From: an uncultured Bacteroidales bacterium
GTDB lineage: Bacteria; Bacteroidota; Bacteroidia; Bacteroidales; PUMT01
DNA length: 64,000 nt
Assembly: GCA_964520585.1 (NCBI GenBank)
Contig: CAZFOO010000005.1
Coordinates: 6,180-70,179 of the forward strand
Reading direction: 5' to 3'
In this document: positions 1 to 64,000 of the stretch, piece after piece
How the letters are laid out: each line of letters begins with the position of its first letter
How positions within the stretch are numbered: position 1 is the stretch's first letter
Translations under genes and position numbers: made by a program
Notes under the pieces: generated by a model
Told to the model about the DNA's origin: nothing
The model's database searches: none
Seen by the model: the letters and a program-made list of their open reading frames with translations, nothing else

Positions 1-380
1 TTAGCTGAATGTGCCTGAACGGTGCAGATTTTATGTTAAAGTAATTTCCCGGCATTGTATGTAAAATATTTTGTTTGTCAGCTATAATGATATTATGTCT
101 GCGCTCCACTGCGTTTCGCTTGCCCTCGCCATTTTTTACCACACATCAACCCCAATTGCTTTTAAAAAATTTTTCATTCAGAATATGTGAAAAATTTTTG
201 TATACGCAATGCCACTACACCTGCCTGCACTGCGGTTATATTGCCCGCGCTCAAAAAAGTTTTACTTTATATTAACTGACTTAATATCTTTATAATTAAT
301 TTTTTAAGTATTAACTATCATTTCTAATATCTAATAAATCTACTCCCGCATAAGTATATGCAAATTTCGCCGGTTGCCGG

Positions 381-545
381 CTCAATTTTGCTATACACAT
401 GCTCATCTCACGCTCATAAAACCAAAAAACAAGGCTGGCATCAAATCCGGGTAAAACTACGGCTCATTTCTCCCCTTTGCATTTTAACTCGTTCCTTCCG
501 GTGGTCGTCACTCAGACAAAAATGCACCGGCCCCTCTCCTCTCGA
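381..545 (-). repeat. C-repeat, diverged copy C3
   Basis: Read on the minus strand it shares GAGGAGAGGGG, AGTTTTACCC and AGCAAAAT blocks, in the same order, with copies at 1451-1577 and 3181-3305. It has extra internal sequence. Alignment was by eye only. Confidence 0.3.
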
Positions 546-743
546 ATCCTCCCCTTGTTTTAGCGCCGGATTTCCTGAAGGCCTTTTATTTTTGGTTTTT
601 ACGATAAAATTCAATTGGTATATTATGAAGCGAGTGAGATCAAGCGATTCACATTCCTTTCCTAACCAAGTGACTATTCTGTCAGTGTATTTATGTAGAT
701 TATTTGAAGGTTGTGAAGAATAAAGTCAAACCTAAAAAACTGC

Positions 744-1052
744 TTATAATTCTACTTTTAATTTCAATTGTTTACCGAATCCTTCCCGAATTATTCGCAT
801 TAAGGTTGATAATCTGATATCGGAGGCATTATTCTCAATCCGGGAAATGTATGTCTTTGTTGTACCGCATTTCCTGGCTAATTGCTCTTGGGTCAATCCA
901 TTTTCTTTCCTAAGCTCCTGGATCATTACACCAAGCTTAAATGCTTCGAATCCTTCTTCAAAATCCTCCCTTTCCGGAGTACCTCTTTTTCCGTATTGTT
1001 GGTCAAGATGATCCTCAAACGATGTCAAATTATTATTTGATTTCTTTCTCAT
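744..1052 (-). CDS. XRE-family HTH antitoxin, HigA-like
   Basis: The C-terminal Cro/C1-type HTH reads LTQEQLARKCGTTKTYISRIENNASDIRLSTL. An internal ATG at 1052 (MRKKSNN) overlaps the upstream toxin ORF by 20 nt. The longer ORF reaches 1130. Confidence 0.75.
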   Translation of the reverse strand: MRKKSNNNLTSFEDHLDQQYGKRGTPEREDFEEGFEAFKLGVMIQELRKENGLTQEQLARKCGTTKTYISRIENNASDIRLSTLMRIIREGFGKQLKLKVEL

Positions 1053-1386
1053 AAAAGTATTGTTCTTTAAGTTTCTCTGCTTTTTCAATCTCTCTTTTAG
1101 GTGTTTTCCGTGTTTTCTTCTGGAAACCATTTATTAGTATTATCAATTTCCCCTTATCAAAAAAACTGAAAACCCTGTAAATATTACTTCCAATTTCAAC
1201 ACGAATCTCATATAAACCATCTGAATTCTCTATATGTTTAAAAAACTTAACAGGAACTCTTTCAACAGTTGCTATCAATTTCAATGTCCAGTTGAATTTC
1301 TTTTTTACTTCATTATCAAGAGAATTGAAAAAATCCAGGTAATAATGTTTGTAATAGAAAATATTCCTGATATTTTTCTCATTCAT
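1033..1386 (-). CDS. RelE/ParE-superfamily toxin, HigB / phage Gp49-like
   Basis: The 117-aa protein carries a pattern typical of Gp49/DUF891-type toxins: LYEIRVEIGSNIYRVFSFFDKGKLIILINGFQKKTRKTP. It lies upstream of and overlaps an XRE antitoxin, the HigBA gene order. Confidence 0.7.
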   Translation of the reverse strand: MNEKNIRNIFYYKHYYLDFFNSLDNEVKKKFNWTLKLIATVERVPVKFFKHIENSDGLYEIRVEIGSNIYRVFSFFDKGKLIILINGFQKKTRKTPKREIEKAEKLKEQYFYEKEIK

Positions 1387-1450
1387 AATGCAAAGTTAGC
1401 TAATTAGGTAACTTATTCCAAGAGAAATACGTTTAATTTTGATTTTTATG

Positions 1451-1577
1451 CACCCATTTTGCTTGCTTTGCTTCACAAAAAGAGTGTTCAGCAATGCAGG
1501 ATCCGGTAAAAGGGGTAAAACTTTTTCCCGCCCAGTAATATAACCTGATAAATTCTGCTCTTCCCCTCTCCTCACCT
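1451..1577 (-). repeat. C-repeat copy C1
   Basis: The first 50 nt match copy C2 (3181-3230) at 49 of 50 positions, and the next ~75 nt match at ~75 percent. Similarity stops exactly at CACCCATTTT (plus strand). The end lies 64 nt upstream of the HigB-like start. Confidence 0.6.
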
Positions 1578-1699
1578 GCAAACCAGCACGACAAAGTATT
1601 GGAGTCAATCGGATTAGATCTCCTCCTGTAGAGCCTGTAAAGGGGTCTGATAGCCAACTCGGCTGAGAGGAATGCAGAATTTTATACCAAAGCTATATT

Positions 1700-2179
1700 A
1701 TGGTTATATTAAATGGAGACTTTATTGATTTGTCACACTTCGAAATAGTTTTTGATGGGACCTTTTTCTTCATTAATTCAAGACCCAATGATAAGATATC
1801 TTATATTAATAACCATTTGTATTTGCAATCGGAATTATACGAAGGTTATTTATATGAACTACAAGATATTGGGAAACATACAGAATTAATTGTACTTTTA
1901 TTGTATATTACTGAAATTACACTGAATCCAAATTTAAGGCAAGATTTTAATTCACGTTTGGCAACCAAATCTGCAGGTTGTTCTTTTTGGGATACTTATC
2001 ATGTCATTGCTTTTGGATTTAGTGAAAGTGAAGCAGAATATAATTTAGCTTCCGAAATTGATAAATATGAAGCTCCTGGTGGGGCAATGGAGTTTTGTCG
2101 CAAAATTGGGACAATGAATTCATCATGTGGAATCGGTGAACATTTGTGTGTTGCCTCACAAACTTATTGTTGTGATTAA
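1700..2179 (+). CDS. hypothetical protein, Cys-rich C-terminus
   Basis: 159-aa ORF with an ATG start and no recognisable motif. The C-terminus has six Cys (CRKIGTMNSSCGIGEHLCVASQTYCCD). It is followed 22 nt later by a small membrane ORF. Confidence 0.4.
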   Translation: MVILNGDFIDLSHFEIVFDGTFFFINSRPNDKISYINNHLYLQSELYEGYLYELQDIGKHTELIVLLLYITEITLNPNLRQDFNSRLATKSAGCSFWDTYHVIAFGFSESEAEYNLASEIDKYEAPGGAMEFCRKIGTMNSSCGIGEHLCVASQTYCCD

Positions 2180-2201
2180 ATATTAATTAAACTCTACGAT
2201 A

Positions 2202-2414
2202 ATGAATATTCAATTTATTTTGGGACCATTTGGAGTTATATTCATACTCCTGATTTATTTATCATTAACCCTTTCAGCCTTATTTATCATGTTTAAAAAG
2301 GAACAGTCTTATGAACTCTTTCTCTGGTTTTTAGTAATTGTATTTTTGCCATTTATTGGTTCACTACTGTATCTTTTTAAACATATAGTTAATTCGAAAA
2401 CAACACGTAATTAG
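2202..2414 (+). CDS. small two-TM membrane protein, PLDc_N-like
   Basis: 70 aa with two hydrophobic helices. The motif FLWFLVIVFLPFIGSLLYLF resembles the cardiolipin-synthase N-terminal (PLDc_N) domain. Confidence 0.5.
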   Translation: MNIQFILGPFGVIFILLIYLSLTLSALFIMFKKEQSYELFLWFLVIVFLPFIGSLLYLFKHIVNSKTTRN

Positions 2415-2430
2415 ATTAACTCATAAAAAC

Positions 2431-2468
2431 AAATATCCACCATTATGGATGATGGATATTTGTTTTTA
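2431..2468 (+). terminator. intrinsic terminator after 2202..2414
   Basis: Hairpin ATATCCA(C)CAT / ATG(A)TGGATAT followed by TTGTTTTTA. It has an A-rich 5' flank, so it could act in both directions. Confidence 0.5.
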
Positions 2469-2715
2469 TCCGAATCGATTCTTACAGAGAAAAGAGCTGG
2501 TTTTGAGCATAATGGGAAGGTGGAAGCAACAGGTGAAGTCGCTGACCCTGGTATTGTAAACCTTACTGAATATCACAAACGGGAAATTATAATTGCCTTC
2601 CGGTACAGGGGGGTGCTTCCCAAATTTCTGTCGCACTCCAGGATGACTGGAGACTGCAATATTATTTTTAAAAGTAGTGCTCCAACAGGTTCTCATCTAT
2701 TAAAAAACGAACCAT
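2466..2715 (-). pseudogene. DUF5615-like (PIN/Mut7-C-like) toxin candidate, frameshifted
   Basis: An ATG at 2715 gives MVRFLIDENLLEHYF then a stop. The +1 frame continues as KNNIAVSS...NTRVSDFTCCFHLPIMLKTSSFLCKNRFG. The two frames join if one base is removed in the T4/A5 run at 2665-2673. FLIDENL and T-x-x-S-D-F resemble DUF5615 motifs. It lies 35 nt downstream of a DUF433 gene. Confidence 0.35.
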
Positions 2716-2750
2716 TATGTTAAAAGCTTAATAGAAAAATTACTTTTCAT

Positions 2751-2948
2751 TTAATCAGCTGCAAATTTGATACAGGCATTAATATCACCAGGTTCAAGAG
2801 ACGGATATTGAGCAAGAATATCCTCGGCAGAATCTCCTGCTGACAGAAACTCGAGTAAAGTTTGAACTGTAATTATCGTGCCCCTGATTGTAGGGCGACC
2901 ATTACAAATATTGTCATCTATGGTAATACGTTCTGCAATATATTCCAT
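2751..2948 (-). CDS. DUF433 domain protein (antitoxin-like)
   Basis: The 65-aa protein has the DUF433 core DDNICNGRPTIRGTIITVQTLLEFLSAGDSAEDILAQYPSL. Confidence 0.8.
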   Translation of the reverse strand: MEYIAERITIDDNICNGRPTIRGTIITVQTLLEFLSAGDSAEDILAQYPSLEPGDINACIKFAAD

Positions 2949-3180
2949 TACACATTATTTTATTTTTGAAAGTAAACTGATTGAAATCTGCTGTGATCCT
3001 TTATAATTATAAAAATACAAATCTTTTTTTATTATCTTAACGAAATAAAAAACTTATTATTTATAAAGTTTATGCCATTGAGGATAAGCCTGGTGAATAT
3101 TTCCAAGTCCATAGATTTAGTGCTTCTCCTTACTCAGAATGCAGGATGGATATAAGGGAATGCCCTTAACACTTAGTTCA

Positions 3181-3305
3181 CACCCATTTTGCTTGCTTCG
3201 CTTCACAAAAAGAGTGTTCAGCAATGCAGGCTCCGTAATTTGAGTAAAACTTTTTCCGCATCCGTTAATATAACATGATAAATTCTGTTTTCCCCTCCCC
3301 TTCCC
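3181..3305 (-). repeat. C-repeat copy C2
   Basis: See C1. It has the same terminal sequence, CACCCATTTTGCTTGCTT(C/T)GCTTCACAAAAAGAGTGTTCAGCAATGCAGG. It lies ~230 nt upstream of the DUF433 start on the same strand. Confidence 0.6.
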
Positions 3306-3852
3306 GAATGTCGGTCAAAGATCCAACCTGCTTATCTGTCGTCAGTGGGTCTGGAACCACGTGTACGAGTGTAAATTTCACTTGAAAAGTATACCACTGT
3401 TTCAGTTGAAAAGTGTACCACTTTAATGCAAGATTAATAATTATTTTTCATTGATAAAAGTTAAGATTGTTTCCATGAGCAGTGGAGCATGCTCCCTGTA
3501 TGATGAAAATTCGGTGCCCGCGGCCAGCACTCTCCTTTTACCTTATTAACTATTAATTGCTTAACCATTTTTTAGTTTCTTTTACCCGGTAAGATTTACC
3601 TTGTTTATGGAAACCTTTCCATAAGAATGGACCAAGCTACCGTGAATATCAGGGTAAACTGTTACAGGAAAAATACAATAAGTAAAACTATAAAGGCGAG
3701 CAGCTTCCTTCAGGCTCGTATTGCCCGATAAGTGAACCCTGTTTTAAATCCCGTTTCCGAAGTAAAAAAACTTGTCCGGTTTAGTTCATTTTACAGATTT
3801 TGTAAATATTAATTATGCTGATACTACAAAAGGGTGGCAGCGTTTTGCTCCG

Positions 3853-4113
3853 TCAGGTGGCAGTGTTAAGAACCGAAACTGAAATGGATATTGAATTTTC
3901 GTTTATTGCCTTGTCCAGTTTTAACAAAACTCCTGTCAAACCATCACCAGTGAACGATGAAATCTTGTTGATTCGGTTTATCCCGCAAAAAGAAGCCATG
4001 ATAATAGAAATCAATACCTGGTTCACTCCGAACCTGGTAGCGCTATGCCACCGGCTTGGGAACAGGGTACTAACCGATTTTATGATGCCTTGCTTGTTCA
4101 TGTATTTTGCCAC
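3853..4113 (-). pseudogene. N-terminal fragment of an IS4/IS1380-like DDE transposase
   Basis: The 86-aa ORF reads RFGVNQVLISIIMASFCGINRINKISSFTGDGLTGVLLKLDKAINENSIS. This follows the N-terminal pattern of IS4/IS1380-type transposases. Downstream frames at 3560-3640 give broken SYGK / FHKQGKSYRV-like pieces. No intact DDE domain is present. Confidence 0.35.
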
Positions 4114-4310
4114 CGTATTTAAAACTGAATACTTCGCGATATTATTTCCTGTAAATGAATGTTTTACAACTTTTGATTGGCCTTTTAATTTTTTCTTTGT
4201 ATATTTTATCCTGAAAGTGATGTTTTTTGCTGAAATTTCTGCTTATAACGACTTGAAAATAAACAATTAACATCACTTTTTTTAATTTTTAATTTACTTT
4301 TTTAAATACC

Positions 4311-5597
4311 ATGATTATGAAAAACCTGATATTCATTATCCTCCTCGCAGCAAGCACCAATCTTTTATACGCTCAAACAATTGAAAAGACAGTCGATGCA
4401 TTGGTTTCGCCAAAGATTGCAGAAAAAGAAATTACGGTTGGTGGAAACGATGCCGATGTTTGCGGTTTTACCAACCAGTCCATCCAGTATGCCATTGATG
4501 CTGTTGCCAAAACAGGCGGAACGGTGAAACTGAACCCTGGGCAATACGAAATTACCGCTCCTGTGCAAATGAGATCGAATGTAAAATTAGTGGGTTCCGG
4601 CAGGGAAACCATTTTGAAACGGGGGAAAGGTATTCAAACCCGGTTTGTGGTGGATGCCGATTATGCAGAATTGAAACTCACTGTGGAAAATTCCGACGGT
4701 TTCGAACCGGGCATGAAAATTCAGGTAACCGACCAGAACAACAGTTCCTGCTGGAATGTTTCCACGGCTTACATCACCGATATTCAGGATGATATGATTT
4801 ACATCGACAGCTACCTCATTCGCGATTACCGTTCCGATCGTGATGGGCTGGTTTCCAATGCGTCTTCAGTTATCGAAGTAATCGGGGCTGAAAATGTGCT
4901 CATTTCCAACCTTACTGCCGACGGCAACCGTGCTGAAAACTTTTTTGCCGACGGCTGCAACAGCGCGGGAATTCTTATGATAAAATCGAAAAAAGTTACG
5001 GTGGACAAGGTTCATGTCAAAGATTTTAATGGCGAAGGAATTAGTTGGCAAATCACTGAAAATGTAACCATTCAAAACAGCGAAATTTCAGGCAGTGGCA
5101 ATACAGGGATGCACCCAGGCACGGGATCGCCTTTCACTGTTATTGAAAACAATGATGTGCATCACAACGATAACGACGGTTTGTTCATTTGCTGGCGAGT
5201 TTATCAAAGTTCGGTTACCAACAACCGTTTTCACCATAACGGAAGGTTTGGCATTTGCACTGGTCATAAAGATTCTGATGTCATTTTTATCGGAAACCAT
5301 ATTTTCGAAAACGGCAGCGATGGTGTTCACCTGAGGGGCGAACGGGAATCGAATGCTCCACACCGCAACACGTTTGTGAAAAATGTAATTGAAAATAACG
5401 GCACGAAAAACGGAGGTTACGGTTTTTCTGTCAATTCGCCCGCCCGCGATTTGGTGCTGAAAGAGAATATTTTCAGGAGTACAGGCGAGAAAACACAAAA
5501 AGCGGCTGTTTACATTCAATCCAACGGACTTTCGCCTGAACTTATTAATAATCAGATGGAAGGACATCCGGAAGGAGATGTGGTTGAGGAAAAATGA
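4311..5597 (+). CDS. secreted right-handed parallel beta-helix repeat protein
   Basis: It has a signal peptide (MIMKNLIFIILLAASTNLLYAQ). Repeated PbH1-type units are visible: IENNDVHHNDNDGLFI, VTNNRFHHNGRFGICTG, FIGNHIFENGSDGVHL and VIENNGTKNGGYGF. Confidence 0.75.
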   Translation: MIMKNLIFIILLAASTNLLYAQTIEKTVDALVSPKIAEKEITVGGNDADVCGFTNQSIQYAIDAVAKTGGTVKLNPGQYEITAPVQMRSNVKLVGSGRETILKRGKGIQTRFVVDADYAELKLTVENSDGFEPGMKIQVTDQNNSSCWNVSTAYITDIQDDMIYIDSYLIRDYRSDRDGLVSNASSVIEVIGAENVLISNLTADGNRAENFFADGCNSAGILMIKSKKVTVDKVHVKDFNGEGISWQITENVTIQNSEISGSGNTGMHPGTGSPFTVIENNDVHHNDNDGLFICWRVYQSSVTNNRFHHNGRFGICTGHKDSDVIFIGNHIFENGSDGVHLRGERESNAPHRNTFVKNVIENNGTKNGGYGFSVNSPARDLVLKENIFRSTGEKTQKAAVYIQSNGLSPELINNQMEGHPEGDVVEEK

Positions 5598-5823
5598 ATT
5601 TAACTTAAAAATCCAAATTGAATTTTTTGAGCCGGTTTTAATTCCGGCAATAAGACAAAAGTTATTTTATAGTGGATCGACTCTTACAGAGAATAGAGCT
5701 TATTGTGAGCATAATGGAAAGATGGAAGTAACAGGTGAAATCATCTCCGGTAAGGAAGTCCTTGCGCTGCTCACGGAAGGTGTATTCAATACTGTCAGTT
5801 AGGAATAAAGTCACCACCGGGGT

Positions 5824-6143
5824 AACAAAAACAAAGCCGGGAACTTTTCCTGACGAAAAAATTCCCGGCTCACTCTTCGCGGCGAACCGCTTAAGTGTCA
5901 AGCTACTGTTATTATGACTGACCTCTGTTAACTGATCCCGGAGGATCTGTTCCGAAGGTCCTGACCTTGTTCCGATCAGCTTTTTACGGCTGATGTTCAC
6001 GCTGGTCACCGTTCCTGTTATGCGGCCTGAAGTTTTTCCCGGAGGAAATCCTTCGTTTGACCTGACCGAAATATTCAAACTCTGAGGCCTGGATCATTTC
6101 AGCTTAACATCTCAAAGAACAAGTCTTTTATCCCTCACTTGAT
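5824..6143 (-). ncRNA. candidate ~320-nt structured RNA of unknown class (R-RNA copy 1)
   Basis: The span is bounded by a promoter motif (6148-6180) and a terminator. The terminator is a 13-bp stem, GCCGGGAAUUUUU/AAAAGUUCCCGGC at 5836-5869, followed by UUUGUUUUUGUU. Internal hairpins include GCGG-UUCG-CCGC, AUCAGC-N8-GCUGAU, GAUCC-UCCG-GGAUC and UUUCC-UCCG-GGAAA. It is visibly more GC-rich than the flanking intergenic DNA. Confidence 0.4.
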
Positions 6144-6147
6144 GAAA

Positions 6148-6180
6148 CAAATATAGCACTGAAAACCTGTTTTCTGCAAG
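6148..6180 (-). promoter_or_regulatory. Bacteroidota-type promoter motif for R-RNA copy 1
   Basis: The minus strand reads cTTGcag-N-gtgcTATATTTGtttcAtc. This is TTG, a 21-nt spacer, then TAnnTTTG. Confidence 0.45.
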
Positions 6181-6388
6181 TTTTTTGAACCGTTTTTGTA
6201 AACAGGAAAATAACAACGGTTATCAACATTTTGTTAATTCATTTAAGCTTTTGTAAATTAATTAATTATGCGATAATTGTTGCCAGAACAGCATCTGTTA
6301 TCAACAAAAATAAATTTAAATATGCCGGGTTATCAACATCCAGTAAATACCAGACATTAAAAAACTACCCTGTGAAATAGTTGAATTT

Positions 6389-8695
6389 CTAATAGGTTAA
6401 CTTTATTTCAGTAATTATTATTCTTCCCGGAGCTATCATGTTCCTGGAGTCGGTGTATTCATGATCAAAAAGATTATGTGCTTTAAGAGACAAGGAATAT
6501 CCCCGGTAAATATTCTTCCACAGTTTCAGATCAATATATCTGAATGCCTCTGTTTTTTCGGAATTTACATCATTAATCCATTGAGAACCTTTATGGTTAA
6601 CAGAGATAAATGCATTCAGATACCTGTTCCTCCAGGCTATTGAAGTGAAAATCATATCTTTTGGCTGATAAGCAAGCTCATTACCTGTCAAATCATTATC
6701 CTTATCCTGATTTAGAACCCGGAATTCTGTTATTTCTGTATTTATATGACTATATGCCAGCGACAAGTCAAGTCCCCGGAAAATCTGGAGTTCCAGTCCA
6801 AGTTCTAAGCCAGTTACGGATACCCGGGCAATATTATCCATAATTCTAATGGGCCTTAAACGGTCGTTTAATACAATTGAATCGCCTGTGGAAATATAAC
6901 CGTGATAATCTGTTCCCCTTGAATGAAAGATATTGGGAGAAATAGTTATTCCCCCTCCAATGAATATATCTCCTCCAATCTCCACATTATCCAGATGTTC
7001 TGGTTTTAAATCCGGATTCCCCACCTTCATCCCACCCCTGATAAGGCCTGTCCGGCTCATATCGTCCAGTACCGGTGCCCTGAAACCACGGCTGTATCCC
7101 CCATAAATGCGATAAAGTCCTGTGTAGTGGTATTGCAATGATAATCGGGGACTAAATGCAGCAAATACCGCTTCTTCGATATCTTTTTCATAATCCTGCA
7201 GAAATCCAGTTTCCTTTGTTGGATCTTCAATGTTAAAAGCTCCATTGAAAAAACGGGCATAATCATATCTTATTCCTGTGAGTAAAACCCATCTTGTGCC
7301 AGATAATGAGAACTCATCCTGAATATAAAAGCCAAACAGGTTCATTTTTCCCTTATTGAAGACTTTATCGGAAGATGTTATATAAATATCAGCCCCGTCC
7401 ACAGAACCATTCCTAAGATCAATTCCCGTGGTGAGCATATGAGATTTGGAAGGTGAAAACGACCAGGAAGATAGGAATCCGGAATCATCACGCAGGGATT
7501 CGACATCGTATCTGGTTATCAGATTGCTTCTTAAACTTTCACTTATTTTCTGGTAATTTTCACTTTGCCCATGCACTGTTAAGTTCATGTGACTGTTGTT
7601 GGCAAAATATCCATTATAGGCAACACGGGTGTTAATATTGCTGTAATTGTTAAATGCTCCCTCTTGCGAAGCTAGTTCATTGTTTGGAAAACCATGTCCG
7701 AAAAAACGAGTGCCGGTACCTCTTTTGCCATTGTAAAAACTACCGGAGACCTCGATCAGCTGATCCTTTCCGATATAATATCCCGCTCTGCCGCCTAGCT
7801 GATATTCATTAAGGAATGAAGCAACTGAGTATTCATCTGTTTCATCTGCAGGAATGCTGAGATATCCGTCACTGTCACGATAAATACCGCTAAAGTTCCA
7901 GAAAATATCATTTTTCCGTCCACCTATACCTGCCCTGGTGTCGAATGTATTGAAACTGCCAATACCCTGACTTGCATATCCTTCCAGGGATTCTTGTGGT
8001 GCTGCTGTTCTGAGGTTAATGACTCCACCCATAGCATTACCACCGTGAATTGAAGATCCAGCACCTTTAACTACTTCTATTTGTTTAATCTGCTCATTAT
8101 CTATAGCATTCCAATTCACACTTCCACCATCTGATTTATTAACCGGCACCCCGTCAACCATAACCAAAGTGCGTCCTGCCTCGTTTCCCATGCCTCTGAG
8201 TGAAACATTCGCTGAGCCAAAGATTGAAGCTCCTCTGCTGACAAGAATTCCTGGAACTGATCTTAGCAGATCATCAGCAGACAAGGAAGGGAGGTTATCA
8301 ATTTTCTTCTCATTCAGGATATCGGTTCTTACTGGAACATTATATATGCCCCGCCGATTCCTTGTCGCAGTCACAATTATTTTTTCAAGAATTTCTGTCC
8401 GTGGTTGCAGGTGAATTATAACCGGGCTATCATTAGGTTTGCAGGCTAATTCGGCGGACCGGTATCCTATGTGGGTTATTAATATTACAACACTATCGTC
8501 ACTGCTAACTTCAATGTCAAATCTTCCTTTCTGATCGGTTGAGGTACCGGTTCCCGTTCCTTTGACCTGAACATTTGCGTAGGCCACTCCCACTGATGTC
8601 TGTTGATCAACAATATCACCGGAGATGAAGTGCTGAGCGGTTATTATGGTATTTCCACTAATGATTAATAAAATAGCAATGAGTGTTTTTTTCAT
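6389..8695 (-). CDS. TonB-dependent receptor with CarboxypepD_reg-like N-domain
   Basis: 768 aa with a signal peptide and a CarboxypepD_reg-like segment (ISGDIVDQQTSVGVAYANVQVKGT). Plug motifs are present (LLRSVPGILVSRG, SLRGMG, VDGVPVN). A long beta-barrel ends in an aromatic residue (KLTY). Confidence 0.9.
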   Translation of the reverse strand: MKKTLIAILLIISGNTIITAQHFISGDIVDQQTSVGVAYANVQVKGTGTGTSTDQKGRFDIEVSSDDSVVILITHIGYRSAELACKPNDSPVIIHLQPRTEILEKIIVTATRNRRGIYNVPVRTDILNEKKIDNLPSLSADDLLRSVPGILVSRGASIFGSANVSLRGMGNEAGRTLVMVDGVPVNKSDGGSVNWNAIDNEQIKQIEVVKGAGSSIHGGNAMGGVINLRTAAPQESLEGYASQGIGSFNTFDTRAGIGGRKNDIFWNFSGIYRDSDGYLSIPADETDEYSVASFLNEYQLGGRAGYYIGKDQLIEVSGSFYNGKRGTGTRFFGHGFPNNELASQEGAFNNYSNINTRVAYNGYFANNSHMNLTVHGQSENYQKISESLRSNLITRYDVESLRDDSGFLSSWSFSPSKSHMLTTGIDLRNGSVDGADIYITSSDKVFNKGKMNLFGFYIQDEFSLSGTRWVLLTGIRYDYARFFNGAFNIEDPTKETGFLQDYEKDIEEAVFAAFSPRLSLQYHYTGLYRIYGGYSRGFRAPVLDDMSRTGLIRGGMKVGNPDLKPEHLDNVEIGGDIFIGGGITISPNIFHSRGTDYHGYISTGDSIVLNDRLRPIRIMDNIARVSVTGLELGLELQIFRGLDLSLAYSHINTEITEFRVLNQDKDNDLTGNELAYQPKDMIFTSIAWRNRYLNAFISVNHKGSQWINDVNSEKTEAFRYIDLKLWKNIYRGYSLSLKAHNLFDHEYTDSRNMIAPGRIIITEIKLTY

Positions 8696-9079
8696 GTATA
8701 TAAAAAGTTAGTAGTTGTGATATTTTTTTAATGTCCCATGCAGTTATGCAAATAAATCATGTCGTCATAAAAAAAGCTTATTATCTTAATATGTTATTAA
8801 GTTCATTTTGCATTTCAGAAATTTCAGTTTCTATTGCAGGGTTCACTTTTACGTAAAATTTATCGAAAAAAGCAACCATATCTTCTCCTTTCTGTGTGGG
8901 TACGGTCTGCCCGTCTCTAGCTCCCCAACGAGATTTGTCTATTAACTTAAATCCAAATTAAAAAATTATGTGGTGAAGCAATAATCGGGTTAAAGCCAAA
9001 TGGCATTAATTATTGTGTTGGATGGTCTGTATTTTGCGAATTTTTTACTATAAGGAAAGAATAAAGTCACTGCCGGGGC

Positions 9080-9399
9080 AACAAAAACAAAGCCGGGAAC
9101 TTTTCCTGACGAAAAAATTCCCGGCTCACTCTTCGCGGCGAACCGCTTAAGTGTCAAGCTACTGTTATTATGACTGACCTCTGTTAACTGATCCCGGAGG
9201 ATCTGTTCCGAAGGTCCTGACCTTGTTCCGATCAGCTTTTTACGGCTGATGTTCACGCTGGTCACCGTTCCTGTTATGCGGCCTGAAGTTTTTCCCGGAG
9301 GAAATCCTTCGTTTGACCTGACCGAAATATTCAAACTCTGAGGCCTGGATCATTTCAGCTTAACATCTCAAAGAACAAGTCTTTTATCCCTCACTTGAT
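9080..9399 (-). ncRNA. candidate ~320-nt structured RNA of unknown class (R-RNA copy 2)
   Basis: Identical to copy 1. Its terminator hairpin (9092-9125) ends ~385 nt upstream of the receptor start codon on the same strand. Confidence 0.4.
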
Positions 9400-9403
9400 G
9401 AAA

Positions 9404-9436
9404 CAAATATAGCACTGAAAACCTGTTTTCTGCAAG
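9404..9436 (-). promoter_or_regulatory. Bacteroidota-type promoter motif for R-RNA copy 2
   Basis: Identical to 6148-6180. Confidence 0.45.
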
Positions 9437-9698
9437 TTTTTTGAACCGTTTTTGTAAACAGGAAAATAACAACGGTTATCAACATTTTGTTAATTCATTT
9501 AAGCTTTTGTAAATTAATTAATTATGCGATAATTGTTGCCAGAACAGCATCTGTTATCAACAAAAATATTTTTCCATAAGCCGTTTTATCAACACACAAG
9601 TAAACACTAGGCATAAAGAACTTAGTTTATTCTATTGATTTTATAAGATGATATAAAAGCACCGGTTTTGCAGCAGTAATCCGGAAATTGCTTTATAT

Positions 9699-9766
9699 CT
9701 TTGCATCAATGATGTCATAGTAGTAGGCACATAGCTTTGCATTATTGATGTCATAGTAGTGTGCGA
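9699..9766 (+). repeat. imperfect tandem duplication (2 x ~32 nt, period 36)
   Basis: The two units are CTTTGCATCAATGATGTCATAGTAGTAGGCAC and CTTTGCATTATTGATGTCATAGTAGTGTGCGA. The pair sits ~90 nt upstream of the fetA-like start. Confidence 0.7.
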
Positions 9767-9854
9767 AACTCCCGGATTATTCTTAAAAAATGCAACTATT
9801 CCTGCATTTTAATGGAAATACCTGTTTTGCGATAACCAATTGGCATTTTTCATC

Positions 9855-10448
9855 ATGATCAGCGGAAAAAACATATCACTTTCATTTAATAGTACCTTTA
9901 TTTTCCGGGATTTGACCTTTAGTATTCGCGGGGGAGAAAATGCCTGCTTTTCCGGTCCGTCGGGAAAAGGAAAATCATCCTTACTGAAAATAATACAGGG
10001 ATATATTATCCCGGATACAGGGCAGGTTGAAATAGATGGTATGGATCTCAATATTGAAAATGTCAGAAAAATCAGATCAAAGATGGCGTATATTCCTCAG
10101 AATATTAATCTACCTGTCGATAACGGAAAAGATCTGTTGAAATTAATTAATGACAGAAATGCTGAGAAAACGGTTGATTTTTTTATTGAGGAACTTGGAA
10201 TGCCTGCTGACATGCTTACACGCAGGTTTGATGAAATGAGCGGGGGACAGAAACAACGGGTTGTTATAGCTGTTTGCCTGTCTCTGGACCGGGAGATTAT
10301 TTTGTTGGACGAACCAACTTCTTCTCTGGATGACGAATCCATAGATAAAGTGATCAGGGTTATGCAAAATCTTAAAAACAGAACTATTGTATCTGCTTCC
10401 CACAATCATAAATGGATTCGGTTTGTTGATAAAAAAATAAATTTGTGA
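9855..10448 (+). CDS. fetA: ABC transporter ATP-binding protein, FetA/YbbL-like
   Basis: Walker A is GPSGKGKSSLLK, the ABC signature is MSGGQKQR, and Walker B is ILLDEPTSSLD. It is followed by a fetB-like permease. The ATG at 9855 is preferred over the TTG at 9840. Confidence 0.7.
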   Translation: MISGKNISLSFNSTFIFRDLTFSIRGGENACFSGPSGKGKSSLLKIIQGYIIPDTGQVEIDGMDLNIENVRKIRSKMAYIPQNINLPVDNGKDLLKLINDRNAEKTVDFFIEELGMPADMLTRRFDEMSGGQKQRVVIAVCLSLDREIILLDEPTSSLDDESIDKVIRVMQNLKNRTIVSASHNHKWIRFVDKKINL

Positions 10449-10589
10449 ATTTATATAATGCCGCTCTTTATGAAATATAATGGATATTTAATATAATACG
10501 GAGTGCTTCGGCATATTACTTTTTAATGTAATTGAATAAAACCAGGAACAAATAGTTTACCTGCCTCTAGTATTTATAAAATGAATTAG

Positions 10590-11378
10590 ATGATTGATAT
10601 CAGTATTTTTGATCTGGCACTCGGTTTTGCAATTCTTACGATACCGTTACTGGTTTTCATATATTACCGCATAAAGCTGGTAAAAGATATGTTTATTAGT
10701 TTGGCGAGAATGATCGCACAACTATCCCTTGTTGCTCTATATATGGAGTGGATATTCGATATGAACAATCCATGGATAAATTCTCTCTGGGTTTTTATTA
10801 TGATCCTGGTTGGCGCCAGCACCATTGTTTATCGTGTGAAACTTATATGGCATAATTTTCTTCTACCTGTTATTTTGGCAGGACTTTTGTCCATGATGAT
10901 TATTGATGGTTTTTTTTTGGGGACTGTCATAAGGCTTGATTATTTTTTTGATGCACGTTATTTTATTCCAATTTCAGGTATGGTGCTGGGCAATTCTATT
11001 AATCATAATATTGTTGGACTGACAACATATTTCGAAGGTCTATCGAAACGAAATGAACTTTACTATTTTATTTTAACAAATAACGGCAGCCGTAAGCAGG
11101 CAATACGGCCTTATATTCAGGATGCTATTGTAAAGGCACTCAATCCCTTATTAGCTAATATGTCTGTTATCGGACTCATTTCACTACCCGGTATGATGAC
11201 CGGGCAGATTTTGGGTGGTGCATCTCCTGCAATTGCAATTAAATATCAGGTAATGATAATGTTAGCTATTTTTGTGGGTTGCACTATGATTCTGGTTATC
11301 AGTATCTTATTTTCAAATTTCTTTGTTTTTGACGCTTATGATAATATCAGGCCATTGCAGAATAATTCATCTAGATGA
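10590..11378 (+). CDS. fetB: iron-export ABC permease FetB (UPF0014/YbbM family)
   Basis: Polytopic membrane protein. The blocks ISLPGMMTGQILGG and AIKYQVMIMLAIF closely match E. coli FetB (VSLPGMMSG, AIKYQIMV). Confidence 0.85.
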   Translation: MIDISIFDLALGFAILTIPLLVFIYYRIKLVKDMFISLARMIAQLSLVALYMEWIFDMNNPWINSLWVFIMILVGASTIVYRVKLIWHNFLLPVILAGLLSMMIIDGFFLGTVIRLDYFFDARYFIPISGMVLGNSINHNIVGLTTYFEGLSKRNELYYFILTNNGSRKQAIRPYIQDAIVKALNPLLANMSVIGLISLPGMMTGQILGGASPAIAIKYQVMIMLAIFVGCTMILVISILFSNFFVFDAYDNIRPLQNNSSR

Positions 11379-11637
11379 TGCTACGAAACAGAAAAAATGA
11401 TAAACCGGATTATCAAACTTCATGTATTTAATCAGACCAGAGGTATTAAATACCAGGAATATGACTGGCAAATAATCATGCTAATGGGTGTAGTTGTAGT
11501 TAATTAAATTATTTTAGGATTTGTAATGAGTGATTCAGGCTTTTTGCAATCCATTGTTAACCATACCTGAATCCAAAAAGGAGAAGCAGCAAAACCTGAG
11601 AGCAAAAAATAGATTCAGTTAAAAACCCAATGAAAGA

Positions 11638-12705
11638 ATGAATAATCTGAAAAAGATCAATCAAATACTTTTGTTTATCCTGATCGTTTTCGTAATGCTC
11701 TCTTTTGGAGCATCATTCTTAATTCCTTTTATCTTTGGGATATTTTTTGCTTCTTTAATGACCCCCTTTTCCAATATCCTTGAAAAGATAAAAATAAACA
11801 GGATTTTTTCTTCACTTATCAGCACCGTTGTTATATTCATAGTGGTTGGTGGTATTTTATATATTTTTATATATCAGATGACTCTGTTCATGTCGGACAT
11901 ATCTGATGTAAGAAACGAAATACAGACTTTTATTCAGGATATTCAGGACCAGATCAGATCGCTGACAAATTTATCTTTGGAGGAACAGAAAAATATTTGG
12001 AAAAACAGATCAGATAATATTTTAATTGCAGCTGAATCAGCTCTTACCTCTTTTTTGGGTAACATATTAAATACAACAGCCGGATTTTTACTGGTGCTGG
12101 TATATGTGTTTCTATTACTGTATTACAGGGATAAATTTACTGAAACCATTCTCAGATTTGCAAATAATGAAAAAAAAGATGAAACCGAGGCTGTCCTTAA
12201 TAAAACAGGTAAGGTTGTGTACCACTATTTATGGGGAAGAGCAAAGGTTATGAGCATTCTGGCAATAATGTATTACATCACTTTTTTGATTTTTGACATT
12301 CCTTATGCTGGCCTGCTTACTATTTCCGGTGCCCTGGTTACAATAATCCCATATCTGGGGCCCTTTATCAGTGGTGTACTTCCTGTCTTGTTTTCAATTA
12401 TTTATCTTCAAAATTTACAAATAATTTTATTATTTACACTAATTATCTTCATTGAACAGATGATTGAAAGTTATGTTCTGGAGCCTTTGATTATTGGAAG
12501 TGAAGTAAAAATTAATCCATTAATTGTGATTGTTGCAATTACATTAGGTGGCATGATCTGGGGATTGGCAGGTATGATCTTGTTCGTCCCCTTATTTGCC
12601 ATTATCAAGATTATTTCCATGCATACCCACGGACTGGAGCCTCTTGGTTATTTTTTCGCCCCCTCAAAGCAATCTGTTAGCGATGAACTGGATAATGATT
12701 TATAA
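11638..12705 (+). CDS. AI-2E family transporter (PerM-like)
   Basis: 355-aa membrane protein with ~8 TM segments. The C-terminal region is typical of the family (LEPLIIGSEVKINPLIVIVAITLGGMIWGLAGMILFVPLFAI). Confidence 0.8.
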   Translation: MNNLKKINQILLFILIVFVMLSFGASFLIPFIFGIFFASLMTPFSNILEKIKINRIFSSLISTVVIFIVVGGILYIFIYQMTLFMSDISDVRNEIQTFIQDIQDQIRSLTNLSLEEQKNIWKNRSDNILIAAESALTSFLGNILNTTAGFLLVLVYVFLLLYYRDKFTETILRFANNEKKDETEAVLNKTGKVVYHYLWGRAKVMSILAIMYYITFLIFDIPYAGLLTISGALVTIIPYLGPFISGVLPVLFSIIYLQNLQIILLFTLIIFIEQMIESYVLEPLIIGSEVKINPLIVIVAITLGGMIWGLAGMILFVPLFAIIKIISMHTHGLEPLGYFFAPSKQSVSDELDNDL

Positions 12706-13137
12706 TTGTTGTGGAAAAACAACACAGTTTTTGCAATTTTTCTACAATTATATAATTCCCCTTATCTAAAATTATCCATCTCTTCTGTCTAAACATTAAT
12801 TGTTCAGTCCATAAAAAGGGACATACAGCAAAGAAAACAACTCAAATAATTTTCAACCTGAACTGCGCTGAGAACAGCATTATACCATTAAGTTTTCATT
12901 CATTTTTGTCAAACAGATTATGTTACCGGAATTATCTAATAAATCATCTCAGTGATTATTATTAATATCATTATTACTGGCATGTATTTGGCATAAAAGA
13001 ATTGAATATAATATTTAAAGTGAAAATAATATTCAGAAAGGGAGATTTGAAAAATCTCAAACGGCATTATCAATTCTTTAATAATGATTTAAAGATCAGT
13101 AATCTGCCATTATATAATAATTTAAAATTTGTAAATC

Positions 13138-14346
13138 ATGAGAAGAAGAAAATTTAATCTTAATTTATTAATTGCTTTATTTGCTGGGATGGTAATGATT
13201 CCGGCATTTACTTTATGCGATGATTCATCGGAAAGCAGGGCAAGAAACAATTCTCAGAATAATGAATTGCAATCCGGCGTATCCGGAGATTCCGGTCCGG
13301 GAAATACCGATTTCACCCGTGCCGCCAACCATACTATTAACGGTGTGGTACACGTTAAAACACTAACAGAAAGAGAAGGAGGCCGTAGTCCCCTTGAATT
13401 CTTTTTTGGTCCACAGGAACGGGAACAGGAACGACAACCTCAGGAAGGTATGGGGTCAGGTGTGATAATTACGGCCGATGGATATATAGTCACCAACCAT
13501 CACGTTATAGCTGAGGCAGATGAGATAGAAGTGACCCTGCAAGATCAACGAACATATAGTGCAGAAGTGGTCGGTCAGGATCCTAATACAGATATTGCAA
13601 TACTGAAGATTGATGAAACGGATCTGTCTTTTATTGAAATCGGCAATTCAGATGATCTGGAGGTAGGAGAATGGGTGTTGGCTGTGGGAAATCCTTTCGG
13701 ACTGACATCTTCGGTTACAGCAGGAATTATAAGTGCTAAGGAAAGATCACTGGGAGCACTTCAGGGCGGAGAAATGCCTATTGAATCTTTTTTGCAGACT
13801 GATGCAGCTGTTAATATGGGTAATAGCGGAGGTGCACTGGTGAATCTTAGAGGAGAACTAATAGGTGTACCAACATTGATCATCTCTCCTACCCGTACTC
13901 ATATTGGTACTGCATTTGCGATACCTTCCGTCATCGTTCGAAGGGTTAAAGATGATATTATAGAATTTGGAGAGGTAAGAAGGGGTATCCTGGGCGTATC
14001 AATTAGGGATGTTACTTCAGAACTTGCAGAAGAAGAAGGAATTGAAGAGATTGAAGGGGTTTATGTTGAACATGTAATAGACGGCAGTGCAGCTGGTCAG
14101 GCAGGGGTCCAAAGGGGCGATGTGATTCTTGAAGTCAACGGAAATCCTGTAAACAGTCCAAGCGGACTTCAACTGGAGATCAGCCGTCATCATCCTGGAG
14201 AGAGTGTGGAATTATTGATCATGAGAGACGGAAGCAGGTCGGAATTAACTGCAGAGTTGATAACTATGGAAGAACATAATGAACTGGTTATGCAACAGCA
14301 GGAATCATTACTGGGGCTACTTTTAGAATGGTTCCCGAAGATTTAA
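13138..14346 (+). CDS. HtrA/DegQ-family serine protease (protease domain plus PDZ1), interrupted
   Basis: Catalytic triad contexts are TNHHV, DIAILKI and GNSGGALVN. PDZ1 begins at RGILGVSIRD. The frame breaks near 14313-14316. Confidence 0.85.
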   Translation: MRRRKFNLNLLIALFAGMVMIPAFTLCDDSSESRARNNSQNNELQSGVSGDSGPGNTDFTRAANHTINGVVHVKTLTEREGGRSPLEFFFGPQEREQERQPQEGMGSGVIITADGYIVTNHHVIAEADEIEVTLQDQRTYSAEVVGQDPNTDIAILKIDETDLSFIEIGNSDDLEVGEWVLAVGNPFGLTSSVTAGIISAKERSLGALQGGEMPIESFLQTDAAVNMGNSGGALVNLRGELIGVPTLIISPTRTHIGTAFAIPSVIVRRVKDDIIEFGEVRRGILGVSIRDVTSELAEEEGIEEIEGVYVEHVIDGSAAGQAGVQRGDVILEVNGNPVNSPSGLQLEISRHHPGESVELLIMRDGSRSELTAELITMEEHNELVMQQQESLLGLLLEWFPKI

Positions 14347-14570
14347 AAGAAAAGCTTGAATTACCGGGAGGAGTTCAGGTAACGGAAATAGAAAGCGGTC
14401 CGTTACAATCTGCCGGCATGAGAGAAGGATTCATCATAGTAGGCATCAATAATCAATTAGTTCAGCAACCGTCACATGTTCTTCAATTATTGGAGGACTA
14501 TTCAGGAAATGTAGTAATACAGGGAGTTTATCCTGACGGTTCATCTGCTACATACGCATTCAATATGTAA
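14328..14570 (+). CDS. C-terminal PDZ2 fragment of the same HtrA protease
   Basis: This frame is open from 14283 and reads GATFRMVPEDLKEKLELPGGVQVTEIESGPLQSAGMREGFIIVGINN. That is a typical second PDZ domain. Confidence 0.65.
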   Translation: MVPEDLKEKLELPGGVQVTEIESGPLQSAGMREGFIIVGINNQLVQQPSHVLQLLEDYSGNVVIQGVYPDGSSATYAFNM

Positions 14571-14755
14571 ATTTCTTTAGGCCAAAAGTATTACAGATGA
14601 CCATCCGTTTGTTAAGTCACGCGAAAAAGGCATGCACATAGTTTATTTGCAAAATATAATTAATTGATTATTAACATTATTGATATGCTTTATTAAAGTA
14701 AAAAAAGGATTTTGGATGAGTGTTGAAAAAAATGCTGCCCGACTATCTGCGGCTG

Positions 14756-15475
14756 TTAATTATTATAATTAACCGGTTCCAAAGTCTCCGGCACATTTGA
14801 ATCACGATTTTTATCGGTTATTCTCTTACTGATGCTATATGCATTCATTCTGCCTGGATCAAATGGCTGCAATAAAGATTTCCGAAAGGATTTATCTTTA
14901 TTCAGCCATTTTTTTTCAGTCACCTGATCAAGTATTACGGGCATTCTTCTTTTGCTGTTATGTATTTTAGCTGTCAGGGAGTTTGCGTCACAAGTGATGA
15001 TTGAAAACGAACGTAAGATCTCCCCAGTGTGTTCATTGATCCATTCTTCCCAAATACCGGCGAAGGAAAAAACCGGCATGTCGGGTATGAAAATAAAGAA
15101 GGGGGTTTTTCCGGTGGACTTGTGCATCCATTCGAAATAACCTGTAGCTGGTATCAAGCAGGGCCTGTAAGAATATGCACCTCTGAAACTGGGTTTTGAG
15201 TCAACAGTCTCAGCCCTTGCGTTAAGAGTTGCCGACCGAATCTTAAGTGCCTGTTCTTCATTTTTAACCCACGAAGGTACCAGTCCCCATTGCATTAATT
15301 CCATGTTTAAATCATCTGTTCTATTAACCTTATAAACAGATGGTAATGAATTGTGATTAAATCCATTTACGTGATAATAAACCGGCTCCGGATTAATTCC
15401 GGTCCTTTTAATATTTATACCATACCGGTCTGCGATCTCCCGGGCGGTCTTCGCTAAGGAATAATGATAACACAT
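14756..15475 (-). CDS. SOS response-associated peptidase (SRAP/YedK family)
   Basis: It starts MCYHYS, with Cys2 as the nucleophile. Length (239 aa) and conserved blocks (GYFEW, PFFIF, RMPVIL) fit the family. Confidence 0.85.
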   Translation of the reverse strand: MCYHYSLAKTAREIADRYGINIKRTGINPEPVYYHVNGFNHNSLPSVYKVNRTDDLNMELMQWGLVPSWVKNEEQALKIRSATLNARAETVDSKPSFRGAYSYRPCLIPATGYFEWMHKSTGKTPFFIFIPDMPVFSFAGIWEEWINEHTGEILRSFSIITCDANSLTAKIHNSKRRMPVILDQVTEKKWLNKDKSFRKSLLQPFDPGRMNAYSISKRITDKNRDSNVPETLEPVNYNN

Positions 15476-15561
15476 AGGGACTTATTAAGTACTTTCCGTT
15501 AATGATAATGTAATAAAGCTGATACGCTTTTACATACAATTGGCTTATGAAGTCATTTCTG

Positions 15562-16485
15562 TTACTGATCCTGCTGGTCCCTTGCTTCACCAATACCAAT
15601 CCTGTTCCCATCTAAATATGCGGCAATAAAAACATTTGTGATATCAAGCGATTCCATAACCTCCTCGGCTTTTTCAAATGTTGCATAAGGACCAAAATAA
15701 TATTTATACCAGTTATCCTCCTGCATCAGTTTAACCTCTTTATTACCACTGTAAATTTCCCGGATCTCCTCTTCCGGAATTTCCCGTATATGTGCGGCAA
15801 TCTGCACTATATAGGTTATTCCCTCAAACGATTCTTTTATTCCTGATGTATCATTGCTTGCCTCTTGCTGAACTTTTTCCTCATTATCGTCTTTGATCAC
15901 CCGTACAACTCTTTCAGGTGAATCCTCCATTATTGTGATATCATCATCCCAGTCGTAAGCATACATTACAGGATAATCCTGGTAAACACGCAGGGCTCTT
16001 CCCATATTTAACAGTGCCATCTGTTCAAGGTCATAAGCCATCATATAAATATCTTTTACGCTGGTTAATTCTTCGGCATTCTCAGCTTCGGCTTTTAATA
16101 TCTCTGCCTTGTTCAAATTCTCCAGGGCTTTGCTCTCCAATTCAAAGGCCCTGTCCAGTTCCGGTGGCAAAGTACCGGGAAGATCATCACGTTCACTTTT
16201 ACAATAGCGTTCATAAATATCATATAGTTCCCGGCTGGCAGTGAAAAGTTCATTAAACGCTTTTTCCGTATCTTCCCTGTTCTCAGATGAAGAGGCCTGT
16301 GCAATAAGATCTTCAGCATTATCCTTTCGTTGTTCTATCCGTGTCAACCTTTTTTGGTCACGATCAGAAAATTCAAGGTGAAGATTCTTTAAGTTAGACC
16401 ATATATCTAATTGTAGTTCTGATGAATATAGTTTTGATGAAAATGAATTTAATATCAGAAAAATAATGATTAACAGCGGTTTCAT
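15562..16485 (-). CDS. secreted protein with C-terminal SPOR-like domain
   Basis: It has a signal peptide and an acidic helical middle region. The C-terminal ~75 aa resemble a SPOR repeat (YIVQIAAH...YKYYFGPYATFEKAEEVMESL). Confidence 0.45.
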   Translation of the reverse strand: MKPLLIIIFLILNSFSSKLYSSELQLDIWSNLKNLHLEFSDRDQKRLTRIEQRKDNAEDLIAQASSSENREDTEKAFNELFTASRELYDIYERYCKSERDDLPGTLPPELDRAFELESKALENLNKAEILKAEAENAEELTSVKDIYMMAYDLEQMALLNMGRALRVYQDYPVMYAYDWDDDITIMEDSPERVVRVIKDDNEEKVQQEASNDTSGIKESFEGITYIVQIAAHIREIPEEEIREIYSGNKEVKLMQEDNWYKYYFGPYATFEKAEEVMESLDITNVFIAAYLDGNRIGIGEARDQQDQ

Positions 16486-16807
16486 ATTTATAAAATATAG
16501 TTATCAGTTATTTATTCATACGGACAAACATAAGAATTATTATAGACCGGAAGAATTTAGTGTTAATAGTTTTATCATCCAATCTTGATTTCACCCTCCC
16601 TGAATAATATGAGTCCTCAGATAATCAGGTATATGCCAAATTATCCAATTTTTAGTACCGAGGGTAACCCGTTATCAGGGAAACCCCGTCAATGGCTATA
16701 ATTTTAATTCTGATGACGACTCTGGACCGGTCAGGTAAATTTTTCATATCTTTTTTATATAAAAGTAGTATTTTTTTCCCAATGGTATAAATTTATTCGA
16801 AAAAACC

Positions 16808-17209
16808 TTAACTCTTACTATCCTCTATATCACTTAGTTGAAGGTTGAGAGCGCGGACTGATATCTGGATTTCCCATATTGAGATACCTAATGAGGCGAT
16901 CAGCAGCAACAATGCAATACCGAAAACATACACAGCAGTAATCATAGAACCAATATAGATCAAAAACATGCAAACCACACAAAGTAACAAACTTGTGATA
17001 CCGTATATCTGCATATGACGGATAAGAGATAACCGTAGCCTGAGATTTTTTATTTGCCCGAATAACCTTTCATCAGGGTTCTCCTTGTATTTTGCATGCA
17101 GACTTCTTACCAGTGCAGCCAGAGCAAGAAAACGGTTCGTATAAGCAAGCAGCAACAAAGAAATTGCTGAAAATAATAACGCAGGGGTTGTAAGTGTAAG
17201 ATCGGTCAT
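16808..17209 (-). CDS. DUF2721 membrane protein
   Basis: 133 aa with 3 TM segments. The motif LLLAYTNRFLALAALVRSLH is typical of DUF2721. An ATG at 17209 avoids overlap with the upstream gene. Confidence 0.65.
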   Translation of the reverse strand: MTDLTLTTPALLFSAISLLLLAYTNRFLALAALVRSLHAKYKENPDERLFGQIKNLRLRLSLIRHMQIYGITSLLLCVVCMFLIYIGSMITAVYVFGIALLLLIASLGISIWEIQISVRALNLQLSDIEDSKS

Positions 17210-17237
17210 AATTAATTTTCTTATATTGTTATGAATT

Positions 17238-18197
17238 TTAAAATGTAATGGTTTCAATCATCCAGTAGAGAAAAGGAAGAGTAAACAGACTCATTAACGT
17301 GGAGATGAAAACATTTTCCATTGCATGAGCATCATCGGCGTTAAATTTTTTTGCAAGGACAACGATTATCGCCATACAGGGTGTGCCGGATTGTAAGATT
17401 ACAACTGAAAAAGCCACTGGGTCAATATTTAAAGATAGTAAATTTAGTATCGCTTTAAATATTATTATAAGTAAAACAGGAGAGATAACCATTTTATTAA
17501 TGGACAGCAGGTACGTCTGACCTCTTTTGAATACCTTCCGGATATTTGTTTGGGCAAGCATGCTGCCAATATATAGCATTGATAAATAGCTGGTTGTTTC
17601 GCCCAGTCCGGTCAATGGGGTGTCAATAACTTTAGGTATGCTTATTCCCGAAAGCATAAACATGATTCCTGCGAAAAATGCTATGGTATTGGGGTTTATA
17701 AGATTCTTCATTTTCTGTCCCATACTGGGAGATGACGAATAATTAAGTAAATTCACTCCTATAGTCCACATCACTGAAGTTGAAGCAAGGTAAAACAACG
17801 TAGCATAAAAAAGTGCTTCTCCTCCAGGGAAGAGTGCATTCATCAATGGAAAACCCAGGAAAACTATATTACCGAAAGCAGTATGAAGAATATGAATTGC
17901 ATAAGTTTCTCTTCCCAGTTTCTGTGCAATCGCGGATAGCTTCCCTGTGAATAGCAGGAAAAATAATGAAGCCAGTGCCATTACAATTACCAGCAAACCA
18001 TTATTGAGCAGTTCAACAGTAATATCCAGTGTGGTAAAGGAACTTAGTATAAGCAAGGGAAGTGTAATATTGAATACCAGCGAGGCAATGCCCTCTTTCA
18101 ATTTTTCTGTAATAATACCCGCTTTTGCGGCAATAACGCCAATGCAGACAATTACACCCAGAATGGTTATTTGATTAAGTATTATCTCAGATTGCAC
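17238..18197 (-). CDS. AEC (auxin efflux carrier) family transporter
   Basis: 319-aa protein with ~10 TM segments and two-lobed organisation, typical of AEC/malate permease-like transporters. Confidence 0.75.
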   Translation of the reverse strand: MQSEIILNQITILGVIVCIGVIAAKAGIITEKLKEGIASLVFNITLPLLILSSFTTLDITVELLNNGLLVIVMALASLFFLLFTGKLSAIAQKLGRETYAIHILHTAFGNIVFLGFPLMNALFPGGEALFYATLFYLASTSVMWTIGVNLLNYSSSPSMGQKMKNLINPNTIAFFAGIMFMLSGISIPKVIDTPLTGLGETTSYLSMLYIGSMLAQTNIRKVFKRGQTYLLSINKMVISPVLLIIIFKAILNLLSLNIDPVAFSVVILQSGTPCMAIIVVLAKKFNADDAHAMENVFISTLMSLFTLPFLYWMIETITF

Positions 18198-18334
18198 ACC
18201 TTTTATTTAATGCGCAAAACTATAAAATTTAAGTAATATCTCAATATAGCAGCGATTATTATGCAGATCGGAAATGAAAGCATGGTGGTTATTAAAAAAA
18301 CATTTAGGTTTGCCTTAAATTTTCACTAATTTAA

Positions 18335-20065
18335 ATGAAGCCGGTTATTTACCAGATATTTGTCAGACTTTTCGGCAATAAGTCCACCGAAGTAAAAGTT
18401 TATGGCACCATAGATGAAAATGGATGTGGAAAATTTGAAGATATTAATGAATCAGCACTTAATTCCTTAAAAGACTTTGGAATTACCCACATCTGGTATA
18501 CCGGTATTATTGAACATGCTGTAGCAAATGATTATTCACAATTTGGTATTGAGAATGATTATCCTGAAATTGTTAAGGGAAGAGCCGGTTCACCATATGC
18601 AATAAAAGATTATTATGATGTTAATCCCGATCTGGCCAATGATATTCCCGGCAGAATGCGGGAATTCGACGAACTTATAGCGAGGACACATGCTGCTGGA
18701 ATTAAAGTAATAATTGATTTTGTACCTAATCACCTGGCAAGATTATATAAATCAGATGAAACCCCACATGCGAACAATGATGATTTTGGGGCTAATGATA
18801 CCCCTGAGGAATCTTTTTCAGCAAAAAATGATTTTTATTACTTTCCAGGAGAAGCACTTAAACTTCCTGATGAGGTCTTAAAAAGAAATGCTGTCATAAC
18901 CGATTATAGAAAAAATCCTTCCCCATATACAGAATTCCCCGCAAGGGCTACAGGAAATGATTGTTTCAGGCCTGATCCTGGTATCGGAGACTGGTACGAA
19001 ACGGTAAAGCTTAATTATGGAATAGATTATCTTAAGGGAAAACAAAAACATTTTCAACCCCTTCCTCCTGTATGGGAAAAGATGAAGTCAGTAATACTTT
19101 ACTGGGCAAACCGCAAAGTTGATGGCTTCAGGGTTGATATGGCTGAAATGGTGCCGCTGGAATTCTGGGAATGGCTTATACCTGTCATAAAATACCAATA
19201 TTCTGAAATAATATTTATAGCAGAAATATATCAACCTCATCTATATAAAGATTTCATTGAAACCGGCGGATTTGATTTTTTATATGATAAAATAGATTTT
19301 TATGAATCGACCCGCAATGTGATTGAAGGAAAGGAAGATATTGGTTCATTTACAAGGTGCTGGCAGCGAATAGGCCAGCTTGAAAAAAATATGCTCAGGT
19401 TTCTTGAAAATCATGATGAACAAAGAATTGCATCCCGGTTTTTTGCCGGGAATCCATGGAAAGCAATTCCGGGAATGGTACTTGCTGCCACAATGAATTC
19501 GGGACCATTATTATTGTATTCCGGACAGGAAGTTGGTGAACCGGCTGAAGGAAGCAGTGGTTTCAGTGGTGATGACGGACGCACAAGTATTTTTGATTAT
19601 TGGACTGTACCTAATCTTCAACTATGGATGAACGCTGGAGAGTTCAATGAAGAAGCACTCCCGGCAGATCTGGCGGATTTAAGAAATGTTTATGCCGGGA
19701 TAATCAGGCTATGCCATGATCACAGAATGTTCAGCCAAGGAGGATTTTATGACCTGATGTGGATAAATCAGGAAATGATTGAATCTACCAATGCAAGAAT
19801 ATTTGCATACTTACGTTATGATAACCGGGAATCATCCGTGATTATATTAAATTTCGCCAATGTTTTTTACAGAGATGTAAATCTATATATTCCGGAAGAT
19901 GCCTGCAAGTTAATGCATTGCAAAGATGGAAGCAATCTTGTTAAAATAATATCCTTCCCTTATGGCAATGATTTTGCAATAAGGGAAATGACAGATGGCC
20001 CGCTGAAATATACTTTTAATATTGCACCCCATTCTGCCATTATTATGTTTCTTGAAAGTTTTTAA
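18335..20065 (+). CDS. GH13 alpha-amylase family glycoside hydrolase
   Basis: GH13 conserved regions are present: DFVPNH, DGFRVDMAEM, an AEIY region, and FLENHDEQR. Confidence 0.85.
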   Translation: MKPVIYQIFVRLFGNKSTEVKVYGTIDENGCGKFEDINESALNSLKDFGITHIWYTGIIEHAVANDYSQFGIENDYPEIVKGRAGSPYAIKDYYDVNPDLANDIPGRMREFDELIARTHAAGIKVIIDFVPNHLARLYKSDETPHANNDDFGANDTPEESFSAKNDFYYFPGEALKLPDEVLKRNAVITDYRKNPSPYTEFPARATGNDCFRPDPGIGDWYETVKLNYGIDYLKGKQKHFQPLPPVWEKMKSVILYWANRKVDGFRVDMAEMVPLEFWEWLIPVIKYQYSEIIFIAEIYQPHLYKDFIETGGFDFLYDKIDFYESTRNVIEGKEDIGSFTRCWQRIGQLEKNMLRFLENHDEQRIASRFFAGNPWKAIPGMVLAATMNSGPLLLYSGQEVGEPAEGSSGFSGDDGRTSIFDYWTVPNLQLWMNAGEFNEEALPADLADLRNVYAGIIRLCHDHRMFSQGGFYDLMWINQEMIESTNARIFAYLRYDNRESSVIILNFANVFYRDVNLYIPEDACKLMHCKDGSNLVKIISFPYGNDFAIREMTDGPLKYTFNIAPHSAIIMFLESF

Positions 20066-20112
20066 TATTTGAGGCCCGTTTTATCTTTGCGGGATATTTC
20101 CAGGAGTAAAAT

Positions 20113-20853
20113 ATGTTTTATATGCTGAGTTTTATAAGAGAAAATATCAACGGTTTTCTTGGTACCCTGATCTTCCACCTCCTTTTAGTAGTGGTGATTA
20201 TGGCAACAAGGCTTTCGTCGGTAAGCCATCAGTCTGAACAGAGCATGCTAATTGAATTTGATAGTGACGTTACAGAAGAGGAATTCCGGGAGCTTACAGA
20301 ATCTCTTATGAATCGGGATGATTTTGCTGAGGATACGGAAAGCGATCAGCTGAGAAGAAATATTGCAGTCAATGTTTCAGAGGAAAGACCTGTGCCAGAT
20401 GAGTTCAGGGAAATGTCGCCAGATCAGATGTCGGAGCTGGACGATCGTGTGGATGAAATTCTTAATAACGCTGCTAACGGGAAAATGCCGGAGCCGGAAC
20501 AACCGGACATGAATTTTGAATTGCCAACAGATACTTCGGACCAGAAAAATATTAATGACGAACCATATACAGGACCAACTACCATTACTTATGATCTGCC
20601 GGGCCGTATTCATCTTAGGATGCCTGTGCCGGTATATAAATGTCCGGGTGGAGGAATAGTAGAAGTGAAAATTTCTGTAAACCGGCAGGGGAAAGTTATC
20701 AGTGCAAATATTGATGGTGATCCGGGGAGCTTTAATGAAAGATGTATTTTTCAGATGGCTCTAGAAGCAGCGACAGGAAGCATATTTGACGAGAAGTCCG
20801 ATGCCCCGCCTGTGCAGGATGGCACTATTACATTTCATTTTCAAAAACAATAA
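20113..20853 (+). CDS. TonB-like energy transducer (C-terminal TonB_C-like domain)
   Basis: It has an N-terminal TM anchor and an acidic, Pro-containing linker. The C-terminal ~80 aa have a TonB_C-like pattern (YKCPGGGIVEVKISVNRQGKVISANI). Confidence 0.45.
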   Translation: MFYMLSFIRENINGFLGTLIFHLLLVVVIMATRLSSVSHQSEQSMLIEFDSDVTEEEFRELTESLMNRDDFAEDTESDQLRRNIAVNVSEERPVPDEFREMSPDQMSELDDRVDEILNNAANGKMPEPEQPDMNFELPTDTSDQKNINDEPYTGPTTITYDLPGRIHLRMPVPVYKCPGGGIVEVKISVNRQGKVISANIDGDPGSFNERCIFQMALEAATGSIFDEKSDAPPVQDGTITFHFQKQ

Positions 20854-20958
20854 AAATCATAGTATGATTGTTTTTGGAAATGTTTTTTTGTTTAATTTTC
20901 CGGATATATTTGTTCTTAAGAAAAGTTTTGCAAAATTAAATTTATGTGTCTTTTACTT

Positions 20959-21261
20959 ATGGAAAAAAAACGATTGATAGTCAATATGGATAACCTTCCT
21001 GCAGGAGTGCATGAAGCAATCCGCAAAAAATACCCTAATGGGTATAATGACTACATTATTAAGGTTCCCAAGGGGGAAGCCGATTTTTTTCATGCTATTA
21101 CCGTTGATACAGAAACGGCAAGTTATCTGGTTAAGGTAAATGTAAAGATTGATTCAATATCTGATAATGATGAAAAGGATGCTGAAGAAGATGACATTGA
21201 GGTAGATGAGCAAAACCTGACAGGCGATATCCCGGATGATATTGAGGACATAGATGATTGA
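20959..21261 (+). CDS. hypothetical protein with strongly acidic tail
   Basis: The ORF ends in DNDEKDAEEDDIEVDEQNLTGDIPDDIEDIDD. The start is uncertain (20944, 20959 or 20986). Confidence 0.4.
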   Translation: MEKKRLIVNMDNLPAGVHEAIRKKYPNGYNDYIIKVPKGEADFFHAITVDTETASYLVKVNVKIDSISDNDEKDAEEDDIEVDEQNLTGDIPDDIEDIDD

Positions 21262-21385
21262 TATACCGGATTATTATAAATCCTCTATTTTTTGCAAGGT
21301 CATTCCCCGGTGTTGCTATATTGAATTAATTAGCTATATTTAAGCCTAATTCCATATTTAAGCGTGAATCTATATAAAGGCGACA

Positions 21386-21757
21386 ATGGAGCCAATCTAT
21401 ATTGACGGAACCAACAGAACACCTTTTGTGAGTCTGGATCCATCGGGTAAATTCAAAATAAGGGGAAGATCAATTCACGAAAATCCTTCCAAATTTTTTG
21501 ATCCTATAATGAACTGGATGGAAGCATACCTACGTGATCCTGTGGAAACAACCGTATTTGATATTGAACTGGAATATTTCAATAGTGGGTCATCCCGCTA
21601 TATCCTTGAGATACTAAGGCTTCTGATGGAAGATGGCGGGGATAAGAATCTTATAATCAACTGGTATTTTGAAGATGGTGATGATGACTTGCTGGAACGT
21701 GGTCAGTACTATGAGTCAATTCTTAACACTAAGTTTAATTTTATTGAATTTCAATAA
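21386..21757 (+). CDS. DUF1987 (SiaC-like) protein
   Basis: 123 aa with the characteristic pattern TPFVSLDPSGKFKIRGRSIHENPSKFFDPIMNWMEAY...LEYFNSGSSRYILEILR...INWYFEDGDDD. Confidence 0.7.
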   Translation: MEPIYIDGTNRTPFVSLDPSGKFKIRGRSIHENPSKFFDPIMNWMEAYLRDPVETTVFDIELEYFNSGSSRYILEILRLLMEDGGDKNLIINWYFEDGDDDLLERGQYYESILNTKFNFIEFQ

Positions 21758-21926
21758 ATATGTTTTCGCCATCCTTCTCTTCTTTTTCGATTTCAAGTGC
21801 TACTTTCCACCCAATCCTGTGATCATGGAGGTCTAGTAGTTCGCTTATACATCCCGGACATATTTCTTCCTTTGCAATATGGTTTTTGCACCGCGGACAT
21901 AGTTGGTCTGCCTTATTTTCATCCAT
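21741..21926 (-). CDS. small zinc-ribbon protein (hypothetical)
   Basis: 61 aa with CPRC-N12-CPGC. It lies 146 nt downstream of 22073..23035 on the same strand. Confidence 0.35.
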   Translation of the reverse strand: MDENKADQLCPRCKNHIAKEEICPGCISELLDLHDHRIGWKVALEIEKEEKDGENIFIEIQ

Positions 21927-22072
21927 ATATTCCGTAATTATTAGCTTCGCACCTGGTCTTACTTATTTTGTGTACGCCGGATAAAGATTATTTGTTGCGG
22001 AATATCTGTTAATTATAACATCCGGTAAGCCATAAAACTTAAATTGCACCAAAATGCTTTATTTGTAGGTAT

Positions 22073-23035
22073 TTAAAGGAAGGAGTCTTCATCATTACTG
22101 AATAAAACCTTACATACCATGGGGGCTCCTGCAGGATTCCGGTTATATGCTGCGGGAGCATGTCCCGAGTCAATGCTCCAAACCTCAATATCCGGATATC
22201 TTGCGGCAAGAAGCAGGGAAGAAAGAGTAAAAGGCTTTGGCCCGGCAGGAAGAATTGATACCCGGTAATTAAGTCTTAGTTTCATTGTAAGTGAAGTGAG
22301 AAGAGAATCTGTTTCTTTGAAATCTTCAACCGGGTACCTGTATATATGTTCTTCCGGAAGACATCTTAAAATCTGCCGGTTATTTTTAGTAACCCTGTCG
22401 GCATAGCGGCTGTCAAAGGCAGGATCAGAATAAAAGACATAAATAATTTTATAGTTAATTGAATCAATAATTTCCCTGGTCAGAAATCTTTCATAACCAA
22501 GTCCGAGAATAAGGGCAAGTGGTTTTTCACTTTGAATATTTGCACTTAACAAGCCATTTGGTGAATTAAGCATTACTTTTCCCTCCGGATTTACAGGTTC
22601 TGAAAAAACTGCAGATGTATAGGAAAAATATACTTCCAGATTATTTATGGATAATTCTTTTGAGATAAAGTATTCCAGCATCCCGGCATACCATATTTTG
22701 CTCATGCATGAATAATCAATCAAAATACTTATCTTTTCCGTTTCAATGTGAGATTCAAAAATCTCATCCAGAAGCAGGGTTACTCTGTCCTTTTTATTGG
22801 CAGATTCTTCTATGAAATTAAATCCTTCATCATAAAATCGTTTATCATTTTTTTCTCTGAACAGGATATCTTTTTTATCGTCAAAGGCAAGAGTTATTCT
22901 ATTCCCGGCTTCAATTTCAATACTGTCAATAAGATAAGTACATCTGTTTTCATATCCTGATGCAGTTATGAAATAGTTGAAATATTTATCTTTTAGATGA
23001 TCAAATCCTATTTGATGAGCAAAAATTAAATCCAT
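22073..23035 (-). CDS. hypothetical protein with internal tandem domain duplication
   Basis: The 320-aa protein has two halves that align by eye. The matching pairs are ASGYENRCTYLIDSI / GLGYERFLTREIIDSI and ISILIDYSCMSKIWYAGML / VSILPAGPKPFTLSSLLLAA. Confidence 0.6.
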   Translation of the reverse strand: MDLIFAHQIGFDHLKDKYFNYFITASGYENRCTYLIDSIEIEAGNRITLAFDDKKDILFREKNDKRFYDEGFNFIEESANKKDRVTLLLDEIFESHIETEKISILIDYSCMSKIWYAGMLEYFISKELSINNLEVYFSYTSAVFSEPVNPEGKVMLNSPNGLLSANIQSEKPLALILGLGYERFLTREIIDSINYKIIYVFYSDPAFDSRYADRVTKNNRQILRCLPEEHIYRYPVEDFKETDSLLTSLTMKLRLNYRVSILPAGPKPFTLSSLLLAARYPDIEVWSIDSGHAPAAYNRNPAGAPMVCKVLFSNDEDSFL

Positions 23036-23250
23036 ATAAGCAAGAGATAACCCAGACCGGGGCGATAAATATAGAAAGTTATTATTGATAAAAAAAACGT
23101 TCTTAGGTAACCTTAAGGTAAAATTTCGGGAAATAATAAGGGAGTTCTTAAATTATTGAATTTTTTTATATGTTTACATGTTTTATAACATAAGGCATTC
23201 TATTTGAATCTCTTGTAAGAGCCTTATTATCAAACCATAAGTAATAAATA

Positions 23251-24753
23251 ATGATAAAGAAAGTACTTATAGCAAATCGTGGTGAAATAGCTGTCAGGAT
23301 TATGCGTTCCTGCAGAGAAATGGGAATAAAAACTGTTGCCGTATTTTCTGATGCAGACAGGAAATCAATGCATGTCAGATATGCAGACGAGGCTATCCAT
23401 ATAGGAGCTTCTCCATCTAACGAAAGCTATCTTGTCAAGGAGAAGATAATTGAAGCTGCACAAAGAAGCGAATCAGATGCAATACATCCGGGTTATGGAT
23501 TTTTATCAGAAAACGCTGAATTTGCGGACCTTGTGCGAGAAAATGGAATAACCTTTATAGGACCTTCTGCGGAAAGTATACGCCTTATGGGAGATAAGAT
23601 TTCTGCCAGAAGCATAATGATGCAGGCAGGAGTGCCGGTTGTTCCCGGAACCAGAAATAAGATAGAAGGTTCCGAAGAAGCACTGGAGGCAATTAGAAAA
23701 ATTGGCTATCCGGTAATGATAAAAGCTTCTTCAGGTGGAGGCGGGAAAGGAATGAGACTGGTTTTTGATGAATCGGAATCACTTCAGGCAATAAATGCCG
23801 CAAAATCTGAAGCAAAGGCATCTTTTGGCGATGATTCGGTATATATTGAAAAGTATATATCATCCCCTCACCATATTGAGTTTCAGGTTCTGGCTGATCA
23901 ACATGGGAATATTATTCATCTTTGTGAACGGGAATGTTCCATCCAGCGAAGACACCAGAAAATAATAGAAGAAACCCCCTCCCCTGTCATGACAGAAGAA
24001 TTGCGAAAAGAAATGGGAGAAAAAGCCATAGCAGCGGCGCTATCTGTTAAATATGAAGGAGCAGGAACAATTGAATTCCTTGTGGATGACCAGCTCAATT
24101 ATTATTTTCTGGAAATGAATACCCGGTTACAGGTGGAGCATCCGATAACAGAACGTGTAACCGGGGTTGACCTGGTAAAGGAACAGATAAGGATTGCTTC
24201 AGGTGAAAATCTTAGTTTCAGTCAATCCGATATATTCCAGGACGGCCATGCAATAGAATGCAGAATATATGCTGAGGATCCGGACAATAATTTCATGCCA
24301 AGTCCGGGTTTAATAAAAAAAATAACCGAACCTATGGGTTTTGGTGTAAGAACAGACGGATATGTGTATGAAGGTTATGAAATTCCTATCCATTATGATC
24401 CCATGATCTCGAAATTAATAACCTGGGGAAAAACCAGAAATGAAGCTGTCAGGCGCATGCAACGATCACTGGATGAGTATTATATTATGGGAATCAAAAC
24501 ATCAATCGATTTCCTTAAGAAAATTATGGAAATTCCTGAATTTATATCCGGAGAATATGATACTCACTTTGTAGATACACATAAAGATATATTGTTTATG
24601 CGATGTGATGATTCACCGGATATCGAAGACATGGCTATGATAGTTGCTTTTATGGAACATCTTGAAAATTCAGGATCTAAATCAAACGGTCAGGCCTCAA
24701 AAAAATATTCAAACTGGAAAATTCAAAATAGAAAGAGTAATTTATCCAGGTAA
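23251..24753 (+). CDS. accC: biotin carboxylase subunit of an acyl-CoA carboxylase
   Basis: Diagnostic motifs are MIKKVLIANRGEIAVRIMR, GGGGKGMR and FLEMNTRLQVEHPITE. Confidence 0.9.
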   Translation: MIKKVLIANRGEIAVRIMRSCREMGIKTVAVFSDADRKSMHVRYADEAIHIGASPSNESYLVKEKIIEAAQRSESDAIHPGYGFLSENAEFADLVRENGITFIGPSAESIRLMGDKISARSIMMQAGVPVVPGTRNKIEGSEEALEAIRKIGYPVMIKASSGGGGKGMRLVFDESESLQAINAAKSEAKASFGDDSVYIEKYISSPHHIEFQVLADQHGNIIHLCERECSIQRRHQKIIEETPSPVMTEELRKEMGEKAIAAALSVKYEGAGTIEFLVDDQLNYYFLEMNTRLQVEHPITERVTGVDLVKEQIRIASGENLSFSQSDIFQDGHAIECRIYAEDPDNNFMPSPGLIKKITEPMGFGVRTDGYVYEGYEIPIHYDPMISKLITWGKTRNEAVRRMQRSLDEYYIMGIKTSIDFLKKIMEIPEFISGEYDTHFVDTHKDILFMRCDDSPDIEDMAMIVAFMEHLENSGSKSNGQASKKYSNWKIQNRKSNLSR

Positions 24754-24783
24754 TTATCCAGTAATCATACAAAATTGATATTT

Positions 24784-25296
24784 ATGTCTGAAATTCAGCT
24801 AAAAACCGGTAATCGTTTAGAAACGATCAGAATTATTGAAAGAGACGGTAATAAATTAAAAGTTTTTTTAGGAGATAAAGAATATAATCTGGATATTGTC
24901 AGGGTAGAAAATAATATTTATTCACTCCTTTCAGGAAACAAATCTTACGATATTGAGGTAGTTCCCTCCAGCCGGAAAAATACATATTCAGTTAAACATT
25001 CATGCTACTCCTTTAATATCGAGGTCATTGATTCTGAAATGCGTTACATGCAAAACAGGTTGAAATCTGCCGCTTTAGATGATGAAAATATCATTTCATG
25101 TCCCATGCCTGGTAAAATAGTAAAAGTTATGGTAGAGGAAGGTGATAAGGTTGATGCAGGTCAGGTGGTTATAACCGTTTCTGCAATGAAGATGGAGAGC
25201 GAATATAAAACAGGGAAAAGCGGACTGGTAAAAGAAGTTAAAGTTATCGCAGGAGATGTCGTCGAAGCGAATATTCCATTAATAATCCTTGAGTAG
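24784..25296 (+). CDS. biotin carboxyl carrier (biotin/lipoyl attachment) protein
   Basis: The C-terminal biotinyl domain carries the SAMKME motif (VITVSAMKMESEY). Confidence 0.8.
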   Translation: MSEIQLKTGNRLETIRIIERDGNKLKVFLGDKEYNLDIVRVENNIYSLLSGNKSYDIEVVPSSRKNTYSVKHSCYSFNIEVIDSEMRYMQNRLKSAALDDENIISCPMPGKIVKVMVEEGDKVDAGQVVITVSAMKMESEYKTGKSGLVKEVKVIAGDVVEANIPLIILE

Positions 25297-25509
25297 AATA
25301 TATTTTTAAATATTAAGTTAACAATTTGTAATAATCTGTTGTAATTTATTATAATTTTTCCCTATGTTATATAATCTGACACAATCTCTTTAACAGATTA
25401 TTAATTTTTTATTGGTAAATCACTACTGTTAATTTTATGATTAATAATGCGTAAAGCATTATCTGACCCTTTAAATGAGGGTTTCCCAATAATAAAAAAT
25501 TTAAATATT

Positions 25510-27048
25510 ATGTCAACACTAGAAGAAAAGTTTAATGAGCTTGATGAGCGAAACCGTGAATCTTTAAAGGGAGGAGGTAAAGAAAGAATAGAAAAGCAAC
25601 ACGCAGCCGGAAAGTTCTCAGCGCGGGAACGTTTGGAACTGCTTCTTGATAAGGGAACCTTTGAAGAGATAGATAAAATGGTTAAACACCGTTGTACTGA
25701 TTTTGGAATGGAGAAAAATAAGATACAGGGAGACGGAATTGTTTCGGGATATGGGAAAATTGACGGTAGGCTGGTCTTTGTCTTCGCACAGGATTTTACT
25801 GTTTTTGGCGGTACATTAAGTAGAGCCAATGCTGACAAAGTAGTTAAAGTTATGGAAATGGCCATAAAAATGGGGGCCCCTTTGATAGGATTAAATGATT
25901 CAGGCGGTGCCAGGATTCAGGAGGGTGTACAAAGTCTTGCCGGATATGCAGATATATTCCATCTTAATGTAAAAGCATCGGGAGTTATACCTCAAATTTC
26001 AGCCATACTGGGACCATGTGCAGGAGGCGCTGTATACTCTCCTGCACTTACCGATTTTATTGTTATGACCAGGGAAACAAGTTACATGTTTGTAACCGGT
26101 CCGGATGTTATCAAAGCAGTAACACATGAGACAGTTACTAAAGAAGAGCTGGGGGGCGCGATGACACATAATTCGAAAAGCGGGGTTGCACATATGATAG
26201 GTGATAATGATGAGAATACTCTGATGATGATAAGGGAGCTTACCGGGTTTCTACCGTCAAATAATATGGAAGATCCACCGGTCAGACAATATTCCGGTGA
26301 TATAATCCGGGAAGATGAGAGTCTGCAAAAAATTGTACCGGCCGATCCAAACAAACCTTATGATATGATGACTATTATTGAATCGGTTGTTGATGACAAT
26401 AATTTTCTTGAGATCATGCCCCATTATGCCAAAAATATGATCACGGGATTTGGCCGTATGGCGGGAAGACCAGTCGGATTTGTCGCAAATCAGCCTGCGT
26501 TTCTTGCAGGTGTTCTAGATATAAATTCATCGGTAAAAGCCGCAAGATTTGTTCGCTTTTGCGATGCTTTCAATATTCCCCTCATAAGTCTTGTTGATGT
26601 TCCCGGATTTTTGCCTGGTGCGACACAGGAATTTGGTGGTATTATAAAGCATGGCGCAAAATTATTGTACGCTTTTTCAGAAGCAACCGTCCCTAAAATC
26701 ACTCTGATTACCAGAAAGGCATACGGAGGGGCTTACGATGTTATGGCCAGCAAACATATAGGTGCTGATGTTAATCTTGCCTATCCAACAGCAGAAATCG
26801 CTGTTATGGGTCCGGAAGGAGCAGTTAATATTATATTCAGGAAAAAGATATCTGATGAAGATAAATCCAAAGCCGTTGCGGACTACCGGGAAGCATTTGC
26901 AAATCCCTATAAAGCTGCTGAACTTGGATATATTGATGAGATAATTTACCCTCGTGAAACTCGCAAAAAGCTTATAGCAGCATTGGAAATGACTCAAAAC
27001 AAAAGTGTTTCCGGGCCTTCCAGAAAACATGGGAACATTCCGTTGTGA
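25510..27048 (+). CDS. acyl-CoA carboxylase carboxyltransferase subunit (propionyl-CoA carboxylase beta / methylmalonyl-CoA decarboxylase alpha type)
   Basis: Characteristic blocks are [28 protein letters not shown] and [11 protein letters not shown]. An ATG at 25510 (MSTLEEKF) is preferred over 25447. Confidence 0.9.
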
Positions 27049-27068
27049 TATCGGGGGACTCTGTTTTC

Positions 27069-28409
27069 TTATCTTAATTCAGCTATATCCGGGTAGAGGA
27101 ATGGTGGTGTATCGAAGTGATAAAATAGGTCATGGTCAGGCCATTCTTCTATTTTATTGAGGGCTGTCTGCACTTTACGGGTTATTTCTCTGGCCAGATT
27201 TGTTCCTTTATAGGTACTTGAATTGAAAAATACAGCCCAGCTGATACCATTGGATTGACGCATAACCAGGGCAGAAGTCCCGGCAAATGTGCCGGTACGC
27301 CACCATTTGCCATACCGGTCCGAATAGCTCCACCCTATTGTACTACCTCCTGAAATTCTTTTATCAGTCATTATTTTGATACTTTCGGCCGATAATATGT
27401 CATTTACGCCGGTATGTCCGTCTATTGCAACAATAAGTTTCAGGAACTCAGATGGAGAGGCAATCCATCCTCCTGCAGCACCAAGCACTTCTATATCGTT
27501 ACCCCCATATGATACGGGGACCAGATCATTGTGATTATAAGCAGAACGGATTTTAAATGCATTGGATTGTTCATAATATTTTACCTCATTTTTAAAACGG
27601 TCGGCTTCCCTGTTACGGCCTATTTTTATGTCCTGGATTCCAAGCGGGAATAATATGGTTTCCCTGATATAATCCTCATATGTTCTGCCGGAAACCTTAC
27701 TGATTACCTCTCCAAGTATAGCATACCCGAGATTTGAATAACTGGTTCCCGAGCCGGGTGTGAAATGAAGTCGTTTTTTTAATGCAAACCTTATAATATC
27801 GTTCACCTGGACTGGCAGGTCAACTTTCATTTCCCTTGAAATATGATGGGGCATAAACATATGGTCCCCATAACGCCTGCTCCAGCCGGCGGAATGATTA
27901 AGGAGATGCCTGATGGTAATATCTTCGACCCTGCGATCGGTATAGTCCAGAAGAGCAGAATCATTAAGTATACCTCCGGGGCCAAAAACCCTGTCATCAA
28001 GATCCAGTAAACCTAACTCCCGCATTTTCATAATGGCAGTTGCAGTAATAAGTTTAGATACACTGGCAATCCTGAACATATGTTTTGGTTCTACCGGTTG
28101 CAAAGCTTCAATATCAGCATATCCAAACCCTTTGGCAAAAACCAGTTTGCCGTCTTTTGCAACTGCAACAGAAGCTCCCTTCATATCATACTTGCCTAAT
28201 AGAAAGGCAATACCTGATTCCAGGTCTTCAAAATCCTCAAAATCAGATAATTCATTATTAATCCTGAACGAAATCGGTTCTGTTTGCTCTGAACGAAGTA
28301 CTTCATGCATAGAGCTGTTTACTGATGATATCAATGTAACATCCAGGAAATAAAGGACAAACAATACTGTAAATTTAATAATCAATCCTCTTGCAAAACT
28401 CTTCTTCAT
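27069..28409 (-). CDS. serine hydrolase, beta-lactamase/PBP4*-like
   Basis: It has the SxxK motif (ASVSKL) and the YxN motif (YSNLGY). An N-terminal TM or signal follows the start at MKKSFARG. Confidence 0.8.
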   Translation of the reverse strand: MKKSFARGLIIKFTVLFVLYFLDVTLISSVNSSMHEVLRSEQTEPISFRINNELSDFEDFEDLESGIAFLLGKYDMKGASVAVAKDGKLVFAKGFGYADIEALQPVEPKHMFRIASVSKLITATAIMKMRELGLLDLDDRVFGPGGILNDSALLDYTDRRVEDITIRHLLNHSAGWSRRYGDHMFMPHHISREMKVDLPVQVNDIIRFALKKRLHFTPGSGTSYSNLGYAILGEVISKVSGRTYEDYIRETILFPLGIQDIKIGRNREADRFKNEVKYYEQSNAFKIRSAYNHNDLVPVSYGGNDIEVLGAAGGWIASPSEFLKLIVAIDGHTGVNDILSAESIKIMTDKRISGGSTIGWSYSDRYGKWWRTGTFAGTSALVMRQSNGISWAVFFNSSTYKGTNLAREITRKVQTALNKIEEWPDHDLFYHFDTPPFLYPDIAELR

Positions 28410-28540
28410 AAACAATATTGATAATATCTGGTTATTGATATGATTTGGCAGTAAATATAAACATCCAATTCTAAACAACCGGCGAAATTATTAAAAAATA
28501 TATCAATCTGAAATAATATTGGTAATACTTTAATAAATTA

Positions 28541-28577
28541 AAACAGCCATGTGCCGGAAAGGCCACATGGCTGTTTT
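28541..28577 (-). terminator. intrinsic terminator
   Basis: An inverted repeat of ~14 bp, AACAGCCATGTG(G/C)C ... G(G/C)CACATGGCTGTT, flanked by A and T runs. It lies downstream of 28659..29261. Confidence 0.65.
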
Positions 28578-28658
28578 GGTTATCATTATACAATAACAGG
28601 ATTCTTAACAGAAAGTTATGGAATTACTTTCCATCAATGCGCAGGTTGTGTCATTTTA

Positions 28659-29261
28659 TTAATTTACTGTTTTAATGGTACATCCTATGGCCCTGGTGTA
28701 TTCAGGTTCTGGCTTATTGCCATTTATTAAAGCATTTATTGCATTTGAAAGAAATCTTTCTTCAACGGCAGAAGCATTCCTGTAATTGTCATCAATAGTT
28801 CCGATGTAGGCAACTACCAGGTCACCCCCCTTCCTGTTGAGAAGAAAGACATGCGGTGTTCTTGTTGCCCCGTAAACAGGATATACTTCTTGTCCTTCAT
28901 CAATAAGGTAAGGAAATGTAAATCCTTTTTCATTAGCCCTAACCTGCATGAGTTCATAGGAATCCTGTGGTTGGACAGCAGGATCATTCGGGTTAATAGC
29001 TATTACCGGGAATCCCTGGGGTCTGTATTTTTTATCTATATCTATCAACCGATCCTCATATGCTACGGCATATGGGCAATGGTTGCATGTGAATACCACA
29101 ACAAACCCTCTGGCATCAGGATAATCACTCATACTTACGTAATTTCCATCAACATTCTTCAGCCTGAAATCTGCTGCTTTGTCACCTACCTGGTATCCCT
29201 GTGCTGAAATATGAATAACAGCCAAAACGCTAAACATGAATAAAAATAACATTTTTTTCAT
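28659..29261 (-). CDS. thioredoxin-fold protein (redoxin/AhpC-TSA-like)
   Basis: It has a signal peptide and a CxxC-type motif (FTCNHCPY). It sits adjacent to a TlpA-like gene. Confidence 0.7.
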   Translation of the reverse strand: MKKMLFLFMFSVLAVIHISAQGYQVGDKAADFRLKNVDGNYVSMSDYPDARGFVVVFTCNHCPYAVAYEDRLIDIDKKYRPQGFPVIAINPNDPAVQPQDSYELMQVRANEKGFTFPYLIDEGQEVYPVYGATRTPHVFLLNRKGGDLVVAYIGTIDDNYRNASAVEERFLSNAINALINGNKPEPEYTRAIGCTIKTVN

Positions 29262-29286
29262 AGTAGTGGTTTTCTGGTTTGACAAT

Positions 29287-29763
29287 CTAATTTAATTTTG
29301 ACTTTACGATATCTTCTAATTCACTGTATGTAAATACCTGTTCGTAGAAAGATCTTTTATCTTTGGTGAAAATTATAGTTGCGGGTATTGACCCACTCCA
29401 GGAATCATCTACACGAGGAATCCACTGGTTGCTTCTGGGGTCGTCCAGTAAAATAATTTCTGACTGTAAATCATGTTTTTTAATAAACGGCATTATCCTT
29501 GATTCCATATGAATGGGATTATCGAGGCTGACAAGGATGACCTTCACTTGTTTATCCGAATAAATGTCATTGAGTTTTTCGAACTCTGGCAATTCCTTTA
29601 CGCATGGTAAGCACCACGTAGCCCAAAAATTGACTACAAATACCGAATCACTGTTTGTGTTAAGCAATGGTTGAAATTCCTCAAAAGTCATAGCCGGTAT
29701 TTGACTATAAGCTCCGGTTACAGAAACAAGAATTATAACGGCTGTTAAAAAGATTTTTTTCAT
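29287..29763 (-). CDS. TlpA-family thiol:disulfide oxidoreductase
   Basis: It has a signal peptide and the WCxxC active site (FWATWCLPCVKELPE). Confidence 0.8.
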   Translation of the reverse strand: MKKIFLTAVIILVSVTGAYSQIPAMTFEEFQPLLNTNSDSVFVVNFWATWCLPCVKELPEFEKLNDIYSDKQVKVILVSLDNPIHMESRIMPFIKKHDLQSEIILLDDPRSNQWIPRVDDSWSGSIPATIIFTKDKRSFYEQVFTYSELEDIVKSKLN

Positions 29764-29867
29764 ATTAATCTTATTTAATCTAATTAACAGTAGATTAAAA
29801 CAAAATGTTCAGTATTTTTTGGCTAAACTGGAGTCAGATTATATTAAAATGTGTTAAATGCGGAGTT

Positions 29868-30365
29868 CTAGCCAATTTTGATAATCCCGGAGTCTATAAC
29901 CTTTAATGATAGTCTGGCTTTCTTAATAGAAGTCACAAGACACAAAACTGATGATATTTTTAGTGCCGGGCATTCGTTCTTCATTTTAAATTTTTTGGTA
30001 TCATGTTCTTTCCCGAAAACATCTCTTACCCTTGCCGTAAAAAATTTTTCATCGTGATGAAAATTATTAAATTCGATAAGTTTGAAATGATATGACTCAC
30101 AACGTTTGTATACGGGATGTTCCGGTTCAAAAAAAAATCTTCCTAGACAATTTATCTTGTCCAGATGGCATTTGATGCTATCCCCTGCCCTGATCCCATA
30201 TTGAATATAATATTTTACAGGTATCAGATGTTTCAGCCCGTTCTTATCCCTGCCCACGTAAAATTCCTGATCATCAGCAACATTTATAAGCTTAATAATC
30301 TTCAGATCATATTTGTTTCCTGGTTCAATCAGCAGGGTCTTATCCTTAAAGTATTGATTTTTCAT
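29868..30365 (-). CDS. hypothetical protein
   Basis: 165-aa ORF with an ATG at 30365. No motif was recognised. Confidence 0.45.
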   Translation of the reverse strand: MKNQYFKDKTLLIEPGNKYDLKIIKLINVADDQEFYVGRDKNGLKHLIPVKYYIQYGIRAGDSIKCHLDKINCLGRFFFEPEHPVYKRCESYHFKLIEFNNFHHDEKFFTARVRDVFGKEHDTKKFKMKNECPALKISSVLCLVTSIKKARLSLKVIDSGIIKIG

Positions 30366-30690
30366 GAACAAATCAGAGGTTAATTCCTTTATATTTATGA
30401 ATGTAAATTTAATTTATTATTTGTCATAATATATGCTGATGTCAAGTCACATTGATGTAATGGCAATGATCTTCTTAGATAAATGCTAAGGTCAATAGCT
30501 TATAAACTATTTAATGGATAAAAATATTGATCTGTTTATTTAAACGATGATTTGGATCCACAAATATTTGGTTTTTTATAAAAAATAGATTATATTACAT
30601 TCTTAACTTGAAATTTCAAGATTAAAAGCTTTTATATTGCATTTTGCAATATTTTTCAATTTAATATTAACCTTATAAAATAAAATAATT

Positions 30691-30978
30691 ATGAGTAAAT
30701 CATCAGTTAGTGCAGTTTTAGGATTTATGGCAGGTGCTGCCGCAGGTGCGGCATTAGGAATACTTTTTGCACCTGAAAAAGGAACTTCAACTAGAAAAAA
30801 GATTAAAGAACAAGCTCAGAAGGTAAGCGATGAAATGAAAGATAATTTAACGCATAAAATGGATGATCTGAGTAAATTTGTTTCAGGATTTGTCGATGAA
30901 ACAAAAGAAAAGATGGCCGATCTTGAGAAAAAAACTAAGCAGGAAATAAAAGAAGTTAAAGAAAAAGCCACAAAATAG
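30691..30978 (+). CDS. YtxH domain protein
   Basis: An N-terminal Gly/Ala-rich TM segment (GFMAGAAAGAALGILFAPEKG) is followed by a charged helix. Confidence 0.7.
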   Translation: MSKSSVSAVLGFMAGAAAGAALGILFAPEKGTSTRKKIKEQAQKVSDEMKDNLTHKMDDLSKFVSGFVDETKEKMADLEKKTKQEIKEVKEKATK

Positions 30979-30985
30979 TTAATAA

Positions 30986-31375
30986 ATGACTAATAAATCC
31001 TTTTCAAGCAATGTTACTGAAATAATAGCAATTGCGCGTTCTTACGTGAATACAAGGATTGAGCTTTGGAAATTGTCCCTGCTGGAAAAAACCGCACTGG
31101 CAGGGGCTTTTTTTCTTGGTTCGGTTATCATCGTTTTGATCGTTGCTTTTTGTTTACTATTTTTTTCGCTGGCTTTTGCATTCTGGTATGGTCAACGTAC
31201 AGGTGATCTTTCTTTAGGATTCCTGATATTGGCGGGTATTTATCTGGTTCTTGGACTAATATTTATAATCAGCCGTAAACGCCTTATTACCGGACCTATT
31301 ATAAGATCGTTGTCTGCCATTATTTATGAAGATGATGATGATGAATCTGAAGAACCGGTAAATGATGAAAAATAA
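30986..31375 (+). CDS. phage-holin-family/DUF1469-like membrane protein
   Basis: 129 aa with two TM helices. It sits directly after the YtxH gene, a common trio arrangement. Confidence 0.5.
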   Translation: MTNKSFSSNVTEIIAIARSYVNTRIELWKLSLLEKTALAGAFFLGSVIIVLIVAFCLLFFSLAFAFWYGQRTGDLSLGFLILAGIYLVLGLIFIISRKRLITGPIIRSLSAIIYEDDDDESEEPVNDEK

Positions 31376-31628
31376 AAGAAGTTTTAATTCGATGCATGAT
31401 ATAAAACTTGAAAAGGCTAGACTCAAGTTTGAAGCTAAGCTACACGAAGAAAAGCTTAAAAATGCGAATTATCATATTTTTTCGGGTTTTTCCTCTTCCG
31501 TGCAAAGTATTAAGCATAATATCCGTAACCGGCTAATTTCCTATTCAATTTTCCGTTCTTTATATAAATCTAATTTTGTATACGATTTCGTAAAGAACTT
31601 TTACAAAGGGATCCGGCAATCCAGGTAG
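31362..31628 (+). CDS. hypothetical protein (third gene of the YtxH trio)
   Basis: 88-aa basic ORF that overlaps the previous gene by 14 nt. Confidence 0.4.
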   Translation: MMKNKRSFNSMHDIKLEKARLKFEAKLHEEKLKNANYHIFSGFSSSVQSIKHNIRNRLISYSIFRSLYKSNFVYDFVKNFYKGIRQSR

Positions 31629-31654
31629 TCAAACAACACCAGAGTGATTTAAAT

Positions 31655-31708
31655 AAAAAATACCAATATCAAACGATTTGTCAGGATCGTTTGATATTGG
31701 TATTTTTT
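31655..31708. terminator. bidirectional intrinsic terminator
   Basis: A ~19-bp perfect stem (AATACCAATATCAAACGAT / ATCGTTTGATATTGGTATT) flanked by A and T runs. It lies between convergent genes. Confidence 0.7.
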
Positions 31709-31750
31709 ATTATTATTAATAATCAGTATTCCGTTTAGACTGGAAAAAAA

Positions 31751-32374
31751 CTAAAAGAATATTCCCACACTCACAATAAATTGCCTGCTGCGGGAGTCAA
31801 ATTCCATATCACGTTCCCCGATCGTAACTCCACTGCCAAGCTTGCTTAAATTTCCTTCATATTTCAGATCAAGAGCAAGAAATTTAAGAACATCCAGTCC
31901 CACTCCAAGCTGATAACCAAAAGTAGCTGAGTTAAATTGTTCCTCAAGTCCAAATTCACCCAGTTCTGAACTGGTACTGAGCATTATTGTGCCGACTGGC
32001 CCAATCCCAACTCGTGCCGGCCCAAAACGTTTTCCTAAAAGCACCGGAAAATCAAGTTTCGTAAAACTTTGTTCTCTGATACGTCCAACTGCATTACTCT
32101 GATCCAGGTCTCTCACTCTTACCTCACTGTCCAGCGAGGTAAGCAGCAATTCAGGCTGTAAAAACAGGCCAAAAAAGGATACCTGCATCATTACTCCCCC
32201 ATGAAATCCTATGGTTGCATCATTGAGGATTGTAAACCGGTAATCGTCAGTTGTGATATCCGAAGCCTTAAAATATGCAGTATTAATTCCGCCTCTTACC
32301 CCCATACGGATTTGTGAATTCAGGGCCGGTGCCATTAATAAAGCCACCATCGTTATTAATATTAATCTTTTCAT
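31751..32374 (-). CDS. outer-membrane beta-barrel protein (PorT/OmpW-like)
   Basis: It has a signal peptide and alternating beta-strand patterning. It ends in an aromatic residue (VSVGIFF). Confidence 0.65.
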   Translation of the reverse strand: MKRLILITMVALLMAPALNSQIRMGVRGGINTAYFKASDITTDDYRFTILNDATIGFHGGVMMQVSFFGLFLQPELLLTSLDSEVRVRDLDQSNAVGRIREQSFTKLDFPVLLGKRFGPARVGIGPVGTIMLSTSSELGEFGLEEQFNSATFGYQLGVGLDVLKFLALDLKYEGNLSKLGSGVTIGERDMEFDSRSRQFIVSVGIFF

Positions 32375-32467
32375 TGTTCTCGGGTTTAAGTAATGAACAA
32401 ATTAGAACTGTGTTTCTGGTTTATGGTCATATAAACAACAAAATTATATAAAAATTGCCCGGATTAC

Positions 32468-33697
32468 TTATTGTTCTGCATTTTTTAATTTTTCCAGTCT
32501 TTTAAGCAAAGGAGGATGCGAATAGTGAATGAACACATATAATGGATGTGGCCGCAGATTACTCAGATTTTTGACCGATAATTTTTTTAATGCACTTACC
32601 AGATATTGTGCCGGATGGTGCTGCGCAGCAAAATGGTCGGCTTCATACTCATTTTTCCTTGAAATCCAGTTACCGGCAACACCGAAAATTGCGGAGACAG
32701 GAGAGTAAAGTATACCAAAGGCTAACAATCCCATATGAAATGAAGGCTGGTCTGATCCGAGGGCTGAAGAAAGAGCAGGATTTGAAACCATCAGGGAAAG
32801 TATATACAAGGTAATCGCACTGGTTATGAATGAAATTGCCAATCCGGAAATAATATGCTTTTTCTTATAGTGACCTATTTCATGAGCCAAAACACCAACT
32901 ATTTCTTTAATTTTCAAGTCCTCAATCAAGGTGTCAAAAAGCACTATCCGTTTTTTCTTTCCGAGACCGGCAAAATAGGCATTAGCTTTGGTACTCCGTT
33001 TTGACCCGTCTATAACAAATACATCATTGAGACGAAAATCTGTCCGGCGACTTATTGATTCTATTGATTCACGAAGTTCTCCCTCTTCAAGCGGAGTTTG
33101 TTTATTGAAAAGCGGGACTATCAGAGTTGAATAAAACAGATTCATGAAGATCATGAAAAATGTTATAAGTGCAAGTGCATAGACCCAAAACCATACCGTG
33201 GTAAGATAATAGAACCAGGTTATTAGTGCAAGGAGTCCCCCGCCGATAACTATACCAAGCAGCCATCCTTTAATTTTATCTGAAATAAATATTGCCGGCG
33301 TGGATTTATTGAATCCGAACTTTTCTTCAATGACAAAAGTACCATACCAGTCAAATGGTATATGCAAAATATCGGATGCAAACATGATTATGCCAAAAAA
33401 GATCAGTGCAATTATTACTGGACTGGAGGATAATCCCCGTGCAAATTCATCCACAAAAGCAAAACCTTCCAGAAAGAGCATTGCCAGCACAAGTCCGAGA
33501 GAGAATAATCCACGGACCAGCGAAAACCGCTGTTTAACTTTTTCATATTCGACGGACTTGCGATATTTATCCTCATTATAAATATCCCGGAGATCTTCGG
33601 GCAACACGGGTGTTCTGCGGGTGGAATTCAGATATTCCAAAAATACTTCCATCAAAAAGGAAGCAATAACAAGCGCAACAATAATATAAAATATCAT
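32468..33697 (-). CDS. M48 family zinc metalloprotease (Ste24/HtpX-like)
   Basis: It has multiple TM segments and the HExxH motif in AHEIGHYKKKH. An ATG at 33697 is preferred over the TTG at 33724. Confidence 0.85.
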   Translation of the reverse strand: MIFYIIVALVIASFLMEVFLEYLNSTRRTPVLPEDLRDIYNEDKYRKSVEYEKVKQRFSLVRGLFSLGLVLAMLFLEGFAFVDEFARGLSSSPVIIALIFFGIIMFASDILHIPFDWYGTFVIEEKFGFNKSTPAIFISDKIKGWLLGIVIGGGLLALITWFYYLTTVWFWVYALALITFFMIFMNLFYSTLIVPLFNKQTPLEEGELRESIESISRRTDFRLNDVFVIDGSKRSTKANAYFAGLGKKKRIVLFDTLIEDLKIKEIVGVLAHEIGHYKKKHIISGLAISFITSAITLYILSLMVSNPALSSALGSDQPSFHMGLLAFGILYSPVSAIFGVAGNWISRKNEYEADHFAAQHHPAQYLVSALKKLSVKNLSNLRPHPLYVFIHYSHPPLLKRLEKLKNAEQ

Positions 33698-33735
33698 CTC
33701 CTGGTTTTTAATCAAAAAGCTCAAAGATAATATTT

Positions 33736-34758
33736 TTACCGGTCTCTGCCCAGTTGGTTATCCAGTTCTCCGGCCTTTTTAATTCTTTCTTCCAGAATAT
33801 CAATGTAAGCTACTGTTGCCGGATGCCTCCTTTTTTTATAGGCTTCCCTGGCAAATTTAATTGCTTCAGGGTATTCACCTCTCATCTCACTAATTAAGGC
33901 AAGATTATGAAGTGCGGCTGCAACAACATTATCATTCCGCCTATCCAGAAGATCGGTATATATTTCTTTGGCTCTGTCATAATTACCATTATTCAGGTGA
34001 GAGGAAGCTATCCTGAGCATATATAAACCTCGCTCAAAATACATTCTTCCCTGCTCAATCCAGTATGGTGAAATTTTTCTTGCATAATTCAATGCAGTGA
34101 AATAAGCAGATTCCATGAGTGCTTCTTCCGGCGAAGGTATTCTTTCAGGTACTTCATAAGCATTAAATGCAGCATATTCCCAGTTAATCGTATCAAACCA
34201 AACATGCTCATTAATAATCTCACCATAGTCGCCTTCATAGATCCGCCATAAAGCAGAGATATTTACATACATCTCTCCCAAAAAATAACTGCCAAATTCA
34301 TCACTTATAAATGTTATCTTTATGTCGTCTGGTAATTCTGCATTAAAAACTTCCAGGGCTATAACAGCATTAGCGTCAAGAGAATCACAAATAAATAAAA
34401 CCAGTTCCGGGTTTAATGGGTCCTGAATGGAAATCTCTTTACTTCCTGGAATTTCCAGAAGCATATCCTTATCCAGGTAATCAAGACCGGGTGATTCATT
34501 CAAAATATCAGCAAGTGAAAATATAACTTCAGTTGTTGTTATGTTATGTAGCATTAATGGTGACGTCTCCGAAGAATTCTGAAAGTTGTTTTCCTGATCT
34601 GTATTATCTTGCAGAGCTCTGTTTACTATTATGGCTGTGTTAGCATAAGTTGTTACAGGTTCGGGGGCAGGTTCCAGAACTTGAATGTTAATAGTTGACA
34701 CAGAAACACATGATAGAAAAAAAAACGGATATATGAAAAACAAGAATCGATAAGCCAT
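33736..34758 (-). CDS. lipoprotein with C-terminal TPR-like repeats
   Basis: It has a lipobox-like N-terminus (FFFLSC). The C-terminal helical repeats are TPR-like (YDRAKEIYTDLL, AAALHNLALISEMRGEYPEAIKFAREAY). Confidence 0.55.
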   Translation of the reverse strand: MAYRFLFFIYPFFFLSCVSVSTINIQVLEPAPEPVTTYANTAIIVNRALQDNTDQENNFQNSSETSPLMLHNITTTEVIFSLADILNESPGLDYLDKDMLLEIPGSKEISIQDPLNPELVLFICDSLDANAVIALEVFNAELPDDIKITFISDEFGSYFLGEMYVNISALWRIYEGDYGEIINEHVWFDTINWEYAAFNAYEVPERIPSPEEALMESAYFTALNYARKISPYWIEQGRMYFERGLYMLRIASSHLNNGNYDRAKEIYTDLLDRRNDNVVAAALHNLALISEMRGEYPEAIKFAREAYKKRRHPATVAYIDILEERIKKAGELDNQLGRDR

Positions 34759-34869
34759 AAATGGAAAATATTATGAATAAAATCAGTTACCAATTTACCT
34801 GACTGTTTAATTTGTTGTAAAGATTATGTATTTTTCCGATTTAATAAGAAAACATATTAAAAATAAATT

Positions 34870-36027
34870 ATGCCGGACAGTCTGCTAATACAAAATGTAT
34901 CTCTATACTATAATATTAAAGATACAATTAAATATGATATTCTTGTTGCAAAGGGGAAGATTATCTGTACAGCACCAGCCGGTGAAATTGTCCGCACCGG
35001 TAAAAGCATAGATGCCAAAGGAAATATCGCAATTCCTGGCATGATTGACATGCATATTCATGGCGCTGGTGGTTCCGATAGTCTTGACGGAGAGAGGGAG
35101 TCCCTGCAGACTATTTCCCGCACCCTGGCGAGTCTGGGAACCACAGGTTTTCTCAGTGCCATGGTTATTCAACCAGGTAAAAGAAATATCCATCTGCAAA
35201 TTGCAGGTGAATGTACAGGGGTAGACCTGGGAGGGGCCACACTTCTGGGTTCATATGTTGAAGGACCTTTTATCAATAAGGAAAAGAGAGGTGGTATTCT
35301 TCCGGAAAGCATTACAAGGCCTTCACCTGAAATTCTGGACCGGATTATTGAAGAATCAGTCGGAAAACTGCGAATAATGTGTATAGCTCCAGAATTACCA
35401 GGAAATGAAAAAATTATACGCAGACTAACAGATGCAGGGATAATTGCAGCTTTTGGTCATTCAGACGCAGGTTATGAGGAAACAAAAAAGGGGTTTGATT
35501 ACGGTATAAGCCATGTTACACACCTTTTTAATGCCATGCGTTCACTCCATCACAGGGATCCGGGGCCACTTGCCGCCATTTTTGAACATCCCGAAATCAG
35601 TATTGAACTGATTGCAGATTCCTACCATATTCATCCGGCAATGATAAATCTGGCTTCCAGACTTGCAGGAAAAAGGCTTGTTGCTTGTATAACTGATGGT
35701 ATAAGTGGTATGGGATTACCTGACGGCACTTATACTTACAATAACCGGGAATATACATCGATAAACGGTCTTGCCAGGTATCTTGATGGCACATTAATTG
35801 GGTCAACTATGGGACTGGGAAAGATTTCAGCCAACTTTATCAAGTTTACCGGTGCCGGTTTCAGGGAGGCAATAGATTGTGTTTCAATTAATCCAGCACG
35901 CATCCTCGGTATTGATAAATACAAAGGCAGTATCGAAGCAGGTAAAGATGCTGATATTGTGATTATCGACGAAAATTTTAATGTGAAGTACACTATTATT
36001 TCCGGGAGAACCATATATCAGAATTAA
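34870..36027 (+). CDS. nagA: N-acetylglucosamine-6-phosphate deacetylase
   Basis: The motifs PGMIDMHIHGAGG, VEGPFIN, AFGHSDA, HLFNAM, ITDG and GKDADIVIID match the E. coli NagA blocks. Confidence 0.9.
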   Translation: MPDSLLIQNVSLYYNIKDTIKYDILVAKGKIICTAPAGEIVRTGKSIDAKGNIAIPGMIDMHIHGAGGSDSLDGERESLQTISRTLASLGTTGFLSAMVIQPGKRNIHLQIAGECTGVDLGGATLLGSYVEGPFINKEKRGGILPESITRPSPEILDRIIEESVGKLRIMCIAPELPGNEKIIRRLTDAGIIAAFGHSDAGYEETKKGFDYGISHVTHLFNAMRSLHHRDPGPLAAIFEHPEISIELIADSYHIHPAMINLASRLAGKRLVACITDGISGMGLPDGTYTYNNREYTSINGLARYLDGTLIGSTMGLGKISANFIKFTGAGFREAIDCVSINPARILGIDKYKGSIEAGKDADIVIIDENFNVKYTIISGRTIYQN

Positions 36028-36040
36028 ATAACTGCTAAAC

Positions 36041-37519
36041 ATGCATTTTTCCTACCTGGACACATTCATCCTTATTACATATCTTGCAGGAATAACCTGG
36101 TTTGGTATAAAAATAGCCGGAAAACAGGGCACTTCAAAAGAGTATTTTCTGGGGGGAAAAAAAATACCCTGGTGGGCAGTTTGTTTTGCCATTGTTGCTA
36201 CGGAAACAAGTACTTTGACATTTATAAGTATTCCGGGACTGGCCTATCTTACAAATATGAATTTCCTGCAACTTACACTGGGGTATTTTCTGGGTAGGGT
36301 TATTGTAGCCCTGGTTATTCTTCCGGCGTATTTTAAGGGCGAAATGGGGACTGCCTATACATTCCTGGCAAACAGATTCGGGACCCCCATGAAAAACCTG
36401 GCGTCCGGTGTATTTATGATTACAAGGCTAGGTGCTGACGGGGTAAGATTATTTGCTACCGCAATACCTTTGGCTCTTATTCTCCAAAATACATTCTTAG
36501 CTGCAAATTTTTCAGCGAACTGGATATATATTGCTTCTATATTCCTGATAGCTGTTATCTCTTTAAGTTATACATATGTAGGTGGGTTACGTGCTGTTGT
36601 ATGGATGGATGTTGTTCAGCTTTTTATATATTTTACAGGGGCAGTAGCAGCAATTCTAATTGTCAGCGGTGATCTTGAAGGGGGGCTTGCCGGAGGTATT
36701 GCCAAAGCCTCTGATGCCGGTAAATTTGAAATATACAATTTCTCTCTTAAAGGAGGTTTAAGAGGCTTTTTTGCCACACCCTATACCTTCATTGCCAGCA
36801 TTCTGGGGGGAGCATTTTTATCGATGGCTTCACATGGGATCGATCAGCTTATAGTTCAGAGATTACTGGCTGCAGGATCTCTTTCCGGCAGCCGGAAGGC
36901 GCTCGTACTAACTGGCGGTATCATAATACTCCAGTTTGGTTTATTTCTTTTCCTGGGGAGTCTTCTATACGTTTTTTATTCGGGGGCAGAAATACCTCCT
37001 GATGAAGTATTTCCGAAATTTATAATTGAAGAAATGCCCGCAGGTCTTTCAGGACTGATTATTGCCGCCCTGTTCGCTGCTGCAATGTCGACCCTCTCCA
37101 GTTCAATTACTGCCCTTGGCTCTGCAACCATGTATGATTATGTAATGCCATATTATAAAAGACTTAATTCATCAAATGAAATGGCAGTGTCAAGATTTAT
37201 TACCCTGGTATGGTGTCTTCTGCTGGTAGGTTCCGCCATATTTTTCATGCAAAGTTCCCAGGCTGTTGTTGAACTGGCACTTTCTATTGCTTCTTTTACT
37301 TATGGAGGATTACTGGGTACATTCTTCCTGGGAGTACTTTTCAAGGCACCTCAGATCAGGCATGCAATACCTGCATTCATTGCCGGTATCCTGGGAATGG
37401 TGTATATTATACTTTTTACTGATATTGCATGGACCTGGTACACCCTTATCGGTGCAACAATTACCGTTTTGGTGGGCAAACTCTTAACAATCAGGTTTGC
37501 ATTCCTCCACAAACACTGA
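36041..37519 (+). CDS. sodium:solute symporter family transporter
   Basis: 492 aa with ~13 TM segments. SSS-type N-terminal features are present (YFLGGKKIPWWAVCFAIVATETSTLTFISIPG). Confidence 0.85.
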   Translation: MHFSYLDTFILITYLAGITWFGIKIAGKQGTSKEYFLGGKKIPWWAVCFAIVATETSTLTFISIPGLAYLTNMNFLQLTLGYFLGRVIVALVILPAYFKGEMGTAYTFLANRFGTPMKNLASGVFMITRLGADGVRLFATAIPLALILQNTFLAANFSANWIYIASIFLIAVISLSYTYVGGLRAVVWMDVVQLFIYFTGAVAAILIVSGDLEGGLAGGIAKASDAGKFEIYNFSLKGGLRGFFATPYTFIASILGGAFLSMASHGIDQLIVQRLLAAGSLSGSRKALVLTGGIIILQFGLFLFLGSLLYVFYSGAEIPPDEVFPKFIIEEMPAGLSGLIIAALFAAAMSTLSSSITALGSATMYDYVMPYYKRLNSSNEMAVSRFITLVWCLLLVGSAIFFMQSSQAVVELALSIASFTYGGLLGTFFLGVLFKAPQIRHAIPAFIAGILGMVYIILFTDIAWTWYTLIGATITVLVGKLLTIRFAFLHKH

Positions 37520-38246
37520 TAACCTGTCCGCTGATATATGAAGACAGATCAGAAGCAAGGAAAAGGGTTGCGTTTGCAACATCTACAGGAGTACCTCCCC
37601 TCTTAAGAGGAATAGTTTCCGCCCATTGCTTGCGCACATCTTCAGGTAACCGGGCAGTCATTTCTGTCATTATAAATCCCGGAGCAATGGCATTGCAGCG
37701 AATATTTCGTGAACCAAGTTCTTTAGCTATTGATTTGGTGAATCCAATGATACCTGCTTTAGAAGCAGAATAATTTGACTGGCCTGCGTTTCCGCTCACT
37801 CCAACAACCGAACTCATATTGATAATTGAACCTGAACGCTGTTTAAGCATATACTTCTGAACAGCCCTGGTGAAATTGAAAACTGATTTCAGGTTAACAT
37901 TAATGACTGCATCCCACTGTTCTTCTGTCATCCTCATTAACAATGTATCTTTGGTAATACCGGCGTTGTTAACCAGAATATCAATACTGCCGAATTCTTT
38001 AGCTACAAGATCAACAGTCTCGCCTGTTTCATTAAATTGAGCGGCATTAGAAGGATAGCATTTTACCTGTACTCCCATATTCCTGATCTCATCTTCCAGG
38101 GTTTTGGCATTATCATCATATACGAGATCTGTAAAAGCAATATTTGCACCCTGACGAGCAAATGTAAGGGCTATTTCTCTGCCGATACCACGACTACCAC
38201 CTGTGATGAGTGCATTTTTTTCTTTCAGCATTTCCATATTATCCAT
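37491..38246 (-). CDS. fabG: 3-oxoacyl-ACP reductase
   Basis: It is an SDR with TGGSRGIG, NNAG and YSASKAG motifs, 251 aa long. Confidence 0.85.
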   Translation of the reverse strand: MDNMEMLKEKNALITGGSRGIGREIALTFARQGANIAFTDLVYDDNAKTLEDEIRNMGVQVKCYPSNAAQFNETGETVDLVAKEFGSIDILVNNAGITKDTLLMRMTEEQWDAVINVNLKSVFNFTRAVQKYMLKQRSGSIINMSSVVGVSGNAGQSNYSASKAGIIGFTKSIAKELGSRNIRCNAIAPGFIMTEMTARLPEDVRKQWAETIPLKRGGTPVDVANATLFLASDLSSYISGQVISVCGGMQT

Positions 38247-38355
38247 TTTAAAATTTAGTATAGCAAATTAACTAAACAATTTTATTATTATCAAAAATCA
38301 ATACCGGCATAAAAAATTAAATATACAATTAGACCGGACCATATAAGCAGCGGTA

Positions 38356-39408
38356 TTATAAAGAACCTGACTCCTCCATAATAGCTTTATTTATTTTTTT
38401 CACCAATTGGGGACCTTCATAGATAAATCCGGTATAAATCTGAATAAGACTGGCTCCGGCGTTCAGTTTTTCAAGTGCATCTTCCGGACTCATAATTCCG
38501 CCAACTCCTATAACAGGTATTTTTCCATTTAGCTTTTTTGCAAGATATTTTATAATATATGTTGAGCGATCCCTAAGAGGAAGTCCGCTCAATCCTCCTT
38601 TTCCAATACTATCAAGCCTGGTTTTGTCTGTCCGGATATTTTGGCGCATAAGAGTCGTATTGGTAGCTACCATACCATCAATGCCGGTTTGCAATGCGAT
38701 TTCCACTACTTCATCAAGCTGTTGATCATTCAAATCGGGAGAAATCTTAAGTAATATTGGTTTTCGTTTTTCGGGAGGATCTTCTGATGAAAGCTTTTTA
38801 AGTGAAATAAGAATATCTGACAGTATATCAATATCCTGAAGCTTTTTTATATCTCCTATATTCGGACAACTAATATTGACTACAAAATAATCTACTACTT
38901 CATTAAGTACATTAAAACACTGTATATAATCATCTATAGCATTGTCATTTGGTGTTAAAGTATTTTTTCCTATATTCCCTCCTATTATAACATTGGGGCT
39001 GTTTTTTCTGATGTTTTGAGCAATTTTACGAGCACCCTGATTGTTGATTCCCATCCTGTTAATCAGGGCTTTATCTTTAACAAGCCTGAATGAACGGGGT
39101 TTAGGGTTACCGGGTTGAGGTTCGGGAGTTACTGTACCTATCTCTATAAACGAAAATCCAAAACAAGATAATTCATTATAGAATTCAGCATTTTTGTCAA
39201 ATCCTGCAGCGAGGCCAACCGGATTATCAAATTTCAAACCAAAAACATTACGTTCGAGAGATTTATCTGATACACAATAAAAGTTTCTTAAAATTTTGGT
39301 TACTCCTGGAACAGCATTTACTGCTTGTAGCAATAAAACAACAAAATAATGCACTTTCTCGGGACTAAAAAGAAATAAAACTGGTCTCAGAAATTTTTGG
39401 TATATCAT
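38356..39408 (-). CDS. pyrD: dihydroorotate dehydrogenase (quinone), class 2
   Basis: It has the class-2 N-terminal extension and the blocks GLAAGFDKN, EIGTVTP, NISCPN, GGLSG and GVGGI. Confidence 0.9.
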   Translation of the reverse strand: MIYQKFLRPVLFLFSPEKVHYFVVLLLQAVNAVPGVTKILRNFYCVSDKSLERNVFGLKFDNPVGLAAGFDKNAEFYNELSCFGFSFIEIGTVTPEPQPGNPKPRSFRLVKDKALINRMGINNQGARKIAQNIRKNSPNVIIGGNIGKNTLTPNDNAIDDYIQCFNVLNEVVDYFVVNISCPNIGDIKKLQDIDILSDILISLKKLSSEDPPEKRKPILLKISPDLNDQQLDEVVEIALQTGIDGMVATNTTLMRQNIRTDKTRLDSIGKGGLSGLPLRDRSTYIIKYLAKKLNGKIPVIGVGGIMSPEDALEKLNAGASLIQIYTGFIYEGPQLVKKINKAIMEESGSL

Positions 39409-39555
39409 TTTTAGTTATAAATATAGATTAATCTTTATCAGTTCAAATAGCGCACAAATTACAGGTCCTTGTGACATAAAGAGTAAATGCAATGGCAAAA
39501 ATAGTTATAAGTTTCAAATATGTTACCAGTGTTATTAATCATACCGGTATATTAG

Positions 39556-40071
39556 TCATGAATTCTCCGGATAATATTCTTCAAAGCTTCTATCTGCATA
39601 AAATATAACAATTTTCATCATCTGCTTTCTTTCGATTACATTTGTAACGCCACCATTATTGAGGGGATTACTTTTGTAATCACGCCTGTCTTCGCCTTCA
39701 ATTACATTTGTATTTGTTTTGGATGTTGTATTATCATTATCGTGATCTGTTGTATCTTCATGCTTATTGCCGGTTTCGGAATTATCAGGTTTTTTACTTT
39801 TTTCCGCTAATGACTCCTTGTTTTCATACTGTGCCTGAAAGAGATTCCCCTGAACACTTTCATGCTTGAACATACTACCTTTGCCAAGAATTAACCAGTC
39901 AGCATTAACAGATGGATAGCAGGCAAGCATCTTTTGCAGAAAATCAAATCCGGGTTTGTTTCGTCCAGACAGGATATGGGATACACTTGAAGGCTGTACA
40001 CCTATTATTTCGGCAAATCTGGCTGAAGATAGTTGTTCTTTGTTTAAAAATTTCAGTAACCGGTCTCTCAT
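39556..40071 (-). CDS. XRE-family HTH protein with unknown C-terminal region
   Basis: The HTH reads LSSARFAEIIGVQPSSVSHILSGRNKP. An ATG at 40071 (MRDRLLKF) is preferred, because the upstream 42 codons are AT-rich junk. Confidence 0.65.
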   Translation of the reverse strand: MRDRLLKFLNKEQLSSARFAEIIGVQPSSVSHILSGRNKPGFDFLQKMLACYPSVNADWLILGKGSMFKHESVQGNLFQAQYENKESLAEKSKKPDNSETGNKHEDTTDHDNDNTTSKTNTNVIEGEDRRDYKSNPLNNGGVTNVIERKQMMKIVIFYADRSFEEYYPENS

Positions 40072-40105
40072 AATTGACAAATTAATTGTTTGATAAAAGA
40101 CATAC

Positions 40106-40166
40106 ACAAATGTAATGCAAATATAGTTCACATGCATAACTTTATTGATATTACAAATGTAATGCA
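40106..40166. promoter_or_regulatory. two direct 14-nt boxes (ACAAATGTAATGCA), candidate operator
   Basis: Exact copies at 40106-40119 and 40153-40166, 35-95 nt upstream of the XRE gene start. A related TACAAATGTGAAT occurs near 40573. Confidence 0.4.
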
Positions 40167-40856
40167 TCATTAGTAATTCCGTGTATCTAATAAGCAATCG
40201 CTAAATTTTCAGTATTGCCAATTATGAGCCGGATTTCGTTGATATTTAAGTTAATGAAATGATGTAAAATCTAAGAATGGAATCAATAAAAGATCAAATT
40301 AATGATTTAATGCTTATATATTACTAAAAATTAAGAATATAGGTGTATTTCGATATTTTAAATTTAAGTTATAATTTATATAAATGATGTATATAGCTGG
40401 TCTACAAGCTTATAAAATATGAAATATGGATATTTTTACACTTATGTAACTATTATAATGAAATTAATTAAACAATAGAATTACATAAACCATGTAAAGG
40501 ACTGGTTATATGTATTATAAAATGTGTTTTTAATATGTGTGTTATGAATTTGTTTATGTTGGAAGCTTAGGTTACAAATGTGAATATGTGATATTTTTAT
40601 CCAATGATCAATTATTGTTCTTGAATTTATGAAATCTTTGTATTAACAAAAATCCCTTTTTATTACTGCCAAATAATTCGTGAAATATCAGAACAATGAT
40701 TAATATAAGTATAATCGATGTTATTTAAACTAAAAAAAAAATTTTATTAAGTATCTTCTTATATGTAATTTTACTCATTTATGACTAATTTCACATGCGA
40801 GTCAATATCTATATTTTTTGCCATATATTTTGTACAATTTTAAAATTTGAATTATA

Positions 40857-43184
40857 ATGGAAAAATTCAATCTTTCTTCTGTCGAGGACTCCTTTTTTAA
40901 GCAAAGCAGGAATAAAAGTGTCTCAACTAAAATACCTTACATATCTGTTGATAATTTTCCGAAGCTCGGACTCTTTACTGCTCTCCGTTTCATTGAATGG
41001 GTGTCTGAAAATCCGAACGGAGTTATTAGTCTTCCGACAGGTAAAACTCCTGAATATTTCATAAAATGGACAAGGAGAATTACTGATAACTGGGAAGATT
41101 ATAAAATTAAAGAATTACGAAAATCGTATGGGTTAAACGCCAAAAATAAACCGGATTTCAGTAACCTTCAGTTTGTTCAGATTGATGAATTTTACCCTAT
41201 AAGCTCTTCACAGCATAATAGTTTTTACCATTATGTAAATGAGTACTATATAAAAGGATTCGGCTTGAATCCCGAAAATGCGTTGCTTATAAATTCCGAT
41301 ACTATTCCGCTTCCCGGGGGAAAACATTTCAAAGAGGTCTTTCCAGATAATTTTGTTGATTTGTCTTTAAGATACAGAGAAGCAAAAACTGCCTTTGAAC
41401 AGCATCAGCAAAAAGCCGTTTTTGCTATTGATGACTGGTGTATAAAATATGAAAATGCGATAAGGGATAAAGGAGGCATAGGTTTTTTTCTCGGGGGTAT
41501 CGGACCGGACGGACATATTGCGTTTAATGTAAGAGGTTCTGATCATCATTCAACTACAAGACTTACTGCTACTAACTTTGAAACACAGGCAGTAGCAGCA
41601 GGAGATCTTGGAGGAATAGAGATTTCAAGAAACAGGCTTGTTATAACAATTGGATTACAGACAATTACATATAACCCGGAAACTGTTGCCGTTATTTTTG
41701 CTGCCGGTGAAGCAAAAGCTCCGGTAGTAAAGGATGCACTTGAAAAGGAAAAATCAAATGTATATCCGGCATCAGCCCTGCATACTCTTAATAATGCCCG
41801 TTTTTATCTCACAACCGGTGCAGCTTCTATGCTTGAAGATAGTATAGAATTATTCTATAAATCCGGAAAATGGACTCATGAAAAGACTGAGCGGGCTGTC
41901 ATTGATCTTTGCAAAAAACTTGATAAATATGGGCATCATTTGAGGATCGAAGATTTAAAAAGGGATAAATATTGCAGTATGATTCCCGGTCTGAATGAAG
42001 ATACCGTTAAAACCGTTATTGAATCTGTTAAAGCAAAGATGGGAAAAGGAATGGAGGAAGAATATGATCAGACATACTATCATACTGGTCCGCATCATGA
42101 TGATATAATGCTTGGAATACTTCCTCATATTCACAGACTACTGCGTAATGAAAGCAATGCAGCCTATTTTTCGGTGCTTACATCAGGGTTTACTGCAGTG
42201 ACCAATCAGTTTCTTAGAGATGCGCTGGAAGATGCCAAACGGTTTTTAAATAGCGGATTTATTCAAATGGTCAGCTACCCCGATTTTTTTGAAATTGGTT
42301 ACCGTCATAAATGGGATAAGGATGTTTATCATTTTCTGAACAAAGTGGCTTCCGGAGAACCATCTGAAAGACGAAGGGGTTTGGCACACAGAATAATAAG
42401 AGCTATAGTTGACATACACAAAATAAGGGATGTGGAGCAACTTCGCAATCAAATAGATGATATCCTTGCCATACTTCGCAAGAGCTATGACGGAGAAAAA
42501 AACCCTCCCGGAATCCAAACTCTCAAGGGAATGATCCGGGAGTTTGAAGAAGAACTTGTATGGGCTCATTTTGGAATTCAGGTTAAGAATGTACATCATC
42601 TCAGACTGGGTTTTTATACTGGTGATGTTTTTACAGCCCAGCCGGAAAGGGACCGGGATGTTAAGCCAATACTCGAGAAGCTAAAAAAGATCAATCCTTC
42701 TGTTATTAGTCTGGCCTTTGATCCTGAGGGTAGCGGTCCCGATACTCATTACAAGGTGCTTCAGGCAATTGCTGATGCCGTCAGGATGTGGCAAAATGAA
42801 GCAGACCTTTCTGATCTCCGAATATGGGGATACAGAAATGTTTGGTACAAATTTCATCCAGCAGAGGCAAATATTCATGTGCCTGTATCGCTCAATGCCA
42901 TGGCCGTTCTGGAAGATTCCTTCACTAACTGTTATTTGAGCCAGGTTGATGCATCATTTCCTAGTTATCAGCACGATGGCAAATTCAGTGAGCTTACCAA
43001 AAAGACCTGGGTAGACCAGTTAAAGACCATTCAGCTGTTACTGGGGAAAAACTTTTTTTACCAGAATTCCAGTCCACGCATAAGATCTACTCACGGAATG
43101 TTATATTTTAAGGAGATGAATGTTGAGGAATTCCTGACAAATGCAAGAGAACTGGAAAAATCAATGGAAGGTATAGATCTTTAA
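40857..43184 (+). CDS. nagB: long glucosamine-6-phosphate deaminase (NagB domain fused to a PIG-L/LmbE-like domain)
   Basis: The N-terminal NagB blocks are LPTGKTP and GGIGPDGHIAFN. The central or C-terminal region has a PIG-L-like motif (HTGPHHDDIMLG). Confidence 0.8.
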   Translation: MEKFNLSSVEDSFFKQSRNKSVSTKIPYISVDNFPKLGLFTALRFIEWVSENPNGVISLPTGKTPEYFIKWTRRITDNWEDYKIKELRKSYGLNAKNKPDFSNLQFVQIDEFYPISSSQHNSFYHYVNEYYIKGFGLNPENALLINSDTIPLPGGKHFKEVFPDNFVDLSLRYREAKTAFEQHQQKAVFAIDDWCIKYENAIRDKGGIGFFLGGIGPDGHIAFNVRGSDHHSTTRLTATNFETQAVAAGDLGGIEISRNRLVITIGLQTITYNPETVAVIFAAGEAKAPVVKDALEKEKSNVYPASALHTLNNARFYLTTGAASMLEDSIELFYKSGKWTHEKTERAVIDLCKKLDKYGHHLRIEDLKRDKYCSMIPGLNEDTVKTVIESVKAKMGKGMEEEYDQTYYHTGPHHDDIMLGILPHIHRLLRNESNAAYFSVLTSGFTAVTNQFLRDALEDAKRFLNSGFIQMVSYPDFFEIGYRHKWDKDVYHFLNKVASGEPSERRRGLAHRIIRAIVDIHKIRDVEQLRNQIDDILAILRKSYDGEKNPPGIQTLKGMIREFEEELVWAHFGIQVKNVHHLRLGFYTGDVFTAQPERDRDVKPILEKLKKINPSVISLAFDPEGSGPDTHYKVLQAIADAVRMWQNEADLSDLRIWGYRNVWYKFHPAEANIHVPVSLNAMAVLEDSFTNCYLSQVDASFPSYQHDGKFSELTKKTWVDQLKTIQLLLGKNFFYQNSSPRIRSTHGMLYFKEMNVEEFLTNARELEKSMEGIDL

Positions 43185-43307
43185 TATATAGGGATTTAAT
43201 TTAGTCTAACGGTATCTCCAGTTTAAATATTGTATTTAAAACTACAGGAGATATGTTCCGGATCGGTAATTTATAACCCGACAATGCCGGCACAGGCCGG
43301 CAAATTC

Positions 43308-44264
43308 TCAGGAAACATCATTTCCAGTGGTTTTATGTGCTGCTGTTTTTTCAATTAGCCATATAGTCAGGTACCCTGCTGCCATCAGAAATATTGCAAT
43401 CACCACTTCCTGATTTAAAGTATCAGGTATAAATCGGTCATAATTTTGTATAACCGGGCTGCCATCCGGCCTGGTGATTATATTACCGAACTCATCTACT
43501 TTATATACAGGATCTTTCCATGGCCATAAAACTAACAGTGAACCAGCAATGAATCCCGTTAAAGATGCCAGGGTCATATTTCTGAACTTCTTGAATACCC
43601 ATGCCAGAAAATGGGAAAAAACAAGTAATCCTAACACAATGCCGGCAAAAACCGGCATAAGAATATCCATCCTTAACTCATTTATAGCTTCAATAGCTAT
43701 AAGTTCATAATTACCCATTAATATCAGGATAAATGAACCAGACAGTCCAGGTAGTATCATGCTGCAAACTGCTGCCATACCACTAAGAAAAAGATATAGA
43801 ATATTTTCATTACCGGTAGCAGGAGTCAGAAATGATATCCAGACTGCAAGAAAGGCTCCGGCAGTAAATAAAACTATTACCGGAGTTGTCCATTTTTCAA
43901 TTGTTTTTCCGACAAAATAAACAGAAGCCAGTATTAGTCCGAAGAAATAAGCCCAGATGTATATAGGAAAATTATTAAACAGGAATGCCAGAATTTTTGC
44001 AAGGGTGAAAATACTCAGAATCGCTCCTGAAAAAATTGCTAACAGAAATGGGAAATTTATATGAGAAGAAAACGACTTGAGTCGTCCCTTTAAAAGAAAT
44101 GCTATTGCATTATGATCGATTGATTTAATTGAGTTGATAAGCTTTTCAAAAACCCCGGTTACCAGTGCTATAGTACCACCTGATACTCCGGGAATTACAT
44201 TTGCCGCCCCCATTGCAAAACCTTTTAACATCAGAATAAGGTATTCACGGAAATAGTTATACAT
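43308..44264 (-). CDS. DUF368 family membrane protein (polyprenyl-phosphate transporter candidate)
   Basis: The motif GAANVIPGVSGGTIAL, with a second PGLSGS repeat, is diagnostic of DUF368. Confidence 0.8.
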   Translation of the reverse strand: MYNYFREYLILMLKGFAMGAANVIPGVSGGTIALVTGVFEKLINSIKSIDHNAIAFLLKGRLKSFSSHINFPFLLAIFSGAILSIFTLAKILAFLFNNFPIYIWAYFFGLILASVYFVGKTIEKWTTPVIVLFTAGAFLAVWISFLTPATGNENILYLFLSGMAAVCSMILPGLSGSFILILMGNYELIAIEAINELRMDILMPVFAGIVLGLLVFSHFLAWVFKKFRNMTLASLTGFIAGSLLVLWPWKDPVYKVDEFGNIITRPDGSPVIQNYDRFIPDTLNQEVVIAIFLMAAGYLTIWLIEKTAAHKTTGNDVS

Positions 44265-44413
44265 TATTATTCAAAAAATTTGGAATTAATTTTAATGGAA
44301 ATTTAAAAATAATATCTCAGGTTAATGGACTTAATTTTAGTGCAATCCACCTATTTATCAAAAATATACTTTAGCTTTTTATCCGTTTATCTGTGAATAT
44401 TATACTCAGATTT

Positions 44414-45172
44414 TCAGGGAATAAAATCATTAATTGTATCTCCTCTTAATCCCAGGCGTAAGGCCTCCATAGCCACCACTTCGCCCGAAGCTATATTTCC
44501 AAGGTTAACATTTGCGCCAAGCAATTTAATGAAATAAACCTGCTGACTTTTAAGAGGTGCTTCCCATATTATCCTGTTATGATCTATTTTTTCAGCAATG
44601 TCCCCAATTAATTCCGCATTTGCAGAACCGTCCGCGTTATATATTCCTATGGTGCCACTTTCCCTGGCTTCAGCAATAACTTTCCAGGCACCGGCCTGCA
44701 ATTCGGTTTTCATCATTATGATCCAGTCTTCTACAGGAATATTCACCCCTGCAATTTTTGATCCTACCTCTGAAAGTACCTGTACCTCGCGGGAGAGGAT
44801 TTCAATACATTTGAGTTTTTCGTCATGATCCATGATCACTGTACCATCAGATACTTCTACCAGATCCAGCCCATATCTGGAAATAAATTCGCGATATTGA
44901 TCGAACATATCCCTAAGATAAAAAACCTCAAACAGAGTACCTCCAAAATATGGGCGGATGCTGCCATCCCGGTAAACTTTTAATTTAGCTTCCAGCTCTT
45001 TAGTGATTAAAGCAGTTCCAAACCCAAGCTTGACAAAGTCAGTAAAATCCCCTGAAGACCTGACAAAATCTTCCGCTTCCCTTACACTAAGACCTTTATC
45101 CATCATCATTGTAATGCCGCTGTCTCTGGGCTTACTTAAACGATTGGGTAAGTGAGGTATATCAAAGTTCAT
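44414..45172 (-). CDS. comA: phosphosulfolactate synthase (ComA family)
   Basis: The pattern KPRDSGITMMMDKGLS...FTDFVKLGFGTA and the 252-aa length fit the ComA family. Confidence 0.7.
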   Translation of the reverse strand: MNFDIPHLPNRLSKPRDSGITMMMDKGLSVREAEDFVRSSGDFTDFVKLGFGTALITKELEAKLKVYRDGSIRPYFGGTLFEVFYLRDMFDQYREFISRYGLDLVEVSDGTVIMDHDEKLKCIEILSREVQVLSEVGSKIAGVNIPVEDWIIMMKTELQAGAWKVIAEARESGTIGIYNADGSANAELIGDIAEKIDHNRIIWEAPLKSQQVYFIKLLGANVNLGNIASGEVVAMEALRLGLRGDTINDFIP

Positions 45173-45242
45173 ATAAATAAAATGTTTAAGTTAATAATCT
45201 TATAAGATCTGTAAGCCAGTGAAGTGCAAATTAAAAGATAAG

Positions 45243-46664
45243 TTATAATCCATTAAGCAACCGGAAATCATTCACCAGTTTCTTTACAACTTTATGTCTG
45301 GAAGCAGCCGGATAATATTCATAAAAGTCCTTATGCTGGTTATAGTCAATAGAGAGCGCAATTTTAAGATAATGCTCGGCCCTTTCAATCTTTTCATTCA
45401 TAAGAAAATGTGCGGCCAGTCTGTAATTTAAAAGCGCGTCTCCGGAATTGACCATTATAGCTTCTTCCAAAATGCTTAGGGCTTTACTTTTATTATTCAG
45501 AGTAAGAAATGTTTCAGCCATGTTTATCCATGAATCCGAATCCTGCGGGTCAAAATCAACTGCTTTTCTGTAGGAATTAATTGCCTTTTCAGGTATGTCC
45601 AGTTTAATAAAAATATTCCCCAGGGCATACCAGTATTCAGAATTTTCAGGAAAAAATATGATCGCTTTTTCTACATAATCCAAAGCAAGCTTATAGTTTT
45701 CCATTGAATACATAACGAGCCCCTTGCCTAGCCATGCATCGGCATAATCAGGATTAATATCCAGTGCTTTGTTGTAATATTCAAGAGCCTTATCCCATTT
45801 TTCCAGTTTTTCATAACATTCACCAAGATAGCATATTACCTGTTCATTTTCTTCTTCAAAAAAAAGCAGCTCCCGGTACACATCTATAGCTGATTCAAAT
45901 TCACCACTGTTGGCAAGGGTATTTGCTTTATTGAAATAAGCAGAAGCATACTCTTCATCCAGTGCAATGGCATAATCGTAGGCTTCGATTGCCTTCTTAT
46001 AATTCTCTTTGCGATTATATATCACCCCCATATTATACCAGACATTCTCGGAAAAAGGATCAATATCCAGGAATTTATCGTAATAATCAAGGGCTTTATC
46101 AGGTTGGTCAGTCTTTTCGTAACAATATGCTATATCATAGATGTAGGAAAGATTATCAGGTTCCAGATCATATGCCTGAACAAGATATTTTAGTGCCGTT
46201 CTGAACTGATTTTGTTGTTCCAGAACCAATGCTATATTAAACATCATTTCCGCCTTACCATCGCTAGTTAACTGGATGGATTTATTAAACTCATTTACAG
46301 CCTCCCTTATTTTCCCGAGCCTTGTCAATGCCATTCCCTTAGCCATACAAATATCGGGATTCCCGGTCTCGATCTTTTCGATTGTTTTTAATATGCTGAT
46401 AGATTCAAGTGGCTGGGCTTTTTCTATGAGTATAACAGCTTGTTTAAGCTGTATAACAGTAGATGAAGGATGCTGCCTGAGAGCTAATTGAACTGCTTTA
46501 CTTGCATGGTTAACCTTTCCGAGATTTAAATAATGATCTATAATTTCCTCAAATTCATCAACATCAAAATAATATTTCGCACTATTACTTAACATTTTTT
46601 CAAAACGTTTTACCAGATCGGCAAACCCGTTTTCATTGTAAAAGTTATCTTTCTCTTCACTCAT
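45243..46664 (-). CDS. tetratricopeptide repeat protein
   Basis: More than 10 TPR units are visible, e.g. AWLGKGLVMYSMENYKLALDYVEKAI. Confidence 0.75.
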   Translation of the reverse strand: MSEEKDNFYNENGFADLVKRFEKMLSNSAKYYFDVDEFEEIIDHYLNLGKVNHASKAVQLALRQHPSSTVIQLKQAVILIEKAQPLESISILKTIEKIETGNPDICMAKGMALTRLGKIREAVNEFNKSIQLTSDGKAEMMFNIALVLEQQNQFRTALKYLVQAYDLEPDNLSYIYDIAYCYEKTDQPDKALDYYDKFLDIDPFSENVWYNMGVIYNRKENYKKAIEAYDYAIALDEEYASAYFNKANTLANSGEFESAIDVYRELLFFEEENEQVICYLGECYEKLEKWDKALEYYNKALDINPDYADAWLGKGLVMYSMENYKLALDYVEKAIIFFPENSEYWYALGNIFIKLDIPEKAINSYRKAVDFDPQDSDSWINMAETFLTLNNKSKALSILEEAIMVNSGDALLNYRLAAHFLMNEKIERAEHYLKIALSIDYNQHKDFYEYYPAASRHKVVKKLVNDFRLLNGL

Positions 46665-46926
46665 AATTTAGTAAATTCAACCTGCAAAATTACAAATTAA
46701 AATCGGAGCATTTAACTACCAGTCCAAATTCCTCTCAATAAGAACATATTTATTAAATATTTAAAAATACCATCATTTTTATCAAACCGGTTTTATATTG
46801 AGTTTTTTTTTCAACAATAAATTAACATTTCATAAAAATAAATTTTTGTGAATGCTTTGTTTTTTGTTAATTTGATGCAAAATTCAGTTAAGTGGCTATA
46901 GCCAGTATTTAATAACCTGCATAATA

Positions 46927-47841
46927 ATGGAAAATTTCAGAGAAAAGCGACTTGAACGCCAGCTAAGAATGCAACAAACCACGAGTATTGTAATTGGAGT
47001 AATTTTATTACTCTCAATTACCGGGAATGTCTATCTATTTTTGCGGAACAGCAACATCACAAATGAAAATGAAGAACTGACGAGCGATAAAACCGAACTT
47101 ATTACTGATTTACAGTCCGCAGAAGCATCCAATGCAGAACTTCACGCTGAAATTGATATCTTGAATGAGCAAATTGAGGAGATAAGAGAACATGCAGCAG
47201 ACCTTGAATCTGAGATACAGATCAGGGATTCCCGTATTGCCGTCCTCAGAAATCAAATTACAGAGATAGAGGATCTGCGTAAACAGCTTGCCGAACTTAA
47301 AGAACTGGAGGAACTGGAAGAAGACTACAGAAAACTGGAGGAGGAAAGACATGAATTGCTTGAAGAATCCCAAACCCTGGGTCAGCAATTATCTCAATTA
47401 AAAGGACAGCAGGAAGCACTTCTAGATAAAATTGAGAACGCAACCTATCTGAAAGCATACAATGTCTGCGTGAATCACTTGCGGGACAGATGGCTGTGGT
47501 TCAGACCCGTAGTAATGGATGTAGCCAGAAGAGTTGACCGTACTACTGTAAGTTTTGAAATCAACAGTAATATATTCGTTGAACCCGCCCAGAAACATAT
47601 TTATCTGGTAATGCACGATGCAGATGGAAATGTGGTCAATCCTTCAGCTGAAACATTTACTGTTGCAGAAAACGGCACATCCAGCCATTATACTGAATAT
47701 ACGAACATTCAATATGAAGGCAGAGCGGTGCCTCTTAATTTCACTATTACTCACGAGGAAAGCCTTGAATCCGGTACTTATAATATTACCGTCTATATAG
47801 ATGGCGTAAATTCAGGGAGCAAGGAATTTAAACTGGAATGA
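46927..47841 (+). CDS. membrane-anchored coiled-coil protein (hypothetical)
   Basis: It has one TM segment, then ~130 aa of heptad-rich E/L/Q sequence. The C-terminal domain is beta-rich. Confidence 0.5.
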   Translation: MENFREKRLERQLRMQQTTSIVIGVILLLSITGNVYLFLRNSNITNENEELTSDKTELITDLQSAEASNAELHAEIDILNEQIEEIREHAADLESEIQIRDSRIAVLRNQITEIEDLRKQLAELKELEELEEDYRKLEEERHELLEESQTLGQQLSQLKGQQEALLDKIENATYLKAYNVCVNHLRDRWLWFRPVVMDVARRVDRTTVSFEINSNIFVEPAQKHIYLVMHDADGNVVNPSAETFTVAENGTSSHYTEYTNIQYEGRAVPLNFTITHEESLESGTYNITVYIDGVNSGSKEFKLE

Positions 47842-48002
47842 GATAATTATCTTATTTATTAGTTTACCGGGGTTTCCTGGAAACTAAAAAAACTTTCAGG
47901 ATTATATCCTTTAAGAATCGTGTTATTTTTCAGACTGTAGATTTGATGCTGGCAGGAATATAAATTAAAATCGCAGCAGAACCAGAACCGGAAAAGTGGT
48001 TA

Positions 48003-48881
48003 TTAATATATCTCTTTTTTAGCGGCTTTTAATGTATTGTTCAGCAATGAAACAATTGTCATTGGCCCAACTCCACCGGGAACAGGTGTAATATAACTGC
48101 ATTTAGGAGATACTTCATTAAATTTAACATCCCCAATCAATTTCCAGCCTGATTTGGTTTTATCTGACTTAATCCTGGTTATACCGACATCGATAACCAC
48201 AGCCCCTTCCTTGACCATAGAGGCTGTTACAAATTCAGCTTTACCCATTGCCACTATAAGAATATCAGCCTGACGACATATCTTTTCCAGATCTTTGGTC
48301 CTGCTGTGGCACAATGTTACGGTGGCATCTCCGGGATATCCTTTACGTGCCATAAGTACCGATACAGGTTTGCCTACTATATTGCTTCTGCCGAGCACGA
48401 CACAATGCTTCCCTGATGTTTCCAGGTTATATCTTTTTATTAGTTCAACAATGCCATTAGGTGTTGCGGATATATAGCAAGGCTGATCAATTAGCAATCT
48501 GCCCGCATTTACAGGGTGAAATCCGTCAACGTCTTTTTCAAAACGTATTTTTTCTATTATTTTTCCTTCCTGAATATGGGAAGGAAGTGGTAACTGCACT
48601 ATCAAGCCATCTATATTGTCGTTTTTATTGATTTCATCAATTTTATCAAGCACAACTTGTTCACTAACATCCTTTTCCAGTCTGATAATAGTGGATTCGA
48701 AACCAACCTGTGCACAAGCCTTCACTTTATGTGCAACATAAGTTTCACTGGCACCATCATTACCAACTATCATTGCAGCCAGGTGTGGAGCTCTCTGGCC
48801 TGATTTCCTTATTTCGGAAACCGCACCGGATATTTCTTCCTTTATTTGAGAGGATACTTTTTTACCATCCAATAATATCAT
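48003..48881 (-). CDS. folD: bifunctional methylene-THF dehydrogenase/cyclohydrolase
   Basis: Diagnostic blocks are [35 protein letters not shown] and [11 protein letters not shown]. Confidence 0.92.
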
Positions 48882-48921
48882 GATATATAGAGTTTTAATT
48901 GATCTATTTAAAAGTAAATGT

Positions 48922-50256
48922 TTAGCGTCCGGGCATTGGCATCCCCTTCATCATGTTGCCTGGCTTTTTACCACTGGTCATCATCCTCATCATTTTGCGT
49001 GTTTCATCAAATTGCTTTATAAGACGATTTACTTCCTGTATGGTGGTGCCACTGCCCTCGGCTATCCTTTTCCTTCTGCTGCCATTTATGATTACCGGAT
49101 TATTTCTCTCCTCAGGGGTCATTGATTTTATTATTGCTTCAATGCTTTTAAAAGCATCATCATCGATATCAAGATTCTTCATAGCCTTTCCAATTCCGGG
49201 TATCATGCTGGCCAGTTCTTTTAAGTTTCCCATTTTCTTGATTTGTTGTATCTGGGAAATAAAATCATCAAAATTAAACTGGTTTTTCGCTATCTTTTTA
49301 TGGAGTTTCCTTGATTCGGCTTCATCAAATTGTTCCTGGGCACGTTCAACAAGAGTTACTATATCTCCCATACCCAGAATACGGTCGGCCATCCTTTCAG
49401 GATGAAAAACATCAATGGCATCCAGTTTTTCACCAGACCCGATAAACTTGACCGGCTTGTTTACTACGGAACGTATTGAAAGCGCTGCTCCACCCCTGGT
49501 ATCACCATCCATCTTGGTTAACACCACACCGTCAAAATCAAGCCTGTCATTAAATACTTTGGCCGTATTAACTGCATCCTGTCCGGTCATGGCATCAACA
49601 ACAAAAAGTATCTCATGAGGTTCAACGGACTTTTTAACTGCAGAAATTTCATCCATCATCTGCTCATCCACTGCAAGTCGCCCGGCAGTATCTATTACCA
49701 CAAGATCATAACCCTGCTGTCTTGCATGCTTTACGGCTGCACGGGCAATTTTAACCGGCTGCTGATTGCCTTCTTCAGTATATACAGGTACATCAATTTG
49801 ACCACCAAGAACTTTCAGCTGCTCAATTGCAGCAGGCCTGTAAACATCACCTGCAACAAGCAAAGGTTTTTTACCCTTTTTTGTTTTAAGATAATTTGCC
49901 AGTTTGCCGGAAAAGGTGGTTTTACCAGAACCCTGTAAACCAGCAACCAGGACTACGGCAGGATTCGCTTTGATGTTAACTTCTTCCATTTCCCCGCCCA
50001 TAAGAGCGGCGAGTTCATCATGAACAATTTTAACAAGCATTTCCCCGGGTTTTACCGAAGCAAGCACATTCTCGCCCAGAGCCTTTTCTTTGACATTGTC
50101 GGTAAAACTCTTTGCGATCTTGAAATTAACGTCAGCATCTAGCAAGGCTCTCCTGACCTCCTTAAGGGTTTCCGCAACATTTATTTCTGTTATATATCCT
50201 TCACCCTTTAGCAGCTGGAAGGACCGCTCTAGCTTTTCTGATAAATTTTCGAACAT
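48922..50256 (-). CDS. ffh: signal recognition particle protein
   Basis: The NG domain carries [14 protein letters not shown] and TKMDGD. The M domain is Met-rich ([22 protein letters not shown]). Confidence 0.95.
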
Positions 50257-50435
50257 TTCAGGTCTTTTTATTCTAATTACACAAAATTAATTAATAGAAC
50301 TGCTTTTGCCAATTTTTATTTTAACGGGATATATGCCTTGATCACCATACTTACGAAACTTTCCCCCGCTACATTACTTAATATTCCCGGGTACCATACA
50401 GTGAAGGTCGAATTGACAGGCCTTTAATCCTGCTA

Positions 50436-52226
50436 TTACATTCTTTCCGGTACATCAACACCAAGAAGTCCCATCCCTCTTTTTATTACTCTCCCGGTCA
50501 ATACAGATAATTGCATTCTAAAATCTCTCCTTGCTAAATCCGGTTCTTTTACCACCGGGTGGTCGTGATAAAACTGATTATATTCTTTTGCCAGTTCATA
50601 TATCATATTGGCAATAAGGGCAGGACTGCAGTTTTTCCCTGCTTCTGCCACAATAAGAGGAAATTCATGCAGAAGTGTACACAGGCCGGTTTCTTTTAAG
50701 CTAAGCTTAAAATTGGGTGTTTTAATGCTTTCAGTCAGAATATTGTTTTGCCCGGCCTTTTTGAGTAATGAACATATCCTTGCGTGTGTATATTGAATAA
50801 ATGGTCCGGTATTACCATTAAAATCAATGGATTCTTCGGGATTGAATATCATATTTTTCCTTGGATCCACTTTTAAAATGAAGTATTTAAGGGCTCCCAT
50901 TCCTATGGTTTTTATAATGGTTGCTTTTTCAGCTTCTGACAAACCCTCGAGTTTGCCAAGCTCCTCAGAAAGGCTGCCTGCGGTTTCAATCATTTCATCA
51001 ATAAGATTATCCGCATCCACTACTTTCCCTTCACGTGATTTCATCTTCCCGGAAGGTAATTCAACCATACCATAGGAGATATGTTCCAGTGAATCAGCCC
51101 ATTTATAACCAATCTCCTTAAGTATTAATGCAAGTACCTTAAAATGATAATCCTGCTCATTTCCCACCACATAATACATTTTGCCGGCATTGAAATCTTT
51201 TTGCCTTATTACTGCCGTGCCCAGATCCTGTGTCATATAAACGGATGTTCCGTCAGATCGAAGCAATAGCTTCTCATCAAGCCCTTTATGTGTAAGATCG
51301 GCCCATACGGATCCGTCTTCTTTCCTTATAAGTACTGATTTTCCTAATCCTTCTTCTACCACCTTTTTTCCTTCATGGTAAGTTTCGGATTCATAATATA
51401 TCTTGTCGAATGAAACTCCAAGCCGTTCATAAGTTACATCAAAACCGTCATAGACCCACCCGTTCATTTTTTTCCATAATTCAATTACCTGAGGATCATT
51501 ATTCTCCCATTTTCTTAACATCTCCTGAGCTTCTTTTATCAAGGAGGCTTCTTTTCTGGCAGTAGCTGCATCCTCACCGCCTCTAACCATATCGTCGACC
51601 TCTTTTCTGTAGGCCTGTTCAAACTGGACATAGAAATTACCTACAAAATGGTCTCCTTTCATTCCAGCATCTGAAGGAGACATATTATTTCCCCATTTCT
51701 GCCAGGCAAGCATAGTTTTACAGATATGGATTCCCCTGTCATTGACAAGATTAACTTTTTTCACCACTTTACCATTAGCTTCCAGTATTTTCGAAATACT
51801 ATAACCAAGAAGATTATTTCTTATATGGCCCAGGTGGAGTGGTTTGTTTGTGTTGGGTGAGGAGAATTCAACGAGGACGGTTTCTTTTAGGGTATCATTT
51901 TGCACAAATCCATAATTACTATTTGAAGCCGAGGAGTTAACAAATTCAATCCAGTAGGATGCATCTACAGTCAGGTTCAAAAAGCCCTTTATTACATTGT
52001 ACCCGGTGATTTCAGGTAGTTTTTCAAGATAAATTCCCAGTTCGTCACCAGCTTCAGCGGGTGTCTTTTTCATTAATCTTAAAAGCGGAAATAATACAAG
52101 TGTATAGTCACCCTCAAAATCTTTGCGGGTTTTCTGAAGTTGTATAAGTGATCCATCTGGTTCCGGTAAAGATTTTTCTGCAAAAAACCGGTTTACCGCA
52201 CCGGTTATAATATTTTCAATTCTCAT
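50436..52226 (-). CDS. argS: arginine-tRNA ligase
   Basis: It has the class I HIGH-like motif (PNTNKPLHLGHIRN) and a KMSKS-like motif (GKMKSREG), plus a DALR anticodon-binding C-terminus. An ATG at 52226 (MRIENII) is preferred. Confidence 0.92.
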   Translation of the reverse strand: MRIENIITGAVNRFFAEKSLPEPDGSLIQLQKTRKDFEGDYTLVLFPLLRLMKKTPAEAGDELGIYLEKLPEITGYNVIKGFLNLTVDASYWIEFVNSSASNSNYGFVQNDTLKETVLVEFSSPNTNKPLHLGHIRNNLLGYSISKILEANGKVVKKVNLVNDRGIHICKTMLAWQKWGNNMSPSDAGMKGDHFVGNFYVQFEQAYRKEVDDMVRGGEDAATARKEASLIKEAQEMLRKWENNDPQVIELWKKMNGWVYDGFDVTYERLGVSFDKIYYESETYHEGKKVVEEGLGKSVLIRKEDGSVWADLTHKGLDEKLLLRSDGTSVYMTQDLGTAVIRQKDFNAGKMYYVVGNEQDYHFKVLALILKEIGYKWADSLEHISYGMVELPSGKMKSREGKVVDADNLIDEMIETAGSLSEELGKLEGLSEAEKATIIKTIGMGALKYFILKVDPRKNMIFNPEESIDFNGNTGPFIQYTHARICSLLKKAGQNNILTESIKTPNFKLSLKETGLCTLLHEFPLIVAEAGKNCSPALIANMIYELAKEYNQFYHDHPVVKEPDLARRDFRMQLSVLTGRVIKRGMGLLGVDVPERM

Positions 52227-52484
52227 TGCTGGAAGGCTGAAATAAATTGTTAAAATTAAAAAATCCAAAGATAGTAAGAATCGCGGTAAATATCTCTTCC
52301 GGCCCCTATTGAAAAACAAAAAGCCGCCCCTTTGGGAACGGCTCATTAGTTTTTATTTGTCCGGCTCAATCAAGCAATAACAGTATTATTAATTTCCGCA
52401 AAATCCTAGTTCATAATTTCTTTAAATTTTATTGTATCTGACTTAAAACCGGATATTCGGAACTTTATAAACGTACCGCATTAC

Positions 52485-52898
52485 TCAACTACCTTTTACC
52501 CATCTTTCACTATCCTTCATCCAGTCATTAACCGGCAGGTTACTTTCCTTGATATCTGTTTTGATAAAATCCGCACAATGATTAATCTCGTTAATTTCCC
52601 AGTGACAGGGATCGGTCATCCATTCCTGGATTTCCAATGCAACTTCTTCGTATGTTTCCATATGATATATATTATCGCCTGAATTCCAGTAAGAGACGTC
52701 ATTCATCCAGGGTTCCATCATACATTGAGGTTCAACTGCGTGGTCCAGAAATATTTCCACAATAATGCTGTTTATACCGGATAAATCTGTTTTGGACCCT
52801 TCAGGGTATTCAGCCGATAGCGTTGCTACTGCTCCGGCAGAAAAAAATATTAAGAAGACCAGGAAGTACCTTTTTAAGTTTTTGATTGTTGTTTTCAT
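52485..52898 (-). CDS. small secreted hypothetical protein
   Basis: 137 aa with a signal peptide. The mature part is rich in acidic residues and Trp. Confidence 0.5.
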   Translation of the reverse strand: MKTTIKNLKRYFLVFLIFFSAGAVATLSAEYPEGSKTDLSGINSIIVEIFLDHAVEPQCMMEPWMNDVSYWNSGDNIYHMETYEEVALEIQEWMTDPCHWEINEINHCADFIKTDIKESNLPVNDWMKDSERWVKGS

Positions 52899-52914
52899 AA
52901 TTATAATAAATTTT

Positions 52915-52966
52915 AGTTATAAATTTCAGTTATAAATTTCAGTTATAAATTTCAGTTATAAATTTC
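52915..52966. repeat. perfect tandem repeat, 13 bp x 4 (AGTTATAAATTTC)
   Basis: Four exact head-to-tail copies plus partial copies on both sides. The array starts 17 nt upstream of the 52898 start codon. Confidence 0.9.
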
Positions 52967-53282
52967 AATTTTAAATTATGCAAGATTTAATCTCTATGGT
53001 TAAACTTTCTGTCTTTCAAACATAGATTTAAGTGTATTGTTCAAAGTTTATTGTTAATTTTTTATCAATTTTAAAAATCTTTAACATGCTGTAAATACAG
53101 ACATTTTAAATCTATTTGGAAACATTATAAATAGGTTTGTGATATTTTTACATTTACAGTTTACCGGTTCATATGGGCTTAAATAATTTATACAAAGCTT
53201 TCAGGAATTGCCGATTACAATATATATTGAAGTGAAATAATGCAAGGTCAAATTGGAGATGTCTGATCAAAATAATATATAA

Positions 53283-54404
53283 ATGATGCATCGACGGGTA
53301 ATTCTTTCAGTAACCAACGATCTTGCGACTGATCAGCGACTAAAACGTTTTTGCAAAACATTGCATGAACAGGGATATCAAATAACACTGACAGGAAGGA
53401 AACTCCCAGGTAGTCTTTCTCTTGATAACCTTCCATGGACAACTAGACGAGTAAAACACTGGTTCAATAAAGGAGTTTTATTTTATGCAGAATACAATAT
53501 CAGGCTTTTTCTTTTTCTTCTTTTTTCAGGATATGACATTTTACATTCAAACGATCTCGATACTCTTCCAGCCAATTATTTAGCATCCGTTATCAGGAAA
53601 AAAACATTGATTTACGATTCTCATGAATATTTCACTGAGATACCTGAGATAAGGGACCGGAAAGCGGTAAAAAAAGTATGGGAACTAATCGAAAAGTTAA
53701 TATTCCCCCGTCTTAAAAATATAATAACAGTAAGTGAATCGATTGCCTCAGAATACGGTAAAAAATATGGAAAAAATGTTAACGTTATCCGCAATCTTCC
53801 GGAAAGAATAGATACCATACAACCAGTCTCTCCCTCCCTTTTTGGACTTCCTCCCAATAAAAAACTTGTAATTATCCAGGGAACAGGCATAAACATGGAC
53901 AGGGGAGCAAGCGAGGCAGTACAATCAATGAAATATTTTGATAATGCAGTTTTGGTAATCGCGGGCAAGGGTGATTTAATCCCGGTTCTGCGAAAGGAGG
54001 CAACAGCATATCGCCTAAAGGATAAAGTCTTTTTTATTCCTGTTCTGCCTTATGAGAGATTAATGCAGCTTACAAAAATTTGTGATGTGGGATTATCGCT
54101 GGATAAGGATACTAACCTGAACTACCGTTATAGTCTCCCGAACAAGCTGTTCGACTACATAATTGCCGGAATACCATCTGTAGTCTCCCCCATGCCGGAA
54201 GTAAAAAAAATAGTGGAAGATTACCATACCGGTCTTGTAATAGAAGATTATTCTCCTGCAGGAATTGCTGAAAAGATTAATATCTTGCTATATAACAAGC
54301 CAAAGCAATACTGGCATAAACATCTAGAAAAAGCTATGGCAGAATTGAACTGGGAAAATGAAAAATGGAAATTATTATCGGTTTACGAAAATTCAGTACC
54401 GTAA
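53283..54404 (+). CDS. GT4-type glycosyltransferase
   Basis: 373 aa with GT-B architecture. The C-terminal region carries an E-x7-E-like segment (LPNKLFDYIIAGIPSVVSPMPEVKKIVE). Confidence 0.75.
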   Translation: MMHRRVILSVTNDLATDQRLKRFCKTLHEQGYQITLTGRKLPGSLSLDNLPWTTRRVKHWFNKGVLFYAEYNIRLFLFLLFSGYDILHSNDLDTLPANYLASVIRKKTLIYDSHEYFTEIPEIRDRKAVKKVWELIEKLIFPRLKNIITVSESIASEYGKKYGKNVNVIRNLPERIDTIQPVSPSLFGLPPNKKLVIIQGTGINMDRGASEAVQSMKYFDNAVLVIAGKGDLIPVLRKEATAYRLKDKVFFIPVLPYERLMQLTKICDVGLSLDKDTNLNYRYSLPNKLFDYIIAGIPSVVSPMPEVKKIVEDYHTGLVIEDYSPAGIAEKINILLYNKPKQYWHKHLEKAMAELNWENEKWKLLSVYENSVP

Positions 54405-54542
54405 CCAAACAATAATTTTTGCGTAAATCCATTATAATTACCGGCATATTGCAAAGGAAAATTCCGACCGCATAAAATTTCAATTAGTGGTGTTACTTTT
54501 GTATGATGTTTTTGTATTTTTCAAACACATTAAACTTTTAAA

Positions 54543-55955
54543 ATGAAAAGATTCGGTTACTCGGTCATAGTTGCAGCTTTACTTCTTTCAATATTTGGAT
54601 CAGCCTATCCGTCAGGTTATAACATCAGGGTAAAGATCGACGGATTACAGGATACTTCTCTCCTTCTTGCCTATCATTTTGGTAACAGAAAATACATAAA
54701 GGATACCATACAACTGGACAGCCGGGGCGCCGGAGTTTTTCAGGGTGATGAAGCTCTTCCCGGTGGCATTTACCTGGTAGTAATGCCTGAAAATAACTAC
54801 TTTGAATTACTTATAGATAAGGAACAGGATTTCAGCGTTGAAACAAGCATGAATGAGCCGGTTAAAAATATGCAGGTGAACGGATCCGGAGAAAATACCC
54901 GGTTTATTGAATATCACCGTTTTATGGATGAAAAACAGTCCGCCTCCTCGGCTCTGCAGGAAAGGATACAAAATAACAGAAACAATCCTGATTCCATCGA
55001 ATATTTACAGGCCCGCGGACAGGAGATTGATAAAGAGGTGGAGGATTACTGGGAATCGATCAGGAATAATCATCCGGGATCATTACTGGCCAATCTGATC
55101 GGTGCAATGCAAAATCCAACGGTTCCCCGGTTTGAAATACCGGATGATTCTAAAGATCCCGATTCGCTCAAATGGGCTCTTGGCTATGAGTATAATAAAA
55201 AACATTTTTTTGATAAGATAGATTTTTCTGATGAGAGGTTATTGCGTACCCCCGTATTGCATAATAAGCTCGAACATTTTTTTACCCGGATGCTGGTTCA
55301 GAGTCCCGACTCCATCATTCCTCAGGCAATAAGGGTTGTTGAATATTCAAAAGCTAACGACAAAGTGTTTCAATATGTTCTTGTTTATCTTCTAAATCAT
55401 TATGAAAGATCTCATATAATGGGATTAGATGAAGTATTTGTTGAACTTGCCGAAAGGTATTATCTGGGAGGGGAAGCATTCTGGGCAAATGAAGAAACTG
55501 TTAATAAATTAAAAGAACGGGTTGAAAGAATAAAACCCAATCTTATCGGGCGTAAAGCTGCCGAAATGAAAATGAGAACTCCGGAAGGCGATATGGTCAG
55601 CCTGCATGAAACTGAGGCAAAATATACTATATTATATTTTTATGAGCCTGCATGCGGACATTGCAAGGTTGTAACTCCCAGGCTAAATGAATTATACAAC
55701 AAGTATAAAGATGAAGGTCTAAAGGTTTTCGCCGTTTATATTTATGATGACAAAGAAGAGTGGACAGAATATATAGCTAGTAATAATCTGGACTGGATAA
55801 ATGTTTTCGATCCGCAAAATGAGACTTATTTCCGCTATTATTATGATGTTTACAGCACGCCTACCATATATATCCTTGATGCAGATAAAACCATAATAGC
55901 AAAACGGATTGGGATAGATAGTATAGAGCAGATGACGGAAGAAGAATTATTTTAA
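54543..55955 (+). CDS. DUF5106-like N-domain plus thioredoxin-like (TlpA-type) C-domain protein
   Basis: It has a signal peptide. The C-terminal thioredoxin fold carries the CxxC motif YEPACGHCK. Confidence 0.65.
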   Translation: MKRFGYSVIVAALLLSIFGSAYPSGYNIRVKIDGLQDTSLLLAYHFGNRKYIKDTIQLDSRGAGVFQGDEALPGGIYLVVMPENNYFELLIDKEQDFSVETSMNEPVKNMQVNGSGENTRFIEYHRFMDEKQSASSALQERIQNNRNNPDSIEYLQARGQEIDKEVEDYWESIRNNHPGSLLANLIGAMQNPTVPRFEIPDDSKDPDSLKWALGYEYNKKHFFDKIDFSDERLLRTPVLHNKLEHFFTRMLVQSPDSIIPQAIRVVEYSKANDKVFQYVLVYLLNHYERSHIMGLDEVFVELAERYYLGGEAFWANEETVNKLKERVERIKPNLIGRKAAEMKMRTPEGDMVSLHETEAKYTILYFYEPACGHCKVVTPRLNELYNKYKDEGLKVFAVYIYDDKEEWTEYIASNNLDWINVFDPQNETYFRYYYDVYSTPTIYILDADKTIIAKRIGIDSIEQMTEEELF

Positions 55956-56022
55956 ACCGCTAAAATAAACTGTCCCGTGGCGGACTCCGAATTTTCCTGT
56001 AATAACAACATATTTCAGGAAG

Positions 56023-56045
56023 GCCGGGATAAACCCGGCTTTTTC
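56023..56045 (+). terminator. intrinsic terminator
   Basis: Hairpin GCCGGG-ATAAA-CCCGGC followed by TTTTTC. Confidence 0.55.
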
Positions 56046-56916
56046 ATTTTTGGAGGAGTCTATACATGGTTTTACCAATATCAGCAGGTGAATCAACAAC
56101 TGTAATACCGGAATCCTGCATGATCTTCATTTTCGCTGCGGCAGTATCGTCGCTGCCACCGACTATAGCTCCGGCATGTCCCATTCTTCTTCCTTTTGGA
56201 GCAGTCTGCCCTGCAATGAATCCAACTACAGGTTTAGTTCCATGCTCTTTGATCCACCGGGCAGCTTCTGCCTCCATGCCCCCTCCTATTTCGCCGATAA
56301 CTACCAGACCCTCAGTTTCCTGATCCTCCATAAGTAACTTAACGGCATCAAGTGTGGTTGTGCCTATAATAGGATCACCACCAATTCCTATGCATGTCGA
56401 CTGTCCGAGTCCGCTCTTTGTAATCTGATCAACAGCTTCATAGGTAAGCGTTCCTGACCGGGAAACAATCCCAACAGATCCCTTATTATGAATGAATCCG
56501 GGCATGATGCCGGCTTTTGCCTCTCCGGGAGTAATAACACCCGGACAATTCGGACCGATTAGCGTTGTTTTACGTCCTGTAAGATACTCTTTGACCTTAA
56601 CCATGTCAGCCACTGGTATTCCTTCAGTAACGGCTATAATGACCTTAATGCCAGCTTCTGCGGCCTCCATGATTGCATCTGCAGCAAAGGGAGGAGGAAC
56701 AAAAATAACAGAAGTATCTGCACCGGCTTTATTTACTGCCTCTGAAACTGTATTGAACACAGGCCTGCCAAGATGTTCCTGTCCCCCCTTCCCGGGGGTA
56801 ACCCCTCCTGCTATGTTTGTACCATATTCAATCATCTGCTGGGCATGAAAACTTCCTTCACTGCCCGTAAATCCCTGTACTATGACCCGGGAATCTTTAT
56901 TAACAAGAACGCTCAT
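56044..56916 (-). CDS. sucD: succinate-CoA ligase alpha subunit
   Basis: Diagnostic blocks are [33 protein letters not shown] and MGHAGAI. Confidence 0.92.
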
Positions 56917-57034
56917 TAGATTGATATTTAGTTCTGTAATTCTTCTCCTGAGGACCGGTCAGGTAATCAGGAACTATTTTTAAAGCTTTACTTTGCAGTT
57001 AAATCAACTCACAAAATTATAAGTTTTTTTGAAA

Positions 57035-58207
57035 CTATAGCTCAGGCTTACTGATTATTAAATTATCAATTTCTTCCGATATCTGTTTCAGAGACATCTT
57101 ATTTTTAATGGCCAGACGTTTAAGGTCATCATATTCAACTTTAAAGTTCACCTTCTGATCGTTATACCAGGAAGTTTTGACCTTCACCTCTCCATATTGA
57201 GTGTTAATAATGCCAACTTCTCTTTTTAGTATCTCCCTCTCTTCTTTCCTTATCCTTACTCCTATGGAGGTTGTTTCCCTGAAAATAATATTTATAAGCT
57301 TTTCTTTGTTAGCAGGTTTCGTAAGAATAGTAAGTTTCGTACCAGGCCTGTTTTTCTTCATCTGTATATTTGAAAAAAAGACTTCCAGTGCCCCTTCCAT
57401 ATAAAGCCGGTCCATAATGTGATCGTACCATTGCGGATTCATATCGTCTATATTCGTCTCAATTACATAAATATCTTCCGGTAGCATCTGGTCACCCGCT
57501 TCTCCAATAAACAACCTCAGTACATTTGGATGTTCGAAATCTTTTGATCCTGCACCATAACCTATTGCACTGGTATTTATAAGGGGCATATCACCAAAGC
57601 TGTCCGCTATTGCAGTTATAATTGCAGCACCGGTTGGGGTTACCAGCTCACCTTTGGAATCAGTCGAATATGAAGGAACATTCTTAAGAATCTCAGCAGT
57701 AGCAGGAGCAGGCACAGGAAACTTACCATGTGAAAAAGTAACAAAACCAGAACCGACATTCAGTTTGGAGCAATAAACTTTTTCAATACCCAGCTTTTTA
57801 AAGCCTGCAAGTGCCGCCACCACATCGACAATTGTATCTACCGCACCAACTTCATGGAAATGAACTTTTTCAAGCGGCATATCATGAATCTTGGCTTCGG
57901 CCACGGCGATTTTCATAAAAACCTTCTTTGCGGTTTCTATGACTTCTGCATCAAGAGTGGAATTTTCCACCATATCATTCAGATCTTTAAGGTGGCGGTG
58001 ATGTTTCTGCTCCTCGTAGATCACATCAAATTTGGTAGAGGCAATATTCTGCTTAACAATCTTAGATGCTTTTATTCCGACATTTTTGAGACCCAGCTTC
58101 TTTATTTCGTTTTCCAGCTCAGAAAAATCGAGTCCTGCATCAAGCAGCGAACCAACAATCATATCTCCGCTAATACCGGAGAAACAGTCAAAGTAAGCTA
58201 TTTTCAT
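57035..58207 (-). CDS. larC: nickel-pincer cofactor biosynthesis protein LarC (nickel insertion)
   Basis: The N-terminus is MKIAYFDCFSGISGDM and HFHEVGAVD is present. At 390 aa it is a single-chain LarC. Confidence 0.85.
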   Translation of the reverse strand: MKIAYFDCFSGISGDMIVGSLLDAGLDFSELENEIKKLGLKNVGIKASKIVKQNIASTKFDVIYEEQKHHRHLKDLNDMVENSTLDAEVIETAKKVFMKIAVAEAKIHDMPLEKVHFHEVGAVDTIVDVVAALAGFKKLGIEKVYCSKLNVGSGFVTFSHGKFPVPAPATAEILKNVPSYSTDSKGELVTPTGAAIITAIADSFGDMPLINTSAIGYGAGSKDFEHPNVLRLFIGEAGDQMLPEDIYVIETNIDDMNPQWYDHIMDRLYMEGALEVFFSNIQMKKNRPGTKLTILTKPANKEKLINIIFRETTSIGVRIRKEEREILKREVGIINTQYGEVKVKTSWYNDQKVNFKVEYDDLKRLAIKNKMSLKQISEEIDNLIISKPEL

Positions 58208-58222
58208 TTTTACTGTAAAAAT

Positions 58223-58981
58223 CTAATATTTATATTTATTAATCAGTGATGCAGAATAGGCGGCACCAAAACCATTATCAATATTGACAACGGTTATTCC
58301 CGGTGAGCATGAACTAAGCATTGTAAGAAGGGGGCCTATACCGTTAAAACTTGCTCCATATCCAACCGATGTAGGAACGGCAATTACGGGCTTTTCCACC
58401 AGTCCCCCGACCACAGAAGGAAGAGCCCCGTCCATTCCGGCGACTACGATTATGACATTTGCCTCATCAATCTTCTGCTTGTTGCTAAGCAACCTGTGAA
58501 TACCTGCAACACCTACATCATAAAGGTTTTTTACCTGATTTCCCATAAACCTGGCTGTTTCCACAGCTTCTTCTGCAACCGGAATATCGGCAGTACCGGC
58601 ACTTATTACGAGAATATGCCTGTCCTGAGCAGGTTCTTCAACAGCATCCTCATGCCTGACCGTAATGGTTCGTGCATGCTCATTGTATTTTGCATTGGGA
58701 AGAACTGAGCTAACTGCAGCAAACATTTCAGGAGTTGCACGGGTACCAAGCACGCTGTTTTGATCAGCCATCCGCAGAAAAATATTTTTCACCTGGTCAA
58801 CGGTTTTACTCTGGCAAAATACTACTTCAGGGTATCCCCGGCGCAGGGTTCTGTGATGATCCAGTTTTGCAAATTCCAGATCTTCAAAGGGGAGGTTTGT
58901 TAGCCTGAGAAGAGCATCTTCAATGCTGGTCTCCCGGTTTTGTACGCTGTTTAACAGCTCTTTTATCTTATCTTTTTGCAT
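58223..58981 (-). CDS. larB: nickel-pincer cofactor biosynthesis protein LarB
   Basis: It has an AIR-carboxylase-like C-domain (ISAGTADIPVAEEA, VVAGMDGALPSVVGGL). Confidence 0.85.
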   Translation of the reverse strand: MQKDKIKELLNSVQNRETSIEDALLRLTNLPFEDLEFAKLDHHRTLRRGYPEVVFCQSKTVDQVKNIFLRMADQNSVLGTRATPEMFAAVSSVLPNAKYNEHARTITVRHEDAVEEPAQDRHILVISAGTADIPVAEEAVETARFMGNQVKNLYDVGVAGIHRLLSNKQKIDEANVIIVVAGMDGALPSVVGGLVEKPVIAVPTSVGYGASFNGIGPLLTMLSSCSPGITVVNIDNGFGAAYSASLINKYKY

Positions 58982-59783
58982 TGTTGTTGATTAATTTATT
59001 TAGAGATCCACTTTGAAATTCTTTTATTTCCAGTTCTTTAAAACCAAGTGTTTTGAATTTTGATTTAATAGCCTCGTAATTGGAGTCCACAAGCTCCCTA
59101 TATAGCGGATTAACTTCCAATACAGCCCGTTCTCCGAAATGCCGGACACGAAGCTCCCTGGCACCAAAGGACCTGACGAATTCTTCAGCCTCTTCCACCT
59201 GGGCCAATTTTGTACGAGTTACTGAGCTTCCGTAGGGAATTCGTGATGCAAGACACGGACTGGCAGGCTTGTCCCATATCTCCAGATCAAGTCCTTTTGC
59301 TACCAGGCGGATATCATCTTTAGTCAGCCCGGCATCCCTCAGGGGACTGACAACCTGGTGTTCGTCTGCAGCCTTGAGTCCCGGACGGTAATCCCCCAGA
59401 TCATCAAGATTAGTGCCGTTTGCTATATACCGGACACCTTCTTCCTGTGCCACCTTCTCAACAAATTCATACAACTCTGTTTTGCAAAAATAGCAACGGT
59501 TATCAGGATTCATCCTGTAATTCTGGTTTTCGATCTCCCTGGTATTGATAACCCTGAGACGGGCTTTTGTTTCGCGCGCAAATTTTATAGCTCTGTCCAG
59601 TTCGCTTCGAGGTATTGAGGGGGAATCGGAGATAACCGCCAAAACCCTGTCCCCCATCACCATATTTGCAACCTTTAGCAATAATGCACTATCCAGTCCC
59701 CCGGAATATGCTATAATAAGATCATCATATTTAGACAACTCTTTTTTTAGCTCATTTAGTTTTTGTTCTGCCCTATTATCCAT
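58968..59783 (-). CDS. larE: ATP-dependent sacrificial sulfur transferase LarE
   Basis: It has the PP-loop SGGLDS (AYSGGLDSALLL) and a conserved Cys region (PASPCLASRIP). Confidence 0.85.
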   Translation of the reverse strand: MDNRAEQKLNELKKELSKYDDLIIAYSGGLDSALLLKVANMVMGDRVLAVISDSPSIPRSELDRAIKFARETKARLRVINTREIENQNYRMNPDNRCYFCKTELYEFVEKVAQEEGVRYIANGTNLDDLGDYRPGLKAADEHQVVSPLRDAGLTKDDIRLVAKGLDLEIWDKPASPCLASRIPYGSSVTRTKLAQVEEAEEFVRSFGARELRVRHFGERAVLEVNPLYRELVDSNYEAIKSKFKTLGFKELEIKEFQSGSLNKLINNNAKR

Positions 59784-59844
59784 CTCTTCATAATTTAATT
59801 TGTCAGTATACTAATCTGTTAACTGAAAATAAAAATAATTACAT

Positions 59845-60603
59845 CTATTCTGCGAAGTACTCCCTGCATATTTTTGTATAAAAACCCAGATCCATGCCGT
59901 TGGACCTCATCAGTTCCTTATCCCTGATTATTTCTGCACTGGAACCGACGGCAGTAATCTCTCCCCTGTTTATCACTGCTATTCTGCTGCAACATGATAG
60001 CAGTGGAAGGACGGACTGGGATACAATAACAATTGTTGCTTCGAGGCCGTTGATAATATTTATAAGCTGAAGAACCATCGCGGGGTCCAGACTTGAAAAG
60101 GGTTCATCAAAAGCAATTACCTCAGGGTCAATTGCCAGTACAGTTGCCAGTGCAACACGTTTTCGTTCACCCATGGACATGTGATGGGACTCAGATTTTT
60201 CAGAACCGGCCAGATTCATAGACTCAAGAGCATCCTTAACTCTTTTGTCAGTCTCCTCAATGCTGAATCCGAAGTTGAGCGGACCAAAAGCAATATCCTC
60301 TTCCACTGTAGGATTGAATAACTGGTCATCAGGATTCTGAAATACCAGTCCCACTTTGCGCCGGATTTCGGCCAAATTCCTTTTTTCAACCACTGTGCCA
60401 CCTACACTGACCTTTCCTTTTCCGCCAAGTATGCCGTTAAGGTGAAGCAGCAACGTGGATTTACCCGCACCTGAGGGACCGATGATACCCAATTTTTCTC
60501 CGGGATTTATATCCAGCGAAATATTATTGAGCACCGGTTTCTCCGGTGAGTATGAAAAAGTCAGATTTTCTATATGTATTCCGGCAGGCATAATTTTAGT
60601 CAA
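59845..60603 (-). CDS. cbiO: ECF transporter ATPase (CbiO/NikO-type)
   Basis: Walker A is GPSGAGKST, the signature-like motif is MSMGERKR, and Walker B is IAFDEPFSSLD. Confidence 0.85.
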   Translation of the reverse strand: MTKIMPAGIHIENLTFSYSPEKPVLNNISLDINPGEKLGIIGPSGAGKSTLLLHLNGILGGKGKVSVGGTVVEKRNLAEIRRKVGLVFQNPDDQLFNPTVEEDIAFGPLNFGFSIEETDKRVKDALESMNLAGSEKSESHHMSMGERKRVALATVLAIDPEVIAFDEPFSSLDPAMVLQLINIINGLEATIVIVSQSVLPLLSCCSRIAVINRGEITAVGSSAEIIRDKELMRSNGMDLGFYTKICREYFAE

Positions 60604-61376
60604 TTAAACAGGAAACAACCCATGCTGTGATTTGTTAAACGGATTGCCAAAAATATGATTATAAATAAAGATGAATACAAAATATCTCTTGTACCTGCAT
60701 TCATTTTTTGCATTGGTGGAAACTCCCCCTTAAATCCTCTGGATAACATAGATTTATGAACTGTTTGTGAACGCTCCCAGCTTCTCAGGAATATCAGGGC
60801 GGACTGGTTTCCGAAGGTTTTTAACCTGCTTACTTTTAGTTTTCCGGGGGTCCTGCTATCCCTTGCCCTGGTAGTTTTCAATGCCTCGTCATAAAGAATA
60901 AAAATATACCTGTACATGAGTGCCGATAAGATTCCAACCAGCTTTGGCATCCTGAGCCGCCTCAAACCAAGCAACAGGTTGTGGAACTTTTCAGTGGAAA
61001 CAAGCATAGTAAGCAGGATAACAGATAAATATGCCTTAAAAATTATCGACAATGCAATCCCGAACTCCGGCAGAAGCAGTTGAAGGGAATGGTCATTATT
61101 TGTTAATGCGGCTGAAACAGGATGAAAAAGTGCTGCCATCAAAATAAAGGGAGAAACTATCAGGCATCTGCTGAGAATAAATTTCAGAGGTATGCGGCTG
61201 ATAACAAGTATTATAAAAATGATGCCACCATAAAAAACAAATGACCCGGTTTCGCCGCGAGGTTCCGATACTATTATAACAATGGCAGAAAATACGGCTA
61301 CCAGCTTAACCGTGGGATCCAGCCTGTGAATGTGTGAATTCAGGCCACTATACTTATCAATAAACGAATGCTTCAA
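60600..61376 (-). CDS. cbiQ: ECF transporter T component (CbiQ/NikQ-type)
   Basis: 258-aa membrane protein with the motif ARDSR, sitting between cbiM and cbiO. It overlaps cbiO by 4 nt. Confidence 0.8.
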   Translation of the reverse strand: MKHSFIDKYSGLNSHIHRLDPTVKLVAVFSAIVIIVSEPRGETGSFVFYGGIIFIILVISRIPLKFILSRCLIVSPFILMAALFHPVSAALTNNDHSLQLLLPEFGIALSIIFKAYLSVILLTMLVSTEKFHNLLLGLRRLRMPKLVGILSALMYRYIFILYDEALKTTRARDSRTPGKLKVSRLKTFGNQSALIFLRSWERSQTVHKSMLSRGFKGEFPPMQKMNAGTRDILYSSLFIIIFLAIRLTNHSMGCFLFN

Positions 61377-61921
61377 CTTTTTTCACTGTTGTTATTCATT
61401 GCCTGTTTTGCTTTTATCCCGTATATAATTCCGGTCAGGCCAAAAATAAGTGCCAATCCGGTAATTATGCTGTAAAAAACCGGAAAGTCATTCACTACTT
61501 CAATATTTTCAACTTCAACCATCTGGTCCTTAATTTCTTCTGCAACGGCGTCTTCAGATGCAGGTTGATCTCCGGTAAAGAATGTATCGGAGATTTCAAT
61601 AGTGGCCCTGTCCGCATGACCTCTCTCATCATCGACCCTCAGGGCCCATTCCCCTGACCGGTCCGGCATAAAGGCAAAATTCCCGGCCCTGTCTGTCCGT
61701 CCGCTCTGGTAAGGCTGATCATCACCCGGAGCATACACATCAACCCTGGCATCAACCAGCGGAGCAGTTGCAGAAAAAGAAGCCCTAACAATGATAACCG
61801 GAGGTTCTTTTGAGAATTCAAAGCTGATGCCATGTGCGGCACTTTCAATACTGAAAGAAACCAATAGAAACATATTCAGTATAAACGCCCTGCCAATAAA
61901 ATTTTTCATGATATATTCCAT
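61373..61921 (-). CDS. exported beta-sandwich protein with C-terminal TM anchor; candidate NikK/NikL-type accessory component
   Basis: It has a signal peptide and a transthyretin/DUF4198-like segment (VDVYAPGDDQPYQSGRTDRAGNFAFMPDRSGEWALRVDD). A C-terminal TM segment follows. It occupies the slot normally held by cbiN. Confidence 0.45.
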   Translation of the reverse strand: MEYIMKNFIGRAFILNMFLLVSFSIESAAHGISFEFSKEPPVIIVRASFSATAPLVDARVDVYAPGDDQPYQSGRTDRAGNFAFMPDRSGEWALRVDDERGHADRATIEISDTFFTGDQPASEDAVAEEIKDQMVEVENIEVVNDFPVFYSIITGLALIFGLTGIIYGIKAKQAMNNNSEKS

Positions 61922-62002
61922 TAAGTTAAAAACTCTTTACTAAATCAGGGATATTTGATAATAATATAACCGGTTAATGAAATAACCGGGGAATAGCTGA
62001 TT

Positions 62003-62578
62003 TTATTTCAGTATTCCGGGTTTGACCCTACGAAAAAATTTAACCGCCGAAAAAGTAATGGCACTTTCAATGCCGGCAGCAACCAGGTAAACAGAAAACA
62101 GATAAACTATCCCTCTCCCGTAGCCGGACAACCTGAATTCAGTCGCCATAAGCAATGCAGGTACTATTATTCCGAAAAATCCGGCAAGAAGTGCCCTGAT
62201 AAATTCAGGAATCTTCACCATCTTCCATATCAGCCAGGCAGAATATGCACCGGTCCCCATATTAAGCGCATTAACACCCAGGGTAATAAGTCCCCCATGC
62301 TGAAAAATAAGGGACTGGAAGAGGAGTGCTGTAAAAATTGCCGGAAACGCATGTTTTCCAAGAATAATTCCGGCCATACCAAATAAACCGAGATGAATTG
62401 AGGTCCCCGCAAAAGGAAAATGAATCAATGAAGCTACAAACAGCGCAGCACCCATAATACCGACCCCGGGAATTTCCTCAACAGGCATCTTTTTACCAGA
62501 AACATACAAAATGCCAGCTGAAACTACATGAGCAGCAATACAGATATTTGTATCTATAATTCCATCAGCTATATGCAT
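62003..62578 (-). CDS. cbiM: ECF transporter substrate-capture component CbiM/NikM
   Basis: It starts MHIADGI, the conserved metal-binding N-terminus. It is 191 aa with multiple TM segments. Confidence 0.85.
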   Translation of the reverse strand: MHIADGIIDTNICIAAHVVSAGILYVSGKKMPVEEIPGVGIMGAALFVASLIHFPFAGTSIHLGLFGMAGIILGKHAFPAIFTALLFQSLIFQHGGLITLGVNALNMGTGAYSAWLIWKMVKIPEFIRALLAGFFGIIVPALLMATEFRLSGYGRGIVYLFSVYLVAAGIESAITFSAVKFFRRVKPGILK

Positions 62579-62677
62579 GTTAAATAACAGATTTTTTCAT
62601 ATCCCTGGTTAGCCTTGAGCTATATGCAAATAATTTAAAATGTACAAATATACAAATGTTCATTTATTTTTTTCCAG

Positions 62678-62705
62678 TTGAATTTTCCATCAGTTGAAAA
62701 TTCAA
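62678..62705. promoter_or_regulatory. perfect 10-bp inverted repeat, candidate operator upstream of cbiM
   Basis: The sequence is TTGAATTTTC-N8-GAAAATTCAA, located 100-127 nt upstream of the cbiM start. Confidence 0.45.
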
Positions 62706-62950
62706 TAAAGAAGAATATTTTGGACGGTTAATTGACCCAATCAATTTTTCAACGGCCATAAGTCCGCAATATGTAAAGCATTTCCATGAAAAAACGACGC
62801 AATCAATTTCTTATCCATTGAGAAAAACAACAATTAATAGTCGGGTATCACTAAATCGTTAAAACTTTCAAAGAGTTTAGAAATAGCATACATCGTTTAC
62901 GGTTCTTTGACTCCGTCAATAAATAAGCTAATTTTGTAAAAAAAGAGATC

Positions 62951-64000
62951 AATGGTACATGAATCAACCATAGCCGCAATATCAACTCCACCCGGACAGG
63001 GAGCAATAGCTGTATTGCGCCTGAGCGGGGAAAATACCATGGCTATATGCGACAGGATATTTCATTCTGCCGGAGATGGTTTACCTCTGTCTGAACGACC
63101 TCCCAATACCATACATTACGGAAGAATTATTGAAGACGGACAGATGATCGACGAGGTGATGGTTTCCATATTCAGGTCACCCCGCTCCTACACCGGAGAA
63201 GACCTTGCAGAAATATCATGCCACGGATCAGTCTATATACAGCAAAAGATCCTTCAGATACTTCTTGATCACGGTGCCGTTCTTGCCAAACCCGGCGAGT
63301 TTACGCAACGGGCATTTTTAAACGGGAAGATGGATCTTTCCCAGGCAGAGGCGGTCTCCGATCTTATTGCTTCCGAATCAGCTGCTTTCCATAAAGTTGC
63401 CATTGAGCAAATGAGAGGGGGCTTTTCAAAAGAAATTAAGGCTCTTCGCCAGCGGTTACTGAATTTTATTTCACTGGTGGAGTTGGAACTGGACTTTAGT
63501 GAGGAGGATGTTGAGTTTGCAGATCGTACAGAATTAAAAGAACTTCTCTCCGGCATATCTGAAATGCTAAAATCTCTTACCGGGTCATTTGCTTTCGGAA
63601 ACGCCTTGAAAAACGGGATTCCTGTAGTCATTGCCGGAAAGCCGAATGTCGGGAAGTCCACCCTGTTAAATCAGCTTTTAAAGGAAGAAAAAGCACTTGT
63701 TTCTGAAATTCCGGGAACTACCCGCGATTCTATCGAAGACGTTATCCATCTTGAGGGAATAAGCTTCCGGTTTATCGATACTGCGGGACTGCGGGAAACC
63801 ACAGACACGGTAGAGATAATGGGAATAGAGCGCACCATGGAAAAGATTAAACAGGCCGGTATTGTATTGCTTATGGTTGAAGCAACCGATACCGCTGAAC
63901 ATATTAATCATTTGCTGGAAGGATTGCGAAGTAAGCAGGAATTTAAAGATAAAAAGATAATACTACTTTTGAATAAATATGATCTTACTCTCCAAAACAA
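62951..64000 (+). CDS. mnmE: tRNA modification GTPase MnmE (5' partial, runs off window)
   Basis: My own translation from the ATG at 62951 gives MVHESTIAAISTPPGQGAIAVLRLSG...PGEFTQRAFLNGKMDLSQAEAV...GKPNVGKSTLLN...PGTTRD. It is absent from the ORF track because no stop codon falls within the window. Confidence 0.9.

What the first reader, a model, noticed from the sequence alone, without database searches (positions are those of the whole stretch)
5803..9568. Identical ~500-bp direct repeats bracket a TonB-dependent receptor gene (R-U-R architecture)
Two segments, 5803-6312 and 9059-9568, align at a fixed offset of 3256 bp. I read three mismatches in the first ~20 nt and none over the remaining ~490 nt. 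Weaker similarity continues beyond both ends: TTAACTTAAA..TCCAAATT near 5605 and 8944, and ..GCCG..TTATCAACA.. near 6325 and 9580. The duplication is therefore older than the perfect core implies, and the core is being kept identical by gene conversion or selection. The unique 2.7-kb segment between the repeats is essentially one receptor gene plus its 5' region. Homologous recombination between the repeats would excise or amplify the receptor. This is not a standard IS-flanked composite, because the repeats encode no transposase.
Basis: seen in the sequence. Interest (0 to 1): 0.7.

Follow-up and report, generated by a model that had tools for sequence, protein, structure and literature searches.

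The report
Duplicated uncatalogued structured RNA gene flanking receptor
The two identical ~500-bp repeats around the TonB-dependent receptor gene are two copies of a complete gene (regulatory boxes, promoter, about 318-nt folded RNA, terminator) for a conserved non-coding RNA that matches no Rfam 15 family and is found only in a few Bacteroidota from what appear to be alkaline-lake metagenomes.

Summary
Windows 5790-6366 and 9046-9622 are direct repeats at offset 3256, with a 489-bp perfect tract (5824-6312 = 9080-9568) and edges that decay to about 75% identity. A closely related but distinct MAG contig carries the same arrangement.

The repeat is not an IS end, a protein gene or a leader of the receptor. 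On the minus strand, each copy holds:
- three position-conserved TGTTGATAAC boxes;
- a Bacteroidetes-type promoter (TTG ... TATATTTG);
- a predicted RNA of about 318 nt;
- a strong intrinsic terminator.

I recovered ten further distinct homologues (81-91% identical). Conservation starts at the -7 box and ends at the terminator U-run. The consensus fold has 11 base pairs with compensatory changes, a count reached by 0 of 500 shuffles. There is no codon periodicity, and in-frame stops break the apparent ORF. No Rfam family, tRNA or tmRNA matches.

The sharp switch from 100% to about 75% identity inside a longer homologous stretch fits gene conversion between older paralogues. A second genome (L093) has an independent RNA-gene-RNA arrangement around a PL14 lyase gene.

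The RNA's function is unknown. No deletion or amplification of the receptor was seen.

The parts
5790..6366 (-). Repeat unit copy A (578 bp). It is a complete ncRNA gene with its upstream regulatory region. It begins about 22 nt after the receptor stop codon.
9046..9622 (-). Repeat unit copy B (96% identical to copy A overall). It lies between the divergent fetA-like gene and the receptor's 5' region.
5824..6312 (.). Perfectly identical tract of copy A (489 bp), equal to 9080-9568 in copy B. This is the inferred gene-conversion tract. It covers the RNA, the promoter and boxes 2 and 3, but not box 1.
   Evidence: mismatch map
9080..9568 (.). Perfectly identical tract of copy B.
5826..6143 (-). 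Predicted ncRNA A, about 318 nt. The start is inferred 5 nt after the G of the -7 box. The 3' end lies in the U-run after the terminator.
   Evidence: position of the -7 box relative to the start site from PMC9723704
9082..9399 (-). Predicted ncRNA B, identical in sequence to RNA A.
6148..6155 (-). -7 promoter box TATATTTG of copy A (Bacteroidetes sigma-A consensus TAnnTTTG). A TTG lies at 6177-6179, 21 nt upstream. All specified positions of the consensus are invariant in 11 homologues.
9404..9411 (-). -7 promoter box TATATTTG of copy B.
5834..5871 (-). Intrinsic terminator hairpin of copy A (17 pairs, 7 G-C) followed by TGTTTTTGTT.
   Evidence: (I1)
9090..9127 (-). Intrinsic terminator hairpin of copy B.
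6219..6228 (-). Box 3 (proximal) TGTTGATAAC of copy A, at about -84 from the inferred start.
6297..6306 (-). Box 2 TGTTGATAAC of copy A.
6329..6338 (-). Box 1 (distal) TGTTGATAAC of copy A. It lies outside the perfect tract.
9475..9484 (-). Box 3 of copy B.
9553..9562 (-). Box 2 of copy B.
9585..9594 (-). Box 1 of copy B, degenerate (TGTTGATAAA).
6389..8695 (-). TonB-dependent receptor gene (768 aa; CarboxypepD_reg, Plug, beta-barrel). Its best NCBIfam similarity is to the heme/hemoglobin receptor subfamily, below that family's cut-off.
8696..8954 (-). The receptor's own 5' region. It is conserved together with the gene in L083, where no RNA gene is nearby.

Best explanation
Each repeat is a full copy of a gene for a structured non-coding RNA of about 318 nt, transcribed on the minus strand. 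The family matches nothing in Rfam 15.

Each unit contains three TGTTGATAAC boxes at fixed positions. I infer these are sites for a dedicated DNA-binding regulator. They are followed by a canonical Bacteroidetes sigma-A promoter, a multi-helix RNA whose 5' and 3' parts pair to close a junction, and a strong intrinsic terminator.

The two copies are paralogues from an older local duplication of at least 578 bp. A 489-bp tract, running from box 2 to just past the terminator hairpin, has since been homogenised. The most likely cause is RecA-type gene conversion or unequal exchange between the direct repeats.

The receptor gene between them is an independent unit with its own 5' region. It is not regulated in cis by the RNA as a leader. 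Its transcript has no terminator of its own, so it probably ends at the terminator of RNA copy A.

Shown here:
- the repeat and its boundaries;
- conservation limited to the transcription unit;
- covariation in the fold;
- absence of a coding signal;
- conserved box positions;
- a second strain with the same layout;
- a second, independent RNA-gene-RNA case.

Inferred: expression of the RNA, its start site, the regulator, gene conversion as the homogenising process, and the RNA's function, which remains unknown.
For: Repeat and boundaries.

Promoter and terminator. The -7 consensus and its position come from PMC9723704.

Single-sequence fold: -115 kcal/mol, z=-4.7 against shuffles.

Homologues: I found them by translating the spurious ORF and by a 22-mer scan of metagenomes. 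This gave 10 further distinct homologues in L087, L088, L090-L096.

Extent of conservation: it begins at TATATTTG and stops at the U-run.

Structure:
- 97.5% of cells form standard pairs.
- 11 pairs show compensatory double changes, against 3.9 +/- 1.6 in shuffles (0 of 500 reach 11).
- Slid controls give 0-3 such pairs.
- Six helices carry covariation.

Not coding:
- Variable columns at codon positions 1/2/3 number 39/31/29, p=0.43.
- In-frame stops occur in L091, L092, L093a, L093b and L095.

Not a leader: the downstream neighbour is convergent in L088, L091, L092, L093a and L096. The receptor's 5' region travels with the receptor in L083, without the RNA.

Boxes: they sit at -172/-140/-62 relative to alignment column 1 in most homologues. 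There are 5 exact matches in the window, all inside the units, against 0.21 expected.

Same layout in a second strain.

Independent duplication: L093a and L093b are sister sequences, 90% identical, with a PL14 lyase gene between them.

Gene conversion: identity drops abruptly from 100% to about 75% at both ends of the tract. The tract includes 169 nt upstream of the transcript that appear much less conserved between species in the alignments.
Against: - There is no expression data, so the transcript ends and the RNA itself are predictions.
- Only 11 distinct sequences at 81-96% identity are available, so many helices never vary and the covariation rests on few events.
- The covariation shuffle control does not correct for relatedness between sequences.
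- Gene conversion is inferred from a single pair of copies.
- A recent re-duplication whose end points happened to fall within older homology would look the same.
- The receptor's upstream region has no exact TAnnTTTG box, so read-through from RNA copy B into the receptor cannot be excluded.
- The function of the RNA and of the boxes is unknown.
Confidence: 0.72

Rival explanations
1. The arrangement comes from a recent segmental duplication or recombination event rather than from ongoing gene conversion. On this reading the perfect tract is simply young, and the edge similarity reflects an earlier, separate duplication or shared regulatory constraint.
For: The perfect 489-bp tract has the same boundaries in both strains. 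That fits a single past event as well as it fits repeated conversion. A neighbouring 1.73-kb cassette flanked by about 120-nt repeats differs in copy number between the same two strains. This shows that repeat-mediated recombination is active in this region.
Against: A single unequal exchange or conversion event is mechanistically the same process as gene conversion. The edges are clearly homologous: 76-86% identical, with the same box at the same position. An older duplication is therefore needed in either case.
Confidence: 0.15
2. RNA copy B is a cis-acting 5' leader of the receptor mRNA, of the riboswitch or attenuator type, and copy A is a leftover duplicate.
For: Copy B is upstream of the receptor on the same strand and ends in a terminator. 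No exact -7 box lies between it and the start codon.
Against: - In five homologous loci the gene downstream of the RNA is convergent.
- The receptor ortholog in L083 keeps about 260 nt of the same 5' region without any RNA gene.
- Receptor orthologs at 75% identity have no unit nearby.
- Copy A has no gene downstream on its strand.
- The terminator is invariant and strong, and I found no alternative anti-terminator pairing.
Confidence: 0.05
3. The repeats are ends or long terminal repeats of a mobile element, or duplicated attachment sites of an integrative element that carries the receptor as cargo.
For: The architecture is direct repeats flanking a single cargo gene. A second RNA-cargo-RNA case exists in L093. 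An integrase fragment lies directly upstream of the RNA gene in L096. A dynamic cassette array lies 2.5 kb away.
Against: - There is no transposase or integrase in or next to the unit in the window.
- There are no terminal inverted repeats.
- There is no match in plasmid or phage collections or in viral contigs.
- In L088, L091 and L092 (and, for cca only, L096) the unit is single-copy at a syntenic chromosomal site between an Exo_endo_phos gene and a cca-like gene.
- The repeat spans an entire functional gene, not an att core.
Confidence: 0.05
4. Assembly artefact: only one real copy exists, or two strains were joined into a chimera.
For: The window and its relatives come from metagenome assemblies. 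A Logan assembly contig of the same organism breaks near this region, at about window position 9949.
Against: A distinct MAG contig has the same R-U-R. It differs from the window by scattered substitutions and in the copy number of a neighbouring cassette. Each copy has its own diverged left and right edges joined to unique flanks, which a single copy cannot produce.
Confidence: 0.03
5. The unit encodes a small protein, the 114-138-aa ORF that was called on the MAG record.
For: An ORF of 138 or 114 aa overlaps the unit. Gene callers predicted it in nine assemblies.
Against: - Start codons differ between the assemblies.
- The ORF runs through the terminator hairpin.
- There is no third-position excess of variation.
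- In-frame stops occur in five homologues.
- There is no Pfam hit.
Confidence: 0.02

Closest known systems
Paralogous bacterial sRNA gene pairs (PrrF1/PrrF2 of Pseudomonas aeruginosa, OmrA/OmrB of E. coli, the Qrr sRNAs of Vibrio) - from my own knowledge
   Same: These are locally duplicated, independently transcribed RNA genes. Each copy has its own promoter, regulator-binding sites and terminator. The duplicates are kept near each other and stay similar.
   Different: The RNA here is much larger (about 318 nt) with a multi-helix junction fold. A 2.7-kb protein-coding unit lies between the copies. The copies are 100% identical over 489 bp, including the promoter. There is no sequence or Rfam relationship to those sRNAs, and the regulator and targets are unknown.
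Concerted evolution of duplicated genes by gene conversion (tufA/tufB in Salmonella, rRNA operons) - from my own knowledge
   Same: There is a perfectly homogenised tract with sharp boundaries inside paralogues whose edges have diverged. Direct repeats of this length are substrates for RecA-dependent exchange.
   Different: Here the process is inferred from one pair of copies in two near-identical strains. No donor-recipient polymorphism was observed.
Orphan large structured ncRNAs (OLE, GOLLD, ROOL, raiA, HEARO; the 'smtA motif / Soda Lake RNA' of Thioalkalivibrio, PMC11109978)
   Same: It is a stand-alone RNA of more than 300 nt with a complex, covariation-supported fold, many invariant nucleotides, a narrow phylogenetic range and no assigned function. 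The smtA motif also comes from soda-lake bacteria.
   Different: No Rfam 15 model matches, even at E up to 10. The hosts are Bacteroidota, not Gammaproteobacteria or Firmicutes. It seems unlikely given the different phylum.
Composite transposons and IS-flanked amplifiable units
   Same: Direct repeats of several hundred bp bracket a cargo gene, so homologous recombination could delete or amplify it.
   Different: The repeats here have no transposase, no inverted ends and no dispersed copies. They are conserved chromosomal RNA genes.

Membership tests
Any Rfam 15 RNA family | Covariance-model score at or above the family's gathering threshold | tested here: not met
   There are no hits at gathering thresholds in the whole window. 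At E up to 10, the only overlapping hits are chance-level miRNA, YrlB and RalA matches. None recurs in the homologues.
tRNA / tmRNA | ARAGORN detection | tested here: not met
   ARAGORN found 0 genes in the window.
Independent (trans-encoded) structured ncRNA gene | Own promoter and own terminator that delimit the conserved block | tested here: met
   All specified positions of the -7 consensus TAnnTTTG are invariant in 11 homologues. A 17-bp terminator plus U-run follows. Conservation stops outside these limits.
Independent (trans-encoded) structured ncRNA gene | Secondary structure supported by compensatory substitutions | tested here: met
   11 pairs show double changes. None of 500 shuffles reaches that number, and slid controls give 0-3.
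Independent (trans-encoded) structured ncRNA gene | Detected transcript of the predicted size | not testable with these tools
   No transcriptome data were available.
Riboswitch / cis-regulatory leader | Consistently located upstream of, and co-oriented with, a regulated gene | tested here: not met
   The downstream gene is convergent in L088, L091, L092, L093a and L096. The receptor ortholog in L083 lacks the unit.
IS element / composite transposon | Transposase gene and terminal inverted repeats | tested here: not met
   The unit's ORFs have no Pfam family. The only inverted repeat is the terminator hairpin. BLAST against plasmids and phages finds nothing.
Integrative element with duplicated att site | Site-specific recombinase within the repeat-flanked segment, and short att core repeats | tested here: not met
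   The flanked segment holds only the receptor gene and its 5' region. The repeats are 578 bp and cover a whole gene.
Protein-coding gene | Conserved open frame with excess variation at third codon positions | tested here: not met
   Variable columns number 39/31/29 at positions 1/2/3. In-frame stops occur in five homologues.
Paralogues under gene conversion (concerted evolution) | Identical tract with sharp borders inside an older, diverged homologous region | tested here: met
   There are 0 mismatches in 489 bp, then about 75-85% identity over 34 and 54 bp at the two edges.
Paralogues under gene conversion (concerted evolution) | Within-genome copies more alike than orthologues, in several lineages or with variable tract ends | tested here: inconclusive
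   The window copies are identical in the RNA region. The L093 copies are sisters but 10% diverged. Only two near-identical strains of the window lineage are available.
smtA motif ('Soda Lake RNA') | Sequence or structure match to the published consensus | not testable with these tools
   The figure and alignment are not held.

The most novel reading that the evidence does not exclude
The RNA of about 318 nt is a new class of complex-folded bacterial ncRNA with a dedicated regulator that binds the three TGTTGATAAC boxes. Its gene acts repeatedly as a landing pad or homology anchor for capturing accessory genes. This would generate RNA-cargo-RNA modules: the TonB receptor here, a PL14 lyase in L093, extra genes next to the RNA in L091 and L092, and an integrase next to it in L096. 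These modules could then be deleted, amplified or exchanged by recombination between the RNA copies.
Probability: 0.12. Interest if true: 0.75.

Novelty: new variant of a known kind. Interest (0 to 1): 0.5.

Why it matters
Complex-folded bacterial RNAs longer than 300 nt are few (PMC11109978 calls them rare), and several known examples have unusual functions. This one has clear gene boundaries, covariation-supported helices, long invariant single-stranded segments and a conserved three-box upstream architecture. Together these give direct experimental handles: Northern blot, pull-down and DNA-affinity capture of the regulator.

For genome annotation, a 'hypothetical protein' called in at least nine assemblies is a mis-called RNA gene.

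For genome dynamics, the locus is a clean example of a homogenised tract between RNA-gene paralogues. The 489-bp perfect direct repeats could mediate loss or amplification of an outer-membrane receptor.

Tried and rejected
- Rfam at gathering and at E up to 10, on the window and on six homologous loci: nothing relevant.
- ARAGORN: nothing.
- BLAST of the unit against plasmid and phage records, and two exact-pattern scans of viral contigs: no match.
- Synteny anchored on FetB across one genome per species. The closest relatives are only 62-64% identical, and none of the 80 loci holds the RNA. This spent the single genome-contig scan.
- Exact-protein look-ups for the receptor and the beta-helix protein: not on record.
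- Receptor orthologs at 75% identity: no unit nearby.
- Profile searches with the pseudo-ORF alignment, against the 5.8-billion-protein collection and against 1.84 billion representatives. They gave no further members, so the family looks rare.
- RNA-RNA duplex prediction between the RNA and 54 translation-start regions in the window. It was uninformative, and the receptor scored below average.
- Orthology between the window receptor and the TonB receptor near the RNA in L088: rejected at 24% identity.
- attC-like hairpin folding of the neighbouring 125-nt cassette repeats: rejected, z about 0.
- DnaA-box reading of TGTTGATAA (one mismatch to TGTGNAWAA, from my own knowledge). I considered it, but there is no GC-skew switch or other origin feature. 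I left it as a low-probability idea.


Full report
**1. The observation**

The window holds two direct copies at a fixed offset of 3256 bp. A base-by-base comparison shows 5824-6312 identical to 9080-9568: 489 bp with no mismatch. The first differences on the left are at 5823, 5816 and 5815, and similarity fades by about 5790. On the right, 6313-6366 is about 75% identical to 9569-9622 with one indel. BLAST reports the whole homologous stretch as 5790-6366 vs 9046-9622, 578 bp at 96%.

There is no third copy in the 64-kb window. Beyond 6366/9622 there is none.

**2. Are both copies real?**

A closely related but distinct MAG contig, L082 (GCA_048614755.1), has a receptor protein 99% identical to the window's and is 99.5% identical in DNA over 9.4 kb. 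It carries the same two copies with the same boundaries. The two assemblies differ by scattered substitutions (8 in the receptor gene, 1 at the edge of copy B) and by the copy number of a neighbouring cassette, so they are not the same sequence. Each copy also has its own diverged edges joined to unique flanks. A collapsed single copy could not produce that.

**3. Anatomy on the minus strand**

Read on the minus strand, each unit contains, in order:
- three TGTTGATAAC boxes (6338-6329, 6306-6297, 6228-6219);
- a TTG at 6179-6177 and, 21 nt further on, TATATTTG at 6155-6148;
- about 318 nt of G+C-richer sequence;
- a 17-bp hairpin (5871-5834) followed by TGTTTTTGTT.

TAnnTTTG is the sigma-A -7 box of Bacteroidetes and occupies -12 to -5 (PMC9723704). 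That places the start near 6143. The single sequence folds at -115 kcal/mol, z=-4.7 against shuffles. The neighbours are:
- the TonB-dependent receptor, 6389-8695 (-), between the copies;
- a divergent FetA/FetB-like exporter pair, 9840-11378 (+);
- a convergent beta-helix protein, 4311-5597 (+).

**4. Finding relatives**

Rfam, ARAGORN and the plasmid and phage collections gave nothing. A synteny search anchored on FetB showed that the closest species-level genomes are only 62-64% identical in that protein (Bacteroidales and Marinilabiliales-like MAGs) and lack the unit.

What worked was treating the spurious ORF that overlaps the unit as a protein query. Gene callers had predicted it in eight other assemblies. 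Six of those contigs, plus three from an exact 22-mer scan of metagenome contigs, gave ten further distinct homologues that are 81-91% identical in the RNA region. The sample names (SL_3KL_010_SED, ML7) suggest soda-lake or alkaline-lake metagenomes. That is my reading of the names, not a tested fact. Profile searches with the pseudo-ORF alignment found no more members, and viral contigs hold none. The family therefore looks rare and narrowly distributed.

**5. It is an RNA gene**

In the alignment, conservation begins exactly at the -7 box and ends at the terminator U-run. Outside these limits the sequences are unrelated or only patchily similar.

The consensus fold has a closing helix between the 5' end (UCAAGU) and GCUUGA near position 245. 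It also has a long helix with an internal multi-branch, several hairpins capped by UUCG or UCCG, and two 3' hairpins, the last being the terminator. On 105 pairs:
- 97.5% of cells are standard pairs;
- 11 pairs carry compensatory double changes, against 3.9 +/- 1.6 in column shuffles (0 of 500 reach 11);
- structures slid by 1-3 columns give 0-3 such pairs.

Covariation falls in six helices. Several long segments are invariant, for example CAUCAAGUGAG.GAUAAAAGACUUGUUCUUUGAGAUGUUAAGC and GUCAGUCAUAAUAAC.GUAGCUUGACAC.

The overlapping ORF is not a gene. Its predicted starts differ between assemblies, and it runs through the terminator. Variable columns are spread 39/31/29 over codon positions 1/2/3, p=0.43. 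The frame also carries stop codons in L091, L092, L093a, L093b and L095.

**6. It is not a leader of the receptor**

In L088, L091, L092, L093a and L096 the gene downstream of the RNA is convergent. L088, L091 and L092 share the arrangement Exo_endo_phos gene -> RNA -> <- cca-like nucleotidyltransferase. L096 shows the cca part. This is probably the ancestral site.

The receptor orthologs at 75% identity have no unit nearby. In L083 the receptor is accompanied by about 260 nt of the same 5' region as in the window (8954-8696). The unique segment is therefore a self-contained receptor unit. The TonB receptor near the RNA in L088 is unrelated (24% identity) and sits behind a TPP riboswitch in the syntenic L092.

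One caveat: no exact -7 box lies between RNA copy B and the receptor start. Read-through from copy B is not excluded.

**7. Upstream boxes**

The three TGTTGATAAC-like boxes occupy the same positions, -172/-140/-62 from alignment column 1, which is about -195/-162/-84 from the start. This holds in the window copies and in L090, L094, L095, L087, L091 and partly L093a. In the window the exact decamer occurs five times, all within the two units, against 0.21 expected. I infer that a dedicated DNA-binding regulator uses these sites. Its identity is unknown.

**8. History of the repeat**

Box 1 and the sequence around it, and the 30 nt after the terminator, are homologous between the two copies but diverged (76-86% identical). 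Everything from just upstream of box 2 to just past the terminator hairpin is identical. That includes 169 nt upstream of the transcript, a region that looks much less conserved between species in the alignments. Selection on the RNA cannot explain identity there. A sharp-edged homogenised tract inside older paralogues is what gene conversion or unequal exchange produces.

The edges of copies A and B resemble each other more than they resemble L090 or L094. The duplication therefore post-dates the split from those lineages.

In L093 two copies (sisters, 90% identical in the RNA) flank a PL14 polysaccharide-lyase gene on the opposite strand. This is an independent RNA-gene-RNA arrangement that has not been homogenised. 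In L091 and L092 an extra gene sits between the RNA and cca. In L096 an integrase fragment replaces the box region. The RNA locus thus seems prone to rearrangement, but two cases are too few to claim a mechanism.

**9. Consequences**

A perfect direct repeat of 489 bp is ample for RecA-dependent deletion or amplification of the receptor. That remains a prediction, because both strains have exactly one receptor unit.

Only 2.5 kb away, a 1.73-kb cassette bounded by about 120-nt repeats is present once in the window and twice in L082. Repeat-mediated copy-number change does therefore occur in this neighbourhood.

The receptor gene has no terminator of its own before RNA copy A. Its mRNA probably ends at that terminator (inference).

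**10. Comparison with known systems**

The closest analogues in behaviour are:
- adjacent sRNA paralogues (PrrF1/2, OmrA/B, Qrr), from my own knowledge;
- concerted evolution of duplicated genes (tufA/B, rrn), from my own knowledge.

The closest in kind are orphan large structured RNAs such as OLE, GOLLD, ROOL and raiA, and the >350-nt 'smtA motif / Soda Lake RNA' of Thioalkalivibrio (PMC11109978). No Rfam model matches.

**11. Verdict**

It is a duplicated gene for a conserved structured ncRNA that matches no Rfam 15 family and has an unknown function. I rate it a new variant of a known kind, with interest 0.5.

Noticed in passing
window 1451-1572 and 3178-3305; L082 7516-7642, 9248-9372, 10977-11112, 12755-12893; L083 3207-3336, 5341-5466, 7134-7267, 8117-8240: A conserved direct repeat of about 125 nt separates small gene cassettes (Gp49/HigB-like + HTH, DUF433 + DUF5615, PLDc_N + a 159-aa protein). 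Whole cassettes are 95-98% identical between the window/L082 lineage and L083, although the receptor genes of these genomes are only 75% identical. The repeat does not fold as a hairpin (DNA fold z about 0), so it is not attC-like. It looks like a cassette array with an unknown exchange mechanism.
   Followed up: partly
window 1451-3296 vs L082: The 1.73-kb cassette (159-aa, PLDc_N, 66-aa, DUF433 genes) is present once in the window and twice in tandem in the 99.5%-identical strain L082. This is a copy-number difference produced between the flanking repeats of about 120 nt.
   Followed up: partly
window 2474-2540 and 5676-5742: A 67-nt stretch just downstream of RNA copy A is 87% identical to part of a small ORF inside the cassette array. 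It may be a cassette remnant next to the RNA gene.
   Followed up: partly
window 9695-9724 and 9731-9760: Two 30-nt direct repeats lie 36 nt apart upstream of the fetA-like gene. Each contains a TAnnTTTG motif on the plus strand. They may be tandem promoters or operator sites.
   Followed up: no
L083 vs window: L083 9726-12279 = window 8954-6417; L083 12465-13272 = window 593-18: The receptor unit sits at a different position relative to the cassette array in L083 than in the window. The receptor or the array has therefore moved between these lineages.
   Followed up: partly
L096 1-734: A tyrosine-recombinase (Phage_integrase) C-terminal fragment and a 106-aa ORF lie directly upstream of the RNA gene. 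They replace the TGTTGATAAC box region, while the core promoter is kept.
   Followed up: no
L092 630-726 (-): A TPP riboswitch (63.8 bits, above the gathering score) lies near the TonB-dependent receptor gene that is about 2 kb from the RNA in the syntenic L088 locus.
   Followed up: no
window 8990-9334 (-) and 5662-6078 (-); L082 1487-1831: The 'hypothetical protein' called on public records (P0121-P0129) is a translation of the ncRNA gene, including its terminator. It is an annotation error that recurs in nine assemblies.
   Followed up: yes

What the first reader, a model, noticed from the sequence alone, without database searches (positions are those of the whole stretch)
5824..6143. Candidate ~320-nt structured RNA with its own promoter and terminator, class unknown (copy with no downstream gene)
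On the minus strand, a TTG-N21-TATATTTG motif is followed by ~320 nt that are clearly more GC-rich than neighbouring intergenic DNA. The stretch ends in a 13-bp GC-clamped hairpin plus a U-tract. Inside are several stable hairpins: GCGG-UUCG-CCGC, AUCAGC/GCUGAU, and two that share the core YCC-UCCG-GGR. This copy is followed only by a gene fragment and a convergent gene end, so it is not a 5' leader of anything. That favours a free-standing RNA gene. I compared it by eye with cobalamin, TPP and Moco riboswitches, SRP RNA, RNase P RNA, tmRNA, 6S RNA and group II intron domain V, and found none of their diagnostic motifs.
Basis: partly seen in the sequence, partly recalled or inferred. Interest (0 to 1): 0.7.

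Follow-up and report, generated by a model that had tools for sequence, protein, structure and literature searches.

The report
New structured RNA gene family, Bacteroidota
The flagged stretch is a real, stand-alone gene for a ~320-nt folded RNA. It belongs to a large family of Bacteroidota RNAs that matches no Rfam 15 family, and the family's nearly unchanging core loop points to a specific but still unknown cellular partner.

Summary
Window 6143->5824 (minus strand) carries a Bacteroidota-type promoter (TTG-N21-TATATTTG), a 320-nt strongly folding transcript (z = -5.05) and an intrinsic terminator. A second copy lies at 9399->9080.

The two copies flank a TonB-dependent receptor gene. Copy 2 has replaced the promoter and 5' half of a ModE-like regulator gene.

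Homologues (~105 model hits) occur in unrelated gene neighbourhoods in many Bacteroidota genomes and metagenomes. RNA length ranges from 216 to 650 nt.

All members share these parts:
- a closing helix P1 (5' UCAAGU : RCUUGA)
- a nearly invariant ~11x12-nt internal loop (RAGNGAUAAAR / AYAAUAACNGUA)
- a covarying 3-4-bp helix P1b
- a variable multi-helix body
- a covarying 3' hairpin and a terminator

Covariation passes shuffle and slide controls. There is no conserved ORF and no codon periodicity. Downstream genes show no strand bias. Rfam 15 has no match, nor did my limited paper searches.

Phased operator-like boxes (TGTTRATAA) lie upstream.

I read it as a regulated, trans-acting structured RNA whose clamped loop is a recognition site, most likely for a protein. 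That mechanism is inferred, not shown. The family looks new.

The parts
5824..6143 (-). RNA gene, copy 1 (320 nt, from the transcription start at about A6143 to the end of the U-tract)
   Evidence: Sequence; fold z = -5.05; family alignments; 3'-domain model hit 5828-5932 at 79.7 bits
9080..9399 (-). RNA gene, copy 2 (identical sequence, offset +3256), about 385 nt upstream of the TonB-dependent receptor start (RNA 3' end at 9080, receptor ATG at 8695)
   Evidence: model hit 9084-9188
6148..6155 (-). -7 promoter box TATATTTG (Bacteroidota TAnnTTTG type). Copy 2 equivalent at 9404-9411
   Evidence: invariant in alignment A2; fixed position in 67 of 77 members
6177..6179 (-). -33 TTG element, 21 nt upstream of the -7 box
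   Evidence: conserved columns in A2
6220..6239 (-). Operator-like imperfect palindrome AATTAACA-AAA-TGTTGATAA. The forward box is at -85, the position shared by most sub-families. Copy 2 equivalent at 9476-9495
6298..6306 (-). Upstream box TGTTGATAA at -163
6330..6338 (-). Upstream box TGTTGATAA at -195
6137..6142 (-). P1, 5' strand UCAAGU
   Evidence: Recovered independently by RNAalifold in three sub-families. It is invariant, so covariation gives no support for or against it
6126..6136 (-). 5' strand of the conserved internal loop, GAGGGAUAAAA (family consensus RAGNGAUAAAR)
   Evidence: Nearly invariant across 24 sub-family representatives
6122..6125 (-). P1b, 5' strand GACU
   Evidence: Covariation 225/228 paired cells vs 209 +/- 2 in shuffles
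6010..6121 (-). Arm P2: outer helix enclosing two hairpins, one with a variable tip and one capped by C(UCCG)G
   Evidence: A7 consensus and pair counts
5962..6008 (-). Arm P3: UGACC...GGUCA with internal loops and the AUCAGC/GCUGAU hairpin
   Evidence: Compensatory changes at 4 pairs
5920..5960 (-). Arm P4: GACC...GGUC with the GAUCC-UCCG-GGAUC hairpin
   Evidence: Compensatory changes at 5 pairs
5916..5919 (-). P1b, 3' strand AGUC
5904..5915 (-). 3' strand of the conserved internal loop, AUAAUAACAGUA (family consensus AYAAUAACNGUA)
   Evidence: block used for the genome scan
5898..5903 (-). P1, 3' strand GCUUGA
5871..5897 (-). 3' hairpin: CACU...AGUG enclosing GCGG-UUCG-CCGC
   Evidence: All 13 family pairs show compensatory changes
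5824..5870 (-). Intrinsic terminator (16-17-bp stem, conserved base CGGGAA/UUCCCG) plus U-tract
5790..6366 (-). Whole repeated unit, copy 1 (operator region + promoter + RNA + terminator). Partner unit at 9046-9622
   Evidence: 555 of 578 positions identical, with the 484-nt core identical and the edges at roughly 60-70% identity

Best explanation
This is a stand-alone, regulated gene for a structured non-coding RNA that acts in trans. It is transcribed from a Bacteroidota sigma-A-type promoter whose activity is probably set by a DNA-binding protein. That protein would occupy the phased TGTTRATAA boxes at about -61 to -195. Transcription stops at an intrinsic terminator.

The RNA folds so that its extreme 5' end pairs with a 3' block (P1). 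A few nucleotides further in, a short helix (P1b) closes a large internal loop of about 11x12 nt. The sequence of that loop is almost invariant across the family.

Beyond P1b lies a lineage-variable multi-helix scaffold: a four-way junction in the window's type, rich in GNRA and UNCG loops. After P1 come a structural hairpin and the terminator.

I infer that the clamped loop is the working part. It is most likely a sequence-specific docking site for a conserved cellular partner, probably a protein, so that the RNA works as a regulatory or scaffolding ribonucleoprotein component.

Shown: the gene anatomy, the family, the structure, non-coding status and independence from neighbouring genes. Inferred: action in trans, the loop as binding site, and the nature of the partner.
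For: Gene anatomy: promoter, fold and terminator; the -7 box at a fixed distance in 87% of members.

Family:
- A genome scan with the 3' block gave 19 loci in about 16 Bacteroidota genomes.
Sixty of 122 matches carry the 3' block 123-566 nt downstream.
- About 72 of those 120 loci carry the modelled 3' domain, by my tally of the hit tables; the model gave 72 + 33 hits over all loci searched.

Structure:
- 3' hairpin plus terminator: 89.1% of cells paired vs 67.2% in shuffles; covariation score 0.552 vs at most 0.117 when partners are slid; 0 of 500 shuffles reach the observed values (seed alignment).
- P1b: 225/228 paired cells through 8 pair combinations vs 209 +/- 2 in shuffles. With one sequence per sub-family, 70/72 vs 61.6 +/- 1.5, 0 of 5000.
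- Window-type full structure: 97.8% paired, 13 pairs with double changes vs 5.9 in shuffles.
- P1 was recovered independently in three sub-families.
- Loop strands are invariant in 24 sub-family representatives, while the middle shares almost no words.

Independence from neighbours: different flanking genes per lineage with synteny only inside lineages; the nearest sizeable downstream ORF is on the same strand in 24 cases and the opposite strand in 30.

Regulation: boxes are orientation-biased (4.2 vs 0.3 per kb) and phased at conserved positions.
Against: - No partner has been identified, and no protein family recurs next to the gene.
- No expression data were available, so the transcript, its ends and its abundance are predictions.
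- P1 never varies, so covariation cannot confirm it.
- An invariant, partly single-stranded sequence at the very 5' end is also what a seed-pairing sRNA would show.
- A body rich in GNRA and UNCG loops with a junction is also typical of ribozymes and ligand-binding RNAs.
- Different lineages use different upstream operators, so regulation is not uniform.
Confidence: 0.5

Rival explanations
1. A base-pairing regulatory sRNA. The invariant 5'-terminal segment and/or the AUAAUAAC strand would act as seeds that pair with mRNAs, for example around start codons. The structured body would only give stability.
For: The invariant sequence starts at the first transcribed nucleotide, as in 5'-seed sRNAs. 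The complement of CAUAAUAAC is GUUAUUAUG, which contains a start codon. Several copies per genome occur, as in paralogous sRNA families. Expression appears regulated.
Against: Both candidate seeds sit in an internal loop clamped by P1 and by the covarying P1b. At 216-650 nt, with junctions and many GNRA/UNCG loops, the RNA is far larger and more ornate than typical seed sRNAs. No target was identified. The 64-kb window is too small for a meaningful target search.
Confidence: 0.2
2. A catalytic or ligand-sensing RNA: a new ribozyme, or a trans-acting aptamer RNA. The invariant clamped loop, docked onto an arm of the junction, would be the active or binding site.
For: Nearly invariant internal-loop nucleotides lie next to a multi-way junction, and the peripheral helices vary and are capped by GNRA/UNCG loops. 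From my own knowledge, there is a loose resemblance to the natural hairpin ribozyme: internal loops on arms of a four-way junction, with an A/U-rich loop strand GUAUAUUAC against AUAAUAAC here.
Against: No Rfam ribozyme or riboswitch model scores, even sub-threshold. There is no regulated downstream gene. The GUC next to the loop lies inside helix P1b rather than in a loop. Cleavage and ligand binding cannot be tested with these tools.
Confidence: 0.12
3. A cis-acting leader or attenuator of the TonB-dependent receptor gene (copy 2), that is, a riboswitch-like element with a terminator as its expression platform.
For: Copy 2 lies upstream of the receptor on the same strand and ends in a terminator. 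It has replaced the receptor operon's original promoter and the 5' half of the ModE-like gene. The receptor may therefore now depend on read-through.
Against: Receptor orthologues at 55-75% identity lack the element and carry an intact HTH gene instead. Copy 1 and most family members have no same-strand downstream gene, or have unrelated ones. No alternative anti-terminator pairing is conserved. At most this is a local, secondary co-option.
Confidence: 0.05
4. Primarily a repeated DNA element (mobile, MITE-like, or a recombination module) whose RNA-like features are incidental.
For: Direct copies flank cargo in the window and in other lineages. The two units have an identical core with diverged edges, and they are tied to truncation of a neighbouring gene. 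Several assemblies break inside or next to the element.
Against: Compensatory base-pair changes preserve RNA helices on one strand. A promoter and a terminator sit at fixed positions. Synteny is stable within lineages. No transposase, terminal inverted repeats or target duplications were seen. There is no match in plasmids or phages, and pattern matches on viral contigs were not confirmed by the model.
Confidence: 0.05
5. A protein-coding gene: the 114/138-aa ORF that gene callers annotate inside it, or a small ORF ending in the conserved block.
For: Gene callers annotated ORFs of 62-114 aa across the element in several assemblies.
Against: These ORFs start and stop at inconsistent places and have no Pfam domain. 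Variable sites are spread evenly over codon phases, 45/40/41, p = 0.85. Frames through the conserved 3' block lack an AUG in 49 of 56 cases and are open for only 3-81 codons.
Confidence: 0.01

Closest known systems
Orphan structured bacterial ncRNAs of unknown function (raiA, OLE, ROOL, GOLLD class of 'large ncRNAs')
   Same: A free-standing gene with strong covariation. It has a conserved core, variable peripheral helices capped by stable tetraloops, and a wide but phylum-restricted distribution. No function can be deduced from neighbouring genes.
   Different: No sequence or structure match to any of them in Rfam 15. The phylum differs (Bacteroidota). The conserved part is confined to a terminal clamp loop plus the 3' hairpin and terminator, rather than being spread over the whole RNA.
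Y RNA / bacterial YrlA
   Same: The conserved, functionally critical module is formed by pairing of the 5' and 3' ends, while the rest of the molecule varies. It is a free-standing small gene.
   Different: No rsr (Ro/TROVE) gene appeared among the recurrent neighbour clusters, and only ten cluster representatives were identified by eye. There is no tRNA-like domain. The only Rfam hit to YrlB (16.8 bits, E = 2.6) falls on the terminator and is chance level.
6S RNA (including Bacteroidales-1, reported as the 6S of Bacteroidales in bioRxiv 10.1101/2024.04.05.588293)
   Same: A large internal loop flanked by helices formed from the two ends. It is a stand-alone gene and is sometimes present in more than one copy.
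   Different: 6S is a rod of about 180-200 nt with long closing and internal stems. Here P1 is 6 bp and P1b 3-4 bp, the body is a multi-way junction, and length runs from 216 to 650 nt. Models RF00013, RF01685 and RF01693 do not score.
Cobalamin, TPP or Moco riboswitches upstream of TonB-dependent receptors
   Same: Copy 2 is a structured RNA with a terminator upstream of a TonB-dependent receptor. That receptor's orthologues sit in a molybdate-type context.
   Different: No Rfam match. The element is absent from orthologous receptor loci. The family is not linked to any gene class.
Natural hairpin ribozyme
   Same: Conserved internal loops on arms of a four-way junction, with an A/U-rich loop strand. 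The resemblance is recalled from memory and is a lead only.
   Different: No Rfam hairpin model scores. The loop sequences and the cleavage-site context do not match. Hairpin ribozymes are known from plant satellite RNAs and circular RNAs, not from chromosomal genes with a promoter and terminator.

Membership tests
Any curated Rfam 15 family (4227 models) | Score at or above the family's gathering threshold | tested here: not met
   Zero hits on the whole window. Only two tRNAs elsewhere on 20 member loci. Permissive scans gave only scattered chance-level hits and no recurrent family.
Cobalamin riboswitch | Covariance-model match, including the B12 box, and a position upstream of cobalamin-related genes | tested here: not met
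   No RF00174 hit even at E <= 10. Genomic contexts are unrelated.
6S RNA / Bacteroidales-1 / 6S-Flavo | Rod-like ~180-200-nt fold with long closing and internal stems around a central bubble, and a model match | tested here: not met
   The fold is a multi-way junction with a 6-bp P1. Lengths are 216-650 nt. No model hit.
6S RNA / Bacteroidales-1 / 6S-Flavo | Binds RNA polymerase holoenzyme and templates pRNA | not testable with these tools
   Needs biochemistry.
Y RNA / YrlA | Adjacent rsr (Ro) gene, tRNA-like module and Ro-binding stem | tested here: not met
   The recurrent neighbours identified are SRAP, ClpS, beta-lactamase-like, phosphatase and SDR proteins, with no Ro gene among them. 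Only ten representatives were examined, by eye. The YrlB hit is at chance level and lies on the terminator. ARAGORN finds no tRNA-like gene in the window.
tmRNA, SRP RNA, RNase P RNA | Model match; tag ORF and tRNA-like ends for tmRNA | tested here: not met
   The UAAUAA in the 3' block is not preceded by a conserved ORF.
Cis-regulatory leader (riboswitch or attenuator) | Consistent position upstream of, and on the same strand as, a functionally coherent set of genes | tested here: not met
   The nearest sizeable downstream ORF is on the same strand in 24 cases and the opposite strand in 30. Neighbour families differ by lineage.
Seed-pairing trans sRNA | Conserved accessible seed with complementary conserved mRNA sites | tested here: inconclusive
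   Conserved stretches exist, but they lie in a loop clamped by P1 and P1b. No target search of adequate power was possible.
Self-cleaving ribozymes (hairpin, twister-sister, etc.) | Model match and site-specific self-cleavage | tested here: not met
   No model hit. Cleavage itself cannot be tested with these tools.
Mobile element / MITE | Terminal inverted repeats, target-site duplication, an associated transposase, and presence on phages or plasmids | tested here: not met
   The unit edges decay gradually instead of ending in repeats. No transposase is nearby. No match in plasmids or phages. Pattern matches on viral contigs were not confirmed by the model.
DnaA-box cluster / LexA (SOS) operator, as the identity of the upstream boxes | Match to TTATCCACA (DnaA), or to the Bacteroidota SOS boxes GGA-N5-TCC / CTAA-N5-TTAG | tested here: inconclusive
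   The boxes are TGT[T>G][G/A]ATAA. That is 8 of 9 matches to the DnaA box in the window, and perfect DnaA boxes occur in some Cyclobacteriaceae relatives. Position 4 is mostly T, and palindromic pairs are common. The SOS boxes (PMC8565304) do not match, so a LexA link is rejected.

The most novel reading that the evidence does not exclude
This is a previously undescribed, phylum-wide class of large structured RNA. Its invariant, helix-clamped internal loop would be an active centre: either the recognition site of an unknown ribonucleoprotein machine, or a catalytic or ligand-binding site. That would make it a new entry among the few widespread functional RNA classes.

Its gene units, kept identical by gene conversion, would also act as recombination substrates that rewire neighbouring operons, as with the ModE-like/receptor operon here.
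Probability: 0.2. Interest if true: 0.9.

Novelty: categorically new. Interest (0 to 1): 0.72.

Why it matters
Widespread structured RNA classes are few, and each has opened a field (RNase P, riboswitches, 6S, OLE, ROOL). This family has several properties that matter:
- It is abundant. A single 20-nt pattern saturated a metagenome scan.
- It is restricted to Bacteroidota, a phylum that lacks Hfq and ProQ and whose RNA biology is poorly charted.
- It has an unusually sharp division between an almost invariant clamp loop and a free-varying body. That gives a precise, mutable target for pull-downs and genetics.
- An isolate carries it (Cyclobacteriaceae bacterium YHN15), and MAGs assigned to the cultured genera Cecembia and Roseivirga carry it too, so the question is directly testable.

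Practically, gene callers currently annotate spurious hypothetical proteins across it. Its near-identical copies also appear to break assemblies and mediate rearrangements.

By 'categorically new' I mean the RNA family has no detectable relative in curated libraries. The general kind, a free-standing structured ncRNA, is familiar, and its function may yet turn out to be of a known type.

Tried and rejected
- **Rfam.** Gathering and permissive modes on the window and on 37 member-locus scans found nothing.
- **Leader of the receptor.** Four orthologue look-ups found an HTH gene upstream instead of the element.
- **Plasmid or phage origin.** No BLAST match. The 3 + 9 pattern matches on viral contigs were not confirmed by the model.
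- **Coding.** The ORF 'homologues' are inconsistent, there is no conserved small ORF, and there is no periodicity.
- **tmRNA idea**, prompted by UAAUAA. ARAGORN is negative and no tag ORF exists.
- **Hairpin within the 3' block (GYCA...UGRC).** I first read this as a hairpin. It is better explained by P1b pairing with the 5' block.
- **MAFFT/RNAalifold on the 3' domain.** It missed the 3' hairpin because of register errors. A hand-set structure and a covariance model fixed this.
- **DnaA-box reading of the operator.** Not generally supported, because position 4 is mostly T.
- **LexA/SOS reading**, prompted by a neighbouring SRAP gene. The published motifs differ.
- **Recurrent protein partner.** None was found by neighbourhood clustering.
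- **Universal motifs in the middle region.** None beyond GNRA-loop words.
- **Literature.** Searches by sequence string and by topic gave no description of this RNA.
- **Full-length covariance model.** Not attempted, because a ~300-position model exceeds the build-time limit.
Full report
**1. Observation**

On the minus strand the sequence reads TTG (6179-6177), 21 nt, TATATTTG (6155-6148). Seven bases later comes AUCAAGUGAGGGAUAAAAG..., running to a long GC-clamped hairpin (5870-5835) and UUGUUUUUGUU (to 5824).

The simple terminator scan calls a 17-pair stem with a T-tract. G+C is 0.45-0.50 inside the stretch against 0.28-0.35 immediately upstream. The 320-nt stretch folds at -109 kcal/mol against -85 +/- 4.75 for dinucleotide shuffles, z = -5.05. 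Only the stem length (16-17 bp, not 13) and the 'gene fragment' need correction.

**2. Local arrangement**

BLASTN and nhmmer of the region against the window find one more copy on the same strand. The aligned unit is 6366-5790 vs 9622-9046, with 555 of 578 positions identical. A 484-nt core (6307-5824 vs 9563-9080) is 100% identical and ends exactly at the RNA's 3' end. The roughly 58-nt 5' edge and 36-nt 3' edge are only about 60-70% identical. An independent MAG assembly, 99.5% identical over 9.4 kb, has both copies, so this is not a one-off assembly artefact.

Between the copies lies a 768-aa TonB-dependent receptor gene (8695-6389; Plug, barrel and CarboxypepD_reg domains). A FetA/FetB-like ABC exporter pair is divergent from copy 2. 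A convergent beta-helix protein gene ends 226 nt downstream of copy 1.

**3. Not a conserved leader of the receptor**

Receptor orthologues at 55-75% identity were fetched with their flanks. None carries the element (model search). Instead a 123-124-aa gene with a ModE-repressor-type HTH sits directly upstream. One locus adds TOBE and ModA-like neighbours.

In the window, the 385 nt between copy 2's 3' end and the receptor start contain the last ~59 codons of that HTH gene (8957-8781; 71% identity, E = 8e-24). The RNA unit has therefore replaced the operon's promoter and the regulator's 5' half. Whether the receptor now depends on read-through from the RNA promoter is open.

**4. The family**

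Gene callers had annotated a 114-aa ORF inside the element. Searching that 'protein' retrieved eight ORFs of 62-103 aa with no domains and inconsistent ends. Their contigs each carry one copy of the whole ~570-nt unit between unrelated genes.

In the DNA alignment, the transcribed part is about 95% identical. The upstream part has diverged except for the boxes and the promoter. Conservation stops right after the U-tract.

Scanning species-representative genomes with an invariant 3' block (GTCATAATAACNGTAGCTTGAC) gave 19 loci in about 16 genomes:
- most are Bacteroidales, Cyclobacteriaceae, Roseivirga and Cecembia MAGs, many from soda-lake sediments;
- one is the isolate Cyclobacteriaceae bacterium YHN15;
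- one short contig is binned as Gammaproteobacteria.

Divergent members share only a 5' block, the 3' block, the following hairpin and terminator, and the upstream boxes.

Sixty of the 122 matches have the 3' block 123-566 nt downstream. By my tally of the hit tables, about 72 of the 120 loci have the modelled 3' domain. The rest are contig-end truncations or roughly the number of chance matches expected for that pattern.

RNA lengths range from 216 to 650 nt. The Bacteroidota -7 box TAnnTTT[G/A] starts 12-13 nt before the 5' block in 67 of 77 members, against 2.8% of control windows. This places the 5' block at the transcript's first nucleotides and marks the family as Bacteroidota.

**5. Structure**

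Sub-family consensus folds independently pair the 5' UCAAGU with RCUUGA in the 3' block (P1). P1 never varies, so covariation is silent on it.

Directly inside it, the G-R-Y that follows GAUAAAAG pairs with the R-Y-C that opens the 3' block (P1b). Of 76 sequences, 73 pair at all three positions, through eight combinations such as GAC:GUC, GGC:GCC, GGU:ACC, GAG:CUC and GGA:UCC. That is 225/228 paired cells against 209 +/- 2.2 after shuffling partners. With one sequence per sub-family it is 70/72 against 61.6 +/- 1.5, 0 of 5000.

P1 and P1b clamp an internal loop. Its strands, RAGNGAUAAAR and AYAAUAACNGUA, are essentially invariant in 24 sub-family representatives.

After P1 comes a hairpin whose 13 pairs all show compensatory changes, usually capped by a CUACGG-type loop. 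Then comes the terminator, whose stem base CGGGAA/UUCCCG is unusually conserved:
- Seed alignment: 84% paired vs 69%, 25 of 28 pairs with double changes, covariation score 0.52 vs at most 0.205 when slid.
- Model-based alignment of 72 hits: 89.1% vs 67.2%, score 0.552 vs at most 0.117, 0 of 500 shuffles. This alignment is fitted to the model, so it leans towards the structure. The MAFFT-based count does not have that bias.

For the window's own sub-family (16 sequences), the consensus is P1, loop, P1b, a four-way junction with arms P2, P3 and P4, the 3' hairpin and the terminator. It is 97.8% paired, with 13 pairs showing double changes against 5.9 in shuffles and at most 6 when slid.

The middle region shares almost no words between sub-families apart from GNRA-loop words.

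**6. Alternatives excluded**

- **Coding.** No conserved ORF runs through the conserved block: 49 of 56 lack an AUG, and open stretches span 3-81 codons. Variable sites are spread evenly over codon phases, 45/40/41, p = 0.85.
- **Cis-leader.** The nearest ORF of at least 150 aa downstream is on the same strand in 24 cases and on the opposite strand in 30, many of them convergent genes abutting the terminator. Neighbour families differ between lineages (SRAP, ClpS, beta-lactamase-like, phosphatase, SDR) and are stable only within lineages.
- **Mobile or viral.** There is no plasmid or phage match. Pattern matches on viral contigs fail the model.
- **Known RNA families.** Rfam 15 gives nothing on the window or on divergent members, in either mode. 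ARAGORN finds nothing.

**7. Regulation**

Upstream words TGTTAATAA and TGTTGATAA dominate (31 and 22 of 74 loci). Matches within one mismatch of the DnaA-box 9-mer TGTGGATAA, a set that includes TGTTGATAA, occur at 4.2 per kb in the RNA's orientation. The figures are 0.4 per kb reversed and 0.3 per kb downstream.

The boxes sit at conserved positions: -85 in most sub-families, often with an inverted partner at -97 that makes a 21-bp palindrome, and also at -61, -93, -163 and -195. The window has boxes at -195, -163 and -85.

A few short-RNA lineages instead carry TGAT-N4-ATCA palindromes centred near -41.5 and -63.5. That geometry is known for Crp/Fnr-type activators (plus general knowledge).

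The boxes resemble DnaA boxes: 8 of 9 matches in the window, and perfect TGTGGATAA in some Cyclobacteriaceae members. But position 4 is mostly T, so I leave that as a lead. The Bacteroidota SOS operators (GGA-N5-TCC, CTAA-N5-TTAG; PMC8565304) do not match.

**8. Mechanism (inference)**

The selective pressure is concentrated on a helix-clamped internal loop formed by the two ends of the RNA, while the body is free to vary in sequence and length. This is the signature of a specific recognition site displayed on a structural scaffold.

I therefore favour a trans-acting RNA whose loop docks a conserved partner, most likely a protein, under transcriptional control from the upstream operator (confidence about 0.5). 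Within that, I hold at about 0.9 that this is a genuine structured ncRNA gene family.

The rivals are:
- a seed-pairing sRNA, 0.2;
- a catalytic or ligand-binding RNA, 0.12;
- local co-option as the receptor's promoter or leader, 0.05;
- a repeat or mobile DNA element, 0.05;
- coding, 0.01.

No partner, target or transcript was observed with these tools.

**9. Comparison and novelty**

The RNA works most like conserved-terminal-module RNAs (Y RNA) or orphan structured RNAs (raiA, OLE, ROOL). It fails every membership test I could run; see the table.

I found no description in the searchable literature. The two most recent systematic GC-IGR surveys never mention Bacteroidetes taxa in their main text.

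I rate the family as new at the level of RNA class, with the caveat that its function may prove to be of a familiar type.

**10. Limits**

- The collection scans were single exact patterns, so the family's true breadth and the copy number per genome are unknown.
- There are no expression data.
- P1 is supported by thermodynamic consensus only.

Noticed in passing
window 8781-8957 (-): Remnant of a ModE-repressor-type HTH gene (last ~59 codons plus the stop; 71% identical to the intact gene in orthologous loci). Copy 2 of the RNA unit has replaced its promoter and 5' half. The receptor gene downstream may therefore have lost its regulator and native promoter.
   Followed up: partly
window 6389-8695 (-); L008 2884-3126 and 7488-8435: Orthologues of the TonB-dependent receptor sit next to a ModE-like HTH gene and, in one locus, next to TOBE and ModA-like (SBP_bac_11) genes. 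This hints at a molybdate/tungstate-related receptor rather than the iron/heme receptor that source annotations and NCBIfam sub-threshold hits suggest.
   Followed up: partly
window 5790-6366 and 9046-9622: The two units have a 484-nt core that is 100% identical and ends exactly at the RNA 3' end. The edges are only about 60-70% identical. This looks like gene conversion between older paralogues, or a recombination junction, rather than a fresh segmental duplication.
   Followed up: partly
L047 2164-2270 and 7596-7703; L050 1200-1310 and 5750-5859: In Cyclobacteriaceae-type contigs, two direct copies of the RNA gene flank a ~5-kb cluster on the opposite strand: HPS-like, alcohol dehydrogenase, SDR, xylose-isomerase-like and SMP-30-like genes. 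Other loci have tandem copies 0.4-2 kb apart (L036, L115, L117).
   Followed up: partly
L030, L032, L035 (genome contigs); L037, L131 (metagenome contigs): Several assemblies end inside the RNA gene or exactly at its first nucleotides. This fits near-identical multiple copies, or cross-strain conservation, breaking assembly graphs.
   Followed up: no
L075 and L111 (-69, -47 from the RNA start); also L028, L101, L153: Short-RNA sub-families lack the TGTTRATAA boxes. They carry TGAT-N4-ATCA palindromes centred near -41.5 and -63.5, a Crp/Fnr-like activator geometry. Homologous RNA genes thus seem to be wired to different regulators in different lineages.
   Followed up: partly
L076, L115, L137 upstream regions; window 6220-6338: Some relatives have perfect DnaA-box 9-mers (TGTGGATAA), several in one orientation, upstream of the RNA gene. 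The window's boxes (TGTTGATAA) differ at one position. It is unclear whether DnaA or another protein binds.
   Followed up: partly
window 14756-15475 (-); cluster B loci (e.g. L040, L045, L049): An SRAP (SOS-response-associated peptidase) gene lies about 190 nt upstream of the RNA gene on the same strand in one sub-family, and 5 kb upstream of copy 2 in the window. This may be a trace of ancestral synteny. The operator does not match the published Bacteroidota SOS boxes.
   Followed up: partly
window 744-1386 (-), 2445-2723 (+), 5578-5802 (+); L010 7873-10849: This region is rich in rearrangements. It holds a Gp49/HTH toxin-antitoxin-like pair and a significant remnant (residues 60-107) of the 360-aa protein that neighbours the receptor operon in orthologous loci. 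It also holds a weak second remnant right after copy 1. In the sister assembly, a four-gene block (159-aa protein, PLDc_N, 66-aa protein, DUF433) is tandemly duplicated.
   Followed up: partly
window 5835-5870 (-) and family alignment A4/A6: The base of the terminator stem (CGGGAA...UUCCCG) and the preceding GUGAA are conserved in sequence across the family, which is unusual for an intrinsic terminator. It may have a role beyond termination.
   Followed up: no
window 8990-9334 (-) and 5662-6078 (-); L010 1487-1831: Gene callers annotate 'hypothetical proteins' (62-138 aa) across the RNA gene in public assemblies. These are spurious ORFs.
   Followed up: yes
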